A stretch of 64,000 bases of DNA from Candidatus Aminicenantes bacterium (GCA_963705895.1 OY970122.1:588744-652743); one strand, 5' to 3'. Counted from the first letter of the stretch, positions 1-64,000 are shown. The notes: generated by a model from the letters alone, not told the origin. Made by a program: numbers and translations.

Positions 1-1104
1 AGGCAGCGAGGTGGCGGCCGTGACGATCTTGGCCAGGAGAACCCCGAGCAGGATGCCGATCAGGCCGCCCGCGGCCGAGATGGCCGACGATTCGATCAAG
101 AACTGAAGGAGGATGTCCCGGCGCTTGGCTCCCACGGCTATCCGGATCCCGATCTCCTTGGTCCGCTCCGTGACCGAGACGAGCATGATGTTCATGACCA
201 CGATCCCGCCCACGATCAGGGAAATGGCGGCGATGGCGATCATGGCGAAGTAGATGCCCCCGGTGGCCGTCTTGTAGAGCGAGATGAACGTATCCGAGGT
301 CTGGAAGGAGAAATCGTCCGGCTTATCGAAGGTCACGTGCCTCTTGGAGCGGAGGACGGTCCGGACCTCTTCCTGGGCGCGGGCCATATCGTCCTGGCTG
401 GCGGTGTGAATGCTGATCGTGATCGTCCGGCGTGAGCCGTAGATCTTCTGGAAGGTCGTGATGGGGATGCGGACGAAGTTGTCCTGGCTGAAGCCCAGCA
501 TCTTGCCCTTTCGCTGGCCGAGGCCCACGACCTGGAAGTTGTCGGCGCCGACCTTGAGCCACTTGCCCAGGGGGTCGAGCCCGGCGAACAGCCCGTCGGC
601 GATGTCCGCGCCGATGATGCACACGTTGCGGGCGTGGTCCACATCCTCGCGCTGGAAGTGGCGGCCCTGGTCCAGCTCCAGGACCGAGCCGATCAAATGG
701 CTGTTCGAGGTCACCCCGCGGATCTCCACGTCCTTGAGGCTCTTGCTCCGGTACTTGACCGTGCCGTTCGTGCTGACGTTGGCCCCGACGAGCTCGCAGG
801 ACCTGCATTTCTCGCGGAGCAGGTTCATATCGTCCAGGGTCAGGTCCTTGCGCTTGAGCTGTTCCTTGAAGTCCTTGAGGGACGTGCCCACGAAGGAGAA
901 CTTGGAGACGGCGAAATCGTTAGCCCCGTAGAAGGACATCTTGGTGTAAACGTAGTTGTTCAGCCCCTGAATGACCGAGATTACGGCGATGACCGTCAGG
1001 ACGCCGATGATGATCCCGAGCAGGGTCAAAAAGGTGCGCAGCTTGTTGCCCCACAGGGAGGCCATCCCCATGGACAGCGATTCTCTTACGTTGATATTGG
1101 CCAT
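1..1104 (-). CDS. ABC transporter permease, FtsX/MacB family (partial; C-terminal part runs off the window start)
   Basis: Reverse translation from the ATG at 1102-1104 reads [35 protein letters not shown]... through the typical MacB periplasmic domain and the C-terminal FtsX TM bundle (...[21 protein letters not shown]...). Open to position 1; not in the ORF track because the stop is outside the window. Confidence 0.75.
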
Positions 1105-1236
1105 TTGTCTCGGTCCTTAATAATAATGTATACGAGCCCCCGTTTCAAAAGTTTCGAGTGGGCGGGCACGTATTTCCCCCGGCGGCGCTGTTTCTTGACA
1201 ATTTCTGCCCGAAAAGGACAAAATGAAAAGGATCGC

Positions 1237-1815
1237 ATGTCGGAAGCCCGAAAGATCGCCTGTCTTTATTTCGAGGAGCCGGGACCGCTCAATACCCGGG
1301 CAACCCTCGAACGCGCCGCCGAGCGCGCCGCGGAGTTGGACGTGCGGAGCATCGTTGTGGCCTCGTCCTCGGGCCGGACGGGGATGCTGGCCGCCGGACT
1401 TTTCCCGGGCCGCAACCTCGTCGTCGTGACGCATTCGACGGGTTTCGCCCAGCCCGATGTTCAGGAGATGCCGGCCGAGTCCCGTCGAGCACTGGAGCAG
1501 GCCGGGGCCAGGGTCCTTACCGCCCAGCACGCCCTGGGCGGCGTCGGCCGGGCCGTCCGCAAGAAGCTGGGGACCTATGAGGTCGACGAGATCATGGCCT
1601 TCACCCTCCGCGTTCTCGGCCAAGGTAGCAAAGTAGCCGTCGAGGTCTCACTCATGGCCGCCGACGCGGGGCTCGTATCGACCCGGGAGCCCTGCATCGC
1701 CGTGGGCGGGACGGGCGGCGGCGCCGACACGGCCCTCCTCCTCCGGCCGGCCAACGCCCAGAATTTCTTTGACCTTCGGGTCATGGAATTCCTGGCCAAG
1801 CCGAGGCAGTGGTGA
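1237..1815 (+). CDS. pyruvate kinase C-terminal (alpha/beta) domain-like protein, standalone; hypothetical
   Basis: In-frame ATG at residue 202 of the 634..1815 ORF, which otherwise overlaps the opposite-strand permease gene. MSEARKIACLYFEEPGPLNTRATLERAAERAAELDVRSIVVASSSGRTG... resembles the pyruvate kinase C-terminal domain. Confidence 0.5.
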   Translation: MSEARKIACLYFEEPGPLNTRATLERAAERAAELDVRSIVVASSSGRTGMLAAGLFPGRNLVVVTHSTGFAQPDVQEMPAESRRALEQAGARVLTAQHALGGVGRAVRKKLGTYEVDEIMAFTLRVLGQGSKVAVEVSLMAADAGLVSTREPCIAVGGTGGGADTALLLRPANAQNFFDLRVMEFLAKPRQW

Positions 1816-1851
1816 GCCCTCGATCCTCAAGGATTACCCAAGGAGTCATTG

Positions 1852-2433
1852 ATGGTCCAGAAGAGAATCGTCCCGCTAATCATCGTTCTTTCCCTTCTCG
1901 TGTCCGTGCCCAGCGTGTTCGGACAAGTCGGCTTGTACGGCGGGTTCTTCGGCGGCTACTCGTCGCAGAAGCCGAGCCTCCCGGACGCGAGCACTCTGTT
2001 CAACACGAACACCACGTTTTGCTACGGCTTGCGCCTAGGGGTGAAGATCCTGATGATCGACATCGAGGGCACCTATATGCAGGCCTCCCACAACATCAAC
2101 TGGCAGAGCGGCCTCCTTCCGGATTGGAACGGAAGGCAAGTGGATTATAATTATGTCGGGGTTAACCTGAAGTATCTCTTTTCCTTGCCCGTGATCACTC
2201 CTTACCTGACCGTCGGGTACGGCTATTACTCGGCCAGCATCTGGCAGAAAGACAAGGGCAGTGACGGCGGCTGGAATTTCGGCGGCGGGCTCGAAGTCCG
2301 CCTGGGCAAACGGATCGGGATCGTCGTCGAGGGAAAATACCACCACGCCGTCGTGGACCTGAATATCCTGCACTTCCAGCTGGGTCTGGGCGATTTCACC
2401 CTGACCGGAGGCCTGAACGTCTACCTCTTCTAG
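1852..2433 (+). CDS. outer-membrane beta-barrel protein (OmpA-like/porin-family barrel), signal peptide
   Basis: AAGGAG RBS 7 nt upstream of the ATG. Signal peptide MVQKRIVPLIIVLSLLVSVPSVFGQ, alternating Gly/aromatic beta-strand pattern, C-terminal ...NVYLF with terminal Phe typical of outer-membrane proteins. Confidence 0.6.
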   Translation: MVQKRIVPLIIVLSLLVSVPSVFGQVGLYGGFFGGYSSQKPSLPDASTLFNTNTTFCYGLRLGVKILMIDIEGTYMQASHNINWQSGLLPDWNGRQVDYNYVGVNLKYLFSLPVITPYLTVGYGYYSASIWQKDKGSDGGWNFGGGLEVRLGKRIGIVVEGKYHHAVVDLNILHFQLGLGDFTLTGGLNVYLF

Positions 2434-2460
2434 CCCGCTCGCGTCGCCCGTAGATTCCCG

Positions 2461-3210
2461 ATGACCATCCGCCTCAACAAGTTCCTGGCCCGGGCCGGGA
2501 TCGCCTCCCGTCGGGAGTCCGATCGGCTCATCAGCGCGGGCCGGGTCAAGATCAACGGCCGGGTCGTTTCCGAGCTGGGAACCCAGGTAGACGAGGAACG
2601 CGACCGCGTCGAGGTGGCCGGCCGGACCGTTCCCGCCCGTCAACGGATGGTTTACATCCTGCTGAACAAGCCGGCCGGGTTGCTCGTGACCATGAAGGAT
2701 CCCCTGGGCCGGCCGACGATCCGAAAGCTTCTGCCCGGATTGCCTCCGGGAGTCGTCCCGGTGGGACGGCTGGACTTCGACAGTGAAGGTCTCCTCCTTC
2801 TGACGAATGACGGTGAGCTGGCCTTTCGTTTGACGCATCCCCGCTATGAGGTCCCCAAGACATACATCGTCCGTGTCGACGGTCCGATCGAACCGGAAGC
2901 CGTCGCCCGCTTGGCCAAGGGCGTCGTCCTCGAGGGGGTCAAGGCCGTCCCCGACAAGGTCGTCCTGCTCGAAAGCGGCACGGGGCACACTCAATTGCGG
3001 GTCGAACTCCATGAAGGGCGGAACCGGGAGGTTCGGCGGATGATCGAAGCGGTCGGCCGTCGAGTGACGAAGTTGAGGCGCGTGGCTTTGGCCGGGCTGA
3101 CCCTGAGGAACGTCCCCTGCGGCGAGTGGCGGACGCTCACCGGCCGCGAGGTCTCATCTCTCCAGAAAATGGTCGGGCTGACCGGCCCTCGCCGCCCGCC
3201 GGGCGAATAG
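2461..3210 (+). CDS. rluB: pseudouridine synthase, RsuA/RluB family (S4 domain + catalytic domain)
   Basis: N-terminal S4 motif MTIRLNKFLARAGIASRRESDRLISAGRVKINGRVV followed by the PSUS core ...VYILLNKPAGLLVTMKDPLGRPTI...GRLDFDSEGLLLLTNDGELA. Confidence 0.8.
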   Translation: MTIRLNKFLARAGIASRRESDRLISAGRVKINGRVVSELGTQVDEERDRVEVAGRTVPARQRMVYILLNKPAGLLVTMKDPLGRPTIRKLLPGLPPGVVPVGRLDFDSEGLLLLTNDGELAFRLTHPRYEVPKTYIVRVDGPIEPEAVARLAKGVVLEGVKAVPDKVVLLESGTGHTQLRVELHEGRNREVRRMIEAVGRRVTKLRRVALAGLTLRNVPCGEWRTLTGREVSSLQKMVGLTGPRRPPGE

Positions 3211-3233
3211 CCGACGGCCCGGGGCTGGCCCGA

Positions 3234-5678
3234 TCAATCGGACTTTTCCGGAGCCGAACCCGCTTCCTTGAGCGTCTGAGCCAGACGCTGGAGCTCCTGA
3301 TCGACGAGGAAGTGGACCGTTCCCTCCTCGAAGCTGCCGTCCTCTTGGCGTGCCCCGGCCTTCACTCCGGTCAGGATCTCGATGCCGCGGTCGATGGAGT
3401 CAACGGGGTAGATGTGGAACCGGCCTTTCTTGACGGCCTCCACGACCTCCGGCCGGAGCATCAGGTTCTGGACGTTCTGGTGAGGCATGATGATCCCCTG
3501 GGTCCCGGTCAGGCCTTTGGACTTGCAGACGTCGAAGAAGCCCTCGACCTTCTCGTTGATCCCGCCGATGGGCTGGATTTCTCCCATCTGGTTCAAGGAG
3601 CCGGTCACGGCCAGGTCCTGGCGCAGGGGGAGCCGCGACAGGCTGGACACGATGGCGTAGACCTCGGTCGAGGAGGCGCTATCGCCGTCGACCCCGCCGT
3701 AGCTCTGCTCGAAGGCGATGCTGGCCGACATGGACAGGGGCTTGTTCTGAGCGTACTGGCCGCGAAGGTATCCGGCCAGGATGAGCACGCCCTTGTTGTG
3801 GGTCCGGCCGCTCAGGTCGGCCTCGCGCTCGATGTTGATGATGCCCGTTCGCCCGACCGAGGTCTGGGCCGTGATGCGAGTCGGCTTGCCGAAGGCGAAC
3901 TGGCCCATGTCGTAAACGGACAGGCCGTTGACCTGGCCGACCACGGCTCCCTGGGTGTCGATAAGGATGCTGCCCTCATCGATCATCTCCTGGATCTTGT
4001 CCTCAATGAGGCTGACCCTCTCGAACCGTTCCAGGACGGCCCGGTCCACGTGCTTGCGCGTGACCGTGTCCTTCTTGTCCTTCGTCGCCCAGTAGCTCGC
4101 CTCGCGGATCACATCGGCGATGATATTGAACCGGGTGGAGACCTTCTTCTGGCGACCGGCCACCCGGGTGCCGTACTCGATCACCGCGGCGATGCCCTCC
4201 CGGTCGAAGGCGTTCAGCCCGTCCTCCTTGCAGATCTTTTGGATGAAGCTGGCGTAGTCGCCCACGGTCTGGTCCGTCTTATCGATCTCGGAATCGAACT
4301 CGGCCTTGATCTTGAAGATCTTGCGGAACTCCGTGTCCATGAAATAGAGGAGGTTGTAGATCTCGTCCTCGCCGATCATGACCACTTTGACGTTGACCTT
4401 GATGGGCTGGGGCTTGAGACTCTTGGGGCTGAAGAGGAACAGCGAAGCGAAATTCTGGATCTCGAAGGTCTGGTTGCGGAGGGTCCTTTTCAAGGTAGGC
4501 CAGACTCCCGATTCGACGAGCGCGTCCAGGGCGTTGATGATGAGATATCCGCCGTTGGCCTTGAGGAAGGAGCCGGCCTTGATCCGGGTGAAATCGGTCT
4601 GCCAGGCGCCGAAGCGGGCGGGCGCGGATTCGATCGAGCCGAAAAGGTTCATGTAGCTCGGGTTGTTCTCGATGATCACCGGGGCGTGGGTCATCTCGCT
4701 GTTGTCCACGAGAAGGTTGACCCGGTATTCGAGGAAGGGGTCGATGAGCTCCCGTTCCCGCTCGGGAACCTCGTCCTCCTTCTTGGGTCCCTTGAACAGG
4801 TCGATGTTCTTGATGAGGTTATCCTCGACCTCGCCGAAATAATCGACGGTTTGGGGGTAGGGGAAATCGGCGCGCAGGCCGTTCACTCCGTCGTTGATGA
4901 CCGGAGTGATCGCCTCTTCGTCCCAGGACTTGAGGTGGGTCCGGGTGTCCTCCTCTATGTCCCGCAGGCTGCCGAAGACCTGCTCCAGCTTGTCCGATAG
5001 CTCGTCGTAGCGTTTCTTCAGGTCGTCCAGGGCCTCGGGCGGGAACTTCTTGTCCTTGACCAGGGCTTCCAGCTTGGGGAAGGGGGTGGGCACGCCCTCG
5101 ATCACCGGGATGAGGTCGGGTTTGACGAACAGGCCCATCTGGACCTGGATCACCGAAAACCCCTTCTGGGCCACTTCGTCCTCGAAGGCTTTGAGGATGT
5201 TCTGCTGCTGCTTCTGGTGGGACTCGATGATCTCGTTCCGCCGGCCGGAGTAGTACTGGCTCTTGACCAGTTCGGGCACGTTCTGCTTGAGGCGATCGAT
5301 GAGCTTGTTCAGGCTCTCGACGAAAAGCTTGCCCTTGCCCGCGGGCAGGACGATCAGCCGCGGCTCGTCGGTGTTCTTGAAGTTGTTGACGAAGAGGATG
5401 TCATCGGGGATGGGTTCGCCCTTCTTCAACCGCTCCAGAAGCTGCTTGATGGTCGTGGTCCGGCCCGTGCCGACCATGCCGCTGATGAAGATGTTGTAGC
5501 CCAGGGTCTTGATGTCCAGGCCGGTCTTGAGCGACCGGAGGGCCCTCTGCTGGCCGATGATCTCCGCGCAGGGCTCATACTGGGAGGTGGTGGGAAAAAG
5601 GATCTTGTCCGCGGGGCAGGTCCAGCGAAGCTTATTGGGAGTGAGTTCCGGAAACTTGTCCGCCTTCTTGAGGTCCAT
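3234..5678 (-). CDS. Lon-like ATP-dependent protease (AAA+ ATPase + S16 peptidase domain; LonB/LonC/YcbZ-like)
   Basis: Walker A ISGMVGTGRTTTIKQLLERL; C-terminal S16 protease region ...GPSAGIAMFTS...GEIQPIGGINEKVEGF.... Start placed at the ATG (MDLKKADKF) preceded by AAGGAG 6 nt upstream; the ORF is open further to 5744 (alternative start). Confidence 0.75.
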   Translation of the reverse strand: MDLKKADKFPELTPNKLRWTCPADKILFPTTSQYEPCAEIIGQQRALRSLKTGLDIKTLGYNIFISGMVGTGRTTTIKQLLERLKKGEPIPDDILFVNNFKNTDEPRLIVLPAGKGKLFVESLNKLIDRLKQNVPELVKSQYYSGRRNEIIESHQKQQQNILKAFEDEVAQKGFSVIQVQMGLFVKPDLIPVIEGVPTPFPKLEALVKDKKFPPEALDDLKKRYDELSDKLEQVFGSLRDIEEDTRTHLKSWDEEAITPVINDGVNGLRADFPYPQTVDYFGEVEDNLIKNIDLFKGPKKEDEVPERERELIDPFLEYRVNLLVDNSEMTHAPVIIENNPSYMNLFGSIESAPARFGAWQTDFTRIKAGSFLKANGGYLIINALDALVESGVWPTLKRTLRNQTFEIQNFASLFLFSPKSLKPQPIKVNVKVVMIGEDEIYNLLYFMDTEFRKIFKIKAEFDSEIDKTDQTVGDYASFIQKICKEDGLNAFDREGIAAVIEYGTRVAGRQKKVSTRFNIIADVIREASYWATKDKKDTVTRKHVDRAVLERFERVSLIEDKIQEMIDEGSILIDTQGAVVGQVNGLSVYDMGQFAFGKPTRITAQTSVGRTGIINIEREADLSGRTHNKGVLILAGYLRGQYAQNKPLSMSASIAFEQSYGGVDGDSASSTEVYAIVSSLSRLPLRQDLAVTGSLNQMGEIQPIGGINEKVEGFFDVCKSKGLTGTQGIIMPHQNVQNLMLRPEVVEAVKKGRFHIYPVDSIDRGIEILTGVKAGARQEDGSFEEGTVHFLVDQELQRLAQTLKEAGSAPEKSD

Positions 5679-5784
5679 GAAGATCTCCTTTGCCGCGCAG
5701 GCCGTCGGGATGAACATTTTTGCATAGATATCGGGGAAAAACAACCCGTGAAAACTCGTGCAAATCGGCGGATGATTTGCTACA

Positions 5785-6936
5785 ATGGGGCGAACATCGG
5801 AGGCTTATGCCGTGGACACTGAGATTCGCATCGATAAAGTCAGAACCCGAAGAGAGTTCAAGCTCTACCGCGATTTTCCCCGCGCCGTCTATAAGAATGA
5901 CTCGAACTGGGTCCCGCCTCTGAACATGGATTTCAAGGAAAAGCTGGACAGGAAAAAGAATCCCTTCTTCGAGCACGCCGACCGCGAGCTGTTCCTGGCC
6001 TATCGCGGCAATCGCGTCGTGGGCCGCGTCCTGGGCATCGTCGATGACAACCACAACGCGTTTCATGACGAAAAGGTCGTTTTCTTCGGACAGTACGAGA
6101 GCTTCAACGAGCCGGACGTGACCAGGGCTCTGCTCCACGCGGTCGCGGCCTGGGGCCGCGACAAGGGCATGACCATCCTCCGGGGGCCGGTCAATATCTC
6201 CCTGAACGACGAATGCGCCATGCTCATCGAGGGCTTCGATTCCCCTCCCGCGGTCATGATGCCGTACAACCCCGAGTATTACAACGACCTCATGGGTCAG
6301 TTCGGCCTGGTCAAGGCCAAGGACCTTCTGGCTTTCATAATGCACCGTGACCACAAGACGGTCGCCGACGTCAAGACCATCGTCGACAAGTTCCAGCGCG
6401 AGAGCAAGATCACCGTCCGCCCATTCACCATGAAGGAATGGAAGCGGGAAGCGGAGATCATCAAGTTCCTCTACAACAACGCCTGGGAACGGAACTGGGG
6501 CTTCGTCCCCTGGACGGAGCGCGAGATGGACCATATGGTCAAAACTCTCCGGCCCCTGGGCGACGCGGACATCATCGGCATCGCCGAGGATGAAGGCAAG
6601 CCCATCGGCTTCGGGTTCGCTTTCCCCAACTACAACGAAGTCCTGATCAAGATGAACGGCCGACTGACGCCCTTGTCCATGCTCAAGTTTCTTTGGCTGC
6701 GGAAACGAATCAAGGGGGTCCGCATCCTGGTCTTCGGCGTCCTTAAGCCCTACCGCCTGACCGGGGTGAGTTACTTGCTCTTTTCCTTTCTCCAACAGAA
6801 CATCCTGCGCAAGCGATACCAATGGGCCGAGACGTCCTGGCAGCTCGAGGACAATGAAGCCGTCAACAAGTTCGTGATGTCGGTCGGCGGCAAGGTCTAT
6901 AAAAAGTACAGGATCTATGAGAAGAAGCTGGCCTGA
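5785..6936 (+). CDS. GNAT-fold N-acyltransferase-like protein (hypothetical, about 380 aa)
   Basis: Long ORF with coding-like composition, divergent from the Lon-like gene. Central region (…VVFFGQYESFNEPDVTRALLHAVAAWGRDKGMTILRGPVNISLNDECAMLIEGF...) looks like an acyl-CoA N-acyltransferase fold; not identified more precisely. Confidence 0.5.
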   Translation: MGRTSEAYAVDTEIRIDKVRTRREFKLYRDFPRAVYKNDSNWVPPLNMDFKEKLDRKKNPFFEHADRELFLAYRGNRVVGRVLGIVDDNHNAFHDEKVVFFGQYESFNEPDVTRALLHAVAAWGRDKGMTILRGPVNISLNDECAMLIEGFDSPPAVMMPYNPEYYNDLMGQFGLVKAKDLLAFIMHRDHKTVADVKTIVDKFQRESKITVRPFTMKEWKREAEIIKFLYNNAWERNWGFVPWTEREMDHMVKTLRPLGDADIIGIAEDEGKPIGFGFAFPNYNEVLIKMNGRLTPLSMLKFLWLRKRIKGVRILVFGVLKPYRLTGVSYLLFSFLQQNILRKRYQWAETSWQLEDNEAVNKFVMSVGGKVYKKYRIYEKKLA

Positions 6937-7058
6937 GCCTGGAGAACGGGCCGCGGGCTGAGCACCGGGGCCGAGGGGGTCGGGCTGTGCCGTTCGAGAA
7001 CATCCTGGTCAAAAAGGCGGACGGGAGTGGAGCGGCAAATAGCCGCAAGGAGAGTGCT

Positions 7059-7529
7059 ATGGAGAAATTCGAGGGCAAACTTCAGGCCAAGGGATTCAAG
7101 ATCGCCGTCGTCGTCAGCCGATTCAACGGATTTCTGACCGAGCGGCTCTTGGAAGGGGCCCTGGACGCCCTGACCAAGCTCGGGGCGGAGCCGACCGACG
7201 TGACCGTCTATAAGGTCCCCGGTGCATTCGAGATCCCGATCGTGGTCAAAAAGATCGCTAAAGCCAAGAAAGCGGACGGCGTCGTCTGCGTGGGCGCCCT
7301 GGTCCGGGGCGATACGCCTCACTTCGATTTTCTCAGCGCCGAGGTGACCAAGGGCATCGCTCAGATCTCGCTCCAGGACGGCCTGCCTTGCTCGTTCGGG
7401 ATCCTGACCGTGGACACCGTCGAACAGGGCATCGAACGGGCGGGCGCCAAGTCCGGGAACAAGGGCTGGGACGCCGTGATGACCCTGGTGGAAACGCTGA
7501 ACCTGCTCAAGAGTTCGGGTTTGGCCTGA
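7059..7529 (+). CDS. ribH: 6,7-dimethyl-8-ribityllumazine synthase
   Basis: MEKFEGKLQAKGFKIAVVVSRFNGFLTERLLEGALDAL...GAFEIPIVVKKIA...ALVRGDTPHFDFLSAEVTKGI is canonical RibH. AAGGAGAG RBS immediately upstream; classic ribH-nusB arrangement. Confidence 0.9.
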   Translation: MEKFEGKLQAKGFKIAVVVSRFNGFLTERLLEGALDALTKLGAEPTDVTVYKVPGAFEIPIVVKKIAKAKKADGVVCVGALVRGDTPHFDFLSAEVTKGIAQISLQDGLPCSFGILTVDTVEQGIERAGAKSGNKGWDAVMTLVETLNLLKSSGLA

Positions 7530-7544
7530 GCGTCCGACCGCATC

Positions 7545-8069
7545 ATGGGGGTTCGCCGAAAATCCAGAGAAGCCGCGCTCCAGCTTCTCTACCAGGCCGA
7601 GTTCGAGGAATCGGCCTCGAAGGCGGAGCTGGCCCGGTTTTGGGCGTCCCGTAAAGAGGACCGCTCGGTTCGCGAGTATGCCGATGAGCTCGTCCTGGGC
7701 ATCCTGGAGCATCGCGACGAGCTGGACAAGATGATCCAGGCGGTTTCGAAGAATTGGCGGGTTAGCCGGATGCCGATCATCGACCGCAACATCCTGCGGC
7801 TGGCGTCCTACGAGATGCGCTATGTGCCGGGGCTGGCTCCGGCCGTTGTCATCAACGAAGCCATCGAGATCGCCAAGCGTTACAGCGGCCAGGAAGCGTC
7901 CGTGTTCGTCAACGGCATCCTGGACGGGATCCGAAAGAGTGTCGAGCGTTCCGCGCCGCCCGCCGAGGGCGACCAACCTCCCCAAAAAGGAAAACGGAAT
8001 GAAAAAGGAACAGAGCCCGAAGCCCCCCGCCCCTCCGGCCGCGGGTCCCGGCGAAAGCAGCCTGAGTGA
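7545..8069 (+). CDS. nusB: transcription antitermination factor NusB (with low-complexity C-terminal extension)
   Basis: RRKSREAALQLLYQAEF...NWRVSRMPIIDRNILRLASYEM...VVINEAIEIAKRYSGQEASVFVNGILD is canonical NusB, directly downstream of ribH. The Pro/Gly/Arg-rich tail overlaps the lysS start. Confidence 0.85.
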   Translation: MGVRRKSREAALQLLYQAEFEESASKAELARFWASRKEDRSVREYADELVLGILEHRDELDKMIQAVSKNWRVSRMPIIDRNILRLASYEMRYVPGLAPAVVINEAIEIAKRYSGQEASVFVNGILDGIRKSVERSAPPAEGDQPPQKGKRNEKGTEPEAPRPSGRGSRRKQPE

Positions 8070-9528
8070 CCAGGAAGAGGCGCGCCGCGAGAAGCTGGCC
8101 AAGCTGGCGGAGCTCGGGGTCGATATCTTTCCGGTCAAGGTCGACCGGACACACTCGGTCTCCGACGTCGTTCGCGAGTTCTCCGCTCTGACCAGGGAGG
8201 AGCTTGAGACGCGGGCGGCGAGCGTGGCCGTTCCCGGACGGATCATGTCCATCCGGCGCATGGGCCGGGCCACCTTTTTCCACATCTCGGACGGGCGAGT
8301 CCGCCTCCAGGCCTACATCCGCGCCGACGTCGCCGGAACCAAGGCCTACGAGATTTTCAGCCTGTTCGACATCGGCGATCTGACGGCCGTCAAGGGTAAG
8401 CTGTTCAAAACCAAGACCGGCGAGCTGACGGTCCTGGTCGAGGGTCTGACCTTCCTGGGCAAGAGCCTCCACCCCCTGCCGGAGAAGTGGCATGGCCTGC
8501 AGGACATCGAGCTCCGCGTCCGGAAGAGATATCTCGACCTGATCATGAACCCCGAGGTGGGCGAGGTCTTCCGCCTGCGGAGCGCCGTCATCGCCCGCGT
8601 CCGCAAGTTCTTCGACGCCCGGGGCTACATGGAGGTCGAGACGCCCATGATGCAGGCCTTGCCCGGCGGCGCCCTGGCCCGGCCGTTCGAAACGTTCCAC
8701 AATGCTCTCGGGCTCGAGCTCTTCCTCCGCATCGCCCCCGAGCTGTACCTCAAGCGGCTCGTGGTGGGAGGGTTCGAGAAGGTCTATGAGATCAACCGCA
8801 ACTTCCGGAACGAGGGCATCGACGCCGAGCACAACCCGGAATTCACCATGCTCGAGTTTTACGAGGCCTACGCCGATTACGGCGACATGATGAACATGAC
8901 CGAAGAGCTGTTCCTCGAGCTGTCGACGACCCTCCTCGGCAAGGACGAGGTCCGCTTCGGGGAGGAAACGATCTCCTTCAAGCGGCCCTGGAAACGGATC
9001 AAGTTCATGGAGGCCGTCAGCACGTTCAGCGGTTTGGCTCCCAGCCGGTTTGCCGACCGACAAGGAGTCGTGGAATACGCCGGGACCCTGACTCCGGATA
9101 AGCCTCCTCTGACCTACGGCAAGGCCCTGGACATCATCTTCGACAAGCACGTCAAGCACAACCTCGTCCAGCCGACATTCGTCACGAACCCGCCCATAGA
9201 AGTCTCTCCCTTGGCCAAGCCGGCCCGGGACAACCCGGATGAGGCCGAGCGGTTCGAGCTCATAGTGGCCGGGATGGAGCTGGCCAACGCCTTCAGCGAG
9301 CTCTCCGACCCGGTCGACCAGCGGCGCCGGTTCGAACAGCAGGCCGAGGAAAAGAAACGGGGGGTTACCGAGGCGCACCCCATCGACACGGACTACATCG
9401 AGGCCCTGGAATACGGATTGCCGCCCACCGGCGGGGAGGGGATCGGCATCGACCGGCTGGTCATGCTTTTGACGAACCGGCGCTCGATCCGCGACGTCAT
9501 CCTCTTCCCCCTGCTTCGGCCGCGCTGA
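7999..9528 (+). CDS. lysS: lysine--tRNA ligase (class II)
   Basis: Start taken at the in-frame ATG (MKKEQSPKPP...) within the 7822..9528 ORF; upstream of it the frame overlaps nusB. Anticodon-binding and class II motifs: ...ELETRAASVAVPGRIMSIRRMGRATFFHISDG..., ...FRNEGIDAEHNPEFTMLEFYEAYADY..., ...GIGIDRLVMLLT.... Confidence 0.9.
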   Translation: MKKEQSPKPPAPPAAGPGESSLSDQEEARREKLAKLAELGVDIFPVKVDRTHSVSDVVREFSALTREELETRAASVAVPGRIMSIRRMGRATFFHISDGRVRLQAYIRADVAGTKAYEIFSLFDIGDLTAVKGKLFKTKTGELTVLVEGLTFLGKSLHPLPEKWHGLQDIELRVRKRYLDLIMNPEVGEVFRLRSAVIARVRKFFDARGYMEVETPMMQALPGGALARPFETFHNALGLELFLRIAPELYLKRLVVGGFEKVYEINRNFRNEGIDAEHNPEFTMLEFYEAYADYGDMMNMTEELFLELSTTLLGKDEVRFGEETISFKRPWKRIKFMEAVSTFSGLAPSRFADRQGVVEYAGTLTPDKPPLTYGKALDIIFDKHVKHNLVQPTFVTNPPIEVSPLAKPARDNPDEAERFELIVAGMELANAFSELSDPVDQRRRFEQQAEEKKRGVTEAHPIDTDYIEALEYGLPPTGGEGIGIDRLVMLLTNRRSIRDVILFPLLRPR

Positions 9529-9529
9529 G

Positions 9530-10747
9530 ATGAACTACGAGCTCTTTATCGCCAAGCGCTACCTGACGGCCAAACGCAAGCAGGCCTTTGTTTCAGTCAT
9601 CACCTTCATCTCCGTCCTGGGCATCACCATCGGGGTCATGGCCCTCATCATCGCTCTGGGCCTGATCACCGGCTTTCAGGAGGACGTCCAAAACAAGATC
9701 CTCGGCGCCACATCGCACATCATGGTCTCGGACCTGACGGGGGAGGGGTTGCGCGATTACGGCCCTCTCCAGGAGAAGATCGAGCGCTTGCCCGGCGTCA
9801 TATCGGTGACCCCGGTCGCCTACAACACCGTGCTTCTCTCCGGCTTCGCTAAGAGCTCCGGGGCCGTCCTCAAGGGGATCGACTTCAGCCGGGAGAAGAA
9901 GCAGGCGCCCTGGCTCGAGAAGCTCGACGCCGGCCGCCTGCCGGATGAAGCTTCCCGGGAGGGAATTCTCATCGGCAGTCAGCTGGCGGCGCAGGTGGGT
10001 GCCGGCGTGGGCGACGCGGTGACGGTCTACACGGCTTCCTCGAGGCTTTCGCCCCTGGGTCCTTTGCCCAAGCTCCGAAAATTCATCGTCACGGGGATAT
10101 TCTCCACGGGCCTTTACGAATTTGATGCTTCGACGGCCCTGGTCACCCTGAGAACGGCTCAGAAGTTCTTCAAGCTGGAGAGCCGCATCAGCTACCTCGA
10201 GGTCATGCTCCGGGACATCTTCCAGGCCGACCGACTCGGGCGGGAGATTCAGAATCTCGCCCCGGCTGCGGTCTACATCACGACCTGGATGGAGCTCAAC
10301 AAGCCGCTCTTCTCCGCGCTCAAGCTCGAGAAGAACATCATTTTTCTGACCATCACCCTGATCGTCCTCGTGGCGGCCCTCAACATCATCGCGACGCTCA
10401 TCCTCATGGTTATGGAAAAGACCCGGGACATCGGGATCCTCATCGCCCTGGGCGCCACGTCCCGCAATATCCGCAAGGTCTTCTTCCTCCAGGGAGCGAT
10501 CATCGGCCTGCTGGGCACGGGGGCGGGACTGGCCCTCGGCCTGGGATGGTGCGCCCTGGCCAACACTTTCAAGCTCATCCGTGTTCCGGTGGCCATCTAT
10601 CAGATCTCGTATGTTCCCTTCCATATCAAACCGGCCGACCTCCTGGCTATCATCGGCCTGTCACTCCTCATCAGCCTGGGCTCCACGCTGTTCCCTTCAC
10701 GGCGGGCGGCGCGCGTGGACCCGGTGACGGCGTTGAAGTATGAATAG
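9530..10747 (+). CDS. lolC: lipoprotein-releasing system permease LolC/LolE (FtsX family)
   Basis: MNYELFIAKRYLTAKRKQAFVSVITFISVLGITIGVMALII... with a periplasmic domain and C-terminal FtsX TM helices; immediately followed by lolD. Confidence 0.8.
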   Translation: MNYELFIAKRYLTAKRKQAFVSVITFISVLGITIGVMALIIALGLITGFQEDVQNKILGATSHIMVSDLTGEGLRDYGPLQEKIERLPGVISVTPVAYNTVLLSGFAKSSGAVLKGIDFSREKKQAPWLEKLDAGRLPDEASREGILIGSQLAAQVGAGVGDAVTVYTASSRLSPLGPLPKLRKFIVTGIFSTGLYEFDASTALVTLRTAQKFFKLESRISYLEVMLRDIFQADRLGREIQNLAPAAVYITTWMELNKPLFSALKLEKNIIFLTITLIVLVAALNIIATLILMVMEKTRDIGILIALGATSRNIRKVFFLQGAIIGLLGTGAGLALGLGWCALANTFKLIRVPVAIYQISYVPFHIKPADLLAIIGLSLLISLGSTLFPSRRAARVDPVTALKYE

Positions 10748-11426
10748 CCTGCTCCGCGTCGAGAACCTGGCCAAGGATTATCCCTTGCCCGGGGGCTGGT
10801 ATGCCGTCTTTCGGGGGCTGAATTTCGGGGTCGAACGTGGGACGCTGGCGGCGATCATGGGCGCTTCCGGCGTGGGCAAGACGACGCTCCTTAACCTGTT
10901 GGGGGCCCTGGATAAGCCCAGCGCGGGCAAGGTTTTCCTCGAGGACGAGGACGTCTTCGCCAAAAACGAGTTCGAGCTGGCCGCGTTCCGAAACCGGCGG
11001 GTCGGGTTCGTCTTTCAATTTTTCCACCTTCTTCCCGAGTTCTCCGCCCTGGAAAATGTGGCCTTCCCCCTGATGATAGGCGGCGCCTCCAAGGAGGAAG
11101 CCCTGGAGCGCGCTCGGGAGATGCTGGCCGAGGTCCGGCTCGGGGACAAGACAGGCTCCCGGCCCGCCCAGTTGTCGGGCGGCGAACAGCAGAGGGTCGC
11201 CATCGCCCGGGCCCTGGTCAACCGTCCCTGCCTGCTCCTGGCCGATGAACCCACGGGCAACCTTGACTGGAAGGCGGGGGAGAGGGTGCTCGAGCTCGTC
11301 CTGGAGCTTCACCACAGCCGGGGACTGACGTCGCTCGTCGTCACCCACAACGAAAAAGTGGCTGCTTTCTGCCAAGAACAGTTCCTGATGGAAGCCGGGG
11401 AGTTGAAACGAATCGTTCCTGATTGA
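10740..11426 (+). CDS. lolD: lipoprotein-releasing system ATP-binding protein LolD
   Basis: Walker [16 protein letters not shown], signature [15 protein letters not shown], Walker [13 protein letters not shown]; 8-nt overlap with the upstream permease gene. Confidence 0.8.
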
Positions 11427-11501
11427 TGTTCTTTCGGGTATGAGGCCTGGGTCCTGTTTCCTTTTGAAAAAACCCCTTTAATATGGTATAAGAGGAAAGT
11501 T

Positions 11502-13805
11502 ATGAAGAAAGCTTTTTGGCTGGTTGTGCTCATTCTCCTCCCCCTTTCCCTGTACAGTCAGGAACTCATCGAAAAGCTCGAGGTCGTCGGCAATAACCGG
11601 GTCACTCTGGAAACGGTGATGTACTACATCACCGCCCGGGAGGGCGACTATTTCAAGGAAGAGGACCTGAAAAAGGATTTCCAGGTCCTGTGGACCACTG
11701 GTTTTTTCTCCGATGTCCGGGTCGAGCAGGCGGATGGCCAGCGGGGCAAGATCGTCCGGTTCATTCTTAAGGAAAACCCGGTCGTCAAGGACATCGTCTT
11801 CAAGACGGGCAAGAAGCTCAAGGAAGACGATATCATCAGCAAGCTCAAGGAAAAGGACGAATACATCCTTCCTTATTCTTATTACAGCCCCTTCAAGATC
11901 CTTCGGGTCCGAAGAACCATCGAGGACCTTCTCTCGGAGAAGGGGCTCCAGGCCGGGACCGTGGCCGTGGAGGAGGCCTCCAAGGGCAAGAACGAGGTCG
12001 AAGTCCAGTTCCGGATCAACGAGGGCTCCAAGGTCCTCGTGGGTCAGGTCGTTTTCGAGGGCCGGCCCAAACTGCCCGAGAGCGAGCTGAAGGGAGCCCT
12101 GAGCGACAACCAGGAGCACAGCCTCTTCAGCTGGATCACGGGCAAGGACGTTTACAAGCAGAACAAGCTTCCCGAGGAGCTGGACCTGGTCAAGAAACGG
12201 CTCCAGGAAAACGGCTACATGGAGGCGACGATCGGAGAGCCCCGGACCGAGGAGATGACCCGCCGGACGATCTTCTTCAAGACCCAGAAGATGATGCGAA
12301 TCGTGATCCCCGTCGACGCGGGCTATCTCTACCGGGTGGGCACGGTCGACGTCGAGGGGGTCAAGTCGATCAGACCCGACCTGGTCAAGACTTTGATCGG
12401 CTTTCGCCCGGGAGAGATCTACAGCACCAAGGTCCGGGAAAAGGCCGTTGAGGACATCGGCAAGTTCTTCCGCAACGGCGGGTACCTCTACTGCCAGGTC
12501 GCGCCCGTCGAAAACCTAGACCCCAAGAACAAGCTGGTCAACGTCACCTTCAACATCATGGAGGGCGAGGTCTGCTACCTCAATCGCCTAAATTTCCGGG
12601 GAAACATTTACACCAAGGACAAGGTCATGCGGCGGGAGATGCTCCTCCGGGAGGGCGACCGGCTGAGCCTGGCCCTGTTCACGGACAGCATCCTGCGCAT
12701 CCGGCAGGTGGGCCTGGTGGACATCGAGAAGGACCCCGACATCAAGCCCCTTCCCGAGGACCCGACCAAGTTCGACGTCACGGTCAACGTCAAGGAGCTC
12801 CAGCGCAACAACATCCAGTTCACGGCCGGATACAGCGGTTATGAGGGATACTTCGTGGCCCTGACCTACGAGACCGTCAACTTCCTGGGAGCGGGGGAGA
12901 ACCTCAACCTGACCGTCCAGACGGGGAAGCTGGTCCGAAACTACTCGTTCGGCTTCACCGAACCCTATGTCTTCGATTATCCCATCAGCTTGGGGTTCAA
13001 CGTCTTTGACCGAAAAATAGAGTACCCCTCGATCTATACCCAAAAAACGAAGGGCATCGACCTCTCCTGCGGCGCGCGGCTGATCGGGTATTGGCGTATG
13101 AATGCCGTCTATACCTTCCAAGATGTGGACCTGTCTCTGCCTTCGGATTCGACGCTCGACCCTACCTATTACGGCCTTTACGGAGTCGGCAAGTACACGG
13201 AAAGCAGCATCACGCCCGAGGTCTATTATTCCACGATCGATAGCCCGTTGACTCCCAGCCGGGGGACGATGTACCTGGTCTCGTTGAAGTACGCCGGGAC
13301 GTTCCTGGGCGGCGGCGTCCACATCTACAAGCCCAGCTTCAAGTTCACTCACTACCAGCCCACGTTCAGCGGCCAATCCATCGGCGTGCACGTTGAGTAT
13401 GAGTATATTCACACCTTGAGAACGGGCGGGTTCGTTCCCTACTGGGAACGGTTCTTCCTGGGCGGGGAGCGCGATATCCGCGGCTACGAGATCTACACCA
13501 TCGGGCCGCGGTCATCCTCAGGGACCCTGATCGGCGGGGACAAAGCCTTCATCATCAACGCCGAGTACATCATCAACGTCGGGGGCCCGCTGTACATCAT
13601 CCTCTTCCACGATATGGGCAACTCCCTAGCTGCCTCGCAAAAGATCGACTTCAAGAACCTCTACTCCTCGAGCGGCATCGAGGCCCGGATCTTCGTCCCG
13701 GCCCTGAGAGTTCCCTTTCGACTGATTTTCGCCTATAATAATCGGAAAATTTACGCGGACGATTCGAACTTCGCTTTTCGTTTCGCTCTGGGCACGACAT
13801 TTTGA
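11502..13805 (+). CDS. bamA: outer membrane protein assembly factor BamA
   Basis: Signal peptide MKKAFWLVVLILLPLSLYSQ; POTRA repeats (IEKLEVVGNNRVTLETVMYYI...); C-terminal Omp85 barrel ending ...FALGTTF. GAGGAAAG RBS upstream; followed by skp. Confidence 0.9.
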   Translation: MKKAFWLVVLILLPLSLYSQELIEKLEVVGNNRVTLETVMYYITAREGDYFKEEDLKKDFQVLWTTGFFSDVRVEQADGQRGKIVRFILKENPVVKDIVFKTGKKLKEDDIISKLKEKDEYILPYSYYSPFKILRVRRTIEDLLSEKGLQAGTVAVEEASKGKNEVEVQFRINEGSKVLVGQVVFEGRPKLPESELKGALSDNQEHSLFSWITGKDVYKQNKLPEELDLVKKRLQENGYMEATIGEPRTEEMTRRTIFFKTQKMMRIVIPVDAGYLYRVGTVDVEGVKSIRPDLVKTLIGFRPGEIYSTKVREKAVEDIGKFFRNGGYLYCQVAPVENLDPKNKLVNVTFNIMEGEVCYLNRLNFRGNIYTKDKVMRREMLLREGDRLSLALFTDSILRIRQVGLVDIEKDPDIKPLPEDPTKFDVTVNVKELQRNNIQFTAGYSGYEGYFVALTYETVNFLGAGENLNLTVQTGKLVRNYSFGFTEPYVFDYPISLGFNVFDRKIEYPSIYTQKTKGIDLSCGARLIGYWRMNAVYTFQDVDLSLPSDSTLDPTYYGLYGVGKYTESSITPEVYYSTIDSPLTPSRGTMYLVSLKYAGTFLGGGVHIYKPSFKFTHYQPTFSGQSIGVHVEYEYIHTLRTGGFVPYWERFFLGGERDIRGYEIYTIGPRSSSGTLIGGDKAFIINAEYIINVGGPLYIILFHDMGNSLAASQKIDFKNLYSSSGIEARIFVPALRVPFRLIFAYNNRKIYADDSNFAFRFALGTTF

Positions 13806-13866
13806 TGGTTTCAGACAGCCGAAGAAGCGTTTGTTCCAATCGATGATCGACAAAGGAGGTATATCG

Positions 13867-14412
13867 ATGACAAAGTCAAAGGCAGTCTACACGATCCTTC
13901 CCCTTTTTCTCACGGTTCTCTTCGTCTCGGCCGGCCTGGCCCAGCAGGGGGTGAAGATCGGCGTGATCAACTCCCAGGATGTCCTGGAGAAATCCGTCGA
14001 AGGCAAGAAGGTCATCGCCCGGCTCCAGGAGACGGACAAGAAGAACCAGACCCTCATGGCCAAGACCGATGACGAGATTCGGGCGCTGGAGACCAAGCTC
14101 AGCACCCAGCGGTTGACCCTGAGCGAGGAAGCCCTGGTCCAGCTCAGTTCCGACCTGGACAAGAAGAAGAAGGATCGGACCCGGTTCGCCGAGGACGCCA
14201 CCCGGGACATCCAGGAACTCCAGCAGAGGCTTTACCTCAAGCTCCAGTCGGAGCTCCTGGTCATCATCGAGGGCATCGGCAAGGAAAAGGGTTATGACCT
14301 GATCCTCGACCTGGGCAAGAGCGGGGCCGTCTTCTTCAACCCGGCCATAGACATCACGACCGAGGTCATCAAGCGCTACGACGCCAGCAAGGCCACGCCC
14401 CCGGCCAAATAA
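13867..14412 (+). CDS. skp: periplasmic chaperone Skp (OmpH family)
   Basis: AAGGAGG RBS then MTKSKAVYTILPLFLTVLFVSAGLAQQGVKIGVINSQDVLEKSVEGKK...; coiled-coil-rich; position after bamA. Confidence 0.75.
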   Translation: MTKSKAVYTILPLFLTVLFVSAGLAQQGVKIGVINSQDVLEKSVEGKKVIARLQETDKKNQTLMAKTDDEIRALETKLSTQRLTLSEEALVQLSSDLDKKKKDRTRFAEDATRDIQELQQRLYLKLQSELLVIIEGIGKEKGYDLILDLGKSGAVFFNPAIDITTEVIKRYDASKATPPAK

Positions 14413-14420
14413 GGCGGGAC

Positions 14421-14876
14421 ATGCTGTTCAAGATCGAGGATATTCAGAGATTCCTCCCGCATCGCTATCCCTTTCTCCTGGTCGACCGCGTCCTGGAGAT
14501 GGAAGCCGGCAAGTCCATTACGGCCCTGAAGAATGTCACGGTCAACGAGTCCTTTTTTCAGGGCCATTTTCCAAGGCTCAAGATCATGCCCGGCGTCCTG
14601 ATCGTGGAAGCCATCGCCCAGGCGGGAGGAATTCTCCTCTATCATTCGATCCCCAACCCGGAGGACAAGGTCGTCGTCCTCAGCAAGATCGATAATACCA
14701 GGTTCCGCCGACCGGTGGTGCCCGGGGACCAGCTTCAACTCGTGGCTCGGATCATCAAGCTTAGAAGCCGCATTTGCCATCTCTCAGGCCAAGCTTCCGT
14801 CAACGGGGAAGTGGTGGTGGAAGGCGAGCTCATGGCTTCGCTGCTCGCCCTTGAGGAGATGAATGACCGGTCCTGA
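14421..14876 (+). CDS. fabZ: 3-hydroxyacyl-ACP dehydratase FabZ
   Basis: LPHRYPFLLVDRVLEMEAGKSITALKNVTVNESFFQGHFPRLKIMPGVLIVEAIAQAGG is the canonical FabZ hot-dog fold. Confidence 0.9.
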   Translation: MLFKIEDIQRFLPHRYPFLLVDRVLEMEAGKSITALKNVTVNESFFQGHFPRLKIMPGVLIVEAIAQAGGILLYHSIPNPEDKVVVLSKIDNTRFRRPVVPGDQLQLVARIIKLRSRICHLSGQASVNGEVVVEGELMASLLALEEMNDRS

Positions 14877-15687
14877 CGTCGTCATCCATCCCACCGCGAC
14901 CGTCCACCCCCAAGCGCAGTTGGAGGAAGGCGTCCAGGTGGGGCCCTATTGTCTCATCGGTCCCCGGGTTGTTCTTCACCGGAACGTCCGGCTGGAAGGG
15001 CATGTCGTCATCCAGGGCCGGACCGAGGTGGGGCCGGACTGCCTCTTCTCTCCCCATTCGGTCATAGGCACCGAGCCCCAAGATGTTGCCTATAAGGGTG
15101 AAGAGACGCGAGTTGAGATCGGGAGCGGGAACGTCTTCCGGGAGTTCGTTAGCATCCACCGTGGAACGGCCGGGGATGAAGGGCTGACCCGCCTGGGCGA
15201 CAAGAACTACCTGATGGCCTTCGCCCACGTGGGCCATGACTGCCGGATCGGCAACGAAACGGTGCTCACCCACGGCGTCACCCTGGGCGGGCATGTCGCG
15301 GTCGAGGATTTCGCCAACATCGGCGGGCTGACCGGAGTGCACCAGTTCTGCCGGATCGGCCGCTATGCCTTTATCGGAGGTTATACCGTCCTGACCCAGG
15401 ACGTCGTTCCCTTTGCCAGGGTGGCCGGAAGCCGGCCCGCCCACTTTTTTGGGTTGAACCTGGTCGGCCTCCGGCGGCGGGGTTTCACCAAAGAGCGTCT
15501 CCGGGAACTGAAGGACATCTTCAAGGTCATGTTCTATTCCGACCTGAACGCCAGTCAGGCGGCGGACAAGATCAAGGCCGACTTCCCGGCGAACGAGGAT
15601 GGACAGGAGCTGCTTCGCTTCATCAGCTCCTCCAAGAGAGGTTTCGTCAAAAAGGTGTCCGACCAATGGGACCTCGAATCGGGCTGA
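14863..15687 (+). CDS. lpxA: acyl-ACP--UDP-N-acetylglucosamine O-acyltransferase LpxA
   Basis: Left-handed beta-helix hexapeptide repeats (IHPTATVHPQAQLEEGVQVGPYCLIGPRVVLHRNVRLEGHVVIQG...), ...GDKNYLMAFAHVGHDCRIGN...; 14-nt overlap with fabZ. Confidence 0.9.
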   Translation: MTGPDVVIHPTATVHPQAQLEEGVQVGPYCLIGPRVVLHRNVRLEGHVVIQGRTEVGPDCLFSPHSVIGTEPQDVAYKGEETRVEIGSGNVFREFVSIHRGTAGDEGLTRLGDKNYLMAFAHVGHDCRIGNETVLTHGVTLGGHVAVEDFANIGGLTGVHQFCRIGRYAFIGGYTVLTQDVVPFARVAGSRPAHFFGLNLVGLRRRGFTKERLRELKDIFKVMFYSDLNASQAADKIKADFPANEDGQELLRFISSSKRGFVKKVSDQWDLESG

Positions 15688-16475
15688 TCGCCGGGTCCGG
15701 AGAATTCTCCCTTTTCGTGCTGGATGAAGCCCGACGAAGGGGTTTCTTTTGCGCCGTCCTGGCCGTTCCGGGCGAGGCCGCGGACGAGCTCGAGGCCCGG
15801 GCGGATGCTTGCCTCCGCTCAGACCCCGGCCGGGTCGCCGAGGCTGTCGCGTTCTTCCGAAAGCACGAGGTCCGGGACATCATGTTTGCCGGGAAGATTG
15901 ACCCCTCCGCCGTTTTTCAGACCGAGGGGCAGGATGAAACGGCCCGGAACCTGGTTAAAACCCTTGGGGACAAGAGGCCTTCGGCTCTGATCCGACGCGC
16001 CATCGATTTCTTGACCGCTCAGGGCTTCTCCGTCATGGACCCGGAGCCGTTCCTCGGTTCGCTTCTGTGCGAGGAAGGTCTCCTGACCGCGCGGGTTCCG
16101 TCCCCGGAGGTGATGGCCGACGTCGACTTCGGCTGGCCCCTGGCCCGGACCATCGCCGACCAGGATATCGGCCAAACCCTCGTCGTCAAGGACGGCTTGG
16201 TCGTCGCCGTCGAAGGCCTGGAGGGGACGGATGAGGCCGTTCGCCGCAGCGGCCGCTTGGCCGGCCCGGGCACGGTCGTGCTCAAGGTCGGTCGAACATC
16301 CCAGGACCGGCGGGTCGACCTCCCGGCTGTGGGCTTGACCACGGTCCGCAGCCTGATCGAGGCCGGCGCCTCGGCCCTCTGCCTCGAAGCGGGCCGAGTG
16401 CTCGTTTTCCGAAGAACGGAGGCCGCGGCCCTGGCCGAGTCCAGCGGGGTGGTCATGATGGCCCGGCGAGGCTGA
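15666..16475 (+). CDS. lpxI: UDP-2,3-diacylglucosamine hydrolase LpxI (DUF1009 family)
   Basis: N-terminus MGPRIGLIAGSGEFSLFVLDEARRRG matches the LpxI M..IGLIAG.G.LP start; about 270 aa; sits directly after lpxA. Confidence 0.7.
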   Translation: MGPRIGLIAGSGEFSLFVLDEARRRGFFCAVLAVPGEAADELEARADACLRSDPGRVAEAVAFFRKHEVRDIMFAGKIDPSAVFQTEGQDETARNLVKTLGDKRPSALIRRAIDFLTAQGFSVMDPEPFLGSLLCEEGLLTARVPSPEVMADVDFGWPLARTIADQDIGQTLVVKDGLVVAVEGLEGTDEAVRRSGRLAGPGTVVLKVGRTSQDRRVDLPAVGLTTVRSLIEAGASALCLEAGRVLVFRRTEAAALAESSGVVMMARRG

Positions 16476-16491
16476 AAGCCAAGAGGAGATC

Positions 16492-17406
16492 ATGGACAAA
16501 GTCCGAGTGGGCATCATCGGCGTGGGATACCTGGGCACGCAGCACGCCCGCATCCTGTCCTACCTCGAGGAGGCGGAGCTCAAGGGCGTGGCCGACATCA
16601 ATTTCAAGAAGGCCCTGGAGATCGGCAATCGCCACGGCGTGCAATACTACTCAAACTATGAGGAGATGCTGGACGACATCGATGCGGCCATCGTGGCCAC
16701 GCCCACCACGGAGCACTTCGCCATTTCGCTGGACCTCCTCCAACGAGGGAAGCATGTCCTGGTGGAGAAGCCCATAACCGAGACCGTGGAGCAGGGCGAA
16801 CAGCTGGTCGAGGCCGCCCGGGCGAACAGGCTGATCTTTCAGGTGGGGCACCTGGAACGGTTCAACCCCGCCGTGGAGGCGCTGGAGGGTTTGATCTCCG
16901 AGCCGAAGTTCATCGAAGTCCAGAGGCTGGGGTCGTTCTCCGCCCGGTCGCTGGACGTGGACGTCGTCCTGGACCTGATGATCCACGACTTGGATATCAT
17001 CCTGTCCCTGATCAAGGATGAGGTGTCGGTCATCCGGAGCCAGGGCATCCATGTCCTCTCCGACAAGATCGACATCGCCAACGCCCGGATCGAGTTCAAG
17101 TCCGGCTGTATCGCTACCCTGACCGCCAGCCGCGTCCACCAGGGCAAGGTCCGCAAGCTTCGCGTCTTCGAGCCCACGTCCTACTACTCCGTGGACTATA
17201 TCGACCAGGACGTCAAGATCTTTCCTCTGAACAGCGGCCCGACCGAGGTCAAGACGCTCAAGATTCCGAAGGAAGAGCCGCTCAAGAAAGAGCTTCAGAA
17301 TTTCCTGCGCTGTCAGGTCGAAGGCCGACAGGGAAAGGTCACCGGGGAGGAAGGCCTGCGGGCCCTTCGTCTGGCTCACGCCGTGCTGAAGGAAACCGAG
17401 CTCTAG
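16492..17406 (+). CDS. Gfo/Idh/MocA-family NAD(P)-dependent oxidoreductase (possibly GnnA-like UDP-GlcNAc 3-dehydrogenase)
   Basis: Rossmann start MDKVRVGIIGVGYLGTQHARIL...AIVATPTTEHFAISLDLLQRGKHVLVEKP; located in the lpx cluster. Confidence 0.7.
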   Translation: MDKVRVGIIGVGYLGTQHARILSYLEEAELKGVADINFKKALEIGNRHGVQYYSNYEEMLDDIDAAIVATPTTEHFAISLDLLQRGKHVLVEKPITETVEQGEQLVEAARANRLIFQVGHLERFNPAVEALEGLISEPKFIEVQRLGSFSARSLDVDVVLDLMIHDLDIILSLIKDEVSVIRSQGIHVLSDKIDIANARIEFKSGCIATLTASRVHQGKVRKLRVFEPTSYYSVDYIDQDVKIFPLNSGPTEVKTLKIPKEEPLKKELQNFLRCQVEGRQGKVTGEEGLRALRLAHAVLKETEL

Positions 17407-17539
17407 CCTGCGATCGCGGACGGCGAGCCCGCCTCAAGAATCTACGATTTTCCCCCTGTCCTGTCCCGGACTCAGCTCCCTGGAGAGAGCTCTCGGAATG
17501 ACCTCGTTGTCGGCGGCCGATCGTTTTGATGCCCTGGCC

Positions 17540-18961
17540 CTAACGGATGGTCTTGACCCATTGCCTGGCCGGGGGCGTATCCTTCAACTGCATCTCGTTG
17601 AGCAAGGCGGCCTTGGGCCAAAGCTCCTTGTTCATCCCCGCGGCCTGGAAGATCGCTTGAAGGTCCTTGTCTCCGGCGGCCCGGATGATCTTGATCCGGT
17701 GCGGAGAGCGGTTGATGCGGGCCGGGTCGTTGAGCTCCTGGAATGAGCGGACGATTCCGCGGAAGGAAGGATCATGGCGCTCGAAAACGCCCGAAGCGCT
17801 CAGGGCGGCCAAAGTGTAGACGAACCCGCCCTTCCGGACGAAGGACATTCTGACCCTGAGGGCGTCCTTATCCTGGCGAGTGACGTCGAAGACCTGCTCG
17901 TACGCGGTCAAGCCGTTGACCGTCAGGCTGGATTCGCCCAGGAGCTTCCGGTCCTTGAGCTCCGAGGCTTTGCGCTCGGCGTAGGACTTCAAGCCTTCGG
18001 CCGTCTTCTCGGCCTGAAGAACGAAGGCCGCCTGCTCATCGGCCGAGGCCAGGGTCACCTGGTTCGATGTATTCTGGATCTTCCACCCCCGGGGATAGGC
18101 CAGGGAGAATCGAAGCGTGGGTTGGTAGAAGACGTTTCCCTCGACGTAGCCTTGGCGCGGGTCATCGCCGTAGATGATGCCGTCGACCGTCTGGAGGTAG
18201 ACGTCCCGGCGGACGGCCAGGGACGCGTCGCCTGCGGCCAGCATCCCCGAGACATTCTTGATGCGCTCGCTGTTAAGGGGATGAGTGGACAGGAACCCCG
18301 GCAGGGAGGTCCCCCCGGACATATCGCCCAGCCGCTCGAGAGTGGAGAAGAAATTGATCATCCCGGCCGGGTTGAAGCCCGCCCGGCGGGCGTACTCCAC
18401 GCCCAGGGCGTCGGCCTGCCGCTCATCGTCGCGGCTGAATTTCAGGTAGAGGAGCTGGATCCCGAGGCCGGCCACGCCCGAGATCTCGGCGAACGTTTCG
18501 CTGAGAGCGCTGCCCACGGCCAGGCCGACCTGGATAAGGATCATCTCGCTCATCCGGCGCACCGTGTGGCGGGCGGCGACATGGCCCAGCTCGTGGCCCA
18601 GGACCACGGCCAGTTCGGATTCGGTGTTGATCAGGGCCAGCGCGCCCCGGGTGATGTAGATGTAGCCCCCCGGGGCGGCGAAGGCGTTGACCACCGAGGT
18701 ATCAAGGACCTGGAAAGCATAGGGCAGGTTGGGCCGGTGGCTGAAGGGCACGATGCGACCCCCGACCCCGGCCACGTAGGCGCCCAGCCCTCCCTCGTCA
18801 TAGACCCCGAACTGGCCGCAGATCTGGGCGTTTGTTTCGCGGCCGAGCTCGATCTCGCCCTGTTCGGAGATGAGACTCAGCTCCTTCTTGCCGGTCACGG
18901 GGTTGACGGCGCACGAGGCGAGCAAGGTCGCGAAAAGAATCACCGCCGCGATGCGGCGCAT
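17540..18961 (-). CDS. M48-family zinc metallopeptidase lipoprotein (BepA/Ste24-like)
   Basis: Lipoprotein signal MRRIAAVILFATLLASC (lipobox LLASC) and HELGH zinc motif (...LAVVLGHELGHVAARH...). The ORF extends upstream to 19003; the internal ATG at 18961 was chosen for the signal peptide. Confidence 0.75.
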   Translation of the reverse strand: MRRIAAVILFATLLASCAVNPVTGKKELSLISEQGEIELGRETNAQICGQFGVYDEGGLGAYVAGVGGRIVPFSHRPNLPYAFQVLDTSVVNAFAAPGGYIYITRGALALINTESELAVVLGHELGHVAARHTVRRMSEMILIQVGLAVGSALSETFAEISGVAGLGIQLLYLKFSRDDERQADALGVEYARRAGFNPAGMINFFSTLERLGDMSGGTSLPGFLSTHPLNSERIKNVSGMLAAGDASLAVRRDVYLQTVDGIIYGDDPRQGYVEGNVFYQPTLRFSLAYPRGWKIQNTSNQVTLASADEQAAFVLQAEKTAEGLKSYAERKASELKDRKLLGESSLTVNGLTAYEQVFDVTRQDKDALRVRMSFVRKGGFVYTLAALSASGVFERHDPSFRGIVRSFQELNDPARINRSPHRIKIIRAAGDKDLQAIFQAAGMNKELWPKAALLNEMQLKDTPPARQWVKTIR

Positions 18962-19007
18962 TATCCGGACTCCGCCGTCCGCCCGCTGAATATCGGGCGT
19001 CATCGAA

Positions 19008-19742
19008 CTATTTGCTGGAGCGCTTGAAGAACGAGTCTTCCAGCCCGGTATTGAACACGGTCTTGGTGATCTTCATCCTGATGAAATCCTGGCCGTCCAC
19101 GAGGATATTGATGGATTTGGGCACGGACAATCCCTGCTCGGGCTGATAGTCCAAGGTGAAGGTTTCCGAGATCGCCTCGGTTCCGGCCGCAGTGGTGGTC
19201 TTGGCCCGTGTCTTGAAGGTCAGGTAGGTTTCGGGGTCGAGATACATCGTGGCCCGGAAGCCGTCCTTGAACACCTGATCCACGACGATGTACTCTTTGT
19301 CGTTGATCTTCTCCTTGGGTTTCAGCTCATAGCTGATGCCGTACTTGGCCGGGTTGAACAGGGCTTCGTTGCCTATGCCCTGTCGCTTGAGATCGGCGCC
19401 CTGCTGTTCGTTCATGAGCTCTTCCGTGCCGGTCTGGGGGTTGACCCACCAGGCGCTCTCGCCGTCGTAGGCTTGGGTGATGACCATGCCCATCATTTCC
19501 ATGTCGAGACGGATAAGGCCGGGTTCCTTTTGGTACATCGTGACGGTTCCGTTCATCCCGAACTGGACCATTTCCGCCGTGCCGGAGTAGGTTGAATCCT
19601 TGATGGCCTCCATGGCCGGCCGGCCGCCCAGGGCGGCGACCATCTTGTCCATGACTTCCTGGACGGTTTGGGCCCTGAGTGACGCAGCGGCCAGGCTCGC
19701 CGCCAATATCGCCAGCACGGTGCACAGGATCGTCTTTTTCAT
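19008..19742 (-). CDS. LolA-like / outer-membrane lipoprotein-sorting family periplasmic protein (hypothetical)
   Basis: Signal peptide MKKTILCTVLAILAASLAAASLRAQ; about 240-aa soluble beta-rich protein sitting next to a lipoprotein peptidase. Confidence 0.5.
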   Translation of the reverse strand: MKKTILCTVLAILAASLAAASLRAQTVQEVMDKMVAALGGRPAMEAIKDSTYSGTAEMVQFGMNGTVTMYQKEPGLIRLDMEMMGMVITQAYDGESAWWVNPQTGTEELMNEQQGADLKRQGIGNEALFNPAKYGISYELKPKEKINDKEYIVVDQVFKDGFRATMYLDPETYLTFKTRAKTTTAAGTEAISETFTLDYQPEQGLSVPKSINILVDGQDFIRMKITKTVFNTGLEDSFFKRSSK

Positions 19743-19854
19743 GGTTTCCTCCTTGTTTCTCTTCTTTATTCTATAGAAAACTGTTCGGCATGTGAAGAGA
19801 ATTCACGGACCGGGCCGGCCCCGGCCGCGGTTGATTTGATCCCGGAAAGACATT

Positions 19855-21231
19855 ATGATGGCTCGGAACCCGGCCGGAAGGCGGGGCCGCGGAGCGTTCG
19901 GGAAGGAGATTTCACCCCTGAAAAGGTCTCTCGGGACATTCGACGCCGTCCTGATCGTCACGGGGGCCATCATCGGCGCGGGCATTTTCATGAACCCCGC
20001 GGAAAGCGCCCGACACCTCGCGACCCCGGCCCAGCTCCTGTTCGTGTGGGGCCTGGGGGGCTTCGTCGCCCTTCTGGGGGCGATCTGCTTCGCCGAATTG
20101 GGAGGTATGTTCTCCCAGTCGGGGGGCCAGTACGTGTACCTGGAGAAAGCCTTCTCCCCGTGGCTGGGGTTCCTTTTCGGCTGGACGCTCTTCAGCACCA
20201 TTCAGACCGGGGCCCTGGCCGCCGTGTCCTACACGTGCGCCCGGTTCATCGGGCATTTTTTCCCGATGTCCGGCCTCCGGACAAGCCTCCTCGCCGCCGG
20301 CCTTATCCTCCTCCTCTCTTTCGTCAATTATCTCGGCATCAAGCCGGGCAGTATCGTCCAGACGGTTTTTAATACCCTAAAGATCGTGGCCCTCATCGCT
20401 CTCATTGTCCTCGGGCTCGTCGGACATCGGGCTGCGGGGTTCAACCTGGGACAGGTCTTTCCGGGCGGCTTGTCGCTCAGGATGCTGAGCCTTATGGGAC
20501 TGGCCTTGATGCCGGCCCTTTTTTCCTACGGCGGCTGGCAGAACCTGAATTTCGTCAGCGGTGAGGTCAAGAATCCTTCGCGAAACATCCCCCTGGCCAT
20601 CCTGAGCGGTGTTCTTCTGGTCGTAGCCGTCTACATGCTGACCAACGTCGTCTACGTCAAGGCTCTCCCCATGGACAAGGTCGCCGCCTCGACGAAGCTC
20701 GCTTCGGACGCGGCGGCGGCCCTGGTCGGTCACTGGGGAGCCCGCTTCATCGCCCTGGCCATCATCGTCTCCACCCTCGGGTTCTTGAGCGTGGTCATCC
20801 TGACCGGTCCGCGTGTCTATGCAGCCATGGCTCAGGAGGGCGCCTTCCTGCCATTTGCCGGCAGGCTCCATCCCCGTTTCCAAACCCCGCATTACGCCAT
20901 CATCCTGCAGGCGGTCTGGGCCTGCGGCCTGCTGTTCACCAAGAGCTACGGCCAGCTCCTTGAGTTCGTGACTTTCGGGGATTGGATCTTCTTCGCCCTG
21001 ACGGCCTTAGCCCTCATCGTCCTGCGCCGCACGCAGCCCGAGATGCCGAGACCGTACCGAGCCTGGGGCTATCCGGGCGTGCCGGCCCTGTTTCTGCTCA
21101 TCTCGACCCTGGTCGTGATCAACGTTTTCCTGATGTCGTTCAGCAAATCTCTCATCGGCCTGCTCATCATTCTTGCGGGCTTGCCGCTTTATTTCATTGC
21201 TCGATCGGCGCGGAGGGAACATGGATTTTAG
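19855..21231 (+). CDS. amino acid permease, APC superfamily
   Basis: About 12 TM segments with APC motifs (LGTFDAVLIVTGAIIGAGIFMNPAE..., ...FSYGGWQNLNFVSGEVKNP...). Confidence 0.8.
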   Translation: MMARNPAGRRGRGAFGKEISPLKRSLGTFDAVLIVTGAIIGAGIFMNPAESARHLATPAQLLFVWGLGGFVALLGAICFAELGGMFSQSGGQYVYLEKAFSPWLGFLFGWTLFSTIQTGALAAVSYTCARFIGHFFPMSGLRTSLLAAGLILLLSFVNYLGIKPGSIVQTVFNTLKIVALIALIVLGLVGHRAAGFNLGQVFPGGLSLRMLSLMGLALMPALFSYGGWQNLNFVSGEVKNPSRNIPLAILSGVLLVVAVYMLTNVVYVKALPMDKVAASTKLASDAAAALVGHWGARFIALAIIVSTLGFLSVVILTGPRVYAAMAQEGAFLPFAGRLHPRFQTPHYAIILQAVWACGLLFTKSYGQLLEFVTFGDWIFFALTALALIVLRRTQPEMPRPYRAWGYPGVPALFLLISTLVVINVFLMSFSKSLIGLLIILAGLPLYFIARSARREHGF

Positions 21232-22315
21232 GACGGTCGCCTATCTCAACTGGGTCAAGATGACCCGGCGGGCCCGGATCAACTTCTGCCGGAGCGGCGT
21301 TCCGGACTGCCGGTTCGCGGAGCTCGGACTCGATCTCTCCTCCCTGGAGCTCGAAGGCGAACACCCCTACGACTTTCCGCCCCTGGCCCGGGCCATTGCC
21401 GGTCGATACGGAGTGAAGCCCGAGAACGTGGTCACGACCATGGGTACGTCCATGGCTCTGTTCATGGTCGGAGCGGCCCTTCTCGACCCGGGAGATGAGA
21501 TCTTGGTCGAGACGCCCGCTTACGAGCCCCTGGCCGAAGTGCCTCGCGCCCTGGGCGCCCGCCTGGTGAGGCTTCCGCGGCGGTTCGAAGCGGGTTACGA
21601 CATCGACCCCGAGGAATTTCGCGGACTGCTCTCGTCCAAGGTTAAGCTCGTGTTCTTGACCAACCTCCATAACCCGAGCGGCGCGCGTCTGGCTCCGTCG
21701 CGGATCGCGGAACTCGCCGGTCTGGCCCGGAAGAGCGGAGTGCCGGTCGTGGTCGATGAGGTCTATCTCGAATTCCTGGGAGAAGACCCCCGGGCCACAT
21801 CGTTCAACCTCGCCGATAACGTCATCGTCGTCTCCAGCCTGACCAAGGTCTTCGGCCTGGGCGGGCTCCGCTGCGGCTGGGTGCTGGCGCCCGAGCCTCT
21901 GGCCTCGAAGCTGCAGAGGATGAAAGATTATCTGTTCGTCGAAGATGTATTTCTCTCCGGGCAGATCTCCGCTCGGCTCTTTCCCGTTCTGGATCGGTTC
22001 CGGGACACGCACCGAAGCCTCATCGATCAAAACCGGACAACCCTCCGGGAATTCATCCGAGGAGAGACACGACTGAGCTGGGTGGAACCCTCGGGCGGGA
22101 TCGTCTGTTTTCCGCGCCTCGAAATGCCCGCGGAATCGCGCCGCTTTGTCGAGTTTCTCCAGGAGAAACACGAAACATCTGTCGTCCCTGGAGATTTTTT
22201 TGAAGCGCCGCGTCATTTCCGCCTTGGGTATTATCTTGACCCGGAGCTGCTGAGACAGGGATTGACGGGCATACGGCGCTGCCTTGATGATGTTCAGACT
22301 GTATCGCCGAAGTAG
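21221..22315 (+). CDS. PLP-dependent aminotransferase, class I/II
   Basis: GGAGGGA RBS then MDFRTVAYLNWVKM...; aminotransferase class I/II signatures (...VKLVFLTNLHNPSGARLAPSRIAELAGLARKSGVPVVVDEVYLEF...SLTKVFGLGGLRCGW...). Confidence 0.75.
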   Translation: MDFRTVAYLNWVKMTRRARINFCRSGVPDCRFAELGLDLSSLELEGEHPYDFPPLARAIAGRYGVKPENVVTTMGTSMALFMVGAALLDPGDEILVETPAYEPLAEVPRALGARLVRLPRRFEAGYDIDPEEFRGLLSSKVKLVFLTNLHNPSGARLAPSRIAELAGLARKSGVPVVVDEVYLEFLGEDPRATSFNLADNVIVVSSLTKVFGLGGLRCGWVLAPEPLASKLQRMKDYLFVEDVFLSGQISARLFPVLDRFRDTHRSLIDQNRTTLREFIRGETRLSWVEPSGGIVCFPRLEMPAESRRFVEFLQEKHETSVVPGDFFEAPRHFRLGYYLDPELLRQGLTGIRRCLDDVQTVSPK

Positions 22316-22658
22316 GGTGTCCGGCCTCCAGCGAGCCGAGGTTTGCCTATCCCAAGTGTGAGCGTGCCGGGCTTTTTGGTTTTTTTCAATTTGGAGGAAT
22401 CTTCTGGTCCAGGGAAAGAACCTTGGGCCCAGGGGCTGCCTTTGGGGGAGGGGAGGGGGGTGGCGAGCCCCTGGGCTAAGGTCAAAGAGACAATTGCAAG
22501 GAGTTGACTCGATGAGATTCCACCGGACTCACGGTCAAGCTCCTCTTTGAAAATCTCATATGCAAATGGCGTGCCAAAAATTCGATTGGCTATTAATTGA
22601 TTGATAATAAATGCTTTAGGAAAACAATACTCCGGTCGGGGTGGAAAGAACGCTATGT

Positions 22659-22767
22659 CCAAAATTTGAACGCAGTTCGTTTTTCTATGCCGTCGGGTTG
22701 ATATCTCTCGAGTTTTTCCTCATTTAGTGTTCAAAAAATGGACATTCAAATTTTGAACACAGCTCGG
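22659..22767. repeat. pair of about 20-bp direct repeats (CAAAATTTGAACGCAGTTCG / CAAATTTTGAACACAGCTCG, 17/20 identical) plus a 9-bp-arm palindrome TGTTCAAAA-N14-TTTTGAACA overlapping the second copy
   Basis: Seen directly in the convergent intergenic region between the aminotransferase (+) and the M14 gene (-). Confidence 0.4.
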
Positions 22768-22925
22768 AAAATATGAAAAGCAAAGCCCTCCTGCCTGAAC
22801 CTCATGTCGGCAGAAGGCTTCATGTGCCCCGTCATTGTTTTGGTCTCTACGGTCTTCCGCCCCGGGAGGCTGGGCGTCAGCGCAAACCGATTCTGATGTA
22901 AAGTTTTATTACAAAAGAGGAACGT

Positions 22926-25900
22926 CTATTTCTTTTTTCCCTCGATTGTCGTTCCCGGCCGGTTGCGGAAAAATTGGATGCGGACCCGGTCCGAGACTTC
23001 TTCCTCAAGCCGCAGGATATCGAAACTCGCCGCGGCGAGGTATTTTATATGGGCCGTCAGGTAGGTCAACCCCTGCTCGGTAAGAAAGTGGAGCCATCCG
23101 TTCTGCGCCGTCTCGTCCATGAGCTCCGGAGTCTCTTCGACATAAGTCGTGCGGGTCCGGCCGATGGGTTTCACCTCCTGGGAGGACGTTCGTTTCACAA
23201 AAAGGTTCAATCCCTCGTGGAGCTCGAGCGGGTCGAGATGAGGTTCCCAGCGCGTGGCCCAGCGGAAGTAGCGGTCATAGAACCGCTTGTTGGATTCCTG
23301 CATGTCGGCCTGGGACTGCATTTCGGCGATGATCGTTTTCTTTAGGGCCAGCGCCGCCTCCTGCCATTGCCGGTAGTAGGGGTTCGTGACGCCGCGGAAG
23401 TAGGCGAACCAGCCCTTGGGAATCCAGTACTCCCGGAAAAGATAGGGGGAGTAATTGGAAAAAGCCTGGACCCATTCGTGGGAGGGATAGCCATGGAGGT
23501 TGAGGTAGATGTCGGGCAGCCATTCGGCGTTGATGTCCCTGCGAACCTTGGCCTCGGGCAGGATGGGCTTGGCCGCGTCGGTCTGATAGCCGATCTCGAG
23601 GCCGAGGGAACTGTAGCGTCCGGCGTGCAGGCTGTGGGAGGGCGTGAGCTTCTGCAGGTCGAAGGCCAGGGAAGCGCCATCCGGGTTCTCCACGGGATGA
23701 AGGACGAAATTGATCTTGCGGGCATAGCCGGCATAGTCCGGATCGCGGACCAGACGTTCGGCGAGCTTCAAAATATAGCTCGTGGACGAGACCTCGTTGG
23801 CGTGCTGGCGTCCGCTGAGATACAGCGTCGGCTTGAAGGTGATGAGTCGCGGCACGGAGACGTAGCCGGCGAGCGGCGTCCGGATTTCAAGGACCGGGAT
23901 CGGCCGGCCTTCGTAGGATGTCCCGGCGGAATAGGCCAGGACCTTTCCCGAAGCCGCCAGCGAGCGGACCGAGTCCCAAACCATTTCGGGAGAGAGGATG
24001 CCCTCGGGAACAGCCGACCCGGATCCCGGGCCGCGGCTCGCGACAGCCGTATCGACCCGGGGAGGCTGAACGGGAAGCATCTCCTCTTTTTCCAGATCCT
24101 TGACCTTCAGCCGGACGGTCACCGCGGCCAGACCGGGAAAACACAGGGCTTGGCTTGTAAGCCCTTTGGCCGAGATCTCCCGGCAGGCTTGGATGACGTC
24201 GATGAGCTCCGTGTAGGCCTCCTCTTTATCAAGCTCGATCCCGACCGTCAGGTTTTCGAGACGGCCCCGGCGGCCGTCATAAACGAGAGCCGGGACGGAC
24301 AGGGCCTTGGCCTTAAAAGAGGGGAAAACGACGGTGCGGGACATCTCCTCATGGCCGGCTTCCTTCCACTTGAGCTCGAGCTGGGGCGCGGGCGCCCGGT
24401 CCTCCTCGAAAGTGACCTTGACCCGGGCCGGTTGACCTTCGCTCGAGGGGTGGATGATGGGCATGACGTTGCCTGGAGCCGAGAAGCGGGTCGTGTCCTC
24501 GGGCAGTGAATCCTCTTCGGTATCGATATCGGTGATGCCGCGCAGAAAATCCAGAGTGTCGAAATAGAGCTCATCGTGCATGGCCTCAAGACTGCTGATG
24601 CGCTCCTCGTCGAGACCCAACCGGATATCGGGCTCGCTGGCCCACAGCTCCACCGTGAGCTTCTTGAAGAAGGGCTGCTTGGAGAACGCAGGGGCGTGGC
24701 CGGTCTTTTTGAGAATGGAGGAATAGACGGGGGCCAAGACTTCATCCTGATAGAACTTCCAGAATTTCTCGAGGTCGCATTCGAGCGGCGCGTCATAGGC
24801 CGCTCCGCCGTCCGCCGTGATCTTGAGCCAGCCGGTCGCGACCTTGACCGTCCCCCATTCGGGAAGAGCCTTGAGGTAGGGCGTCTCTCGGAGGCGCGGG
24901 TCAAAATCCTCGTTGAGCATGACCGCTCCCGCAACGTCGTAGGCGGTGACCCTATAAACGGGCTGGGGTGCGTCCGCCGAGACGAACTCGATCCGCTCCA
25001 GAGGAATCCGAAGATCCCGGGCCAGAAGCTCGTCGATCGGGTAGAGCTCTTGGAGCCAGCGTGTCGGCTCGGAGTAGAACCGCTTCATCCGGCCGAAATC
25101 ATCCTTCTCCGCCGCCCAATGGATGACGATGCGGCCGGGATGTCCGGCCTTGAGCCTGGGGAGGATGTCCTCGAGGAGCCAGAAGAAGCCCTGCTTGTAG
25201 GCCGAATGCACGCGGACCTCGACGCTTTTCGCCCCGAGCTCGGCCGCGGCTTTCTCGAAACGGGCCTTGAGATCCTGCCTCATTCCCGGTGACTCACTCA
25301 GCCCGGCTTCGATCGTCACGGATTCCGGGACGCGGGGGAGCTTCTTGAGCGTGTCTTGAACGAGGGCCAGGGCATCGTCCGCCTCCCAGGAAAAGTCCTT
25401 GGTCTTTTCAAAAAGCGTTTTTCCGGATTGTATGGTCGCGGCCGTGAGCCCGACCTTTTGAGGTTTCAGGGAATTCTTGACGAGCGTCTCCGCCTCCTTG
25501 AGGAAAGCGGGATTTTCCCGAGGTAGGATGAAATCGGCCTGGAAGCTCTCGAGTTCCTTGCCCTTCAGCTCCTCGCCGATCTTTTTCAGCCGGCCGTAGA
25601 AGAACGCCTCGGCGGCTCCGCGTTCTCCGATGAGGAACTTCTCGATATCGGAGGAGACGTCGGAAAGCTGGGCGTTTCCTTTTCCATAGTCCGTCAAGTA
25701 AGGAAATGTTCGGCCGATATAGCGCAGGAGCGCATCGAGAGCGGGAGCGTCGGTTCCCGAGAGGACGAGGGCGCTCGACTTGTGAAAGGCCGCCGGGACG
25801 ATCGTCGCCGACGCCTGGCCCGGCTCCAGGACCGGGGCTTTGAACTTGCCGGTTCTTTGAAGGCTCCGGGTAAGGAGGTTGTCGCCGATGAGCAGGGGAG

Positions 25901-27059
25901 CGGCAAGGGACTTGGGATTGTCGATCTCCTTATCCAGGTAGACCAGGGGGAAGGAGCCCCCGGCCGAGGAAAGAGCGAGCCGTGTCGTCAGGTCGGAAAG
26001 CGACTTTTGAGCGACGTTCTGGGGAACGATGAGGCAAGTCTCGATGTTGTCCGGCAGGCCATCCTGATCACTGTCCGCCAGCGTGGCTTTGGTCGTGAAC
26101 AGCCCCAGGAGGTCGAACTCCTTGCCCTTTGCCTCGGGCCGGGCGGGAGTCTTGTAGCTCGGCGTCAGCAGCCGCTTGGGATAGCCCGTCCGGGGAACGG
26201 CGACCTCGGCACTCGCCGATTCGCCCCTCAGATGAAAGGTTATGAGGCCGCAGCCCGGATAGGACAATATTTCCGTTCGCCGGCCCTCGTTTCTGTCCTT
26301 GGCCAGGTCGCGCAAGGCTTGAACCGCCTTGTCCATGTTTCCCTTCGAGGCGAGGGCGAGGTCGACCTCAAGGTTCTTGATCTGGCCGTTGGCAAAGGAA
26401 AGCCTCTTGAGCGCCTCGTGGGGCGTTTCCTGGGAGGGAAATTCATAGAGAGCCCGGGTGAAGGTGATGCCGGACGCCGTCAATTCCGCCGGACCCAGGA
26501 AACGGACGAGTTCGCCTTCAAGGGCAGGATACGTGGCCCCGTCCTCGCGGCCCCAGATTTCCCAAAAATAGGGCCAGCGAAGGAAAAAGGCCCGGGCGGT
26601 CTTGAGCAGGGTTTCGTCGGAGCCGGCAATCAAGGCCAGCCCTTGCGCTCCCTGCAGGGCGATGGTCGCAACTACTCCCTGCTCGGAGGTCAAAGAGCTC
26701 AGGCCTTTCTCTTTAAGGAGCAATTTTTTAACCGCGGCCAATCTTGAGCCGACAAGGATGACGCTCCCGCCGGGTTTGCGGGCGAGATACTGTGATTCGG
26801 TCAGGACCAGGTCGAAGTCGGCCGCGAGGCTTTCGAGGTTGGCCCGGCCGGCGATATCCGCGGCCGCCGCAGCTTCCTGGGCGGTCGGCTGGTCGGGAAT
26901 GATGATATGAAAGGTGAAACTATCGGCCAGGCCGTCTCCGTCCGCGTCAACGATACCCTTCCCCAGTGCGAAAACGGCGGAGAGGCCGTCGATCTCCCCA
27001 GCGCTGAGGCCGGCCCCGACCGCGGCGAGAATAATGGAAACGATGAGTATTTTTTTCAT
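22926..27059 (-). CDS. large secreted multidomain protein with M14 zinc-carboxypeptidase domain and Asp-rich Ca-binding loops
   Basis: Start at MKKILIVSIILAAVGAGLSAG (signal peptide) with AAGGAGG RBS. M14 motifs near the C-terminus (...LSGRQHANEVSSTSY..., ...INFVLHPVENPDGAS..., ...YLNLHGYPSHEW...); DADGDGLADS and DSDQDGLPDN look like thrombospondin-type-3/dockerin-like Ca loops. The listed ORF continues upstream to 27584 with non-protein-like sequence. Confidence 0.7.
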   Translation of the reverse strand: MKKILIVSIILAAVGAGLSAGEIDGLSAVFALGKGIVDADGDGLADSFTFHIIIPDQPTAQEAAAAADIAGRANLESLAADFDLVLTESQYLARKPGGSVILVGSRLAAVKKLLLKEKGLSSLTSEQGVVATIALQGAQGLALIAGSDETLLKTARAFFLRWPYFWEIWGREDGATYPALEGELVRFLGPAELTASGITFTRALYEFPSQETPHEALKRLSFANGQIKNLEVDLALASKGNMDKAVQALRDLAKDRNEGRRTEILSYPGCGLITFHLRGESASAEVAVPRTGYPKRLLTPSYKTPARPEAKGKEFDLLGLFTTKATLADSDQDGLPDNIETCLIVPQNVAQKSLSDLTTRLALSSAGGSFPLVYLDKEIDNPKSLAAPLLIGDNLLTRSLQRTGKFKAPVLEPGQASATIVPAAFHKSSALVLSGTDAPALDALLRYIGRTFPYLTDYGKGNAQLSDVSSDIEKFLIGERGAAEAFFYGRLKKIGEELKGKELESFQADFILPRENPAFLKEAETLVKNSLKPQKVGLTAATIQSGKTLFEKTKDFSWEADDALALVQDTLKKLPRVPESVTIEAGLSESPGMRQDLKARFEKAAAELGAKSVEVRVHSAYKQGFFWLLEDILPRLKAGHPGRIVIHWAAEKDDFGRMKRFYSEPTRWLQELYPIDELLARDLRIPLERIEFVSADAPQPVYRVTAYDVAGAVMLNEDFDPRLRETPYLKALPEWGTVKVATGWLKITADGGAAYDAPLECDLEKFWKFYQDEVLAPVYSSILKKTGHAPAFSKQPFFKKLTVELWASEPDIRLGLDEERISSLEAMHDELYFDTLDFLRGITDIDTEEDSLPEDTTRFSAPGNVMPIIHPSSEGQPARVKVTFEEDRAPAPQLELKWKEAGHEEMSRTVVFPSFKAKALSVPALVYDGRRGRLENLTVGIELDKEEAYTELIDVIQACREISAKGLTSQALCFPGLAAVTVRLKVKDLEKEEMLPVQPPRVDTAVASRGPGSGSAVPEGILSPEMVWDSVRSLAASGKVLAYSAGTSYEGRPIPVLEIRTPLAGYVSVPRLITFKPTLYLSGRQHANEVSSTSYILKLAERLVRDPDYAGYARKINFVLHPVENPDGASLAFDLQKLTPSHSLHAGRYSSLGLEIGYQTDAAKPILPEAKVRRDINAEWLPDIYLNLHGYPSHEWVQAFSNYSPYLFREYWIPKGWFAYFRGVTNPYYRQWQEAALALKKTIIAEMQSQADMQESNKRFYDRYFRWATRWEPHLDPLELHEGLNLFVKRTSSQEVKPIGRTRTTYVEETPELMDETAQNGWLHFLTEQGLTYLTAHIKYLAAASFDILRLEEEVSDRVRIQFFRNRPGTTIEGKKK

Positions 27060-27158
27060 GCGGCCTCCTTGACACCCTATTTGAACCTTCATTTTGTGAA
27101 GAATCCGCAATCCCGTCAAGAGGACCCTCGAAAAGGCCGTGTTTTTCGTGTATATTCT

Positions 27159-28478
27159 ATGGCTAAATACAATCGCAGCATCGAGCCTAAAAACATGGCG
27201 AAAAAGATAACCGGCCGGCGACCAAGCGCCGTGAGGCGCGTGAGGTCGGTCATAAGTCGCTTGAGCTGGAAGCGGGCTTTCACCGCCATGGGGTACCCCA
27301 ACTATCGGCTGTATTTCCGGGGACAAATCGTTTCTCTTTTTGGGACCTGGATGCAGACAACGGCCCAGGGATTCCTGATCTACGAGTTGACCCATTCGGC
27401 CGCCTACCTCGGCCTGGTCGGGTTCGCCAGCGGACTTCCCACCTGGCTGTTCATGCTTTACGCCGGGGTCATCGCCGACCGTTTCCCCCGGCGCTGGCTC
27501 ATGATCATCACTCAAACGCTTATGGCTTTCCTGGCCTTTGTTCTTGCCTTCCTGACGTTCACCCACTTGGTCCAGCCCTGGCACATCGTGCTCCTGGCCT
27601 TCGCCCTGGGCGTGGCCAACGCCTTTGATGCGCCCGCGCGGCAGGCCATCGTCACGGACCTCGTCGAGGACAAGGCGGACATGCCAAACGCCATCGCCCT
27701 CAACGCGACCATGTTCAACGGCGCGTCAGTTGTCGGCCCGGCCGTGGCCGGCCTGATCTACGCTCTGCTCGGCCCGGGCTGGTGTTTTACAATCAACGGC
27801 CTGTCCTTTTTCGCCGTGATCGTGGCTCTTTGGGCTATGACCCCCGGCCCGCGCGCTATGTCGAAAGCCCGAAAATCGGCCTGGGCGGACATCCGGGAGG
27901 GGGTCAGGTACACCTTTTCCCACCGGGTGATCCTGACCATCATCGGCCTCATCGCCGTGACCAGCCTTTTTGGGCAGACTTTCGTCAACCTCATCCCAGC
28001 CTGGACAGTGAGGGTCCTTGGCGGGAACGCGGCGACCAACGGCCTGCTTTTTTCGGCCAGGGGAGTGGGCGCCTTGGCTTCAGCCCTCCTTATCGCCTCT
28101 TTGGGCCGTTTCAGGTTCAAGGGAAAGCTCCTGACCCTTGGAAGCTTCCTTTTTCCCTTGATGCTAATGGTTTTTTCCCTGACCCGCAGCCTTCCGATGT
28201 CCCTGATCCTGCTTGTGGGGGCAGGCGGCGCGGCCATCCTTGTTTTCAACATGGCCAACGCCCTGGTCCAGACCCTTGTCCAGGACACGCTGAGGGGAAG
28301 GGTCATGTCTATTTACAGTCTGACGTTTTTTGGATTCATGCCCATCGGCTCTCTCTGGATCGGGCTGATAGCCGAGAAGTTCGGAGTCCCCTGGGCTCTT
28401 GTCGTCAACTCGGCGATTCTTTTCATATTTGCTTGTATTATATGGATTTTTGTTCCTTCGATCAGAACCCAGGAATAG
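27159..28478 (+). CDS. MFS transporter
   Basis: Start at ATG (MAKYNRSIEPKN...) inside the 26907..28478 ORF, whose upstream part overlaps the divergent M14 gene. 12 TM, MFS motif ...GVIADRFPRRWLM.... Confidence 0.75.
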   Translation: MAKYNRSIEPKNMAKKITGRRPSAVRRVRSVISRLSWKRAFTAMGYPNYRLYFRGQIVSLFGTWMQTTAQGFLIYELTHSAAYLGLVGFASGLPTWLFMLYAGVIADRFPRRWLMIITQTLMAFLAFVLAFLTFTHLVQPWHIVLLAFALGVANAFDAPARQAIVTDLVEDKADMPNAIALNATMFNGASVVGPAVAGLIYALLGPGWCFTINGLSFFAVIVALWAMTPGPRAMSKARKSAWADIREGVRYTFSHRVILTIIGLIAVTSLFGQTFVNLIPAWTVRVLGGNAATNGLLFSARGVGALASALLIASLGRFRFKGKLLTLGSFLFPLMLMVFSLTRSLPMSLILLVGAGGAAILVFNMANALVQTLVQDTLRGRVMSIYSLTFFGFMPIGSLWIGLIAEKFGVPWALVVNSAILFIFACIIWIFVPSIRTQE

Positions 28479-28628
28479 CCTTGGGACCGGGACTTCACGC
28501 AAACAGCAGCCCTGGAAAAGCTAAATAAACCCCGCCAAGGACTTAGGAACGAACCCAAGTTGCCTCCGTGGGCTGCCTTTCGCGTCGGAAACTCAATTAT
28601 TTGCATCTTTTTCTTTTTCTTGACAAGG

Positions 28629-28657
28629 TTGACACTCTAACCCTGTTAGGCTACAAT
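28629..28657 (+). promoter_or_regulatory. consensus sigma70 promoter P1 (TTGACA - 17 nt - TACAAT) in AT-rich patch upstream of the SpoIID-like gene
   Basis: TTGACA 28629-28634, TACAAT 28652-28657, exact consensus hexamers with 17-nt spacer. Confidence 0.35.
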
Positions 28658-28734
28658 TATTACCTCAGCAAGCGGGATTAATACAAAATATGGTGTATGG
28701 ATCATAAAAAGGTAGCATATCTAGATAATTTTGC

Positions 28735-28764
28735 TTGACAAAGGAAATCTATTTCCATTACAAT
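28735..28764 (+). promoter_or_regulatory. near-consensus sigma70 promoter P2 (TTGACA - 18 nt - TACAAT) with GGAAAT/ATTTCC palindrome in the spacer; 24 nt upstream of the SpoIID-like ATG
   Basis: TTGACA 28735-28740, TACAAT 28759-28764; spacer contains inverted repeat GGAAATCTATTTCC. Confidence 0.35.
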
Positions 28765-28787
28765 TTGACCGGTCCTGATCAGCAACC

Positions 28788-30086
28788 ATGAATAAAACCC
28801 ATATTCGGCATATCAATTATTTTATGCTCTTTTTTCCGCTCCTCTTTTTCCTGGCACGGCCTCCGGAATTCGGCCGCGAGACCATCTTTTTCCGAGGCTT
28901 TTCCATCCCCAAGCCGGCCATTAGGATCGGCTTGGGAATCGGCCTCTCGGATATCACGATTCGTTCATCGTCCGGAATGAAGATCTACGAGGTGAACAAA
29001 GACTATCGGCTACTAGAGCAGGACGTGGCCGAAGCTCAGGTCAAAGGTCACAAGGAAAAGCTGAGCGAAAGGTTCGCGGTCCAGGTCGGCCACGCCAGGA
29101 CCGAGGAGGCGGCGAAAAAGGCGGCCGAGGGCCTTCAGCCCAAGGTCGGGGAAAAGATCACGATCTCGAAAAGCCAGGATGGGGGTCCCTTGGGTTCCTG
29201 GCAGCTCCTGGTCGGGGATTTTCTGACCCGGGGTGACGCCCTCCATTTCATCTCTAAGGTCAACAAACTCGGGCTTAAGGATGTATGGATCGTGCGCCAA
29301 GAGGTCACGGAAAACGACTCCAAGCCGTTCGCACTCTTTATGGACGACCACCTGCTTGACCTCGGCGAGGATGCCGTCCTGTATTTCATACCCGCTAACC
29401 CCCAGAGCTTTCTGTCATTGGAAGGACGGGCTTACCGCGGGATTCTCATCGTCAGGCATACCGCCCAAGGCATCGCCGTGATCAATACCCTGAACGTCGA
29501 CGATTACCTTCAGGGAGTCGTTCCCTGCGAGCTTTCTCCCACGGAATTCCCCGAAATCGAAGCTTTGAAAGCCCAGGCCATCGCCGCCAGGACCTATGCC
29601 CTGAAGAACCTGGGTCGGTTCAAAGAGCTGGGGTTTGACCTGGACGATTCACCCTCTTGCCAGGTTTACAAGGGCCTGGACGCTGAGAACCCCCTCAGCA
29701 CCAGAGCCGTTCGGGAAACGATGGGCCAGGCCGCGCTCTACCATAACGAGTTGATCGATGCCCTCTACACGAGCACTTGCGGCGGCATGACCGAAAACGT
29801 GGAGAACGTGTTTCCCGGCCCAGCCATGCCCTATCTCCGGGGCGTGGAGTGCACGACGGAGCAGGAAGAGGAATGGACGCTCAAGACCGACAGGACCCTG
29901 CTTCCCGTCTTCTGGAACGGCATCGACCTGGGCAAGAAGATTCGCGGCGCTCATGGCCGTGGGCATTGTTCCCCCGAAGGCCGGCCCCGCCTATTTTCGG
30001 GCGGCCGCCGAACCCGGAGAGGCGGCGGACTGGACATGGAATCTCCTGGCCATCCTAGGCCGCAAGAATCCCGCGGCCGACTTTGA
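28788..30086 (+). CDS. SpoIID/LytB-domain protein, N-terminal portion (gene appears split by a frameshift)
   Basis: Signal/TM start, then the SpoIID core (...VDDYLQGVVPCELSPTEFPEIEALKAQAIAARTYALKNLGRF...CQVYKGLDAENPLSTRAVRETMGQAALYHNELIDALYTSTCGGMTENVENVF). Sequence turns Arg/Gly-rich nonsense after about 29945. Confidence 0.6.
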   Translation: MNKTHIRHINYFMLFFPLLFFLARPPEFGRETIFFRGFSIPKPAIRIGLGIGLSDITIRSSSGMKIYEVNKDYRLLEQDVAEAQVKGHKEKLSERFAVQVGHARTEEAAKKAAEGLQPKVGEKITISKSQDGGPLGSWQLLVGDFLTRGDALHFISKVNKLGLKDVWIVRQEVTENDSKPFALFMDDHLLDLGEDAVLYFIPANPQSFLSLEGRAYRGILIVRHTAQGIAVINTLNVDDYLQGVVPCELSPTEFPEIEALKAQAIAARTYALKNLGRFKELGFDLDDSPSCQVYKGLDAENPLSTRAVRETMGQAALYHNELIDALYTSTCGGMTENVENVFPGPAMPYLRGVECTTEQEEEWTLKTDRTLLPVFWNGIDLGKKIRGAHGRGHCSPEGRPRLFSGGRRTRRGGGLDMESPGHPRPQESRGRL

Positions 30087-31002
30087 CGGGAAGCCCCTCG
30101 ACCATGCCGGCTTGGCCTCCCGGCTCGTCGGCGTGCTGGGGTGGCAGGAACGCGTCAAGAACCTCCTCTTGCAGAGCGAGGCGGACCATGTTCTCAGGGA
30201 CTTTCCTGAGATCAAGGGAGAGGATCGCAACAACCTGGCCTACATGATCATCTCCGGGATCTTCCCGCCCCTCGAACGAGTCTCGGGAGCGGAGCCTCCG
30301 GTCTCACGTGCGGAGCTCAGCTTCATCCTCTACAAGGTCCTGGTTCTTCACCAGCCCGTCTTCGAGCGGGCGGTCGTGCGAAAAGTCGATAAGAACCGCC
30401 TTATCCTAAGCCGGGAAGGCCAGGACGAGAGTTTCGTCCTTGCTCCCGACGCCTTTCTCCTGAGGGACCTCGACGATGGGACCTCTTTCGCCTCGCGCCT
30501 CACCATAGAGGGTGGAGAACAGGCGAGCTTCATCCTGTCCGACGGCCAGGTCAAGCTTCTTGAGATCGATTACAGCTCACCCAGCAATGCCCTGGACAAG
30601 TCATCCCCGCTTCACCGCTGGCAGGTAAGGATGTCCCGCGAGGAGCTCGAAACGCGGATCAACCAGTTCTATCCCGTGGGACGGCTCTTGGACCTCATCC
30701 CCAAGGAGCGCGGCGTATCCAAACGGGTCACTGAGCTTGAGATTCGCGGGTCCGCAGGAAGCGAGATCGTCACCGGGTTGAAGATCCGCTGGGCCCTCGG
30801 ATTGCGGGAAACGGCCTTTGTCATCGACCGCGAGATCGACGAAAACGGCCTGGTCAGCCACTTCGATTTTTCGGGGCGAGGCTGGGGCCACGGAGTCGGC
30901 CTCTGCCAGGTGGGCGCCTTTCGTCTGGCTCAAACCGGGCGATCTTGCGCGGATATATTGAAAAAGTATTATCAGGGCATTAAAATAAGCAAAGTCTATT
31001 GA
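29953..31002 (+). CDS. SpoIID/LytB-domain protein, C-terminal portion (+1 frame relative to upstream part)
   Basis: Carries the C-terminal SpoIID signature ...HFDFSGRGWGHGVGLCQVGAFRLAQTGRSCADILKKYYQGIKI. Its frame is open back to about 29810 and overlaps the upstream fragment. Confidence 0.55.
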   Translation: MAVGIVPPKAGPAYFRAAAEPGEAADWTWNLLAILGRKNPAADFDGKPLDHAGLASRLVGVLGWQERVKNLLLQSEADHVLRDFPEIKGEDRNNLAYMIISGIFPPLERVSGAEPPVSRAELSFILYKVLVLHQPVFERAVVRKVDKNRLILSREGQDESFVLAPDAFLLRDLDDGTSFASRLTIEGGEQASFILSDGQVKLLEIDYSSPSNALDKSSPLHRWQVRMSREELETRINQFYPVGRLLDLIPKERGVSKRVTELEIRGSAGSEIVTGLKIRWALGLRETAFVIDREIDENGLVSHFDFSGRGWGHGVGLCQVGAFRLAQTGRSCADILKKYYQGIKISKVY

Positions 31003-31085
31003 CCCTCGGAAGGAGTTGCCGGGAAAGATGACGTCCTTCACGAACTTCGATGTCCTGATAAACAGAAATCCCGCCCGGGCGGGGG

Positions 31086-31964
31086 ATGCGGCCCGATTCG
31101 CCCTGGGGGTTCAAGTTGAGTAACCCCGTTTCCAGGAAAAGGGGAGACCGCCTCGAGTTTCGGGAGTTCTACACTCCCACGAGCGGCCTCTTTTTTCGGG
31201 CGGACAAAGTTCTGTGCAGCCGCACTTCAAGCTTCCAGAAGATCGAGGTCTTTGACCACGATTTCTACGGAAAGGTCCTTTTCCTGGACGGGCTTGTCCA
31301 GACGACGGAAAAGGACGAGTTCTATTACCACGAGATGCTGGTCCATCCGGCCCTCGTTTGCCACCCCTCGCCGGAGAGCGTCCTGATTATCGGCGGCGGG
31401 GACGGGGGAGCCCTCAAGCAGATCCTGGCCTATCCCGTCAAGCATGTCACCCTGGTCGAGATCGACGCCGAGGTCATTGACGTCTGCCGGGAGTTCTTTC
31501 CCTGGCTCAAGCCTTGCCTCAAGGACAAGCGGGCGGAGCTTGTTGTGGCCGACGGGAACGACTTCCTGGCCCAATCCCAGAGGACCTTCGACATCATCCT
31601 GGTCGATTCCTCGGACCCTGTGGGCCCGTCGGCCGTTCTCCACCAGAAGGATTTTTTCGGGAAACTGAAGAAGCGCCTGAAGCCGGGAGGCGTGGCGGCC
31701 AGCCAGTCGGGCTCGCTCCTGCTTCACGGGGCCACCTTCCGTCCCAAGGCCAAGTTCCTCAAGTCGCTTTTCCGCATGGCCCGCTTTTATGTCAGCCCCG
31801 TGCCGACCTATCCCGGCGGGACGTGGGTTTATAATTTCCTGTCCGAGACCGTGGACCCTCTGGACCTGAAGCGAAAGCCGCCCTCGGGGCTCGGGTACTA
31901 TACGCCCGACGTGCACCGGGCCGCCTTCGCCCTGCCCAACCTGCTCCGCAAGCTCGTCGAGTGA
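31086..31964 (+). CDS. speE: spermidine synthase (polyamine aminopropyltransferase)
   Basis: ...FYYHEMLVHPALVCHPSPESVLIIGGGDGGALKQILAYPVKHVTLVEIDAEVIDVCREFFP...DIILVDSSDPVGPSAVL... is the canonical SpeE core. The true start may lie a few codons downstream of 31086. Confidence 0.8.
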   Translation: MRPDSPWGFKLSNPVSRKRGDRLEFREFYTPTSGLFFRADKVLCSRTSSFQKIEVFDHDFYGKVLFLDGLVQTTEKDEFYYHEMLVHPALVCHPSPESVLIIGGGDGGALKQILAYPVKHVTLVEIDAEVIDVCREFFPWLKPCLKDKRAELVVADGNDFLAQSQRTFDIILVDSSDPVGPSAVLHQKDFFGKLKKRLKPGGVAASQSGSLLLHGATFRPKAKFLKSLFRMARFYVSPVPTYPGGTWVYNFLSETVDPLDLKRKPPSGLGYYTPDVHRAAFALPNLLRKLVE

Positions 31965-32143
31965 CCCACGGCCGTCATCCGCTCTATCTCTTCCCAGGCT
32001 CAAAGGACGGACGGGGCTTTCTCCTTCGTCACAAAATTATTTTTTATTGTCATTTTTGCCCTTTTTGTTATCATAGTAAACTCGGTTTTAAGGACGAAGG
32101 TCCCCTGCGGCCGCGTTCGTGAGATTCCCGGCAGGGAGAGACG

Positions 32144-34198
32144 ATGAAAACGAAGCTCGCAGATTACATCCCCAAGTCCAAGCTCTTTTCCCGGAGCAAG
32201 CTCTTCCGGAAAAAGACTCTCGACCAGTGCATGGCCGACGCGGAGGCGCCCGAGTACCAGCTCAAGCGCGTCCTCGGACCGTTCCAGCTCATCCTGTTCG
32301 GGATCGGGGCCATTATCGGGGCCGGCATCTTCGCCACGATCGGCACGGCCGCGGCGGGCGATATGTTCCGGCCGGGCGCGGGGCCGGCCCTGATGGTCTC
32401 TTTCGTCATCACGGCAATCGTTTGCAGTTTCACCGCTCTCTGCTACGCCGAGTTCACCTCGATCGTGCCCATCTCCGGCTCGGCCTACACCTATTCTTAT
32501 GCCACCCTGGGCGAGATCGTGGCCTGGATCATCGGCTGGGACCTGATCATCGAGTATGCGGTGGGCAACATCGCCGTGGCCATTTCCTGGGCCAACTATT
32601 TCAAGACCTTCATCAGGGGCTTCGGCATCAACTTCCCCAATTGGCTGTCCATGGATTACCGTACCGCGGCCAAGATCGTGGACTCGCACGGGGTCAAGGT
32701 GGTCTTTCGCGACGCGCCGCACATCTTCGGTGTGCCCATCATCTTCAACATCCTGGCGGTGGGCATCGTCACCTTTATCACCATCATCCTCGTCTGGGGC
32801 ATCCGGGAGAGCGCCCGGTTCAACGCCATCATGGTCGGGATCAAGATCATCGTCCTGACCTTCTTCATCATCATCGGGTTCTTCTGGGTCAAGCCGGCCA
32901 ACTGGACGCCCTTCGCCCCGAACGGCTGGGCGGGCATCAGCGCCGGAGCGGCCATAGTCTTCTTCGCCTACATCGGGTTCGACGCCGTATCCACCGTGGC
33001 CGAGGAGACACGGAACCCCAAGCGCGACTTGCCCATCGGCATCATCGGCTCGCTCCTCGTCTGCACCGTGTTCTACATCGTCGTCTCGGCCGTGTTCACG
33101 GGCCTCATCTCCTACCCCGAGCTCAAGATGAAGCTGGCCACGGAGCAGGCCGAGCCCCTGACCATGGCCCTCCAGCACGCCGCGCCCAACCTGGGCTGGG
33201 CCGTGGGCATCGTCGCCTTCGGCTCGGTCATCGCCCACACGGCCGTGCTCCTCATTTTTCAGCTCGGCCAGCCCCGCATTTTCTTCAGCATGTCCCGCGA
33301 CGGCCTTCTGCCCAAGACCTTCAGCAAGGTCCACAAGCGCTTCCGGACGCCCTACGTGGCCACCATCCTCACGGGTGTTTTTGTGGCGACGTTCGCCGCG
33401 GTGGCCAGCATCGACGAAATGGTCGACCTGACCAATATCGGGACCCTGTTCGCCTTCATCCTTGTCTGCAGCGGGATCATCGTCCTGCGCAAGACCGAGC
33501 CCGACCGGCCGCGGCCGTTCAAAGTGCCCAGTGGCTGGCTCTGGAGCGCGCTCCTGTTCGCCCTCTTGGCCGTGGCCCTGATCTTCTTCATCCCGGCCTC
33601 TCTTGTGACCAAGCTCATCGTCCTGACCGTGACGGCCGCAGGCTTCGCTTATTTTCGCAACTATCTCTTTCCCATACTGGGTGTCCTATCCTGTCTGTAC
33701 CTGATCTTTTACCTGCCGCCCACGTCCTGGCTGCGGTTCGCGGCCTGGCTCAACTTCGGGTTTTTGATCTACGTCGGCTACGGCGCCATCCACAGCCGGC
33801 TCATGTCGAGCGACATGAAAAAACGCAGCCCCGAGCATCTGGCCTACACTGCCCGCCTGGGCGTGGTCCTGCTTCTCATCGGCGACGGGATGCTGTTCCT
33901 GATGCGGGCCTTCGACCTCTTCCGGAAGGCCGAGCGGAGCCTGACCCAGCTCGCCGGCTGGGAACGGTTCACGACGGCCCTGCACATGACGTTCCAGTCC
34001 AAGCCGTGGCTCCAGATGTCCTGGTTCCTAGTCATTCCCCTCCTGCTCAACACCCTGATCATGTGCCCGCTCATCATTCGCCGCGCGTCCCAGGCCAGCA
34101 GCCAGTCCGAAACCGACCAGAAGACCCGGACCAGCGCGGTCATCGCCAGCGTCGTCGGCGTGCTGAGCTTGATTTACATGATTGTCGTCATTTTCTAA
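32144..34198 (+). CDS. amino acid permease, APC superfamily (cationic-amino-acid-transporter-like, with extra C-terminal TM region)
   Basis: ...LGPFQLILFGIGAIIGAGIFATIGTAAAG..., 12+ TM, 684 aa. The overlapping 716-aa ORF 32119..34269 is an Arg-rich alternate frame. Confidence 0.8.
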   Translation: MKTKLADYIPKSKLFSRSKLFRKKTLDQCMADAEAPEYQLKRVLGPFQLILFGIGAIIGAGIFATIGTAAAGDMFRPGAGPALMVSFVITAIVCSFTALCYAEFTSIVPISGSAYTYSYATLGEIVAWIIGWDLIIEYAVGNIAVAISWANYFKTFIRGFGINFPNWLSMDYRTAAKIVDSHGVKVVFRDAPHIFGVPIIFNILAVGIVTFITIILVWGIRESARFNAIMVGIKIIVLTFFIIIGFFWVKPANWTPFAPNGWAGISAGAAIVFFAYIGFDAVSTVAEETRNPKRDLPIGIIGSLLVCTVFYIVVSAVFTGLISYPELKMKLATEQAEPLTMALQHAAPNLGWAVGIVAFGSVIAHTAVLLIFQLGQPRIFFSMSRDGLLPKTFSKVHKRFRTPYVATILTGVFVATFAAVASIDEMVDLTNIGTLFAFILVCSGIIVLRKTEPDRPRPFKVPSGWLWSALLFALLAVALIFFIPASLVTKLIVLTVTAAGFAYFRNYLFPILGVLSCLYLIFYLPPTSWLRFAAWLNFGFLIYVGYGAIHSRLMSSDMKKRSPEHLAYTARLGVVLLLIGDGMLFLMRAFDLFRKAERSLTQLAGWERFTTALHMTFQSKPWLQMSWFLVIPLLLNTLIMCPLIIRRASQASSQSETDQKTRTSAVIASVVGVLSLIYMIVVIF

Positions 34199-34291
34199 CC
34201 GGCCGCGGTTCAAGCCCCCGCGGTCCGCGGTTCGGAGAGGGAATGGCCAAGGCCGCCGGATTCCGGTAAAATTCGATTCTCGTGACATGAC

Positions 34292-35392
34292 TTGCCGATG
34301 AGAATTAAAACGAAGAACCGACTGCGCGCCCATCCCAGCCCGGCCTCGATCCTCGTCCTGGCCGTGCTCGTTTCGGTTCTGGGCCAAAGCGCTAGAGCCT
34401 CCGACGGCGCGTCGATCGTCGTTAGAGATGACCTCGGCCGCACCGTGACGATTCCAGCCCCGGTCAAGCGGATCATCTCCCTTCAGCCTGAAGCCAGCCG
34501 GATCCTCGCGGCGCTCGGATGCGCGGAAAGCCTCGTCGGGTACGATTATTTTCTCAGGAAATACGACCCGTTCTTTGCCCGGATCTATCCGGGGTCCGCT
34601 GCGTTGCCCGTCGTGGCCTATGAGGACGTCAGCGTCAGTGTGGAGGGCGTGATCCGCCTCGACCCCGATGTGATCATCGCCTCGCCCTACGACGCGCACA
34701 TCCCTGATTCGCTCCAGGAAAAGACAGGGAAACCCGTCGTGGCCATCTCGTCGCTCGGCCGCTTCGACAGGCTTCTCGGCGAGATCCGTCTTCTGGGCCG
34801 CGTGACGGGCCGGAGTGAGAGGGCTGAGGAGCTTGCGGCCTTATTCGGCCGGACGATCGACCGCGTGGCGCGAGCCGTGAGCGCCGTCCCCCTGGAAAAA
34901 AGGCCGAGAGTCTATCTCGCTTTTTGGTCGTCCCTCACGCGGACACCCGTTTTTTATGAGCCCGTGGATGTCGCCGGCGGACGGAATGTCGCCCGAGACC
35001 TGGCTCCCTCATACCCCGGCTCTGATGGGGCGGTCATCTCCCTGGAGAGCCTGGTGCGCTTCGACCCGGACATCATCCTCGTTCACGGCAACTACCGGCC
35101 GGCTGAACGGGAAGTGACCGTGAACCGGATCCTGGCCGACCGTCGGCTGGGGTCGCTCAAGGCCGTCCGCAACAAGCGCGTTTTCTACACGTTCGGCTTC
35201 TGGTCGTGGTGGGACCCGGCCCAAGTGCTGATCGAAACCCTGTATTTGGCCAAGGTCTTCCATCCGGCGCTGTTTCGAGAGGTGAACCTTGTTCGCGAGG
35301 CGAACACGATCTATCATAGATTTTACGGCATCGATGACGGATATTCCGTCCTCAACCAAGCGACGAAGTGCGATGAGTGGCTCAAAAAATAG
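34292..35392 (+). CDS. ABC transporter periplasmic substrate-binding protein, iron-siderophore/heme/cobalamin type (TroA-like/FecB/BtuF)
   Basis: Signal peptide; ...PVKRIISLQPEASRILAALGCAESLVGYD...DPDVIIASP... matches the periplasmic_binding_protein_2 (PBP type 8) fold; followed by a FecCD permease and an ATPase. Confidence 0.7.
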   Translation: MPMRIKTKNRLRAHPSPASILVLAVLVSVLGQSARASDGASIVVRDDLGRTVTIPAPVKRIISLQPEASRILAALGCAESLVGYDYFLRKYDPFFARIYPGSAALPVVAYEDVSVSVEGVIRLDPDVIIASPYDAHIPDSLQEKTGKPVVAISSLGRFDRLLGEIRLLGRVTGRSERAEELAALFGRTIDRVARAVSAVPLEKRPRVYLAFWSSLTRTPVFYEPVDVAGGRNVARDLAPSYPGSDGAVISLESLVRFDPDIILVHGNYRPAEREVTVNRILADRRLGSLKAVRNKRVFYTFGFWSWWDPAQVLIETLYLAKVFHPALFREVNLVREANTIYHRFYGIDDGYSVLNQATKCDEWLKK

Positions 35393-36392
35393 AAACGGAG
35401 GCCTGATCGTCGGCCTGGCCGTGGCCCTGCCGGTGGTCGTCTTCATCATTTCCCTTAACATCGGTTCCTACCCGATCTCCCCCCGGATGCTTCTCAAGGT
35501 GATCCTCTCGGTCATCTCGCCCTCGAGTCATCCCGGCGTCCCGGCCGCGCTCAAGGATATCGTCTTTCAGATCCGCCTGCCGCGGCTTCTCCTGGCCGTG
35601 GCCGTGGGCGCATCCCTGGCCGTCTCGGGCGCCAGCCTCCAGGCTCTGTTCAAGAACCCGCTCGTCAACGAATACATCCTGGGAATTTCTTCGGGCTCGG
35701 CCTTCGGGGCCGCCGTATCCCTTGTCTTCCTGGGCAAAGGCTTCCCGCCTCAGATCGTGGCCTTTGTCTTCGGCATCGCCGCGGTCCTGGGGGTTCTCGT
35801 CATCGCTCGAAGCGCGGGGTCCCACATCGTCGCTCTCCTCCTCACCGGGGTCATCGTCTCGGCCTTTTTTTCCGCGCTCCTGGCCCTGGTCGAGTTCTTC
35901 GCCAGCCCCTACGCACTTCAGGCGCTTTTCTATTGGATCATGGGCAACATGTCCCTGGCCACGTGGAAGGACCTCGCTTTGTCCGTGCCCCTTATGGCCC
36001 TGGGCGTCACCCTCCTCGTCCTTCTCCGGTGGCGGATGAACGTCCTGTCCATGAGCGACGAAGAAGCCAAGGCCATGGGCCTTTCCGTGCGCTGGGAAAA
36101 GATCCTGGTCATCGTGGCCTGCACCCTGGCCACGGCTTCGGCCACGGCCGTCACAGGGATCATCGGCTGGGTGGGTCTTGTCGTTCCTCATCTCGTGCGG
36201 ATGGTGGTCGGTGTTGACAATCGGCGGGTCATCCCCCTGTCCGTGTCGCTGGGGGCGAGCTTTCTCTTGGCCGCGGATGCCCTGGCGCGGAGCCTGGCCT
36301 CGTTCGAGATTCCCCTCGGCATCTTCACCAGCCTGGTCGGGATTCCCTTCTTCCTCTTCCTTTTGAAACGTTCGCGGAGGGTCTGGCTGTGA
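35373..36392 (+). CDS. ABC transporter permease, FecCD family
   Basis: Start at in-frame ATG (MSGSKNRNGGLIVGLAVALPVVVFIISLNIGSY...); FecCD signatures (...RLPRLLLAVAVGASLAVSGASLQALFKNPL..., ...GASFLLAADALARS...). Overlaps the binding-protein gene by about 20 nt. Confidence 0.8.
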   Translation: MSGSKNRNGGLIVGLAVALPVVVFIISLNIGSYPISPRMLLKVILSVISPSSHPGVPAALKDIVFQIRLPRLLLAVAVGASLAVSGASLQALFKNPLVNEYILGISSGSAFGAAVSLVFLGKGFPPQIVAFVFGIAAVLGVLVIARSAGSHIVALLLTGVIVSAFFSALLALVEFFASPYALQALFYWIMGNMSLATWKDLALSVPLMALGVTLLVLLRWRMNVLSMSDEEAKAMGLSVRWEKILVIVACTLATASATAVTGIIGWVGLVVPHLVRMVVGVDNRRVIPLSVSLGASFLLAADALARSLASFEIPLGIFTSLVGIPFFLFLLKRSRRVWL

Positions 36393-37147
36393 GCGTCCGA
36401 GTGCGGGACCTGTCCTATCCGCGTGGAGATTTCCTCCTCCATATCGACGCCCTGCAATTCGAATCCGGCCGTCTGACATCGATCGTGGGGCCGAACGGGG
36501 CGGGGAAGACCACGCTCCTCAAATGCCTGGCCGGGCTGTTCCCCGTAGCCAAGAACCACATCTTCATTGAGGACCGGGACATCGCTACCCTGCGGGAGGC
36601 TGAACGGGCCAGGCTCATCGGCTACGTTCCGCAAGAGCATAACCCCGTCTTCAACTACTCGGTCCTGGATTTCGTGCTCATGGGCCGGGCCGCCTATCTG
36701 CCCCTGTTCTCTTTGCCCTCGGCCGAGGATGAACGGATGGCGGAAGAATCCCTGGCTTTTGTCGGCCTGGAGAGTTTCGCTTCCCGGCCGTATTTCGACC
36801 TCAGCAGCGGCGAGCGCCGGCTCATCCTGATCGCCCGGTCCCTGGCCCAGCGGGCCAAGATCCTCCTGCTTGACGAGCCGACCTCATTCCTGGACCCCAA
36901 GCACGAGATGGAGATCCTGGAGCTCAGCCGAAAGCTGGCTGTGGAACGCGGTCAGACGGTCCTCCTGACCCTGCACAATTTAGACATGGCGGTCAAGTAC
37001 TCCGACAGCCTGGTGTTCATGAAGGCCGGGGGAGTGTTCGCTTCGGGCCTGCCGCAGGACATTTTGAGCGACTCGCTCCTAGAATCCGTCTATGACGTCA
37101 GGATGCGGATCGTCGATTACGAAGGCCGGAAACTCATCCTGCGCTAA
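36389..37147 (+). CDS. ABC transporter ATP-binding protein (FecE/BtuD-like)
   Basis: GTG start overlapping the permease stop (GTGA), GGAGGG RBS; Walker A GPNGAGKTTLLKCLAG, signature LSSGERRLILIARSL, Walker B ILLLDEPTSFLD. Confidence 0.85.
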   Translation: MSVRVRDLSYPRGDFLLHIDALQFESGRLTSIVGPNGAGKTTLLKCLAGLFPVAKNHIFIEDRDIATLREAERARLIGYVPQEHNPVFNYSVLDFVLMGRAAYLPLFSLPSAEDERMAEESLAFVGLESFASRPYFDLSSGERRLILIARSLAQRAKILLLDEPTSFLDPKHEMEILELSRKLAVERGQTVLLTLHNLDMAVKYSDSLVFMKAGGVFASGLPQDILSDSLLESVYDVRMRIVDYEGRKLILR

Positions 37148-37307
37148 GGGAGCTGCCGGGCGTCCATCATCGTAGAGGGTTTCCGGGTTCAACCGGATTC
37201 AGCGATCACTCACGCCGGAATTAACGTCCGATTGGCGCAGGATTGCAGGCAGGGCAACGTCGAGACTCGCACTCTGACCTGCTCAACTCCAACCTGTCTG
37301 CGAACAA

Positions 37308-37343
37308 ATTGACTTTCAATGAAAAAGTAATTACAGTTATTAC
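37308..37343 (+). promoter_or_regulatory. putative sigma70-type promoter with palindromic operator upstream of the mazEF-fusion gene
   Basis: TTGACT - 17 nt - TACAGT, only about 7 nt before the ATG (leaderless-like). Overlapping palindrome GTAATTAC AG TT ATTAC, typical of TA autoregulation operators. Confidence 0.35.
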
Positions 37344-37997
37344 ATGAAATCGACTGAGCTCAAAGTCTCTCGTATCGGAAACTCCCGCGGGGTCCGGCTT
37401 CCTGCGGCGTTGTTAAAACGATATCGCATCGGAGCTGCTGTCCTCATGGAGGAGACGAGCGAGGGTATTTTCCTGCGGCCCGTCGGCCCTGTGGTGGAGA
37501 AGCTTTCATGGGAAGATACGGTCCGCGAGATGGCGGCCGGCCGCGAAGACTGGGGCGATTGGGATGCGGTGGACGCGGACGGATTGGAAAATATTCTGTG
37601 GGCAACCGAAGGCGCCGGGAGAATAACGGAAAAGAAAGCCTGGTATCGGTCGGCTCGGCGAATCAAGCAAGAGACCGTTCTGCGTTATGAGATTCGATGG
37701 GTTTCACTGAATCCGACCCAGGGTGCGGAAATGGGGAAGAAACGTCCAGCGGTCATCGTCAGTCTGGACGCGCTCAATGAAAGATTACAGACCGTGACAA
37801 TCTGCCCTCTGACCAGCCGGTTACATCCCTCCTGGCGCTCCAGGTTGCAGGTCCGATGCAATCGACAAGAGGCCGAAATCGCAGTGGACCAGATAAGAAC
37901 TATCGCCAAATCTCGGCTGGGAGCCAAAATCGCCGCGTTGACAGAAGACGAAGCCTCCGCGTTGAGGCGGATTATCACCGAAATGTATGGCGAGTGA
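37344..37997 (+). CDS. fused MazE-like antitoxin (SpoVT/AbrB) and MazF/PemK-like endoribonuclease toxin in a single ORF
   Basis: N-terminal MKSTELKVSRIGNSRGVRLPAALLKRYRIGAAVLMEETSEGIFLRPV... with acidic EDWGDWDAVDADGLENILW tail (MazE/PemI-like). C-terminal ...RYEIRWVSLNPTQGAEMGKKRPAVIVSLDALNERLQTVTICPLTS... (MazF/PemK-like). No stop or canonical internal start between the two halves. Confidence 0.65.
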   Translation: MKSTELKVSRIGNSRGVRLPAALLKRYRIGAAVLMEETSEGIFLRPVGPVVEKLSWEDTVREMAAGREDWGDWDAVDADGLENILWATEGAGRITEKKAWYRSARRIKQETVLRYEIRWVSLNPTQGAEMGKKRPAVIVSLDALNERLQTVTICPLTSRLHPSWRSRLQVRCNRQEAEIAVDQIRTIAKSRLGAKIAALTEDEASALRRIITEMYGE

Positions 37998-38015
37998 CCC
38001 GAAGCCCCGTTCAAA

Positions 38016-38043
38016 ATCTTGACATCTTTACAAACAGAGTGAT
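38016..38043 (+). promoter_or_regulatory. near-consensus sigma70 promoter (TTGACA - 16 nt - TGnGATAAT) upstream of the integrase remnant
   Basis: TTGACA at 38016-38021 and extended -10 TGATAAT at 38036-38043; a TTG start with GGGGGA RBS follows at 38072. Confidence 0.3.
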
Positions 38044-38071
38044 AATCTCCATCTATATTAACGGGGGATAT

Positions 38072-38206
38072 TTGAAGACAAGACAGGAAGTAGTTTTCGT
38101 CGCGGAACAAAAAGCCGCTTATTCCGCCCGGCCTCAAAGGTTGCTCGATCGACTTCGCGAGGCGTTCCGCATCCGACATTATAGCCGCCGTACGGAAGAG
38201 ACCTAA
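38072..38206 (+). pseudogene. tyrosine recombinase / integrase N-terminal fragment (IntI/XerD-like), truncated after about 44 codons
   Basis: (M)KTRQEVVFVAEQKAAYSARPQRLLDRLREAFRIRHYSRRTEET* matches the conserved integrase N-terminus (IntI1: ...[24 protein letters not shown]...). The rest of the recombinase is absent in all frames downstream. Confidence 0.4.
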
Positions 38207-38326
38207 TGACCGATCGGGCACTCGTTTCACAAGCGTCTAATTCATCACATGAAGTCGCATCCGGGTTGTTATATGGATCTATGTAAACATTGTTAGCTCA
38301 ACGTAAACATTAGAGGGAGACTCTCA

Positions 38327-39490
38327 ATGACAAAGAAGACTACGCCAATCGGAAGTGAAACAGCGGCAAAGAGGGCATACCTGAAGCAATCAGATGTGCC
38401 TTCCGCTTCCTTAGAAGAAGCACTTCGAATGCCAGAGGCAATCCTCGATCATTATGCAGGAAAGGCGACTACACCATTACAGGTTGCCAAAGCCTTGAAC
38501 GTGGATCCAAAAGGCTCACAGATTCGTGTTCTTTCGGGGGCCGCAATGGCTTTTGGCCTCATCGAAGGGGGTGCGCAAGCAACTAACATTTCTGTGACCG
38601 ATCTTGCACGACGAATTCTTCGCCCTAAAGAGGAGAATGATGATCTGGCTGCAAAACGAGAGGCAGTTTTGAAACCCAGAGTTTTCGGTGATTTTCTTCG
38701 CCAATATGACGGTAATGCCTTCCCCCGTCGAGAGATCGCATTGAATGTACTCGAAGAAATGGGAGTACCACGTGAGAAGACAGAGGAGGTTCTTGAACGA
38801 ATTGATGCTAGTGCACGCTCCGTAGGCTTTATCGCGGAGATTAGGGGGAAAAATTATGTCACTCTCCAAGGAGCCGCGACTTCCATTACCGCAGATGTAT
38901 CAAGTTCCGAGATAAGTCCAGAACCCGAGCAAGAGAAACTAACCGCACCGGAGATCAAGAGATTGACGATCCCCCCTCCTATCGTACAGCCGAAAGGAGC
39001 TGCACTTACTGCTGCTATCGCAGACGACCAGAGACGCCGCCGGGTGTTCATTACGCACGGTAAAAACAGAGACTTGGTAGAGCCAATTAAAAAACTCTTA
39101 GAGTATGGTGAGCTAGAGCCAGTGGTTTCTGTCGAGAAGTCATCTGTATCCAAACCCGTCCCTGAAAAAGTTCTGGATGACATGAGGGGCTGTGGAGCGG
39201 CAATTATCCACGTAGAGGTGGAGCAAATGATTGTCGACAGGGAGGGGAATGAACATGTTTTATTAAATCCCAATGTCCTAATTGAAATAGGTGCCGCCAT
39301 GGCTTTCTATGGTCGGCGGTTTATTTTATTAGTCCGGGAAGGGGTGAAACTGCCATCGAATCTTCAGGGCCTTTTTGAGGTACGGTACGGTGGCGATACC
39401 TTGGATGCAACTGCTACTATTAAGCTACTCGAAGCTATTAAAGATATCAAGAACTATGATCTCCCCACACAACCAGAGGTTGAGAGCTAA
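38327..39490 (+). CDS. two-domain protein: unknown N-terminal domain + C-terminal TIR-like nucleotide-binding domain (PF10137 / CAP12-like); candidate defence effector
   Basis: AGGGAG RBS. C-terminus RRVFITHGKNRDLVEPIKKLLEYGELEPVV...NPNVLIEIGAAMAFYGRRFILLVREGVKLPSNLQGLFEVRY matches the VFIVHG...LGLEPI...RQNVIFELGYFIGKLGR.RV..L...GVE.PSD..G pattern of the TIR-like family. Markedly lower GC than flanking genes. Confidence 0.55.
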   Translation: MTKKTTPIGSETAAKRAYLKQSDVPSASLEEALRMPEAILDHYAGKATTPLQVAKALNVDPKGSQIRVLSGAAMAFGLIEGGAQATNISVTDLARRILRPKEENDDLAAKREAVLKPRVFGDFLRQYDGNAFPRREIALNVLEEMGVPREKTEEVLERIDASARSVGFIAEIRGKNYVTLQGAATSITADVSSSEISPEPEQEKLTAPEIKRLTIPPPIVQPKGAALTAAIADDQRRRRVFITHGKNRDLVEPIKKLLEYGELEPVVSVEKSSVSKPVPEKVLDDMRGCGAAIIHVEVEQMIVDREGNEHVLLNPNVLIEIGAAMAFYGRRFILLVREGVKLPSNLQGLFEVRYGGDTLDATATIKLLEAIKDIKNYDLPTQPEVES

Positions 39491-39500
39491 CTAATGAATC

Positions 39501-39526
39501 CAGCGGACGGCTTTCAGCCTCCGCTG
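39501..39526 (+). terminator. stem-loop between the TIR-like gene and the next ORF (possible attenuator/terminator)
   Basis: CAGCGGACGGC-TTTCA-GCCTCCGCTG imperfect inverted repeat 10 nt after the stop; no T-tract; followed by a strong RBS (GAGGGAGGAGG) for the next gene. Confidence 0.25.
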
Positions 39527-39557
39527 TTCCGTACGTAATGAGGGAGGAGGCCTTTGC

Positions 39558-40094
39558 ATGAGGCTATGTGCTTTTGGTGGCGTGGTTCTTGCTATGGTCG
39601 CGCTATCGGGGCAAGCGATGGAATCTCCCGCCCAGAGTCCGACGCCTGCTGAGATCAAGGCTGTGGACGCGTTCATAAAAACCCAAGAGCGACTCCGGAG
39701 CACGCAGTACGTCTCGGATAACTTGCTTGAGTTTCGCGAGGGGCGCCAGTATGCGTTTGACGAAGCCGGCGGGAGCGGCAAGACGATACTCGCTGTGCGT
39801 TATACTTTGGAGGAGGGCAACAACTGGACTCTATTCCTCGCAGCCTTTTCAAGGCCGACAATGAAGTGTCAAGCCCACGCACGGGTGGGTGGCAAGGGCT
39901 ATCGCAACGTTGATATTAGCGGGGTTAAGGGCGATATGATCTATTTGAAGATCGAATTGTACTCAACCTACGACGCTCTCTGTTGTCCCAGCGTCCCTGG
40001 CTCAACAATCTACGAACTGACCGACGATTCGCTCGTCGAAAAGGAACTTCGGGTCGACTGCGAGGGTTGGAGGCCGCCAGAGAGGCGAAGATGA
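39558..40094 (+). CDS. hypothetical secreted protein (signal peptide, 4 Cys)
   Basis: MRLCAFGGVVLAMVALSGQA signal peptide; strong RBS; low GC; no recognisable domain. Confidence 0.45.
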   Translation: MRLCAFGGVVLAMVALSGQAMESPAQSPTPAEIKAVDAFIKTQERLRSTQYVSDNLLEFREGRQYAFDEAGGSGKTILAVRYTLEEGNNWTLFLAAFSRPTMKCQAHARVGGKGYRNVDISGVKGDMIYLKIELYSTYDALCCPSVPGSTIYELTDDSLVEKELRVDCEGWRPPERRR

Positions 40095-40266
40095 ACTTTG
40101 GCTCGTCAGGCACTTGTCAAATGCTATGGAAATATTCGAATATTATAAGAAATAATAACCCAGCAAGGATAAAATGACCGGCTAACCAGGCGCAGTATCT
40201 GACCGCAAATCCACGGTGCACCATTGCGCAAGGTGAGCGTGCCGCCGACCGGACAAGAGGAATATC

Positions 40267-41133
40267 ATGATCGACCCAGGGTTGAGCGGAAAAAGCATGT
40301 TAGTGACGGGCGCCAATAACCCGAGAGGGATCGGTGCGGCGACGGGAAGGGCATTCGCCAGGTTGGGGTGTAAGGTTTTTCTCCATTTCTTCCGAGAGCC
40401 TGCTCCGGCCGGCAAACCGCCTGATATTCCCGGCGAGGAGCTATATCACGCGCTGAATGCCCGATCGGCTGAAGATGTTGTTGAGGAAATCAGAAAAGCC
40501 GGAGGGACGGCGCACAGTTGGGAGGCGGACCTTGCGGATCCAAACACCATTCCCCAACTGCTCGACCAAGCCGAACATGCCGTCGGACCCGTCGAAGTTC
40601 TTGTGAACAACGCAGCGCACTGCGTCTGGGATACGTTCCTCCCGAAGGCAGGCAACGTTTATGAAGAGGACTCCGCTTATCAAGCGCTGCCGCTGACGCC
40701 ATCGAGCCACGATGCGCACTTTGCCATCAACAGCCGGGTGCCGGCCCTGCTTATAGCCGAATTTGCCCGGCGTCGCATTGCCTCCGGGGCTGGATGGGGA
40801 CGGATCATCAACATCAGTACCGACGCGTCTTCTTCGCACCCCGGGGCCATCTCGTATGGCGCAAGCAAACACGCGCTCGAGTCTTACTCGCGAGCTGCTG
40901 CGTTGGAGCTGGCACGTTATGGAATCACGGTCAACGTGATCGCGCCGGGCGCCATTCAGACCGGTTGGATTTCGCCGGCGCTTGAGGCACAGTTAGCCAA
41001 ACGTTTTCCTCTCGGTCGCATTGGTCTCCCGGACGATATCGCAGATGTCGTGGTCTTCCTCGCATCAGAGCAAGCGCGCTGGGTCACCGGCCAAACACTT
41101 TATGTTGGGGGCGGCAATGTCATGCCGCTCTAG
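40267..41133 (+). CDS. short-chain dehydrogenase/reductase (SDR) family oxidoreductase
   Basis: TGANNPRGIGAATGRAFARLG (TGxxxGIG Rossmann), NNAA motif VLVNNAAH, catalytic Y..K (ISYGASKHALE), ...IAPGAIQT.... Confidence 0.8.
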   Translation: MIDPGLSGKSMLVTGANNPRGIGAATGRAFARLGCKVFLHFFREPAPAGKPPDIPGEELYHALNARSAEDVVEEIRKAGGTAHSWEADLADPNTIPQLLDQAEHAVGPVEVLVNNAAHCVWDTFLPKAGNVYEEDSAYQALPLTPSSHDAHFAINSRVPALLIAEFARRRIASGAGWGRIINISTDASSSHPGAISYGASKHALESYSRAAALELARYGITVNVIAPGAIQTGWISPALEAQLAKRFPLGRIGLPDDIADVVVFLASEQARWVTGQTLYVGGGNVMPL

Positions 41134-41187
41134 CGCTCGAGGGTTGGCTAGGGGATAGCTGAACTTGACGGCTGCACATATCACATC

Positions 41188-41718
41188 ATGGCTGAAGTTT
41201 GTCGTTATTTGAAAAACATGAACTTGGAATTCACGACAGTGCTTAATCAAGAACGAGGCACTATCGCGGCACTGCTGAAGCGGGCCTACGCCGATTTGGT
41301 TAAGAGCAATCCATTGCTATGGGAACCTGAGCAGGCGAAATGGGATCAATACGATCATGATGTATTTGCGCAGCCGCAGACTATCGGGGCCTGCATATTT
41401 CTTACCTGGCTGGATGGCCGGATAGCCGGGTTTGGATCGTGGGACCCGCGACAGAGGCCTCGCTTCGGCATCGTCGGACACAACTGTATATTGCCGGAGT
41501 ATAGAGGAAAGGGTTTGGGCAAACTGCAAATTCGTGAAATCCTTCGACGCTTTCAAGAAGTGGCGATTAAGACGGCTAAAGCTTCTACCAATGACAGCCC
41601 CTTCTTTGTTCCCGCTCAGCGGATGTATGAGGCGTGCGGATTCCGAGAAATCCGACGTATTCCCTGGCATCGCGATCCAGGACAGAGGATAATCGAATAC
41701 GAGAAGGAAATCGGCTAA
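41188..41718 (+). CDS. GNAT-family N-acetyltransferase
   Basis: ...FGIVGHNCILPEYRGKGLGKLQIREILRRF... acetyl-CoA binding motif (R/Q-x-x-G-x-G/A); alternative start at 41218. Confidence 0.7.
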   Translation: MAEVCRYLKNMNLEFTTVLNQERGTIAALLKRAYADLVKSNPLLWEPEQAKWDQYDHDVFAQPQTIGACIFLTWLDGRIAGFGSWDPRQRPRFGIVGHNCILPEYRGKGLGKLQIREILRRFQEVAIKTAKASTNDSPFFVPAQRMYEACGFREIRRIPWHRDPGQRIIEYEKEIG

Positions 41719-41791
41719 AAAAGAGCTCCAGCGGACATGGACGAGCCGCGCCGCTGAGCTATGACGTTAGATCGCAGGGGAGGTGGGGAGC

Positions 41792-42178
41792 ATGTCAGAC
41801 GAATCAGCTGTGAGAGAAGTCATCGCCAAGATCGCCGCCGCGTGGCGCCTGAAGCAATTCGACGGGCTTGATGAGTGCTTCCATGAAGACGCTGTTATTG
41901 TTGGGCCGGGCTACGTCGAGGTTGGCCGCGGCAGAGCGAAGTGCGCCGAAAGCTACAGAGAGTTCGCAACCAATGCGGCGGTTCTGTCGTATCACGAGTC
42001 TGGGCATACGCTTCGAATATGGGAGACAACGGCAGTTCACACCTTTGCCTGGGAAATGACATACCAACGCGACCAAGGGCCGAAGCATGAGACAGGCACG
42101 GATCAGCTCGTGTTCCAGCTCAACTCAGCCGGTTGGCAGCTCGTGTGGCGTTATATGTATTTCGAACCATCGAGCTGA
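41792..42178 (+). CDS. NTF2/SnoaL-like fold protein (DUF4440-like), hypothetical
   Basis: GGAGGTGGGGA RBS then MSDESAVREVIAKIAAAWRLKQFDGLDECFHEDAVIVGPG... typical of the SnoaL-like/NTF2 superfamily. Confidence 0.55.
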   Translation: MSDESAVREVIAKIAAAWRLKQFDGLDECFHEDAVIVGPGYVEVGRGRAKCAESYREFATNAAVLSYHESGHTLRIWETTAVHTFAWEMTYQRDQGPKHETGTDQLVFQLNSAGWQLVWRYMYFEPSS

Positions 42179-42213
42179 CCGACTAGAGTACGCTCATGTG
42201 ACAAATCACAAGG

Positions 42214-42687
42214 ATGAATTGCATGTATATCTTAATGATCATTCTGCTGATGTTCGTCTTCCCAATAGCTTCCGTTCTCATGGAGACATTCATTTTCAAG
42301 AGCACCATAGGAACCGCACTCTTAATCGGGAAATGGTTTGCTTTTTGGGCTGTCGGTATCAGGCTAGGCTTAGCTGGTCTACGCCAGATTGTTAGTCCCA
42401 AGTTCACGGCCCAACGGATATTTGGAATCAAGAGCGCTGAACCATTGGTCATAGTTCAAGAGTTAGGGTTCGCAAATCTATCGATCGGCATATTGGGAAT
42501 CATCACCATTTTTAATAGCGCTTGGATTACGCCTGCTGCAATCGCCGGCGGCCTCTTTTATGGACTTGCGGGCATAAGGCATCTAACGAGGAAGAGGAAG
42601 AACCTGCTTGAGAACAGCGCCATGCTCTCAGATTTATTAATGTTCATCATTTTGGCCATCTATCTTATAGTCATCATGGCGCATTAA
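42214..42687 (+). CDS. small integral membrane protein (4 TM), hypothetical
   Basis: Very hydrophobic (MYILMIILLMFVFPIASVLMETFIF..., ...LLMFIILAIYLIVIMAH); lowest GC of the island. Confidence 0.45.
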   Translation: MNCMYILMIILLMFVFPIASVLMETFIFKSTIGTALLIGKWFAFWAVGIRLGLAGLRQIVSPKFTAQRIFGIKSAEPLVIVQELGFANLSIGILGIITIFNSAWITPAAIAGGLFYGLAGIRHLTRKRKNLLENSAMLSDLLMFIILAIYLIVIMAH

Positions 42688-42733
42688 TATTCTGCATCCT
42701 AACACCTGTTCCGCTTGAGGCGGGCGCGGCCGA

Positions 42734-44683
42734 TCATAAGGTCTGTTCCTTGCGGATGATGATCTTAAAAGGGGCGCGAACCAGGACCTTGAACTCTTCC
42801 TCAGGAAGATCCTCCACGAAGCAGGACGGGGTGTCGTGGACGATCAAATAGCGATAGGGGTTCTTTTTCAACCAGTCCAGGCCGATCCTCCTGGGCGGGG
42901 GAAAAATGGGATACACGGTCCGCTCAAGCCTATCGCCAAACATTGGATATTCAAAGTCCTCCGGCGTAAGGATGGTCGCCACCTCGGCCTTGGGGGGGAT
43001 CCATTGGGCCAGATCCCGATACAAGAACTTCTCCGGCCAGTTTTTCATGCGGCGCTCGCTCCGCGTATCTTTCCAAATCGCGTGCGGGCCGACGAGGGGC
43101 TTCTGGACATCGGTCAACACGGTTACGGCCAAGACGGTAATGGCCAAAACGATGACGAATCCCCGGATCGGAATGTGGAAGCGGCCGCGATCGAGCAGGC
43201 CGGCCGCGAGGGGGGCGATCAGGGTCATGACCGGGCAATAGAATCGACCGCGGAAAGGCGTCCACGCCTGGCTCCCCCCGAGGACCAGCACGAAGACGAC
43301 AAACGTCAGCGCCGGGACGAAACGAAGGTCTTTTTTGATCACGCCCATGACGAGCCAGTAAAGCACCAACGGCAGAAACACGCAAAACCCGAGGGGCCCA
43401 TAAAAGGAGCCGGCTTCGGTGGGCACGGGCACGGGAGTGGCGAAGACCAAGGGACTGCCCTTTTTGTCCAGTCTTCGATCGCGGGCCGGGATGTGGAGCG
43501 AATGAAAGACCTTGATCCCCTCGAAATTTCTGGCCTGTTCCACGCGGGCGGCGGCCGTTCTGGGCAGGCCCGTAAAATCTACGAAATCAAAAAGGTCCTT
43601 AGCGGCGTTGGTTCGGATCAGGGTCCAGCTCCAGGGCCGTATATTGTGGAGTTCTCTGTGGACGATCTCTGCCCTGCCCAGCGGCTTGCGATAATAGATC
43701 CAGCCCTGGGCGAAATTGAATAGGCCGAGAAGGACGAACCCGCCCAGGCATGCACCCGCCCAAACCATGAGCCGGCGAAAGGGCCGCGGCGAGCGGGCCA
43801 GGGCGAGATAGGAGAGCCCGATCAAGAACCCGGGGAGGAGCATGACGGCCGTGTATTTCATTCCTAGGGCCAGCCCCATGGCCGCGCCCGACAGGACAAG
43901 CATCCCCTCATGTTTCGTTTTGAGCCCGAGAAGAAGGAGATAGGCCATGGCCGCGACCATGGCCGCCGTAGTCAGATCGTTCTGGGTTGTGGTGGACTGA
44001 AGGACGACTATGGGAAGGGTAAGATAGACGAACGAAGCGAAGGCCGCCTGCGGCCGTAACGCTCCGAACACGCGGGCCATCCCGAAAATTGAGGTCATGG
44101 CCGCCAGGGCGGCGGACCATTGGACGAAGCCCGCCAGGAAGTCGCGGTGAAGGAAGACCATACTCCACAGGCAGCCGATCTCAGCGTTGAAGGGGTAGGC
44201 TGTTTGGGGCAGGCAAGGGCTGGGCCACGGAGCCAGGGAGTGGTGCTGGATCCAGAAGGCGACCCGCGCCAGGTGATAGACCATGCTGTCCATGTTGTTG
44301 GGCGGGACCAGGATGTTGATGATCGCGAGCAGAACGCTGGCCAAGCCCACTGACAAACCCAGCGCCCAGAGGTCAGGCCAAGACTTAAAAGAGGCGGCCA
44401 GCTCCGTTCGCCGGGGGAGGATGATACCTGGGTGGGAAGGCCGTCCAACGAAGCGCCAAACAAGAAAAGCGAGGCAGGCCAGAATGGCATGCGCCGCCAG
44501 CATGGCCCAGGGCCCGACAAGGGCCCCGAGGGACAAGACCTCCGCAGCGAAAACAATATCGGTCCAGACGAGGACGAAGAGTGAGACCAGAAAACCGGGC
44601 AGAGTCGGTGGACGGAGGCTCGCGGTCAGAAGATAGGCAAAGGCAATAACGAGGACGACATCGACGGCGTAGGGCATGGCCAT
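42734..44683 (-). CDS. GT39/GT83-type (ArnT/PMT-like) membrane glycosyltransferase
   Basis: N-terminal multi-TM region with ...MDSMVYHLARVAFW... loop and 12+ TM, then a C-terminal soluble domain; high GC again. Confidence 0.6.
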   Translation of the reverse strand: MAMPYAVDVVLVIAFAYLLTASLRPPTLPGFLVSLFVLVWTDIVFAAEVLSLGALVGPWAMLAAHAILACLAFLVWRFVGRPSHPGIILPRRTELAASFKSWPDLWALGLSVGLASVLLAIINILVPPNNMDSMVYHLARVAFWIQHHSLAPWPSPCLPQTAYPFNAEIGCLWSMVFLHRDFLAGFVQWSAALAAMTSIFGMARVFGALRPQAAFASFVYLTLPIVVLQSTTTQNDLTTAAMVAAMAYLLLLGLKTKHEGMLVLSGAAMGLALGMKYTAVMLLPGFLIGLSYLALARSPRPFRRLMVWAGACLGGFVLLGLFNFAQGWIYYRKPLGRAEIVHRELHNIRPWSWTLIRTNAAKDLFDFVDFTGLPRTAAARVEQARNFEGIKVFHSLHIPARDRRLDKKGSPLVFATPVPVPTEAGSFYGPLGFCVFLPLVLYWLVMGVIKKDLRFVPALTFVVFVLVLGGSQAWTPFRGRFYCPVMTLIAPLAAGLLDRGRFHIPIRGFVIVLAITVLAVTVLTDVQKPLVGPHAIWKDTRSERRMKNWPEKFLYRDLAQWIPPKAEVATILTPEDFEYPMFGDRLERTVYPIFPPPRRIGLDWLKKNPYRYLIVHDTPSCFVEDLPEEEFKVLVRAPFKIIIRKEQTL

Positions 44684-45415
44684 GGACGTGCTGTTCTCGA
44701 AAATACTCGAGTCACTCCTGGCCCCCTAGCCACTCTGAAGACAAAACTAAGCTCGAGAAACATCTACTAAAATACCATTCGGCAAATAGGGAGTCAAGCT
44801 CGCTGCGATGTCAACAAATCCTCGGGGCGGCCAAAACGATGTTCTTTGGGCATAAAACCCTCCCGCGCCGGCTGAAAGACGATGGGCTCCCGCTCGCCCT
44901 GATAATGAAATGATTAACAATGGTCAACGTTCTCCTCAGCCGCCATTGACGCAACCCGCTCAAAGACAAGGGAGGGCGGAGGCTTCTCGGCCGGGAGCAT
45001 CATCTTTATTGTTAAATAGCAGGCTTGGGATATGGGGCATCGTCAGAAGCTGAGTTCCGGCTTGAATTGTCGTTCGCCCCGCGGAAAGAAGTGATAAAAC
45101 GAATAGCCTTCCGAGCGGCGTCTTCATAAATCGGACAGCGCCGAAATCTTGCGCCGGAGAAAAAATCCAATTCTGCCCGCGGAACCGCCCCCTTGGGGAA
45201 ACTTAGCAATTTATTAACAACTTCTTAGCAGGATTTTGACAACTCGAATCCCTTGCAGTCCTAAATTAGGAGCGACCAGAATGAAGACCATCAGAGCACG
45301 GCGTTTGACTTTCCGTCCGAAAGAGACTAGGTTTTTATTAAAGAGGGGGAGTTCATTTTCCAAAGCTTTCAAGCCCTATGATTCGATAGGCACATCTCAA
45401 AAACAGGAGGTTTTG

Positions 45416-47008
45416 ATGAAAGGCAAATTTCTAGGGATCTTGGTGCTTTCGGCTTTTTTGCTGGGATTGCCCTCTATCGCTCGAGGACAGACGCTGACCA
45501 TTCTCCATTCCAATGATACGCACTCGGCGCTCTTTCCCTTCGGCCCCGGGGGCACCGTCGGCGGCATCGAAAGGATGTCTGCGCTCATCAAATCGTTGAA
45601 AGCAAAGAACAATCATGTCCTGACCTTGAATGCGGGTGACGTTTTCGTCGGGTCGTTCGAATTCAACAAGTACCTGGGCTATCCCGAGCTGCAGATCATG
45701 CAGAAGCTGTATGACGCCATGGAACTCGGCAACCACGAGTTCGACCTGGGAGTCGATACTTTGACCGGAATCCTGACCGGTGTCATCCCGGGCGGCCCGC
45801 CGATCAGCCTGCCCATCCTCTGCGCCAACATCGACCTGTCGTCCTATCCCGCTCTGGGTTCGATTGTCAAGCCGTACTTCATCAAGGATTTGGGGAAATT
45901 CAAGATCGGGGTCATCGGCGTGCTCAACACCGACGCCCAAAACTATTCGCCCGAGGTGGCCGCGCTCTTGACCGATCCCTACCAGGCGGCGGGACTTCAA
46001 GCGGCGACCGTGAGAGCCTTGGGCTGCAACATCGTCATCTGCGTCTCGCATCTGGGGCAAATGTACGACGTCCTCGGACTGTCTCAAGTTCCGGGAATCG
46101 ATATCATCGTGGGCGGTCATTCGCACGACGCCTTGAAAAAGCCCGTCCTGGCCGGGGGCAAGATCATCGTCCAAGCCGGTGATTATGGAAGGTATTTGGG
46201 CGAGCTCAGAGTGGCCTTGAACGGGAGCACCGTGGTTTTGCAGGGTTATACCTTGCACCGCATCGACAAGACGATCCCTAAAGACCCCAAACTGGCCGGG
46301 ACGATGGCCGCCCTCCGAAACGGCATCCTCTACGACCCGCGATTCGGAAACGTGCTGACAGCGCGCGTAGCCACGGCCGACAGGCTGATGACGGATTCTT
46401 GGGTCCCCGGAAACCCCTACCGGGATACGCCGCTCGGCAATCTGGTGGCTGACGCCATCAAGACGGAAGTCGTAAACCACGGCTACAGCTTCGACATCGG
46501 CCTGGAAGTCATGGGCTACACGGCCTTCCAGCTTTACAAGGGCAAGATCGTAGGCAATGACATCCTGCGCTGCGTCCCCTACGGCTACGATCCGACGTCG
46601 GGCCTGGACTTCAAGATCGATATCATCGAGATCGACGGCGGCACGCTTCTGGCCTTGCTTGAATACTCGGTGTCGATCGTCGAATATGCGGACGATCTGT
46701 CGCTGGAACCTTCTGGCCTGACTTTCAAGTACGACTCGAGCCAGCCGGCCTCGACGACGCTGGGGGTTCTCAGCCGTATCGACCCGACTTCGGTCATGAT
46801 CAACGGACAGCCGATCGACCCGACGGCCCATTACAAAATCGCCCTCAACGAGCAGATCTACAACACACTCCTGGGTCTAGGGGTGACACCCTATTCGATC
46901 ACCGAGACAGGGCTTTTCGAGTACAACCTTGTCCGTGATTTTGTGCAGGGCCTCAATCATGTCGATTATCAAGCCGAGGGGCGGGTCATCGACACGGCCA
47001 TCAAATAA
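45416..47008 (+). CDS. secreted bifunctional metallophosphoesterase / 5'-nucleotidase (UshA-like)
   Basis: GGAGG RBS, signal peptide MKGKFLGILVLSAFLLGLPSIARG; metallophosphatase motifs ILHSNDTHS, NAGDVFVGS, GNHEFD, GGHSH; 5'-nucleotidase C-terminal domain. The ORF is open upstream to 45236. Confidence 0.8.
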   Translation: MKGKFLGILVLSAFLLGLPSIARGQTLTILHSNDTHSALFPFGPGGTVGGIERMSALIKSLKAKNNHVLTLNAGDVFVGSFEFNKYLGYPELQIMQKLYDAMELGNHEFDLGVDTLTGILTGVIPGGPPISLPILCANIDLSSYPALGSIVKPYFIKDLGKFKIGVIGVLNTDAQNYSPEVAALLTDPYQAAGLQAATVRALGCNIVICVSHLGQMYDVLGLSQVPGIDIIVGGHSHDALKKPVLAGGKIIVQAGDYGRYLGELRVALNGSTVVLQGYTLHRIDKTIPKDPKLAGTMAALRNGILYDPRFGNVLTARVATADRLMTDSWVPGNPYRDTPLGNLVADAIKTEVVNHGYSFDIGLEVMGYTAFQLYKGKIVGNDILRCVPYGYDPTSGLDFKIDIIEIDGGTLLALLEYSVSIVEYADDLSLEPSGLTFKYDSSQPASTTLGVLSRIDPTSVMINGQPIDPTAHYKIALNEQIYNTLLGLGVTPYSITETGLFEYNLVRDFVQGLNHVDYQAEGRVIDTAIK

Positions 47009-47518
47009 GCGGCGCCTTTTAATACGCAGACACTGACCGAACTCGATACCGACGGGACTATTCGGCTGGCTGGCCAGGAATTCCCGATTCGATATGTCCC
47101 GGCGAACTCGGCCGGCGAATTCGGCTCAACGGACAAGCCGATATTTGATCAGGAGCGACGCCGGCGTTTCGGGGAGCTTGACCGCCAGCCCGGCCAGAAG
47201 CTCCCGGCCGCTCTTGAGGAGGGTGAGGCCGTAATCCTCATAAGATATACCATAATCGTGGCCCGGGATTTCGTAAGAATTTGCTTTTTGGCTGCGCCTG
47301 CCTGCGGGCACGATTGCGTCTCGATGATCCCATCCAAGCATCGTGATCAGCATGCTCTGTGCAGCGAAAGGAATCCGGCAAAGGCGCGAAAGCGATTGGC
47401 TTGAGGCGAAGTTCCGCTTATGGCTCGAAAGGATGCATCAAGGCTGGAAAACTCCCGTCATCCAAGGCAAAACTCGCCCTTGATCGGTCAGAGGAGGCCA
47501 ACCGAACAAAGCGCGGCT

Positions 47519-48208
47519 TTATTTCTGGAACTTGTAGCCCGACCAGGCGACGGTGAGCAGGTGTCGGGGATTGCCGGGGTCGGTTTCGATCTTCTGCCTG
47601 AGGTTGTGGATGAAGGTATCGACGGTCCTGGTGCTCGGGAACTTGTCGTAACCCCAGACCTCGCTAAGGATCGTCTCGCGGCTGACGATCTCCCCTTCAT
47701 GGCTTATCAGAAGATGGAGAAGCCCGTATTCCTTGGCCGTCAGGTGCAGTTCCTCGCTGCCCCGGGCCGCGGTCCTTTTCTTGAAATGGACCTGAACGTC
47801 GTCAAAAGCATAATCGTCCAGAGTCACCGGTCCCGGCCGGCTTCGGCGGAGGACGGCATGGACCCGGGCCATGAACTCCTTGGCCCCAAAGGGCTTGAGG
47901 ACGTAGTCGTCGGCGCCGAGCTCCAGCCCCAGGACCTTGTCCACTTCCTCTTTTTTCTGGCCAGTCAGTATGATGATGGGCGTGGCGTTCCCCCTGTCCC
48001 TCATCCGGCGGAGGATCTCCATCCCCGTCAGGTGCGGCAGGACGAGATCCAGGACGACAAGGTCGAGGCTTTCCTTGGAAGCCCGCTCCAACGCTTTCTC
48101 GCCGTCCGTTTCGGACAGCACCTGGAACCCTTCCGCCTCCAGGGCTAGCCGGAGCGTTTCCTGAAGGGCCCGGTCGTCGTCGATCACCAGGACTTTGGGC
48201 ATGTTCAT
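47519..48208 (-). CDS. OmpR/PhoB-family response regulator (receiver + winged-helix)
   Basis: ...KVLVIDDDRALQETLRLALEAEGFQVL...LDLVVLDLVLP...; C-terminal ...LTAKEYGLLHLLISHEGEIVSRETILSEVWGYD...; overlaps the HK gene by 4 nt. Confidence 0.85.
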   Translation of the reverse strand: MNMPKVLVIDDDRALQETLRLALEAEGFQVLSETDGEKALERASKESLDLVVLDLVLPHLTGMEILRRMRDRGNATPIIILTGQKKEEVDKVLGLELGADDYVLKPFGAKEFMARVHAVLRRSRPGPVTLDDYAFDDVQVHFKKRTAARGSEELHLTAKEYGLLHLLISHEGEIVSRETILSEVWGYDKFPSTRTVDTFIHNLRQKIETDPGNPRHLLTVAWSGYKFQK

Positions 48209-50571
48209 TTCCTCGGGAAAGCCAGGCTGAAGACCGTCCCCTGGCCGGGCGCGGGTTCGACCCTGACCGCCCCGCCGTGGGCCTCCATGATATGTTTCAC
48301 GATCTTCAGCCCTAGCCCCACACCTTGGGGATTGTGGCGGCTGGCCGATGCCGCCCGGTAGAACTTATCGAAGACCTTGTCCCGTTCCTCGGGAGGGATG
48401 CCGATGCCCCAGTCCCGGACCCGGACCTCGACCTCGCGGGCTCCGCTGACGATCCGCACCTCAACCTCTTTCCTGCTGACCGAGTACTTAATAGCATTGT
48501 CGATGAGGTTTATCAAGGCCTGCTTGACGGCGTCCCGGTCGAGCCTGAGGATGATGGGCGAGGACGGCATATCCAGGGCGAGCGTGACGCCCTGGGTTTC
48601 GTCGCTGAAGCGGAATAAGCCCACCACTTCCTCGACCAGCGGCTGAAGCACCGTTTCCTGAAAATCGTAGGCTTTGACGTTCTGCTCCATCTTGCCGTAA
48701 TCCAGGATGTTATGGAGAAAGCGCGAGAGGCGGCTGCTCTCGCAGGCCATGATCGCCAGGACCCTCTCCCGGCGCGCCTCGTCCTTGAGCGTCCCGGACT
48801 GGAGGATCTCGACCAGGCCCTGGAGCGAACTCAGCGGCGTCCGGAGTTCGTGGGAGACGCTGGAGATGAATTCGGTCTTGAGCCTGTTCAACTCGTCCAG
48901 CTTTTCCTTGGAGGCCCGCTCGTAGATCACCTCCTCCTGGAGCTTGACCCGCTCCAGATGAACGGCGAGCTCGGCCAGGAGGGCGGAGAGAAACTCGAGG
49001 TCATCGGCCGAGAACCGTTCCCCGGACTTTTTCTTGCCGAGCGCCAGGAACCCGGCGAGCGACGGAGAATTGAAAGCCATGGGCAGGGAGAGCTCGACCC
49101 GGCACCGTTCCAGGAGGTTTTCCCGGGAAAAATCGAGGCCGTCGGTGAAACGTACGGCCTGACGGCGGGCCAGGGGCAGAATGCCGGCGCGGACGGCGGG
49201 CGCCAGGTCTTCGACCACGGCCCCATCCCCTCTCACCAGACTCGCCCCGACCCCGTTTTTGGCGGCGGCATAGACGGCCATGTCCAGGCGCTCTGTCGGG
49301 AGGACCCGGGCGAGCTCACTCTGGAAAAAATCGGCCAAGCGGTCCTCACCCGCCAAGCACTGCGCTTTCTCGCTGAAGTGCAAGACGGCCCGGCGCGAAT
49401 CATAGCTCTGACGGAAAAAAGCCTTATCCACAAAGGCCTGGACCCTTTTCCGGCCAGGGTCGAAGAGCGCGGCCACAACCACCGTCGCGGCCACGGAGAA
49501 GACAATCTCATGCGGTTTGAACCACTGTGCCGAGATAAGCCGGAGCGCCTCCAGGGACAGCAAATAAAAGCTGACGGCCAGGATGGTCAGGATGGCGTAA
49601 ACCAGACTGCGCTTGATGACGAGCTCGATATGCATGAGCTTGAACCTGAAGATGGCCACCGCGAAAGCCAGGGGGATGATAACGAAAAAAACGCTCGACA
49701 GCTCTTCGGATAGCAAAGGCCGCCCCCCGAGGATCCTCGGCAGCTGGTAGAGGAATATGAAGGGCCCCAGTCCGAGGACGAACCCGTAGGACAGCCACAT
49801 GATCTGGGCTTTTTCCTCCCGGCGTTCGGTCTTTCGGAAGCGGAGGATAAGGTAGGGCACGGTGAAGGCGATGGCCGCCACGATAAAAAGGCGCAGGGCA
49901 TAGACGACTTTCAGCTCCCAGCGAAAAACGACCTGGGACCCCCGGAGGAGCGCCGTCAGGTACAGGCTGTCCGCAGTCAGGGACAGCACGGCGGCCGTTC
50001 CGTAGGTCAAAAAGATTGATGATCGCCTGGGGCGGCCAGACAGGGCCAGAGAAAAGTGGAGAAGCAGGGCCGGACAGAGAGGATAGAGGATGTTGAAGAT
50101 GAAACCCGGGAGGTAGGTCAGGCCGCTCTTGCCCACCCCGTAGAATTCGCCGTTGATGATGATGGTGCAGGAGAAACAGACCATGGCCGCGTAGAAGATC
50201 CTGGCCAGGGAATCGTCCCGCTTCAGGACGAAGACGGCCGTCCCGATGCTCAGGTTGACCAGGCCGATGATCAGAAAAATGAACGGAAACGGCGCCTGAC
50301 TGTAGTAGGGCACGAGCCGGACGAAGCGCGCTTCGGTCCGCCCGTCGGAACGTAGCCCTACTGTGACCCATTCACCCACGGATTTGCGGCTGAGGACGAA
50401 ATTCAATTCGTCCGGAGTCAGGATCCGGCTGGCGTCGAGCTGCGTAACGGACGACCGGTTGATCTCCTGAGGAAGGCCAGGCCGGTGTTGCATCAGGGTG
50501 AAGCCAAAAATACTTACCGCGGCCAGCGCCACCCCGGCCAAAAGACTCAGGAAGAAATAACCCCTTTTCAA
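48205..50571 (-). CDS. sensor histidine kinase with N-terminal multi-TM (7TM-type) sensor region, GAF domain, HisKA and HATPase_c
   Basis: Signal/TM N-terminus then 6-7 TM helices; ...SHELRTPLSSLQGLVEIL... (H-box), ...LINLIDNAIKYS... (N-box), ...GVGLGLKIVKHIMEAHGG... (G-box). Confidence 0.85.
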   Translation of the reverse strand: MKRGYFFLSLLAGVALAAVSIFGFTLMQHRPGLPQEINRSSVTQLDASRILTPDELNFVLSRKSVGEWVTVGLRSDGRTEARFVRLVPYYSQAPFPFIFLIIGLVNLSIGTAVFVLKRDDSLARIFYAAMVCFSCTIIINGEFYGVGKSGLTYLPGFIFNILYPLCPALLLHFSLALSGRPRRSSIFLTYGTAAVLSLTADSLYLTALLRGSQVVFRWELKVVYALRLFIVAAIAFTVPYLILRFRKTERREEKAQIMWLSYGFVLGLGPFIFLYQLPRILGGRPLLSEELSSVFFVIIPLAFAVAIFRFKLMHIELVIKRSLVYAILTILAVSFYLLSLEALRLISAQWFKPHEIVFSVAATVVVAALFDPGRKRVQAFVDKAFFRQSYDSRRAVLHFSEKAQCLAGEDRLADFFQSELARVLPTERLDMAVYAAAKNGVGASLVRGDGAVVEDLAPAVRAGILPLARRQAVRFTDGLDFSRENLLERCRVELSLPMAFNSPSLAGFLALGKKKSGERFSADDLEFLSALLAELAVHLERVKLQEEVIYERASKEKLDELNRLKTEFISSVSHELRTPLSSLQGLVEILQSGTLKDEARRERVLAIMACESSRLSRFLHNILDYGKMEQNVKAYDFQETVLQPLVEEVVGLFRFSDETQGVTLALDMPSSPIILRLDRDAVKQALINLIDNAIKYSVSRKEVEVRIVSGAREVEVRVRDWGIGIPPEERDKVFDKFYRAASASRHNPQGVGLGLKIVKHIMEAHGGAVRVEPAPGQGTVFSLAFPRK

Positions 50572-50901
50572 AGGAAGGTTCTGCTCCGTCTGAAATATTC
50601 ATAGCACCCCATTCCGGAATAGTCAATTCTCTAAAACTGATAGAAATGGTTTATACCTTGGGCTTTCTTTTGTAGGCTTAGGTCATTTAGGGAAGGAGAA
50701 GCCTTATGGCTAATCACGATCCAATCAGGAGCCAGGAATGGAGATTAGGGATTATCCGGCACGTCGAGGAGGTGACCCACAATGTTTCCAAAACCTGATG
50801 GGGATAATTAATGCATATATACGCCGGCCCAGACTGAATGGGGAAAGCGATTTCTGTTTTTATGAAAAACGTCCCGGTTGGAGGCTTGTCTCGGGATTAT
50901 T

Positions 50902-52062
50902 TTATCGCTCGGGCAGAAGATTCTCTTTTTTTAAATGGAGGACTCGCTGTCCTTCCGCGTTTTTGATTTCCATGCGGATTTCCCGGATGCCGCTATCGTT
51001 GAGTTGATGGAGAAGATCGAACAGGTCCGACCCGCTCAGCGTTTTCCCGTTCAACGATACGATCTCATCCTCGGGGGCGACACCGGCTCTATCGGCAGGC
51101 GAACCTGTCCAGACACCACGAACCGAGATCTTTCCGCCATCGTTCAAATGAACCTGCATGCCGAAGGAGAATTCGTTGGCCGGAATCGGAGATCCCGATT
51201 GAGGGATGAATCGTATTTCGTCTTTGGGATAATTGATGATCGTTATATATGAGGCCAAAAAATCCCTACCCAGGAGAAGCATCGACAGCACAGAGGGAAG
51301 TTCGGCGGAAAAGGCCAGGAGATTCTGAACTTCCGCGCTTCCCAAGGAGATGGAATCGATGCGCCCCAGGTAGTTGTCCCGGGAGGTTGTCCCGGGCCAG
51401 TGGTAGATATGTCCCTTGGCTTTGATCCAGCCTCCTTTTTCGGAGATTTCCAATTTTTTGAGGATGTCGGGGGGCAAAACCAGGGGATAGGGCTGACCGG
51501 TATCCACCATGGCTTCCGCTTCATAATTTCCGTTCAATTTGCATTTGAGTACCGGAGCAGAATTCACGGGATGATGGGTGAATTTGAGCAAAAAACCTTT
51601 TTGCGGATCTCCCGTGACCGAGGTGTCATTGGAAAGAACGAGAGTTTTCCGATGGTAATCGAGGGTGACCTTGAACCGGTCCAGCAGGTCGGATCCGATC
51701 AAACCGTGGATCGTGACGCCCGGATATGTTTCGAACATCTTAAATAACACCGGAGAGGCAACGCAAAAAACGGAATCAATCCGGTAATTGCCGATATCCA
51801 GACTGTTCATTTTGACCATCGTGCCTTTTCGTTTTAATTGAAGTTTATCCGCGGTTACACTATCCAGCATCGTTACACCGCCGGTATCGACAATAAAATT
51901 ATACTCTTCGGGATGATCGTTGATTTTGCCCTTGATGAAAATAATGTGTCCTTTCAGTTCAAAAGGTATGATGCCTTCCTTATGGGCCGTTTCATTCTGT
52001 GGATAGGCGAAGAGCGCGGAGACGAAGACAAGAACGCTGAAAACAAAGGCGGTTTTTCTCAT
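50902..52062 (-). CDS. secreted retropepsin-like aspartic protease (two DTG motifs) with C-terminal PDZ domain
   Basis: Start MRKTAFVFSVLVFVSALFAYPQ (signal peptide); IVDTGGV and MVDTGQP catalytic motifs; C-terminal PDZ (...ISVRGVWTGSPADRAGVAPEDEIVSLNGKTL...). Confidence 0.6.
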   Translation of the reverse strand: MRKTAFVFSVLVFVSALFAYPQNETAHKEGIIPFELKGHIIFIKGKINDHPEEYNFIVDTGGVTMLDSVTADKLQLKRKGTMVKMNSLDIGNYRIDSVFCVASPVLFKMFETYPGVTIHGLIGSDLLDRFKVTLDYHRKTLVLSNDTSVTGDPQKGFLLKFTHHPVNSAPVLKCKLNGNYEAEAMVDTGQPYPLVLPPDILKKLEISEKGGWIKAKGHIYHWPGTTSRDNYLGRIDSISLGSAEVQNLLAFSAELPSVLSMLLLGRDFLASYITIINYPKDEIRFIPQSGSPIPANEFSFGMQVHLNDGGKISVRGVWTGSPADRAGVAPEDEIVSLNGKTLSGSDLFDLLHQLNDSGIREIRMEIKNAEGQRVLHLKKENLLPER

Positions 52063-52283
52063 GTTGCGACTCGTTGGCTTGGATTTGAAAAGCATCCTAT
52101 CGCATCTCTGCCGGAAAAAGCAACTGTCTGCGTCACCTGTTTTATGGCATCTTCTGTGAAGCAAATCATCATCGTCGTCCTAGCTGGGGGAAGCCCTTTC
52201 CCGGCGAAATAAACGGCAGTGAGGTCAAGACGGGCTAAAACGATAGAAGATGAAAGCGCGGACGCGACCCTGCTCTTTGTTCT

Positions 52284-52460
52284 CTATTTGGTCTTGCGCA
52301 AACCGGCTACTCCGTTAGCTAGAAAAGCACCGGAGGCTACGCCGCTGAAAAAAAAGATAAGGAATTTCGCCAGGGATAATTCACTTTGAGTGAAAAACAC
52401 GACGGCGACGCACAGAAAGACAAGGCTTGAAAGAAAAAAGCTAAAGGAACGTTTTTTCAT
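52284..52460 (-). CDS. small hydrophobic peptide (58 aa, 2 TM), hypothetical
   Basis: Found by reading the minus strand: MKKRSFSFFLSSLVFLCVAVVFFTQSELSLAKFLIFFFSGVASGAFLANGVAGLRKTK with GGAGGA RBS 9 nt upstream. Below the ORF-track length cutoff. Confidence 0.3.
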   Translation of the reverse strand: MKKRSFSFFLSSLVFLCVAVVFFTQSELSLAKFLIFFFSGVASGAFLANGVAGLRKTK

Positions 52461-52568
52461 CTCTTAAATCCTCCGCCTCTCAACATTTAAATAAATAGCG
52501 TCCATTCGAACAATTTAATTTGAATTAAATAGCACAATAATCAAAGGTTATCAATGATGATTCCGTTG

Positions 52569-52994
52569 TCACTTCATCGGTATCGTCCCTTTTACGGTCT
52601 GGGTTTGGTGGGCGCCCTTGGTGGTGTGCACCAGGAAGCCGTCCTGCCCGGGCAGCCAGATTTCAGCCAGCACATAAACTGTGAAGTATTCCGTGTATGA
52701 CGGCTCGAAGTTTCCCACCGCATCGAAGACAAGCTGGGGTTCCGCAAGGGGCGGCTGGGGTTGCGGCAACCTATTGATGAAGGGGACCTGAACTTCCTTG
52801 GCGGTCGAAATATAAAGAAAGCTGATCTTCCCTTCAGCCGTCAAGGCTACTTCGTAATCACCCGCAGGGAACTTTTGGTTTCCCGATTCGAATTTGAACG
52901 GGACCTTGAACGTCCCCTGGGCATAAGCCGAAGCATAGCCTGCGATGAGAACAAGGCCCATGGCCGCGAGAATCCAAACAACTTGACGCTTCAT
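52569..52994 (-). CDS. hypothetical secreted protein
   Basis: AAGGGGAAG RBS; MKRQVVWILAAMGLVLIAGYASAYAQ signal peptide; no recognised domain. Confidence 0.45.
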   Translation of the reverse strand: MKRQVVWILAAMGLVLIAGYASAYAQGTFKVPFKFESGNQKFPAGDYEVALTAEGKISFLYISTAKEVQVPFINRLPQPQPPLAEPQLVFDAVGNFEPSYTEYFTVYVLAEIWLPGQDGFLVHTTKGAHQTQTVKGTIPMK

Positions 52995-53008
52995 CGATCT
53001 TCCCCTTT

Positions 53009-54388
53009 TTACCGGATACTCGCCCACGGCACGCCCGCCACCGGTCCATCATCCGCCGAGGCCAGGGTCGTCGGAACGCCGTTCTTGAGCGCGTCTTCCA
53101 TGGCCATGACGAACGTATCGATCTCCTCGAGCGTGGTGTATACGTTGGGCGAAACCCGGAGGGCCTGGTAATCGAAGACCTGGTTCGGCGGGGCGCCGCC
53201 GACCAGCGGGACGGCGATGATCCGGTACTTGTCCATCAGGAACTTGGCCAGGTCCCTGACGTCGATCCCCTCGACGCTGACGGCGCACACCGCCCACGTT
53301 TCCGGCGGCTCGCCGAGGTTCGACAGGATCTTGACCCGCGGATATTTCTTGAGGGCGTTCGCCCAGCGAAGCGTCAGGTAGCGCAACCGGGCCGCCTTGC
53401 GCTCGCCCCCGATGGCCTGATGGAAGGCCAGAGCTTCGCCCAGGGCCGCCCGGATGGCCCAGGGATGCGTCCCGATGGACTCGAACTTGCGGATATCGTT
53501 GTCCTGCTGTTCGGGGGCGGCCTGCAGAGGCCAGAACCTCGGGATCATTTCCCGGCGTACGTACAGGCAGCCGTTGCCGATCGGCGCCAGCAGCCACTTG
53601 TGAAGGCTGACACCGTAGGCGTCGCACTCGAGGTCCCGCAGCTTGAACGGGAATTGACCCAAGGCGTGGGCGCCGTCGACGATCGTGACGATCCCCTTCG
53701 ATCGGGCCAGGCGGGAGAGCCGCTGAACCGGGAACATCTGGGCCGTCAGGTTGGTCACGTGGCAAAAATGGAAGACCTTCGTCCGCGGGGAGATGGCCTT
53801 CTCGAACCGCTGGTAAAGATCATCCCCAGTCGTCGGCACCGGGAACTGAAGGCGAGTGACCTTGATTCCCTCGCGCCGCAGGCGCTGGTCCCAGGTCGTC
53901 AGCATGCGCGGGTAGTCCTGCTCGGTAGTGATGACCTCGTCGCCGGCCTTGAGGTCGATCCCGTTTTGGACGATCTGCAGCGACTCGCTGGCGCCGCGCG
54001 TCAGGGCCAGCTCTTCCGGTTCGCATCCGAACTCCGCCGCCATCCGGAGACGGATCGTCTCGATGTTCTTGGCGACCATGCCCTGGTAATGGACGGGCAG
54101 CATGTTGATCATTTCCATGTACCGAAACTCCGATTCGAGCACGACCCTGGGGCACGGGGCGGTGAACCCGTTGTTCAAGTTGATAAGTTCGCGGTCGAGC
54201 TTGAAGGCGAGCTGGATCTCCCTCCAGTAGAACTCGTCCCTGGCCACTTCCTCGGGCAGACGGTCCGCGACCGATTGCGAAGCGGCCTCGACCCCCTCGA
54301 GTCCGCCGGGCTTGAGCGCATATCCCGCCGCCCCCACGGCTCCGCACAAACGCAGAAACGATCGTCGATTCAACATCTCAGACTTCAT
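53009..54388 (-). CDS. Tat-signal class V aminotransferase-fold PLP enzyme (cysteine desulfurase/isopenicillin-N-epimerase-like)
   Basis: Twin-arginine signal MKSEMLNRRSFLRLCGAVGAAGYA; class V fold (...FHFCHVTNLTAQMFPVQRLSRLARSKGIVTIVDGAHALGQFPFKLRDLECDAYGVSLHKWL...) with PLP-lysine context SLHKW. Confidence 0.75.
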   Translation of the reverse strand: MKSEMLNRRSFLRLCGAVGAAGYALKPGGLEGVEAASQSVADRLPEEVARDEFYWREIQLAFKLDRELINLNNGFTAPCPRVVLESEFRYMEMINMLPVHYQGMVAKNIETIRLRMAAEFGCEPEELALTRGASESLQIVQNGIDLKAGDEVITTEQDYPRMLTTWDQRLRREGIKVTRLQFPVPTTGDDLYQRFEKAISPRTKVFHFCHVTNLTAQMFPVQRLSRLARSKGIVTIVDGAHALGQFPFKLRDLECDAYGVSLHKWLLAPIGNGCLYVRREMIPRFWPLQAAPEQQDNDIRKFESIGTHPWAIRAALGEALAFHQAIGGERKAARLRYLTLRWANALKKYPRVKILSNLGEPPETWAVCAVSVEGIDVRDLAKFLMDKYRIIAVPLVGGAPPNQVFDYQALRVSPNVYTTLEEIDTFVMAMEDALKNGVPTTLASADDGPVAGVPWASIR

Positions 54389-54695
54389 GCTTGACCTCCT
54401 CGAACTCCGGTTTACGAGGATTGTAGTCCACGTCTCAAAAGGACGTCAAGGAATGCTTGGAGGAATGCCCTCTCCAAATCTGATAAGCAAGGAGGGTCTC
54501 GGACGGCCTGCACCCGTTTTCCATGGAGGACTCATGAAATAAAGGTCAAGGAAGGATTGCTGATAATCCTACCGGCGGTGATCGGAGCGCCAGGCCGGGT
54601 TCAAGGATGCGAACGAGATCGGGCCCGTCATGAGGACCCTGATCTATTGGCACCGGGACAGGATGGGGGTGGCGATCAAGCCGACTCGGCCTTGT

Positions 54696-55388
54696 TCAGG
54701 ACAGAGAATAATCCGCGGCAGCCCGGGCATGGATGGCCGTCGTGTCGAAAAGAGGAATTTCGTAGTCCTCCTGTTTCACCAGCAGGGGAATTTCCGTGCA
54801 GCCCAGGATGATGCCTTGGGCGCCTCCGTCCTTGAGCCTGGAGATGATCTCCTGAAATATCTTCTTCGATTTCTCTTTGATCTGACCCAGACAGAGCTCA
54901 TCGTAAAGAATGGCGTGAATGAGTTCCCGATCCTTTTCTTCGGGGATCATCACCTCGAGGCCGTGTCTTTTCCGCAACCTCCCCTTATAGAAATCCTGCT
55001 CCATGGTGAAACGGGTCCCCAGGAGGCCCACCCTCGCGAGGGAGCGCGATTTGACGGCTTCGGCCGTGACGTCGGCGATGTGGAGAAGAGGGATGCGGAT
55101 GGAATCCTGAACCCGGTCGGCCATCATGTGCATGGTGTTGGTGCAGATGACGAGCAACTCCGCGCCGGCTCTCTCGACCCTTTGGGCGGCGTCGATCATC
55201 AACACGGTCAACTCCTCCCATCGGCCCTCGTGCTGCCGGCTCTCCACCTCTTGAAAATCAACAGAATACAGGACAATTTTGGCCGAATGGAATCCGCCCG
55301 CTTTTTCTTTCACGCGCTGGTTGATGATTCGGTAGTATTCGAGAGTGGATTCCCAGCTCATTCCGCCCACCAGGCCGATGGTTCTCAA
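54696..55388 (-). CDS. aspartate/glutamate racemase-family protein (amino-acid racemase)
   Basis: MRTIGLVGGMSWESTLEYYRIINQ... and ...GAQGIILGCTEIPLL... (two Cys/Thr catalytic motifs of the Asp/Glu/hydantoin racemase family). Confidence 0.8.
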   Translation of the reverse strand: MRTIGLVGGMSWESTLEYYRIINQRVKEKAGGFHSAKIVLYSVDFQEVESRQHEGRWEELTVLMIDAAQRVERAGAELLVICTNTMHMMADRVQDSIRIPLLHIADVTAEAVKSRSLARVGLLGTRFTMEQDFYKGRLRKRHGLEVMIPEEKDRELIHAILYDELCLGQIKEKSKKIFQEIISRLKDGGAQGIILGCTEIPLLVKQEDYEIPLFDTTAIHARAAADYSLS

Positions 55389-56072
55389 CTTTTCCTCCGA
55401 AACCGTCTTTTACTGATGGCTACGATTCATCATTATATAAGAAAAACGAATAAAAGCGGCAGAGGGAATTCCGCTAGCACAATGTCCAATTGAAATCCCT
55501 CCTATCCGATTCCAATGCCCCCGGTTTTTTGAAAACCAAAGGCAGCAAGTGTTGTTGATACCGACAAGGTGTTCCGTCCGGCAGCCCCGCGCGAGAACAT
55601 CTTTTTTTAGCGCCGCCGGACCGGCCTTGAACGCATATCTCAAGTAGGTTGAGCGTTCCCACTATCAAGAGATGATGCCGATGACGGGGACCGGGCCATA
55701 CCCCGCCTCGATAACGTTTCTCGGATGGCCCGATTCTTGCTAATCTATGGGGGTGCCTTGATTTATCCAGAGTTTTTCTGGAAGGCATGTATGTTTTCTT
55801 TACTTTTATGAATAACGACGAAAAAATATTTACCCGCTCGGCCTTCCCGAGGACCTACGACCGTGGGGCCAACTGTTCATCCGGCAATCTCAAATGACGG
55901 GTGTTGATTTATGATGGGGACAGAGCGGGCCGATGAAAACGAGACTCGAGCTGGAGCAGTTCGTTCGGGCCGCCCTGGCGTTGTGCCCAAGAATCCCGGC
56001 ATCAGCCGAACAAATAAAAATGAATGGGGAGGCCGGACTCCGTTTCTGATTTCAATCTGGGAGGAACACACG

Positions 56073-56678
56073 ATGGAACGAAGAGAGTTCTTTGAGTCGG
56101 TGGGAAAGTGCGGTCTGTGCGCCGGGCTGGCTCCGGCCCTGGGTCTGGTCTCGGTCTTCGGCGGTCAGGAAAAACCCGCGGCGGCGGAGCCGGAGGCGCC
56201 TTCACATTCGCTGAAGGAGCGTGTGGATTTCGCCGAGAATTGGGTCCGCAATTTCATGCGGGCGCTCGATGAAAACCTGGATGGACCGGTCCGAGCCAGG
56301 GTCATGGAAGCCAACGGCCGGGCTTGCGCCCTTGACTACATGAAGAAGGCCGACATCCAGATCAAGCCCGTGGCATTCGACCAATGGCTGGAGAGGGTCC
56401 AAAAGCGGCCTAGCGACGGAACGGTCCGGGTCGAGGGCCGGACCATCTATTATCAATACCTCACCAACTATCAAGGCAAGCCCGCGCCCGAGGGAAGCTG
56501 CCTTTGCCCTCTGGTCGAAACCAAGCCGGCGGGGCTGTCAGGGACATACTGCCATTGCTCGGTCGGATACATCAAGGAGTTTTTCAGCCGGACCTTCGGC
56601 CAGCCGGTCAAGGTCGAGATCGTGAGCGCCACCCTGCGGGGCGGCAAACGCTGTCAGTTCAAGATCGAGTTGGCTTAG
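56073..56678 (+). CDS. Tat-signal hypothetical protein with C-terminal Cys cluster (CxCP...YCHCS)
   Basis: GGGAGGAA RBS; MERREFFESVGKCGLCAGLAPALGL (RR-motif signal); possible metal-binding Cys pairs. The ORF is open upstream to 55911. Confidence 0.5.
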   Translation: MERREFFESVGKCGLCAGLAPALGLVSVFGGQEKPAAAEPEAPSHSLKERVDFAENWVRNFMRALDENLDGPVRARVMEANGRACALDYMKKADIQIKPVAFDQWLERVQKRPSDGTVRVEGRTIYYQYLTNYQGKPAPEGSCLCPLVETKPAGLSGTYCHCSVGYIKEFFSRTFGQPVKVEIVSATLRGGKRCQFKIELA

Positions 56679-56789
56679 TCGACTCAGGACGCTCCGTCCG
56701 GGCCAGTCCGTTTGGGTCAGGCCTAATGACATCCCAATTCCGTGGGAGTGGTTTCTTCACGGGTACTTCGTTTTCTGCTGAGCCGGCGC

Positions 56790-56927
56790 GTGACTATCAG
56801 TCTGGGCGTCGCCACCGTCATCCCCGACCGCAGCTCCGACGCGCTGACCCTGCTGACGATGGCCGACCAGGCGCTTTACAAGGCCAAGGTCAATGGCCGG
56901 GACCGGATGGAGGGCCCGGCCGGCTGA
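56790..56927 (+). pseudogene. GGDEF (diguanylate cyclase) domain C-terminal fragment
   Basis: ...VTISLGVATVIPDRSSDALTLLTMADQALYKAKVNGRDRM matches the last about 45 residues of a GGDEF domain (TvSiGvA...LL..AD.ALY.AK..GRNR). No upstream part exists in any frame. Confidence 0.35.
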
Positions 56928-57109
56928 CCGTCTTGTCCCGGCCATCCGATGCAATGGTCCCATCTTTGACCTAGGAAAAAGGAATACATCCCGTTTTTTC
57001 ACCATTGAGACCTGAGTTTCCGCGCGCGATCTCCGGGCCTTTCGCCTCGAAAAGGCACGAGAGGCGTCATCGTTTGACCGACTCGGAATCCGGGTGCTAA
57101 AATTCGGTC

Positions 57110-58237
57110 ATGAAGAAAGGCCCCAGGACTCAGCATAAAATTTCAGCGCCGAGACCGGCCCGGCGCGCTCTCTCCGCTCTCCTGTTCTTGCTTTCGGTCG
57201 CCGCTCTCGGCTTTGGACCCTGGGGATCCGCGCAAACCCACGCTCCCGCCGAAAAGCCGCCGGCCCATCATACGGCCCATGGGTTCCGCAACCTTTATCC
57301 CGACACCCATCGCCTGGGCGTGATCACGTCGCTGCGCTATCTGCTCGGCTTGTATCCCAGGGAGATCCCGGCCATTCCTCCGGACCAGGTCCCGCCATAT
57401 AAGCCGGACATCGTCGCCCCCAACCTCGGCCTCATCCACCATCCCGACCCGGGACGCATCCAGCTCACCTGGATCGGACATTCCTCCTTCCTGCTTCAGC
57501 TTAACGGGCTCAACATCCTGCTCGACCCGGTTTATAGCGAGCGGGCCTCGCCGTTCTCGTTCGCCGGCCCAAAAAGGCTAGTCCCTCCGGGGGTCCGTTT
57601 CGACGATTTGCCGCCCATCGATGCGGTCATCATCAGCCATAATCATTTCGACCACCTGGACAAGCCAACCATCAAGCGGCTGGGAAACAAGCCCCGCTAT
57701 TTCATCCCGCTCGGGCTCCGGACCTGGTTCAGCCGCCTGGGGATCGACCGGGTCTCGGAGCTGGACTGGTGGCAGAAGTCATTCATCGGCGAGACAGTGC
57801 TGTGCTGCGTCCCCGCACTGCATTGGTCGGGACGGGGGCCGTTCCGGCGGAACCATGAATTGTGGGCGGGCTGGGTCATTGAAACTAAAAAGGGCCGGAT
57901 CTACTTCGCCGGCGACAGCGGCTATTCTCCTTATTATAAGGAGATCGGAACGCGGCTCGGTCCGTTCCGATTGTCAATGATCCCCATCGGGACCTACCGG
58001 CCGGCCTGGTTCTTCAAGCCCATGCACCAGGATCCGGCCGAGGCCGTGCAGGCCCACCGGGACGTCGGTTCGGCTTTTTCCGTCGGGATGCACTGGGGGA
58101 CCTTCCGAACGAGCACCGAGCCTTCGGGGGAGCCGCCAATCTTTCTGAAAAAGGCCTTGGCCGAAGCCGGCCTGCTCGAAGACCGGTTCGTAGTTATGAA
58201 GTTCGGTCAGACCCTGGTGCTTGACTGGCAGCCTTGA
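57110..58237 (+). CDS. MBL-fold metallo-hydrolase (NAPE-PLD-like Zn-dependent hydrolase), secreted
   Basis: Signal peptide; ...IQLTWIGHSSFLLQLNG...DAVIISHNHFDHLD... (HxHxDH motif) ...YFAGDSGYSP.... Confidence 0.75.
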   Translation: MKKGPRTQHKISAPRPARRALSALLFLLSVAALGFGPWGSAQTHAPAEKPPAHHTAHGFRNLYPDTHRLGVITSLRYLLGLYPREIPAIPPDQVPPYKPDIVAPNLGLIHHPDPGRIQLTWIGHSSFLLQLNGLNILLDPVYSERASPFSFAGPKRLVPPGVRFDDLPPIDAVIISHNHFDHLDKPTIKRLGNKPRYFIPLGLRTWFSRLGIDRVSELDWWQKSFIGETVLCCVPALHWSGRGPFRRNHELWAGWVIETKKGRIYFAGDSGYSPYYKEIGTRLGPFRLSMIPIGTYRPAWFFKPMHQDPAEAVQAHRDVGSAFSVGMHWGTFRTSTEPSGEPPIFLKKALAEAGLLEDRFVVMKFGQTLVLDWQP

Positions 58238-58339
58238 GCGGCGAGTTCCGCCCATCCCGCGGCTCCTTCCAAGCCCTTGTTTTCTGCGGACGCTCCGCCC
58301 TCGGAGAGAAGCCGCGGGGTGCTCTTGACCCTGGGGCTT

Positions 58340-58915
58340 TTATTTGAGGACGAGGGCGCACTCGCCGGTGAGTTCGGAGTTCTTCTTATCCCTCACTTTG
58401 AAAAGGACCGTATCCCCCTTTTTGAAGCCGGGGTTCTTGAAATAGAACCTGGTCTTGAACCCCACATAACCGTTGATCGAGCCTTCATCCCCGGCGATCC
58501 TGTCCTTCAGGCCGAGAACGGGGAAGAAGTCGTACTGGTCGCGAAATTGGTATAACCTCATGACCGAAGAGATGACTCCCTCCTTGCCCAGGCGCCGGTA
58601 GATGTCCCGGTCGTTCGTTTCGCCCATGTATTTTTCCCGAAGCTCTTGGACCGACGGCATCTTGGACTCCTGGCCGTTGTAAACCATCACGATGTCATCC
58701 CGGCTTATGGTGATGTTCTGGTCCTTTTTGCCGCCCATGAAGGCCATGAACATCACGTAGGGGCTGTCGAGCTTCAGGTCGGCCAGACTGGCGTCGATCA
58801 CCAGGACGATGGGCCCCTGCTCATTGGAAAAAGCGCCCATGCCCAGGTCCTTGGTCTGCGGGTAGGCGACCGCGCAAAGGATTAGAAAAAGACAGGCATA
58901 TCTTAAGAATTTCAT
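58340..58915 (-). CDS. hypothetical secreted protein
   Basis: MKFLRYACLFLILCAVAYPQ signal peptide; no recognisable domain. Confidence 0.4.
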   Translation of the reverse strand: MKFLRYACLFLILCAVAYPQTKDLGMGAFSNEQGPIVLVIDASLADLKLDSPYVMFMAFMGGKKDQNITISRDDIVMVYNGQESKMPSVQELREKYMGETNDRDIYRRLGKEGVISSVMRLYQFRDQYDFFPVLGLKDRIAGDEGSINGYVGFKTRFYFKNPGFKKGDTVLFKVRDKKNSELTGECALVLK

Positions 58916-59033
58916 ATGAACCTCCTTGGTCATTTCCGTCCATCCTTCGCTCCTCCTCGAGGGGCGGAGGTCCTACAACTTTATAACGCCCAAGGAGCGC
59001 CCTTCGTTTCAAGGGCCCGTGGCCGTCCCCGGC

Positions 59034-60509
59034 CTAGAACCTCATATCCAGGGCGGCCCCTACCCGGGACAACTTGGCCACGACCGGAAGGTGGCCGTTG
59101 AATCCTTGATGAAGGTCGTACCATCCGTACTCCACTCGCAGTCCCAGGTTCTGGGCCAGGGGGAGGGTGTAAGCGGCCTTGATGTAGGTCCAGAAGTCAT
59201 GACCCTCGTCCGCCTCGACGGGAGCCGCGCCGTTGATCGAGTAAAGTTGGAATCGTCCGAATCGCACGGCCAGGGTCCCGAACTTTGGATGACGGAGCCA
59301 GGCTTCGGCCTTGGCCATGCCGCCCCAATCGTAGTTGTAATCCCGGTCCTCCACTCGAACGTAAGGGTTTTTCACTCCTCCAATGGGGACGAACCCCAAC
59401 TGCAGTGAAGTCGTAAGCTCGAAGTCGCCGCCCAGGGGAAACAGCGAAACAAGCCCTCCGCTAAAGGACATCCCCCCCATGTGAATGGTCTCGCTGTTGA
59501 AGTAATCGTAATTCTGGAAGAGACCGATGACGCTCTTACTACGGCCGGACGAGCCGAGCTCCTTGCCCCACAGCAGTCCGTAAGTGCTGATGCTGAAAAG
59601 AACCTGAGCGGGACTATTCACTAGTTTTTGCCCGTAACGGACCTCTCCATTGAGGAAGAAGAGATCATAGGGCTTCTGGGAATAGATCTCGGACGATCCC
59701 ACTCCGTAGGTCAGATCGTAATCCACGCCGGGGCTGAACTTCATCCCCGAGAAGCCGCCCGTCTCCGAGATCAGGGATCCGCCGACCGAGGCAGTCCCCT
59801 CCAACGGTTCATGAGTCTCCCGGTTTGTCGAGGAAACCCGCGCCGCGTCCCCGTAGATCAATCGGTTGAAGCCGCGAATGGGGTCGATCACGAAGGCCAG
59901 GATCTCGCGCCAGACCCTTTTCCCGCCGGTGGCCGTGTCATCCAGGACCTGGGACGACAGGCGGTACTCGATCTCGCCCAAATTCGCGCCGCCCAGGCCG
60001 GTCATGAGCAGGTCGTTCTTGCTCGGTTGATCGTTCTCCATGAAGTAGCCCCACATCACATAGCCGAGCAAAGAGTAGGGCAGGGATTCCCAAAAGTTCA
60101 TCCCGAGCGATCGGGCGGCGTTGAAATACTGGGAACCATGATAGGGATGTCCGATGAAACTGGTGCCAAAAGTATCCGGGCACCAGATCCATCCATTCTT
60201 AAGGTTGTTCTTCCACGTCGTCCAGCTGATGCGGGCATAGGGCCGGTTCAAGATGAATCTGTCCATGGCCCAAACGCCGATGTTGATGGAGAACGTTTCC
60301 AGGGCGGCGATCCACGGCCGTTTTATGACGGCGGTCTCGCTCGAAGACGGATCCCCTTCAGGCGGGGTCGACACGGAGTTGGTGAAGACCCCGCCGCCCG
60401 GGTCTTTGGCGTAAGGGCTCAGGCTGAATTCCCGATCAGGAACGGCTGCCGCCAAACAAAAGGAAAGAGCAAAGAATAGACCCAGAAACGCCGCAATACC
60501 CTTTTTCAT
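59034..60509 (-). CDS. putative outer-membrane beta-barrel protein, hypothetical
   Basis: Signal peptide MKKGIAAFLGLFFALSFCLAAA; Gly/aromatic-rich alternating strands; C-terminal ...ALDMRF. Confidence 0.5.
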   Translation of the reverse strand: MKKGIAAFLGLFFALSFCLAAAVPDREFSLSPYAKDPGGGVFTNSVSTPPEGDPSSSETAVIKRPWIAALETFSINIGVWAMDRFILNRPYARISWTTWKNNLKNGWIWCPDTFGTSFIGHPYHGSQYFNAARSLGMNFWESLPYSLLGYVMWGYFMENDQPSKNDLLMTGLGGANLGEIEYRLSSQVLDDTATGGKRVWREILAFVIDPIRGFNRLIYGDAARVSSTNRETHEPLEGTASVGGSLISETGGFSGMKFSPGVDYDLTYGVGSSEIYSQKPYDLFFLNGEVRYGQKLVNSPAQVLFSISTYGLLWGKELGSSGRSKSVIGLFQNYDYFNSETIHMGGMSFSGGLVSLFPLGGDFELTTSLQLGFVPIGGVKNPYVRVEDRDYNYDWGGMAKAEAWLRHPKFGTLAVRFGRFQLYSINGAAPVEADEGHDFWTYIKAAYTLPLAQNLGLRVEYGWYDLHQGFNGHLPVVAKLSRVGAALDMRF

Positions 60510-60573
60510 TCACTTCCTCCTTTTTGATTGTGGATGATGTTCGCGGAGACAGCCCGTCGGCCCGACGGGTTCC

Positions 60574-62283
60574 TCATTTCGAAACCTCCGCGATGTATAT
60601 CGAGAACGGCTCCATCGAAATATGGCTCCACGCACCGGCTTGCGGTGATGCGCTCAAGGTCGTCAGCAGTGGGCTCACCTTCGCGGAGGGAAAGCCCATC
60701 GGCGCCAAGTCGAAAACCACGTCTTGCTTGGTCCCGGACATGTTCAGCACGACCAGCACCGCCCCATTCTTATGGCGGCGAAGATAGGAAAGAACGTAAG
60801 GGTCGTCCGGGTTCAAGGCAACGTAATCTCCTTCGAGAAGCGCCCGGTTCTGATGGCGCAGCTTAAGCACATGTCTGTAAAACTGCAGGATCGAGTTCGG
60901 ATTCTTTAACTCGTCCGCGACATTGTGCGTCTTGGAGCTGGGCGGCACCGGCAGCCAGGGCGCAGCCTGGCTGAAGCCGGCGTTGGGCGCTTCGCTCCAC
61001 TGCATGGGTGTGCGCTCGCCGTCCCGGCCTTTCTCCTTCGGCCAACCCATTTTCCCGACCGGGTCTTTGACATCTTCCTTCCGTTGGGGGTCGTTGTTCT
61101 CCATCCCGATCTCTTCGCCGTAATACATGATCGGTGTGCCGCGAAGCGTGAGATAGAGTCCCGCCATCAGTTTGGCGATCTGGTCGTTGTGTTGACCGTC
61201 ACCATAGCGAACGTAGGAACGGACGATGTCGTGATTGCTGATGACAAACACAGGCCACTCGCCGGTCGATTCCACGATCCCGATCTGTTTGCGAAAGTCC
61301 GGGGCCGAAAGCTTGTTGATCGTGCCGAACATGAAATCCATGGGCAGCTGGATCTCATCGTCGTGGGTGCCGTAATACTCCTTCAGCTCGGCGATGTTTT
61401 GCGTCCAGGTTTCGCCGATCAAAACGGCATTGTTCTCGTCCGCAACCTGCCGCAGCCTGCGGAGAAGGTCATGGACCTGCGGCAGCTTGTCGTTGTACGT
61501 GTTGTTCATGTTGGAATCGCCGAACACATTTGTGCCCGGGGACGTGGGATTGTCGTGCAATTTCGGGTCCTCGAACAGAGTATCTACGGCGTCCAACCTG
61601 AAACCGGAGACGCCGTGCCTGTACCAAAAGCGGGTCACATCGAACATGGCCTTCTCGACGGCAGGGTTGCGCCAGTTCAGATCCGGCTGCTCAGGAGCGA
61701 AGTAGTGGTAGTAGTACTGGCCGGTGGCGGGGTCAAGTTTCCAGGCCGGACCGCCGAAGCCGGAAAGCCAGTTGTTCGGAGGCTGGCCGGGGCCCTTGCC
61801 GTCGCGCCAGATATACCAATCGCGGTGCGGGGAAGTGCGCGACGACTTCGAATCCAAAAACCACTTGTGCTGGTTGGAGCTGTGGTTGATCACGAAGTCC
61901 ATGATGATGCGGATTCCCCGTTTGCCGGCTTCTTTCGCCAGATAGTCGAAATCCTTCAGCGTCCCGTACATGGGATCGATGTTTTCGTAATCGGAGACGT
62001 CGTAACCAAAATCCGCCTGCGGCGACGGATAGCAGGGAGAGATCCAGATGGCATCGACACCCAGGCCCTTCAGGTAGTCGAGCTTGGACGCGATTCCCTG
62101 CAGGTCGCCGACTCCGTCGTCGTTGCTGTCGGCAAAGCTCCGCGGATAGATCTCATAAAACACAGCATCTTTCCACCACGGGTGACCCTCCGCATCGACT
62201 GTCTTACCCTGTGCGTTGGCCAGGGACGACGCGAAGCAGAGAAAGATGGCCAGCAAAACTGGCGACGCAAGTTTCTTTAACAT
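60574..62283 (-). CDS. secreted GH13 alpha-glucosidase (oligo-1,6-glucosidase / alpha-amylase family)
   Basis: Signal peptide; GH13 conserved regions GVDAIWISP, RGIRIIMDFVINHSS, GFRLDAVD (nucleophile), IGETW, ISNHD. Confidence 0.85.
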   Translation of the reverse strand: MLKKLASPVLLAIFLCFASSLANAQGKTVDAEGHPWWKDAVFYEIYPRSFADSNDDGVGDLQGIASKLDYLKGLGVDAIWISPCYPSPQADFGYDVSDYENIDPMYGTLKDFDYLAKEAGKRGIRIIMDFVINHSSNQHKWFLDSKSSRTSPHRDWYIWRDGKGPGQPPNNWLSGFGGPAWKLDPATGQYYYHYFAPEQPDLNWRNPAVEKAMFDVTRFWYRHGVSGFRLDAVDTLFEDPKLHDNPTSPGTNVFGDSNMNNTYNDKLPQVHDLLRRLRQVADENNAVLIGETWTQNIAELKEYYGTHDDEIQLPMDFMFGTINKLSAPDFRKQIGIVESTGEWPVFVISNHDIVRSYVRYGDGQHNDQIAKLMAGLYLTLRGTPIMYYGEEIGMENNDPQRKEDVKDPVGKMGWPKEKGRDGERTPMQWSEAPNAGFSQAAPWLPVPPSSKTHNVADELKNPNSILQFYRHVLKLRHQNRALLEGDYVALNPDDPYVLSYLRRHKNGAVLVVLNMSGTKQDVVFDLAPMGFPSAKVSPLLTTLSASPQAGAWSHISMEPFSIYIAEVSK

Positions 62284-62473
62284 AGAGTGCCGTCTCCATC
62301 AAAAGCCATGACTGTGAGGATTAGAGTGTTTTTGCTTCTGCTGTGCACCGCAGCCAGGGTCGTGTTTCTGAGATCATTGGATTTCCCTTTTTCCTTGGCG
62401 CAGTGAATGGCCGCTCGGGGTGAGGAATATGCCTTCCTTTTCATGAGGAGATACTACCGCCGGCTGAGCGGCG

Positions 62474-62710
62474 ATGTCAATAAGCGCTCGGGGCGCCAAG
62501 AAGCTGATCCCCTGCCTGGCCTCCGGCGGGCGGGTCGTCATCATCGAGTATATTCCCAAGCCTGTGTCGGAACGGCCTTGGGGTCCGCCGCCCGAGCAGC
62601 AGTTCCCATGAGAGCAGATGGACAAAGAGATGGCTGCGGGTGGCTTCAAGGTCCTCCAGGCGTACGACTTCCTGCCCGAACAGTTCTTCGTGATCTACGT
62701 TCTGCGATAG
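62474..62710 (+). pseudogene. class I SAM-methyltransferase C-terminal remnant, frameshifted
   Basis: Two short adjacent frames read ...KKLIPCLASGGRVVIIEYIPKPVSERPWGPPPEQQFP* and MDKEMAAGGFKVLQAYDFLPEQFFVIYVLR*, together resembling the C-terminus of a methyltransferase. No N-terminal part present. Confidence 0.3.
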
Positions 62711-63007
62711 CGGACAACGACTCCGCCAAAACATAGCTCTTTTCGGGATCAAGATAGGCGAGTTGGATCTGAAAAAAGCCGGATACTAGGCCTAAATTAA
62801 TTTAAATCAATAAGATGGCTTGGCCCAACTGCAAGTTTTCGGTTCACCCTTTGGGGTGAGAAGGGGGAGCTATTTTCTAACCTCACTTTTCATCTCCGTT
62901 GAGTATTGCTCGAGGTTCTTCATGCGCACATAATAAACGCGAGGAGGGCGATCCGGTATGCGTTCCTCTGTGCCCGGGACTCTGGAACTATTCTGGCGCC
63001 GATGCCT

Positions 63008-64000
63008 ATGAAAACCCGCGCGAGATTGTCGATCCTACTATTACTGGCACTCCTTGTGCATGCCCTGGGGCTGCGTCTTGTCTCGCAGGAGACCCTGCTA
63101 TTTCGCCGCTACAGCATCGACCAGGGTTTGTCCCAGAACTCGGTCTACGCCATCCTGCAAGACAGCCGCGGGTTCATGTGGTTTGGGACCCAGGATGGAT
63201 TGAACCGCTTTGACGGTTCTACATTCAGGGTCTTCAGTCCGAGCTTGGACGACCGCTCCGCCTTAAGCAACGGCTACGTGACCGCCTTGGCTGAGGACGC
63301 CCAAGGCTTTCTGTGGGTGGCGACGGACGACGGGAGCCTGAACCGGTACGACTCGGCTTCGGAAAAATTCCAGCGTTTTCGGCCCAACCTGGAGCATCCG
63401 TCCAGGCGGGAAAGACCGATCATCACTTCGCTTCTTGTCGACAAGAGCGGCCGGTTGTGGGTCGGGACCTCGAACGGGCTAGCTCGGTTCGATCCGACCT
63501 CCGAATCCTTCAGCCGCTTCCAAAACTCACCCGAAAATCCCAGCAGCCTGAGCGGGGATTCGGTTTCGGTCCTCTATGAGAGCCCGCAGGGGGATTTTTG
63601 GGTCGGCACCCAGGGCCTCGGCTTGAACCGCTTCGACCCGGCCAGCGGCCGAGCTGTTCGTTTCCTGCCCGGAACAAGCGTCCGGGCGATCCTCGAGGAC
63701 AACGGCCTTCTTTGGGTGGGCACGGACGACGGGCTGGTGCGGCTTGAGCCGCGCTCCGGCCGGGAGGAAGTATTCCGGAACGATGTCCGCCGCCCCGACA
63801 GTCTGACCCATAACCGGGTGACGTCCCTGCTCAAGGACCAAAAGCAGGACATCTGGATCGGGACCCATAACGGACTTGATCGCTTCGACCGAAGCACCGG
63901 GCGTTTCATTCATTTCAAGAATGACGTTTCCGAGGACACCAGCCTTTCTGATGACGATATCCTCTCCCTGGGACAGGACCGGAGCGGCGGAGTTTGGGTG
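63008..64000 (+). CDS. sensor/regulator with N-terminal beta-propeller (two-component regulator propeller, Reg_prop repeats), partial; continues beyond window end
   Basis: Read manually from the ATG at 63008: MKTRARLSILLLLALLVHALGL (signal) then repeats ...GFMWFGTQDGLNRFDG..., ...GFLWVATDDGSLNRYD..., ...GRLWVGTSNGLARFDP..., ...GDFWVGTQGLGLNRFDP...; no stop before 64000. Confidence 0.65.
   Translation, partial: MKTRARLSILLLLALLVHALGLRLVSQETLLFRRYSIDQGLSQNSVYAILQDSRGFMWFGTQDGLNRFDGSTFRVFSPSLDDRSALSNGYVTALAEDAQGFLWVATDDGSLNRYDSASEKFQRFRPNLEHPSRRERPIITSLLVDKSGRLWVGTSNGLARFDPTSESFSRFQNSPENPSSLSGDSVSVLYESPQGDFWVGTQGLGLNRFDPASGRAVRFLPGTSVRAILEDNGLLWVGTDDGLVRLEPRSGREEVFRNDVRRPDSLTHNRVTSLLKDQKQDIWIGTHNGLDRFDRSTGRFIHFKNDVSEDTSLSDDDILSLGQDRSGGVWV

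Follow-up and report, generated by a model that had tools for sequence, protein, structure and literature searches.

The locus studied here raises the question of whether three neighbouring genes, encoding a class V PLP-dependent enzyme with a twin-arginine signal, an Asp/Glu racemase-family protein and a Cys-rich protein with an RR motif, form one periplasmic pathway for D-amino acids or sulfur amino acids, as a preliminary description of positions 53009-56678 had proposed. These positions refer to the window, that is the whole stretch of 64,000 nucleotides from a Candidatus Aminicenantes bacterium that was analysed. The three open reading frames belong to the families named for them, as borne out by Pfam and NCBIfam matches together with motifs (Table 1). 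The proposed three-gene pathway reflects chance proximity: one conserved system had been taken together with two bystander genes. What is conserved is an operon of two genes (52569-54449, minus strand), widespread in Aminicenantes, that pairs the PLP enzyme with a small protein whose gene (52569-52994), the true partner, was left out by the left edge of the interval first described.

Table 1 Features of the locus, with positions counted from the first nucleotide of the window.
Feature	Size	Position	Strand	Basis
Tat-signal class V (fold type I) PLP-dependent enzyme	459 aa	53009..54388	-	Pfam and NCBIfam matches
Predicted signal peptide of the PLP enzyme	about residues 1-36	54281-54388	-	Motif inspection
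Partner gene, all-beta protein with a Sec-type signal	141 aa	52569..52994	-	Recurrent pairing with the PLP gene
Sigma-70-type promoter of the PLP/small-protein operon		54420..54449	-	TTGACG, 18 nt, TACAAT; consensus scan
YgeA-like cofactor-independent amino-acid racemase	230 aa	54696..55388	-	Pfam, NCBIfam, motifs
DUF6144/V4R-fold protein	201 aa	56073..56678	+	Weak Pfam scores, homologues, AF2 model

The PLP enzyme matches Aminotran_5 (PF00266) in Pfam with 153.8 bits (cut-off 21.5) over residues 71-426. Its N-terminus, MKSEMLNRRSFLRLCGAVGAAGYAL, contains a twin-arginine motif, and inspection of the signal shows NRRSFLR followed by LCGAVGAAGYAL, with VEA / AS at the end. The motif RRxF[LIVMF] is kept in 80 of 84 orthologues (consensus SRRxFLR, mostly WSRR[SA]FLR), and it aligns with the signal of PvdN in the PDB sequence alignment. 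Signal-peptide calls in this work combine motif inspection with conservation across orthologues, and by these measures the enzyme is very likely exported by the Tat pathway, in agreement with the signal first assigned to it.

Residues K264, D238, H241, Y159 and R411 of the PLP enzyme are invariant or nearly so among orthologues. The Schiff-base lysine K264, within the S-x-H-K motif SLHK264W, is invariant among 128 orthologues, and the pyridine-nitrogen aspartate D238 (D238GAH) is kept in 127 of them; both align with their counterparts in PvdN and in a SufS-like protein, and R411 lines up with the arginine that holds the substrate carboxylate in SufS. Since K264, D238 and R411 are retained, the substrate would be an amino acid, or an amino-acid moiety in which both the alpha-amino and the alpha-carboxylate group are free. 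The loop that carries the persulfide-forming Cys in desulfurases has none in the 128 orthologues, G397-G-A-P-P-N aligning with a-G-t-h-C-a-q-P of 4w91, and a Tyr (Y159) stands in place of the PLP-stacking His. Because of these two differences the protein should be neither a cysteine desulfurase nor a PvdN orthologue. Cysteine desulfurase was indeed ruled out as an identity on the missing Cys and on NCBIfam scores below the cut-offs: the SufS model TIGR01979 gives 131 bits against a cut-off of 475, and no IscS or NifS model exceeds 79 bits, with cut-offs above 500. Of the class originally proposed, the class V fold is thus retained and the cysteine-desulfurase reading is not.

Among known systems, the enzyme can be compared with PvdN, which acts in pyoverdine tailoring in Pseudomonas (PDB 5i90, 5hh9). 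Both have a class V, fold-type I architecture, a twin-arginine signal and no desulfurase Cys, and the motifs DG.H..G and HKWL..P.G.G are common to both. However, the sequence similarity is only remote, the invariant Tyr159 replaces the stacking His, there is no pvdMNO or pyoverdine context, the enzyme occurs in Aminicenantes and not in pseudomonads, and it has an obligate small partner gene, none being described for PvdN. With SufS, NifS and IscS, as well as C-DES and EgtE (COG0520), it shares the fold, K264, D238 and the SufS-aligned carboxylate arginine. Unlike SufS, NifS and IscS, it reads GGAPPN at the THCAQ loop and so has no catalytic Cys, has no suf, isc or nif partner genes, and is predicted to be exported rather than cytoplasmic. 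CefD, the isopenicillin N epimerase, is likewise a class V enzyme without the desulfurase Cys, and its substrate is a tethered amino-acid moiety whose alpha-amino and carboxylate groups are free, but no beta-lactam cluster accompanies the enzyme described here. Some of its homologues are named isopenicillin-N epimerase in the sources, a name that comes from automated annotation.

The gene that accompanies the PLP enzyme across Aminicenantes lies downstream of it. The small gene begins 14 nt past the PLP stop codon in the window, and the median distance from PLP stop to small-gene ATG is 31 nt over 86 loci. Among 85 loci, 81 carry it downstream of the PLP gene and, conversely, the PLP gene is found upstream of it in 75 of 80; the exceptions are contig ends, apart from locus L145, in which the small gene lacks an upstream PLP gene. 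Of the other gene families that flank the module, even the most frequent is seen in no more than 6 of the 80 species-level loci. Nucleotide similarity to relatives covers exactly 52584-54456, ending at about 54456. The operon promoter is followed by a conserved leader and a strong GAGGAGG ribosome-binding site, and in an alignment of 74 distinct orthologous upstream regions the pattern TTGAC[GA]-N18-TA.AAT is conserved together with AGGAGGT. Rfam searches of the whole window, and of 52300-57200 at a permissive threshold, revealed neither a riboswitch nor any other RNA in the two spacers of the locus (307 and 685 nt). For the PLP enzyme, the remark that this is not a textbook operon holds.

The small protein has a conserved signal of the MKR / hydrophobic / AxA type (here MKR..., then AYA followed by Q), an invariant and subfamily-specific loop, GNFEPSYTEY.T.Y, and a TKGAH motif. 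Over 464 pairs its mean pairwise identity is 55%, versus 81% for the PLP enzyme, of which at least 218 relatives are present among GTDB species genomes. Ribosomal proteins S6, L9 and L25 are no better conserved than the PLP enzyme in matched locus pairs.

The window racemase is well placed in its family, with 158 bits for Asp_Glu_race (PF01177, cut-off 31), 255 bits for TIGR00035 (cut-off 93) and a full-length match of 293.7 bits to the YgeA equivalog PRK10200, below its cut-off of 417; both catalytic-site motifs, CTNTMH and GCTEIP, are present. It resembles the broad-specificity, cofactor-independent racemases YgeA of E. coli and RacX of B. subtilis in the full-length PRK10200 match, in TNTMH and GCTE, and in its predicted cytoplasmic location; it differs from YgeA in scoring under the PRK10200 cut-off and in its tie to an exported PLP module, which is not described for YgeA. 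Sequence inspection showed no signal peptide on this racemase or on a paralogue found downstream of the module in other loci, so that both would be cytoplasmic and unable to act in the periplasm. The PLP gene had been placed immediately downstream of the racemase on the same strand; order and strand are correct, but a 307-nt gap holding the conserved promoter separates the two. The window racemase is a facultative neighbour that lies outside the transcription unit of the module.

Orthologues of the window racemase are found upstream of the PLP gene only in some members of the clade to which the window locus belongs, in L096, L097 and, further away, in L108 and L088, and in the closest relative, L086 (94% PLP identity), the racemase is absent beside the PLP gene. 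In a second clade (clades were defined by average-linkage clustering), a racemase paralogue (43% identical) follows the module at a distance of 0-16 nt and makes it a three-gene operon, in 12 of 122 loci; the operon-fused paralogue of L170 scores 192 bits with PRK10200. Altogether, a racemase directly adjoins the module in 13 of 161 non-redundant loci, at two different positions. About 20 racemase matches were found in 1.8 Mb of flanking DNA, all of them within 5.2 kb of the module, where by our own estimate the number expected for a single-copy gene is about 0.5. Racemase genes joined the module twice independently, in two clades, with two paralogues and at two positions. The racemase link suspected from the window recurs in two clades, but is absent from most relatives, the closest included. 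The double recruitment gives a weak hint of D/L-amino-acid chemistry; the link is confined to about 10% of loci, which cluster phylogenetically, and could be local synteny plus one chance fusion.

For the Cys-rich gene the most probable start is 56073, not 55911, as suggested by GGGAGG placed 7 nt before the ATG and by homologues that begin at the same place. The 255-aa open reading frame scored just below the Pfam cut-offs for DUF6144 (27.7 bits, cut-off 28.8) and below that for V4R (27.4, cut-off 31), and close as well as distant homologues carry precomputed PF19641 matches. The protein contains MERREFF, CLCP and YCHCS, and six cysteines are invariant in the DUF6144 subfamily (C85, C143, C145, C160, C162 and C194). 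Its N-terminus has an RR-containing hydrophobic segment; since the motif at this position is R-[RK] in the wider subfamily, mostly RK, Tat export is uncertain. The divergent orientation noted earlier for this second RR protein is correct, across a 685-nt gap, while its Tat signal is left in doubt. The AF2 model (pLDDT 85.6) gave Foldseek matches to Bet3/TRAPPC3, DmpR/MopR sensor domains and the V4R protein MJ1460 (E 2e-4 to 5e-3, TM 0.4-0.6), and a profile search of the PDB for relatives of DUF6144 gave no match. Judged by this model, the protein is predicted to be a V4R/Bet3 ligand-binding fold and no obvious sulfur or redox enzyme. It shares this fold with V4R/Bet3 (TRAPPC3) domains, including those of the phenol sensors DmpR, MopR and PoxR, and differs from them in its N-terminal export or anchor segment and its six invariant cysteines. 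JGI names some of the homologues 'predicted hydrocarbon binding protein'. DUF6144 is present near the PLP module in none of the 161 non-redundant related loci, and its homologues at other sites lie in unrelated contexts, with neither a PLP gene nor a racemase gene beside them. The DUF6144/V4R gene is an unrelated bystander that adjoins the module.

We favour, with moderate confidence, a self-contained operon whose Tat-exported PLP enzyme and Sec-exported beta-protein would act together in the periplasm, the racemase being optional and DUF6144 only adjacent. The PLP enzyme would bind PLP and fold in the cytoplasm before export by the Tat pathway, and the small protein would be exported separately via Sec; the motifs and the PvdN precedent suggest this scheme of export. 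Once in the periplasm, the two would act jointly; our best guess for the reaction is an elimination, or an epimerisation/racemisation, carried out on a periplasmic amino-acid substrate. The small protein may serve as a dedicated accessory subunit whose invariant loop would present the substrate or regulate the enzyme, and the cytoplasmic YgeA-like racemase would be an optional add-on, recruited twice. More speculatively, and with rather low confidence, the module could be a lineage-defining periplasmic housekeeping system of Aminicenantia, for D-amino-acid editing or production or for envelope amino-acid modification, in which the 141-aa protein would represent a novel fold as well as a novel type of dedicated accessory subunit, serving an exported PLP enzyme, and the broader family to which it belongs a general class of periplasmic enzyme partners.

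Other explanations have to be weighed against this operon. That the racemase, the Tat PLP enzyme and a Tat-exported Cys-rich protein form one periplasmic D-amino-acid or sulfur-amino-acid pathway now seems highly improbable: the genes are adjacent in the window, two of the three proteins carry RR motifs and racemase genes appear again near the PLP gene in some relatives, but gaps of 307 and 685 nt and the conserved promoter split the transcription units, the closest relative has neither neighbour, the racemases have no signal peptide, and DUF6144, with its predicted ligand-binding fold, is found at no module locus and has homologues in unrelated contexts. The conservation of the neighbourhood in related genomes, on which the preliminary description had itself made the idea depend, is lacking for both genes, with DUF6144 in 0 and an adjoining racemase in 13 of 161 loci. 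A system of D/L-amino acids, in which the PLP enzyme would epimerise or racemise its substrate in the periplasm, or act as a lyase or transaminase specific for D-amino acids, and the YgeA-like racemase would act on the same amino acid inside the cell, is possible but doubtful; the role would be like that of periplasmic broad-spectrum racemases. The independent recruitment in two clades, once with gaps of 0-16 nt, and the excess of racemase matches close to the module over the estimated number argue for it, and housekeeping-level conservation would suit a role in the cell envelope. However, a nearby racemase is missing from some 90% of loci, even the two clades show the association only in patches, and the two enzymes would be in different compartments; YgeA-type enzymes are, moreover, slow and of broad specificity (PMC8142540). 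The naming of homologues as isopenicillin-N epimerase also speaks for this D/L system, but is a KO-style name and no proof of function.

The 'sulfur amino acid' half of the original idea survives as another alternative, in which the PLP enzyme would cleave C-S bonds in the periplasm as lyases of the C-DES, EgtE or cystine-lyase type do, converting cysteine, cystine or a cysteine conjugate to sulfide or persulfide, pyruvate and ammonia. C-S lyases of the C-DES/EgtE branch work without a persulfide cysteine, and a Tyr at the PLP-stacking position is typical of lyases of Cys/Met metabolism; both traits count in favour, as do the top NCBIfam matches, which are SufS, SclA, EgtE and NifS-type models plus a partial Cys_Met_Meta_PP match, and the presence of C-DES 1elq among the PDB matches (E 1.7e-16). 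We nevertheless regard a C-S lyase as unlikely, with every score far under the family cut-offs, no sulfur-related conserved neighbour in 80 species-level loci, and a level of similarity that cannot separate C-S cleavage from other PLP reactions. It is still harder to see the enzyme as a PvdN-like tailoring enzyme; a role in modifying a siderophore or other secondary metabolite, secreted or periplasmic, at its amino-acid end is very unlikely. PvdN, which is itself a PLP enzyme exported by Tat (PMC6206403), gives the best match among solved structures (5i90, phmmer E 3e-27), aligned from the RR motif onward, and its model NF051467 is the second-best NCBIfam match. Yet this match reaches 119.3 bits against a cut-off of 650, the stacking His is a Tyr, no NRPS, pvdM, pvdO or other biosynthetic neighbour is seen in 80 species-level loci, and near-universal presence with conservation at the level of ribosomal proteins is unlike tailoring enzymes. 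Finally, the two proteins of the operon could be an enzyme and its inhibitor, the invariant loop of the small beta-protein plugging the active site of the PLP enzyme and restraining a potentially harmful activity until needed. Strict co-encoding of both genes, and an invariant subfamily-specific loop (GNFEPSYTEY) within an otherwise fast-evolving protein, are consistent with such a pair, to which we give only a small chance. The model for this arrangement is provided by periplasmic inhibitors of lysozyme and proteases.

Periplasmic PLP chemistry is treated as unusual, and PvdN and PtaA are PLP enzymes exported by Tat with the cofactor bound, PvdN in its folded state (PMC6206403). In the literature we found no Tat-exported PLP enzymes beyond these two proteins of Pseudomonas, and searches on Tat and class V enzymes, isopenicillin epimerase, Aminicenantes and DUF6144 yielded nothing relevant. 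The module would represent a third Tat-exported PLP family, in a context unrelated to PvdN and PtaA and spread over an uncultured class, where at least 218 species-level genomes carry it. Its reaction, once worked out, would show which PLP chemistry Aminicenantes need outside the cytoplasm, and would explain what a large family of orphan secreted proteins does.

This broader family of the small protein comprises about 1,000 clusters at 50% identity and has no Pfam model; sequence searches of Pfam, NCBIfam and the PDB with the small protein and nine or ten family members gave no match. In the 1.8 Mb of loci and in the window there is only one further copy, a partial one in L124. Members of the broader family lie on short contigs, and in one case another PLP enzyme adjoins.

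The ORF listing and the Pfam/NCBIfam scans confirmed that the three ORFs of the cluster proposed in the preliminary description exist and belong to the families it had assigned. The start of the Cys-rich gene was moved because a GGGAGG site precedes the new ATG and the homologue starts agree, all of them beginning at a matching MERREFF or M-x-R-[RK]-x-F. A fourth gene, encoding a small partner of the PLP enzyme, had been cut off by the left boundary of the interval.

Genes of the interval 53009-56678 and the adjoining small partner gene
Feature	Position	Strand	Evidence
Class V PLP enzyme, 459 aa	53009-54388	-	ORF listing; Pfam Aminotran_5 153.8 bits
Asp/Glu racemase family protein, 230 aa	54696-55388	-	ORF listing; TIGR00035 255 bits, cut-off 93
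Cys-rich DUF6144 protein, 201 aa	56073-56678	+	Start re-set from listed 55911
Small partner, 141 aa	52569-52994	-	ATG 14 nt past PLP stop codon; GGGGA site ahead

Judging by the names given to homologues, the window belongs to Candidatus Aminicenantes (Acidobacteriota). Relatives were collected as 80 species-level genome loci retrieved through the PLP protein, 80 metagenome loci through the small protein and 10 by exact protein look-up, which merged into 161 non-redundant loci (1.8 Mb). The three genes are not one unit, a conclusion reached independently from the gaps between them, a conserved promoter, the absence of DUF6144 genes from relatives, the neighbourhood in the closest relative and the limited extent of nucleotide similarity. 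The PLP gene had been placed immediately downstream of the racemase gene; the two do share a strand, but 307 nt separate the racemase stop from the PLP start. Within this stretch lie a promoter, TTGACG-18-TACAAT, and a ribosome-binding site, GAGGAGG; 74 distinct orthologous loci keep both ahead of the PLP gene regardless of what lies farther upstream. The divergent spacer between the racemase and Cys-rich genes measures 685 nt, and no Rfam family was found in either spacer, even at a permissive threshold. None of the 161 loci carries a DUF6144 gene; conversely, no PLP or racemase gene occurs in four loci of DUF6144 homologues. In L086, the locus of the closest relative (94% PLP identity), neither the racemase nor the DUF6144 gene adjoins the PLP gene. 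The three-gene neighbourhood is not conserved. Nucleotide similarity to relatives covers exactly 52584-54456, with, in some of them, a separate block corresponding to the racemase gene. The larger spacer (55389-56072) contains no convincing ORF, and nothing similar to it was seen in relatives.

What is conserved is a two-gene operon. Of 85 loci, 81 have a small-gene homologue 3' of the PLP gene, and in the other four the contig stops no more than 250 nt away from it; viewed from the small gene, 75 of 80 loci have the PLP gene 5' of it, and four of the five exceptions have less than 200 nt of upstream sequence. The median intergenic gap is 31 nt, and any other neighbour family is limited to 6 or fewer of the 80 species-level flanks. 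The unit thus consists of the promoter, the PLP gene and the small gene, whose pairing is obligate, with locus L145 as the sole real exception. There, the small-protein gene (924-1346) is the only one with adequate upstream sequence (923 nt) yet no PLP gene ahead, and its product carries the loop SYTEHFT instead of the usual SYTEYFT. Despite belonging to one operon, the two genes of the window differ in third-position GC (GC3), at 0.86 in the PLP gene against 0.65 in its small neighbour, a contrast that parallels that in protein conservation: mean pairwise identity is 81% for the PLP enzyme (464 species pairs) and 55% for the small protein, which evolves much faster. In matched locus pairs, the PLP enzyme is at least as conserved as ribosomal proteins S6, L9 and L25. 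One metagenome-assembled genome, CAVXWN01, has two module copies on different contigs (14016 and 14024; loci L044 and L058). Two neighbours of the module in the window also look exported, the product of 50902-52164 (420 aa; two aspartyl-protease domain matches and a PDZ domain) and that of 57110-58237 (375 aa; a metallo-beta-lactamase-fold hydrolase whose N-terminus is hydrophobic); neither is kept beside the module in relatives.

The twin-arginine signal attributed to the PLP enzyme is well supported as a prediction: its N-terminus, MKSEMLNRRSFLRLCGAVGAAGYALKPGGLEGVEAAS, fits the consensus, 80 of 84 orthologues share SRRxFLR, and the alignment with its best solved relative, the Pseudomonas pyoverdine-tailoring enzyme PvdN (5i90, E 3e-27), opens at the RR motif. 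All 128 distinct orthologues examined have the Schiff-base lysine K264 (SLHKW), H241, Y159 and R411, and 127 have D238; R411 aligns with the substrate-carboxylate-binding arginine of SufS-like proteins. The desulfurase reading, by contrast, fails, since the GGAPPN loop, aligned with the loop bearing the SufS catalytic cysteine, has no cysteine in any of the 128, and the SufS model scores 131 bits against a cut-off of 475. The enzyme is not a PvdN orthologue either (119 against 650 bits), and the PLP-stacking histidine of SufS and PvdN is replaced by an invariant tyrosine. With every NCBIfam score far under its cut-off, the PLP enzyme thus forms a distinct family inside the SufS/PvdN/C-DES branch.

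The small protein contains no cysteine. On motif inspection, its conserved signal is of the Sec type: MKR, then a hydrophobic stretch and AxA, with Q as the next residue. Its 20 invariant columns cluster in G94-N-F-x-P-S-Y-T-E-Y...T...Y and K126-G-x-H. Searching 1.84 billion cluster representatives with a profile gave 1,068 matches, 172 of them with E <1e-10, which define a broader family of ~130-aa signal-peptide proteins sharing the motifs PF.F..G...PAG.Y, ITRLA, LVFDKVG..Y.LSEVWLPG.DGY and K..H.H; the PLP-linked subfamily differs from it by an additional loop insertion, FEPSYTEY. Neither the partner itself nor the sampled members of the broader family matched a Pfam or NCBIfam model. In a single observation (locus L175, 1211-5405), a broader-family member, P0376, lies 180 nt 3' of a gene for a 1,202-aa Aminotran_1_2 and PEPcase_2 fusion protein, a second case of a small-protein-family gene beside a PLP enzyme.

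Two separate PLP clades nevertheless have racemase genes close to the module. In the clade of the window, an orthologue (76-82% identity) lies 145-311 nt upstream in the window and in loci L096 and L097; the distance is 1.7 kb in L108 and 5.2 kb in L088-L090, and the gene is absent in L009, L086 and L095. In the peat and soil clade, a paralogue 43% identical to it directly follows the small gene in 12 of 122 loci, with gaps down to 0-16 nt; in L170 its ATG is the next codon after the small-gene stop. The 1.8 Mb of flanks hold ~20 racemase genes, perhaps representing 2-3 events, where by a rough estimate ~0.5 would be expected, and it is unlikely that chance brought two racemase paralogues independently into a module otherwise free of context. 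This association points weakly to D/L-amino-acid chemistry. Nonetheless, this is a facultative link of patchy distribution; the racemase is cytoplasmic and is taken to lie outside the core system. The window protein lacks a signal peptide, as does the downstream paralogue, a TIGR00035 member; with DUF6144 unlinked as well, the proposed three-gene periplasmic pathway modifying D-amino acids or sulfur amino acids is unsupported. The window racemase resembles E. coli YgeA, a slow, broad-specificity homoserine racemase (PMC8142540), scoring 294 bits on the corresponding model PRK10200, but misses its cut-off of 417. In L088-L090 (103-1354), a RidA (Ribonuc_L-PSP) gene directly follows the orthologous racemase, 5 kb upstream of the PLP gene. 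RidA proteins quench the reactive enamines and imines that PLP enzymes release.

The Cys-rich protein had been described as carrying a Tat signal. Its RR motif and cysteines are real, six of the latter being invariant across 40 homologues from several phyla, but Tat export is uncertain because the family motif is R-[RK], mostly RK. Its AF2 model (pLDDT 85.6) matches the V4R/Bet3 fold of TRAPPC3, the DmpR/MopR/PoxR phenol-sensor domains and the V4R protein MJ1460 (Foldseek E 2e-4 to 5e-3, TM 0.4-0.6), in agreement with weak Pfam DUF6144 and V4R matches. On this model, it is best described as a putative exported or anchored ligand-binding protein that merely lies beside the racemase gene. In locus L091 (1040-3559), a homologue (82% identity) starts 1 nt after a 618-aa Peptidase_S41 and Rhodanese gene, and in L092 (3080-5597) another (57% identity) starts 14 nt after the gene for a 635-aa protein with no Pfam match. 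This large upstream gene may be the real DUF6144 partner; none adjoins the DUF6144 gene in the window.

PvdN and PtaA are periplasmic PLP enzymes carried folded by Tat with the cofactor bound (PMC6206403, review), and we found no other Tat-exported PLP enzyme in the literature searched. The module enzyme is a new family inside this known but very small kind. By analogy with PvdN, it would load PLP in the cytoplasm before Tat export, the partner being exported separately by Sec. The retained residues suggest a substrate whose alpha-amino and alpha-carboxylate groups are free, and they argue against persulfide chemistry. Elimination, or epimerisation/racemisation, can be speculated upon, as can a role of the partner as accessory subunit, substrate presenter or inhibitor. 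We hold the overall picture of a two-gene module, with an exported PLP enzyme and its small partner, to be reasonably probable, any specific chemistry being at best a doubtful guess. For the proposed cluster the outcome is clearly negative; what emerges in its place is an uncharacterised, testable two-gene system, whose novelty lies in its unusual conservation and in a new obligate small partner with no Pfam, NCBIfam or PDB relative.

Elsewhere in the window, a possible acquired island at 37300-42700 has lower GC (0.50-0.56), low GC3 (0.43-0.64) and small ORFs, among them one at 37344 that starts like AbrB/MazE (MKSTELKVSRIGNSRGVRLP).
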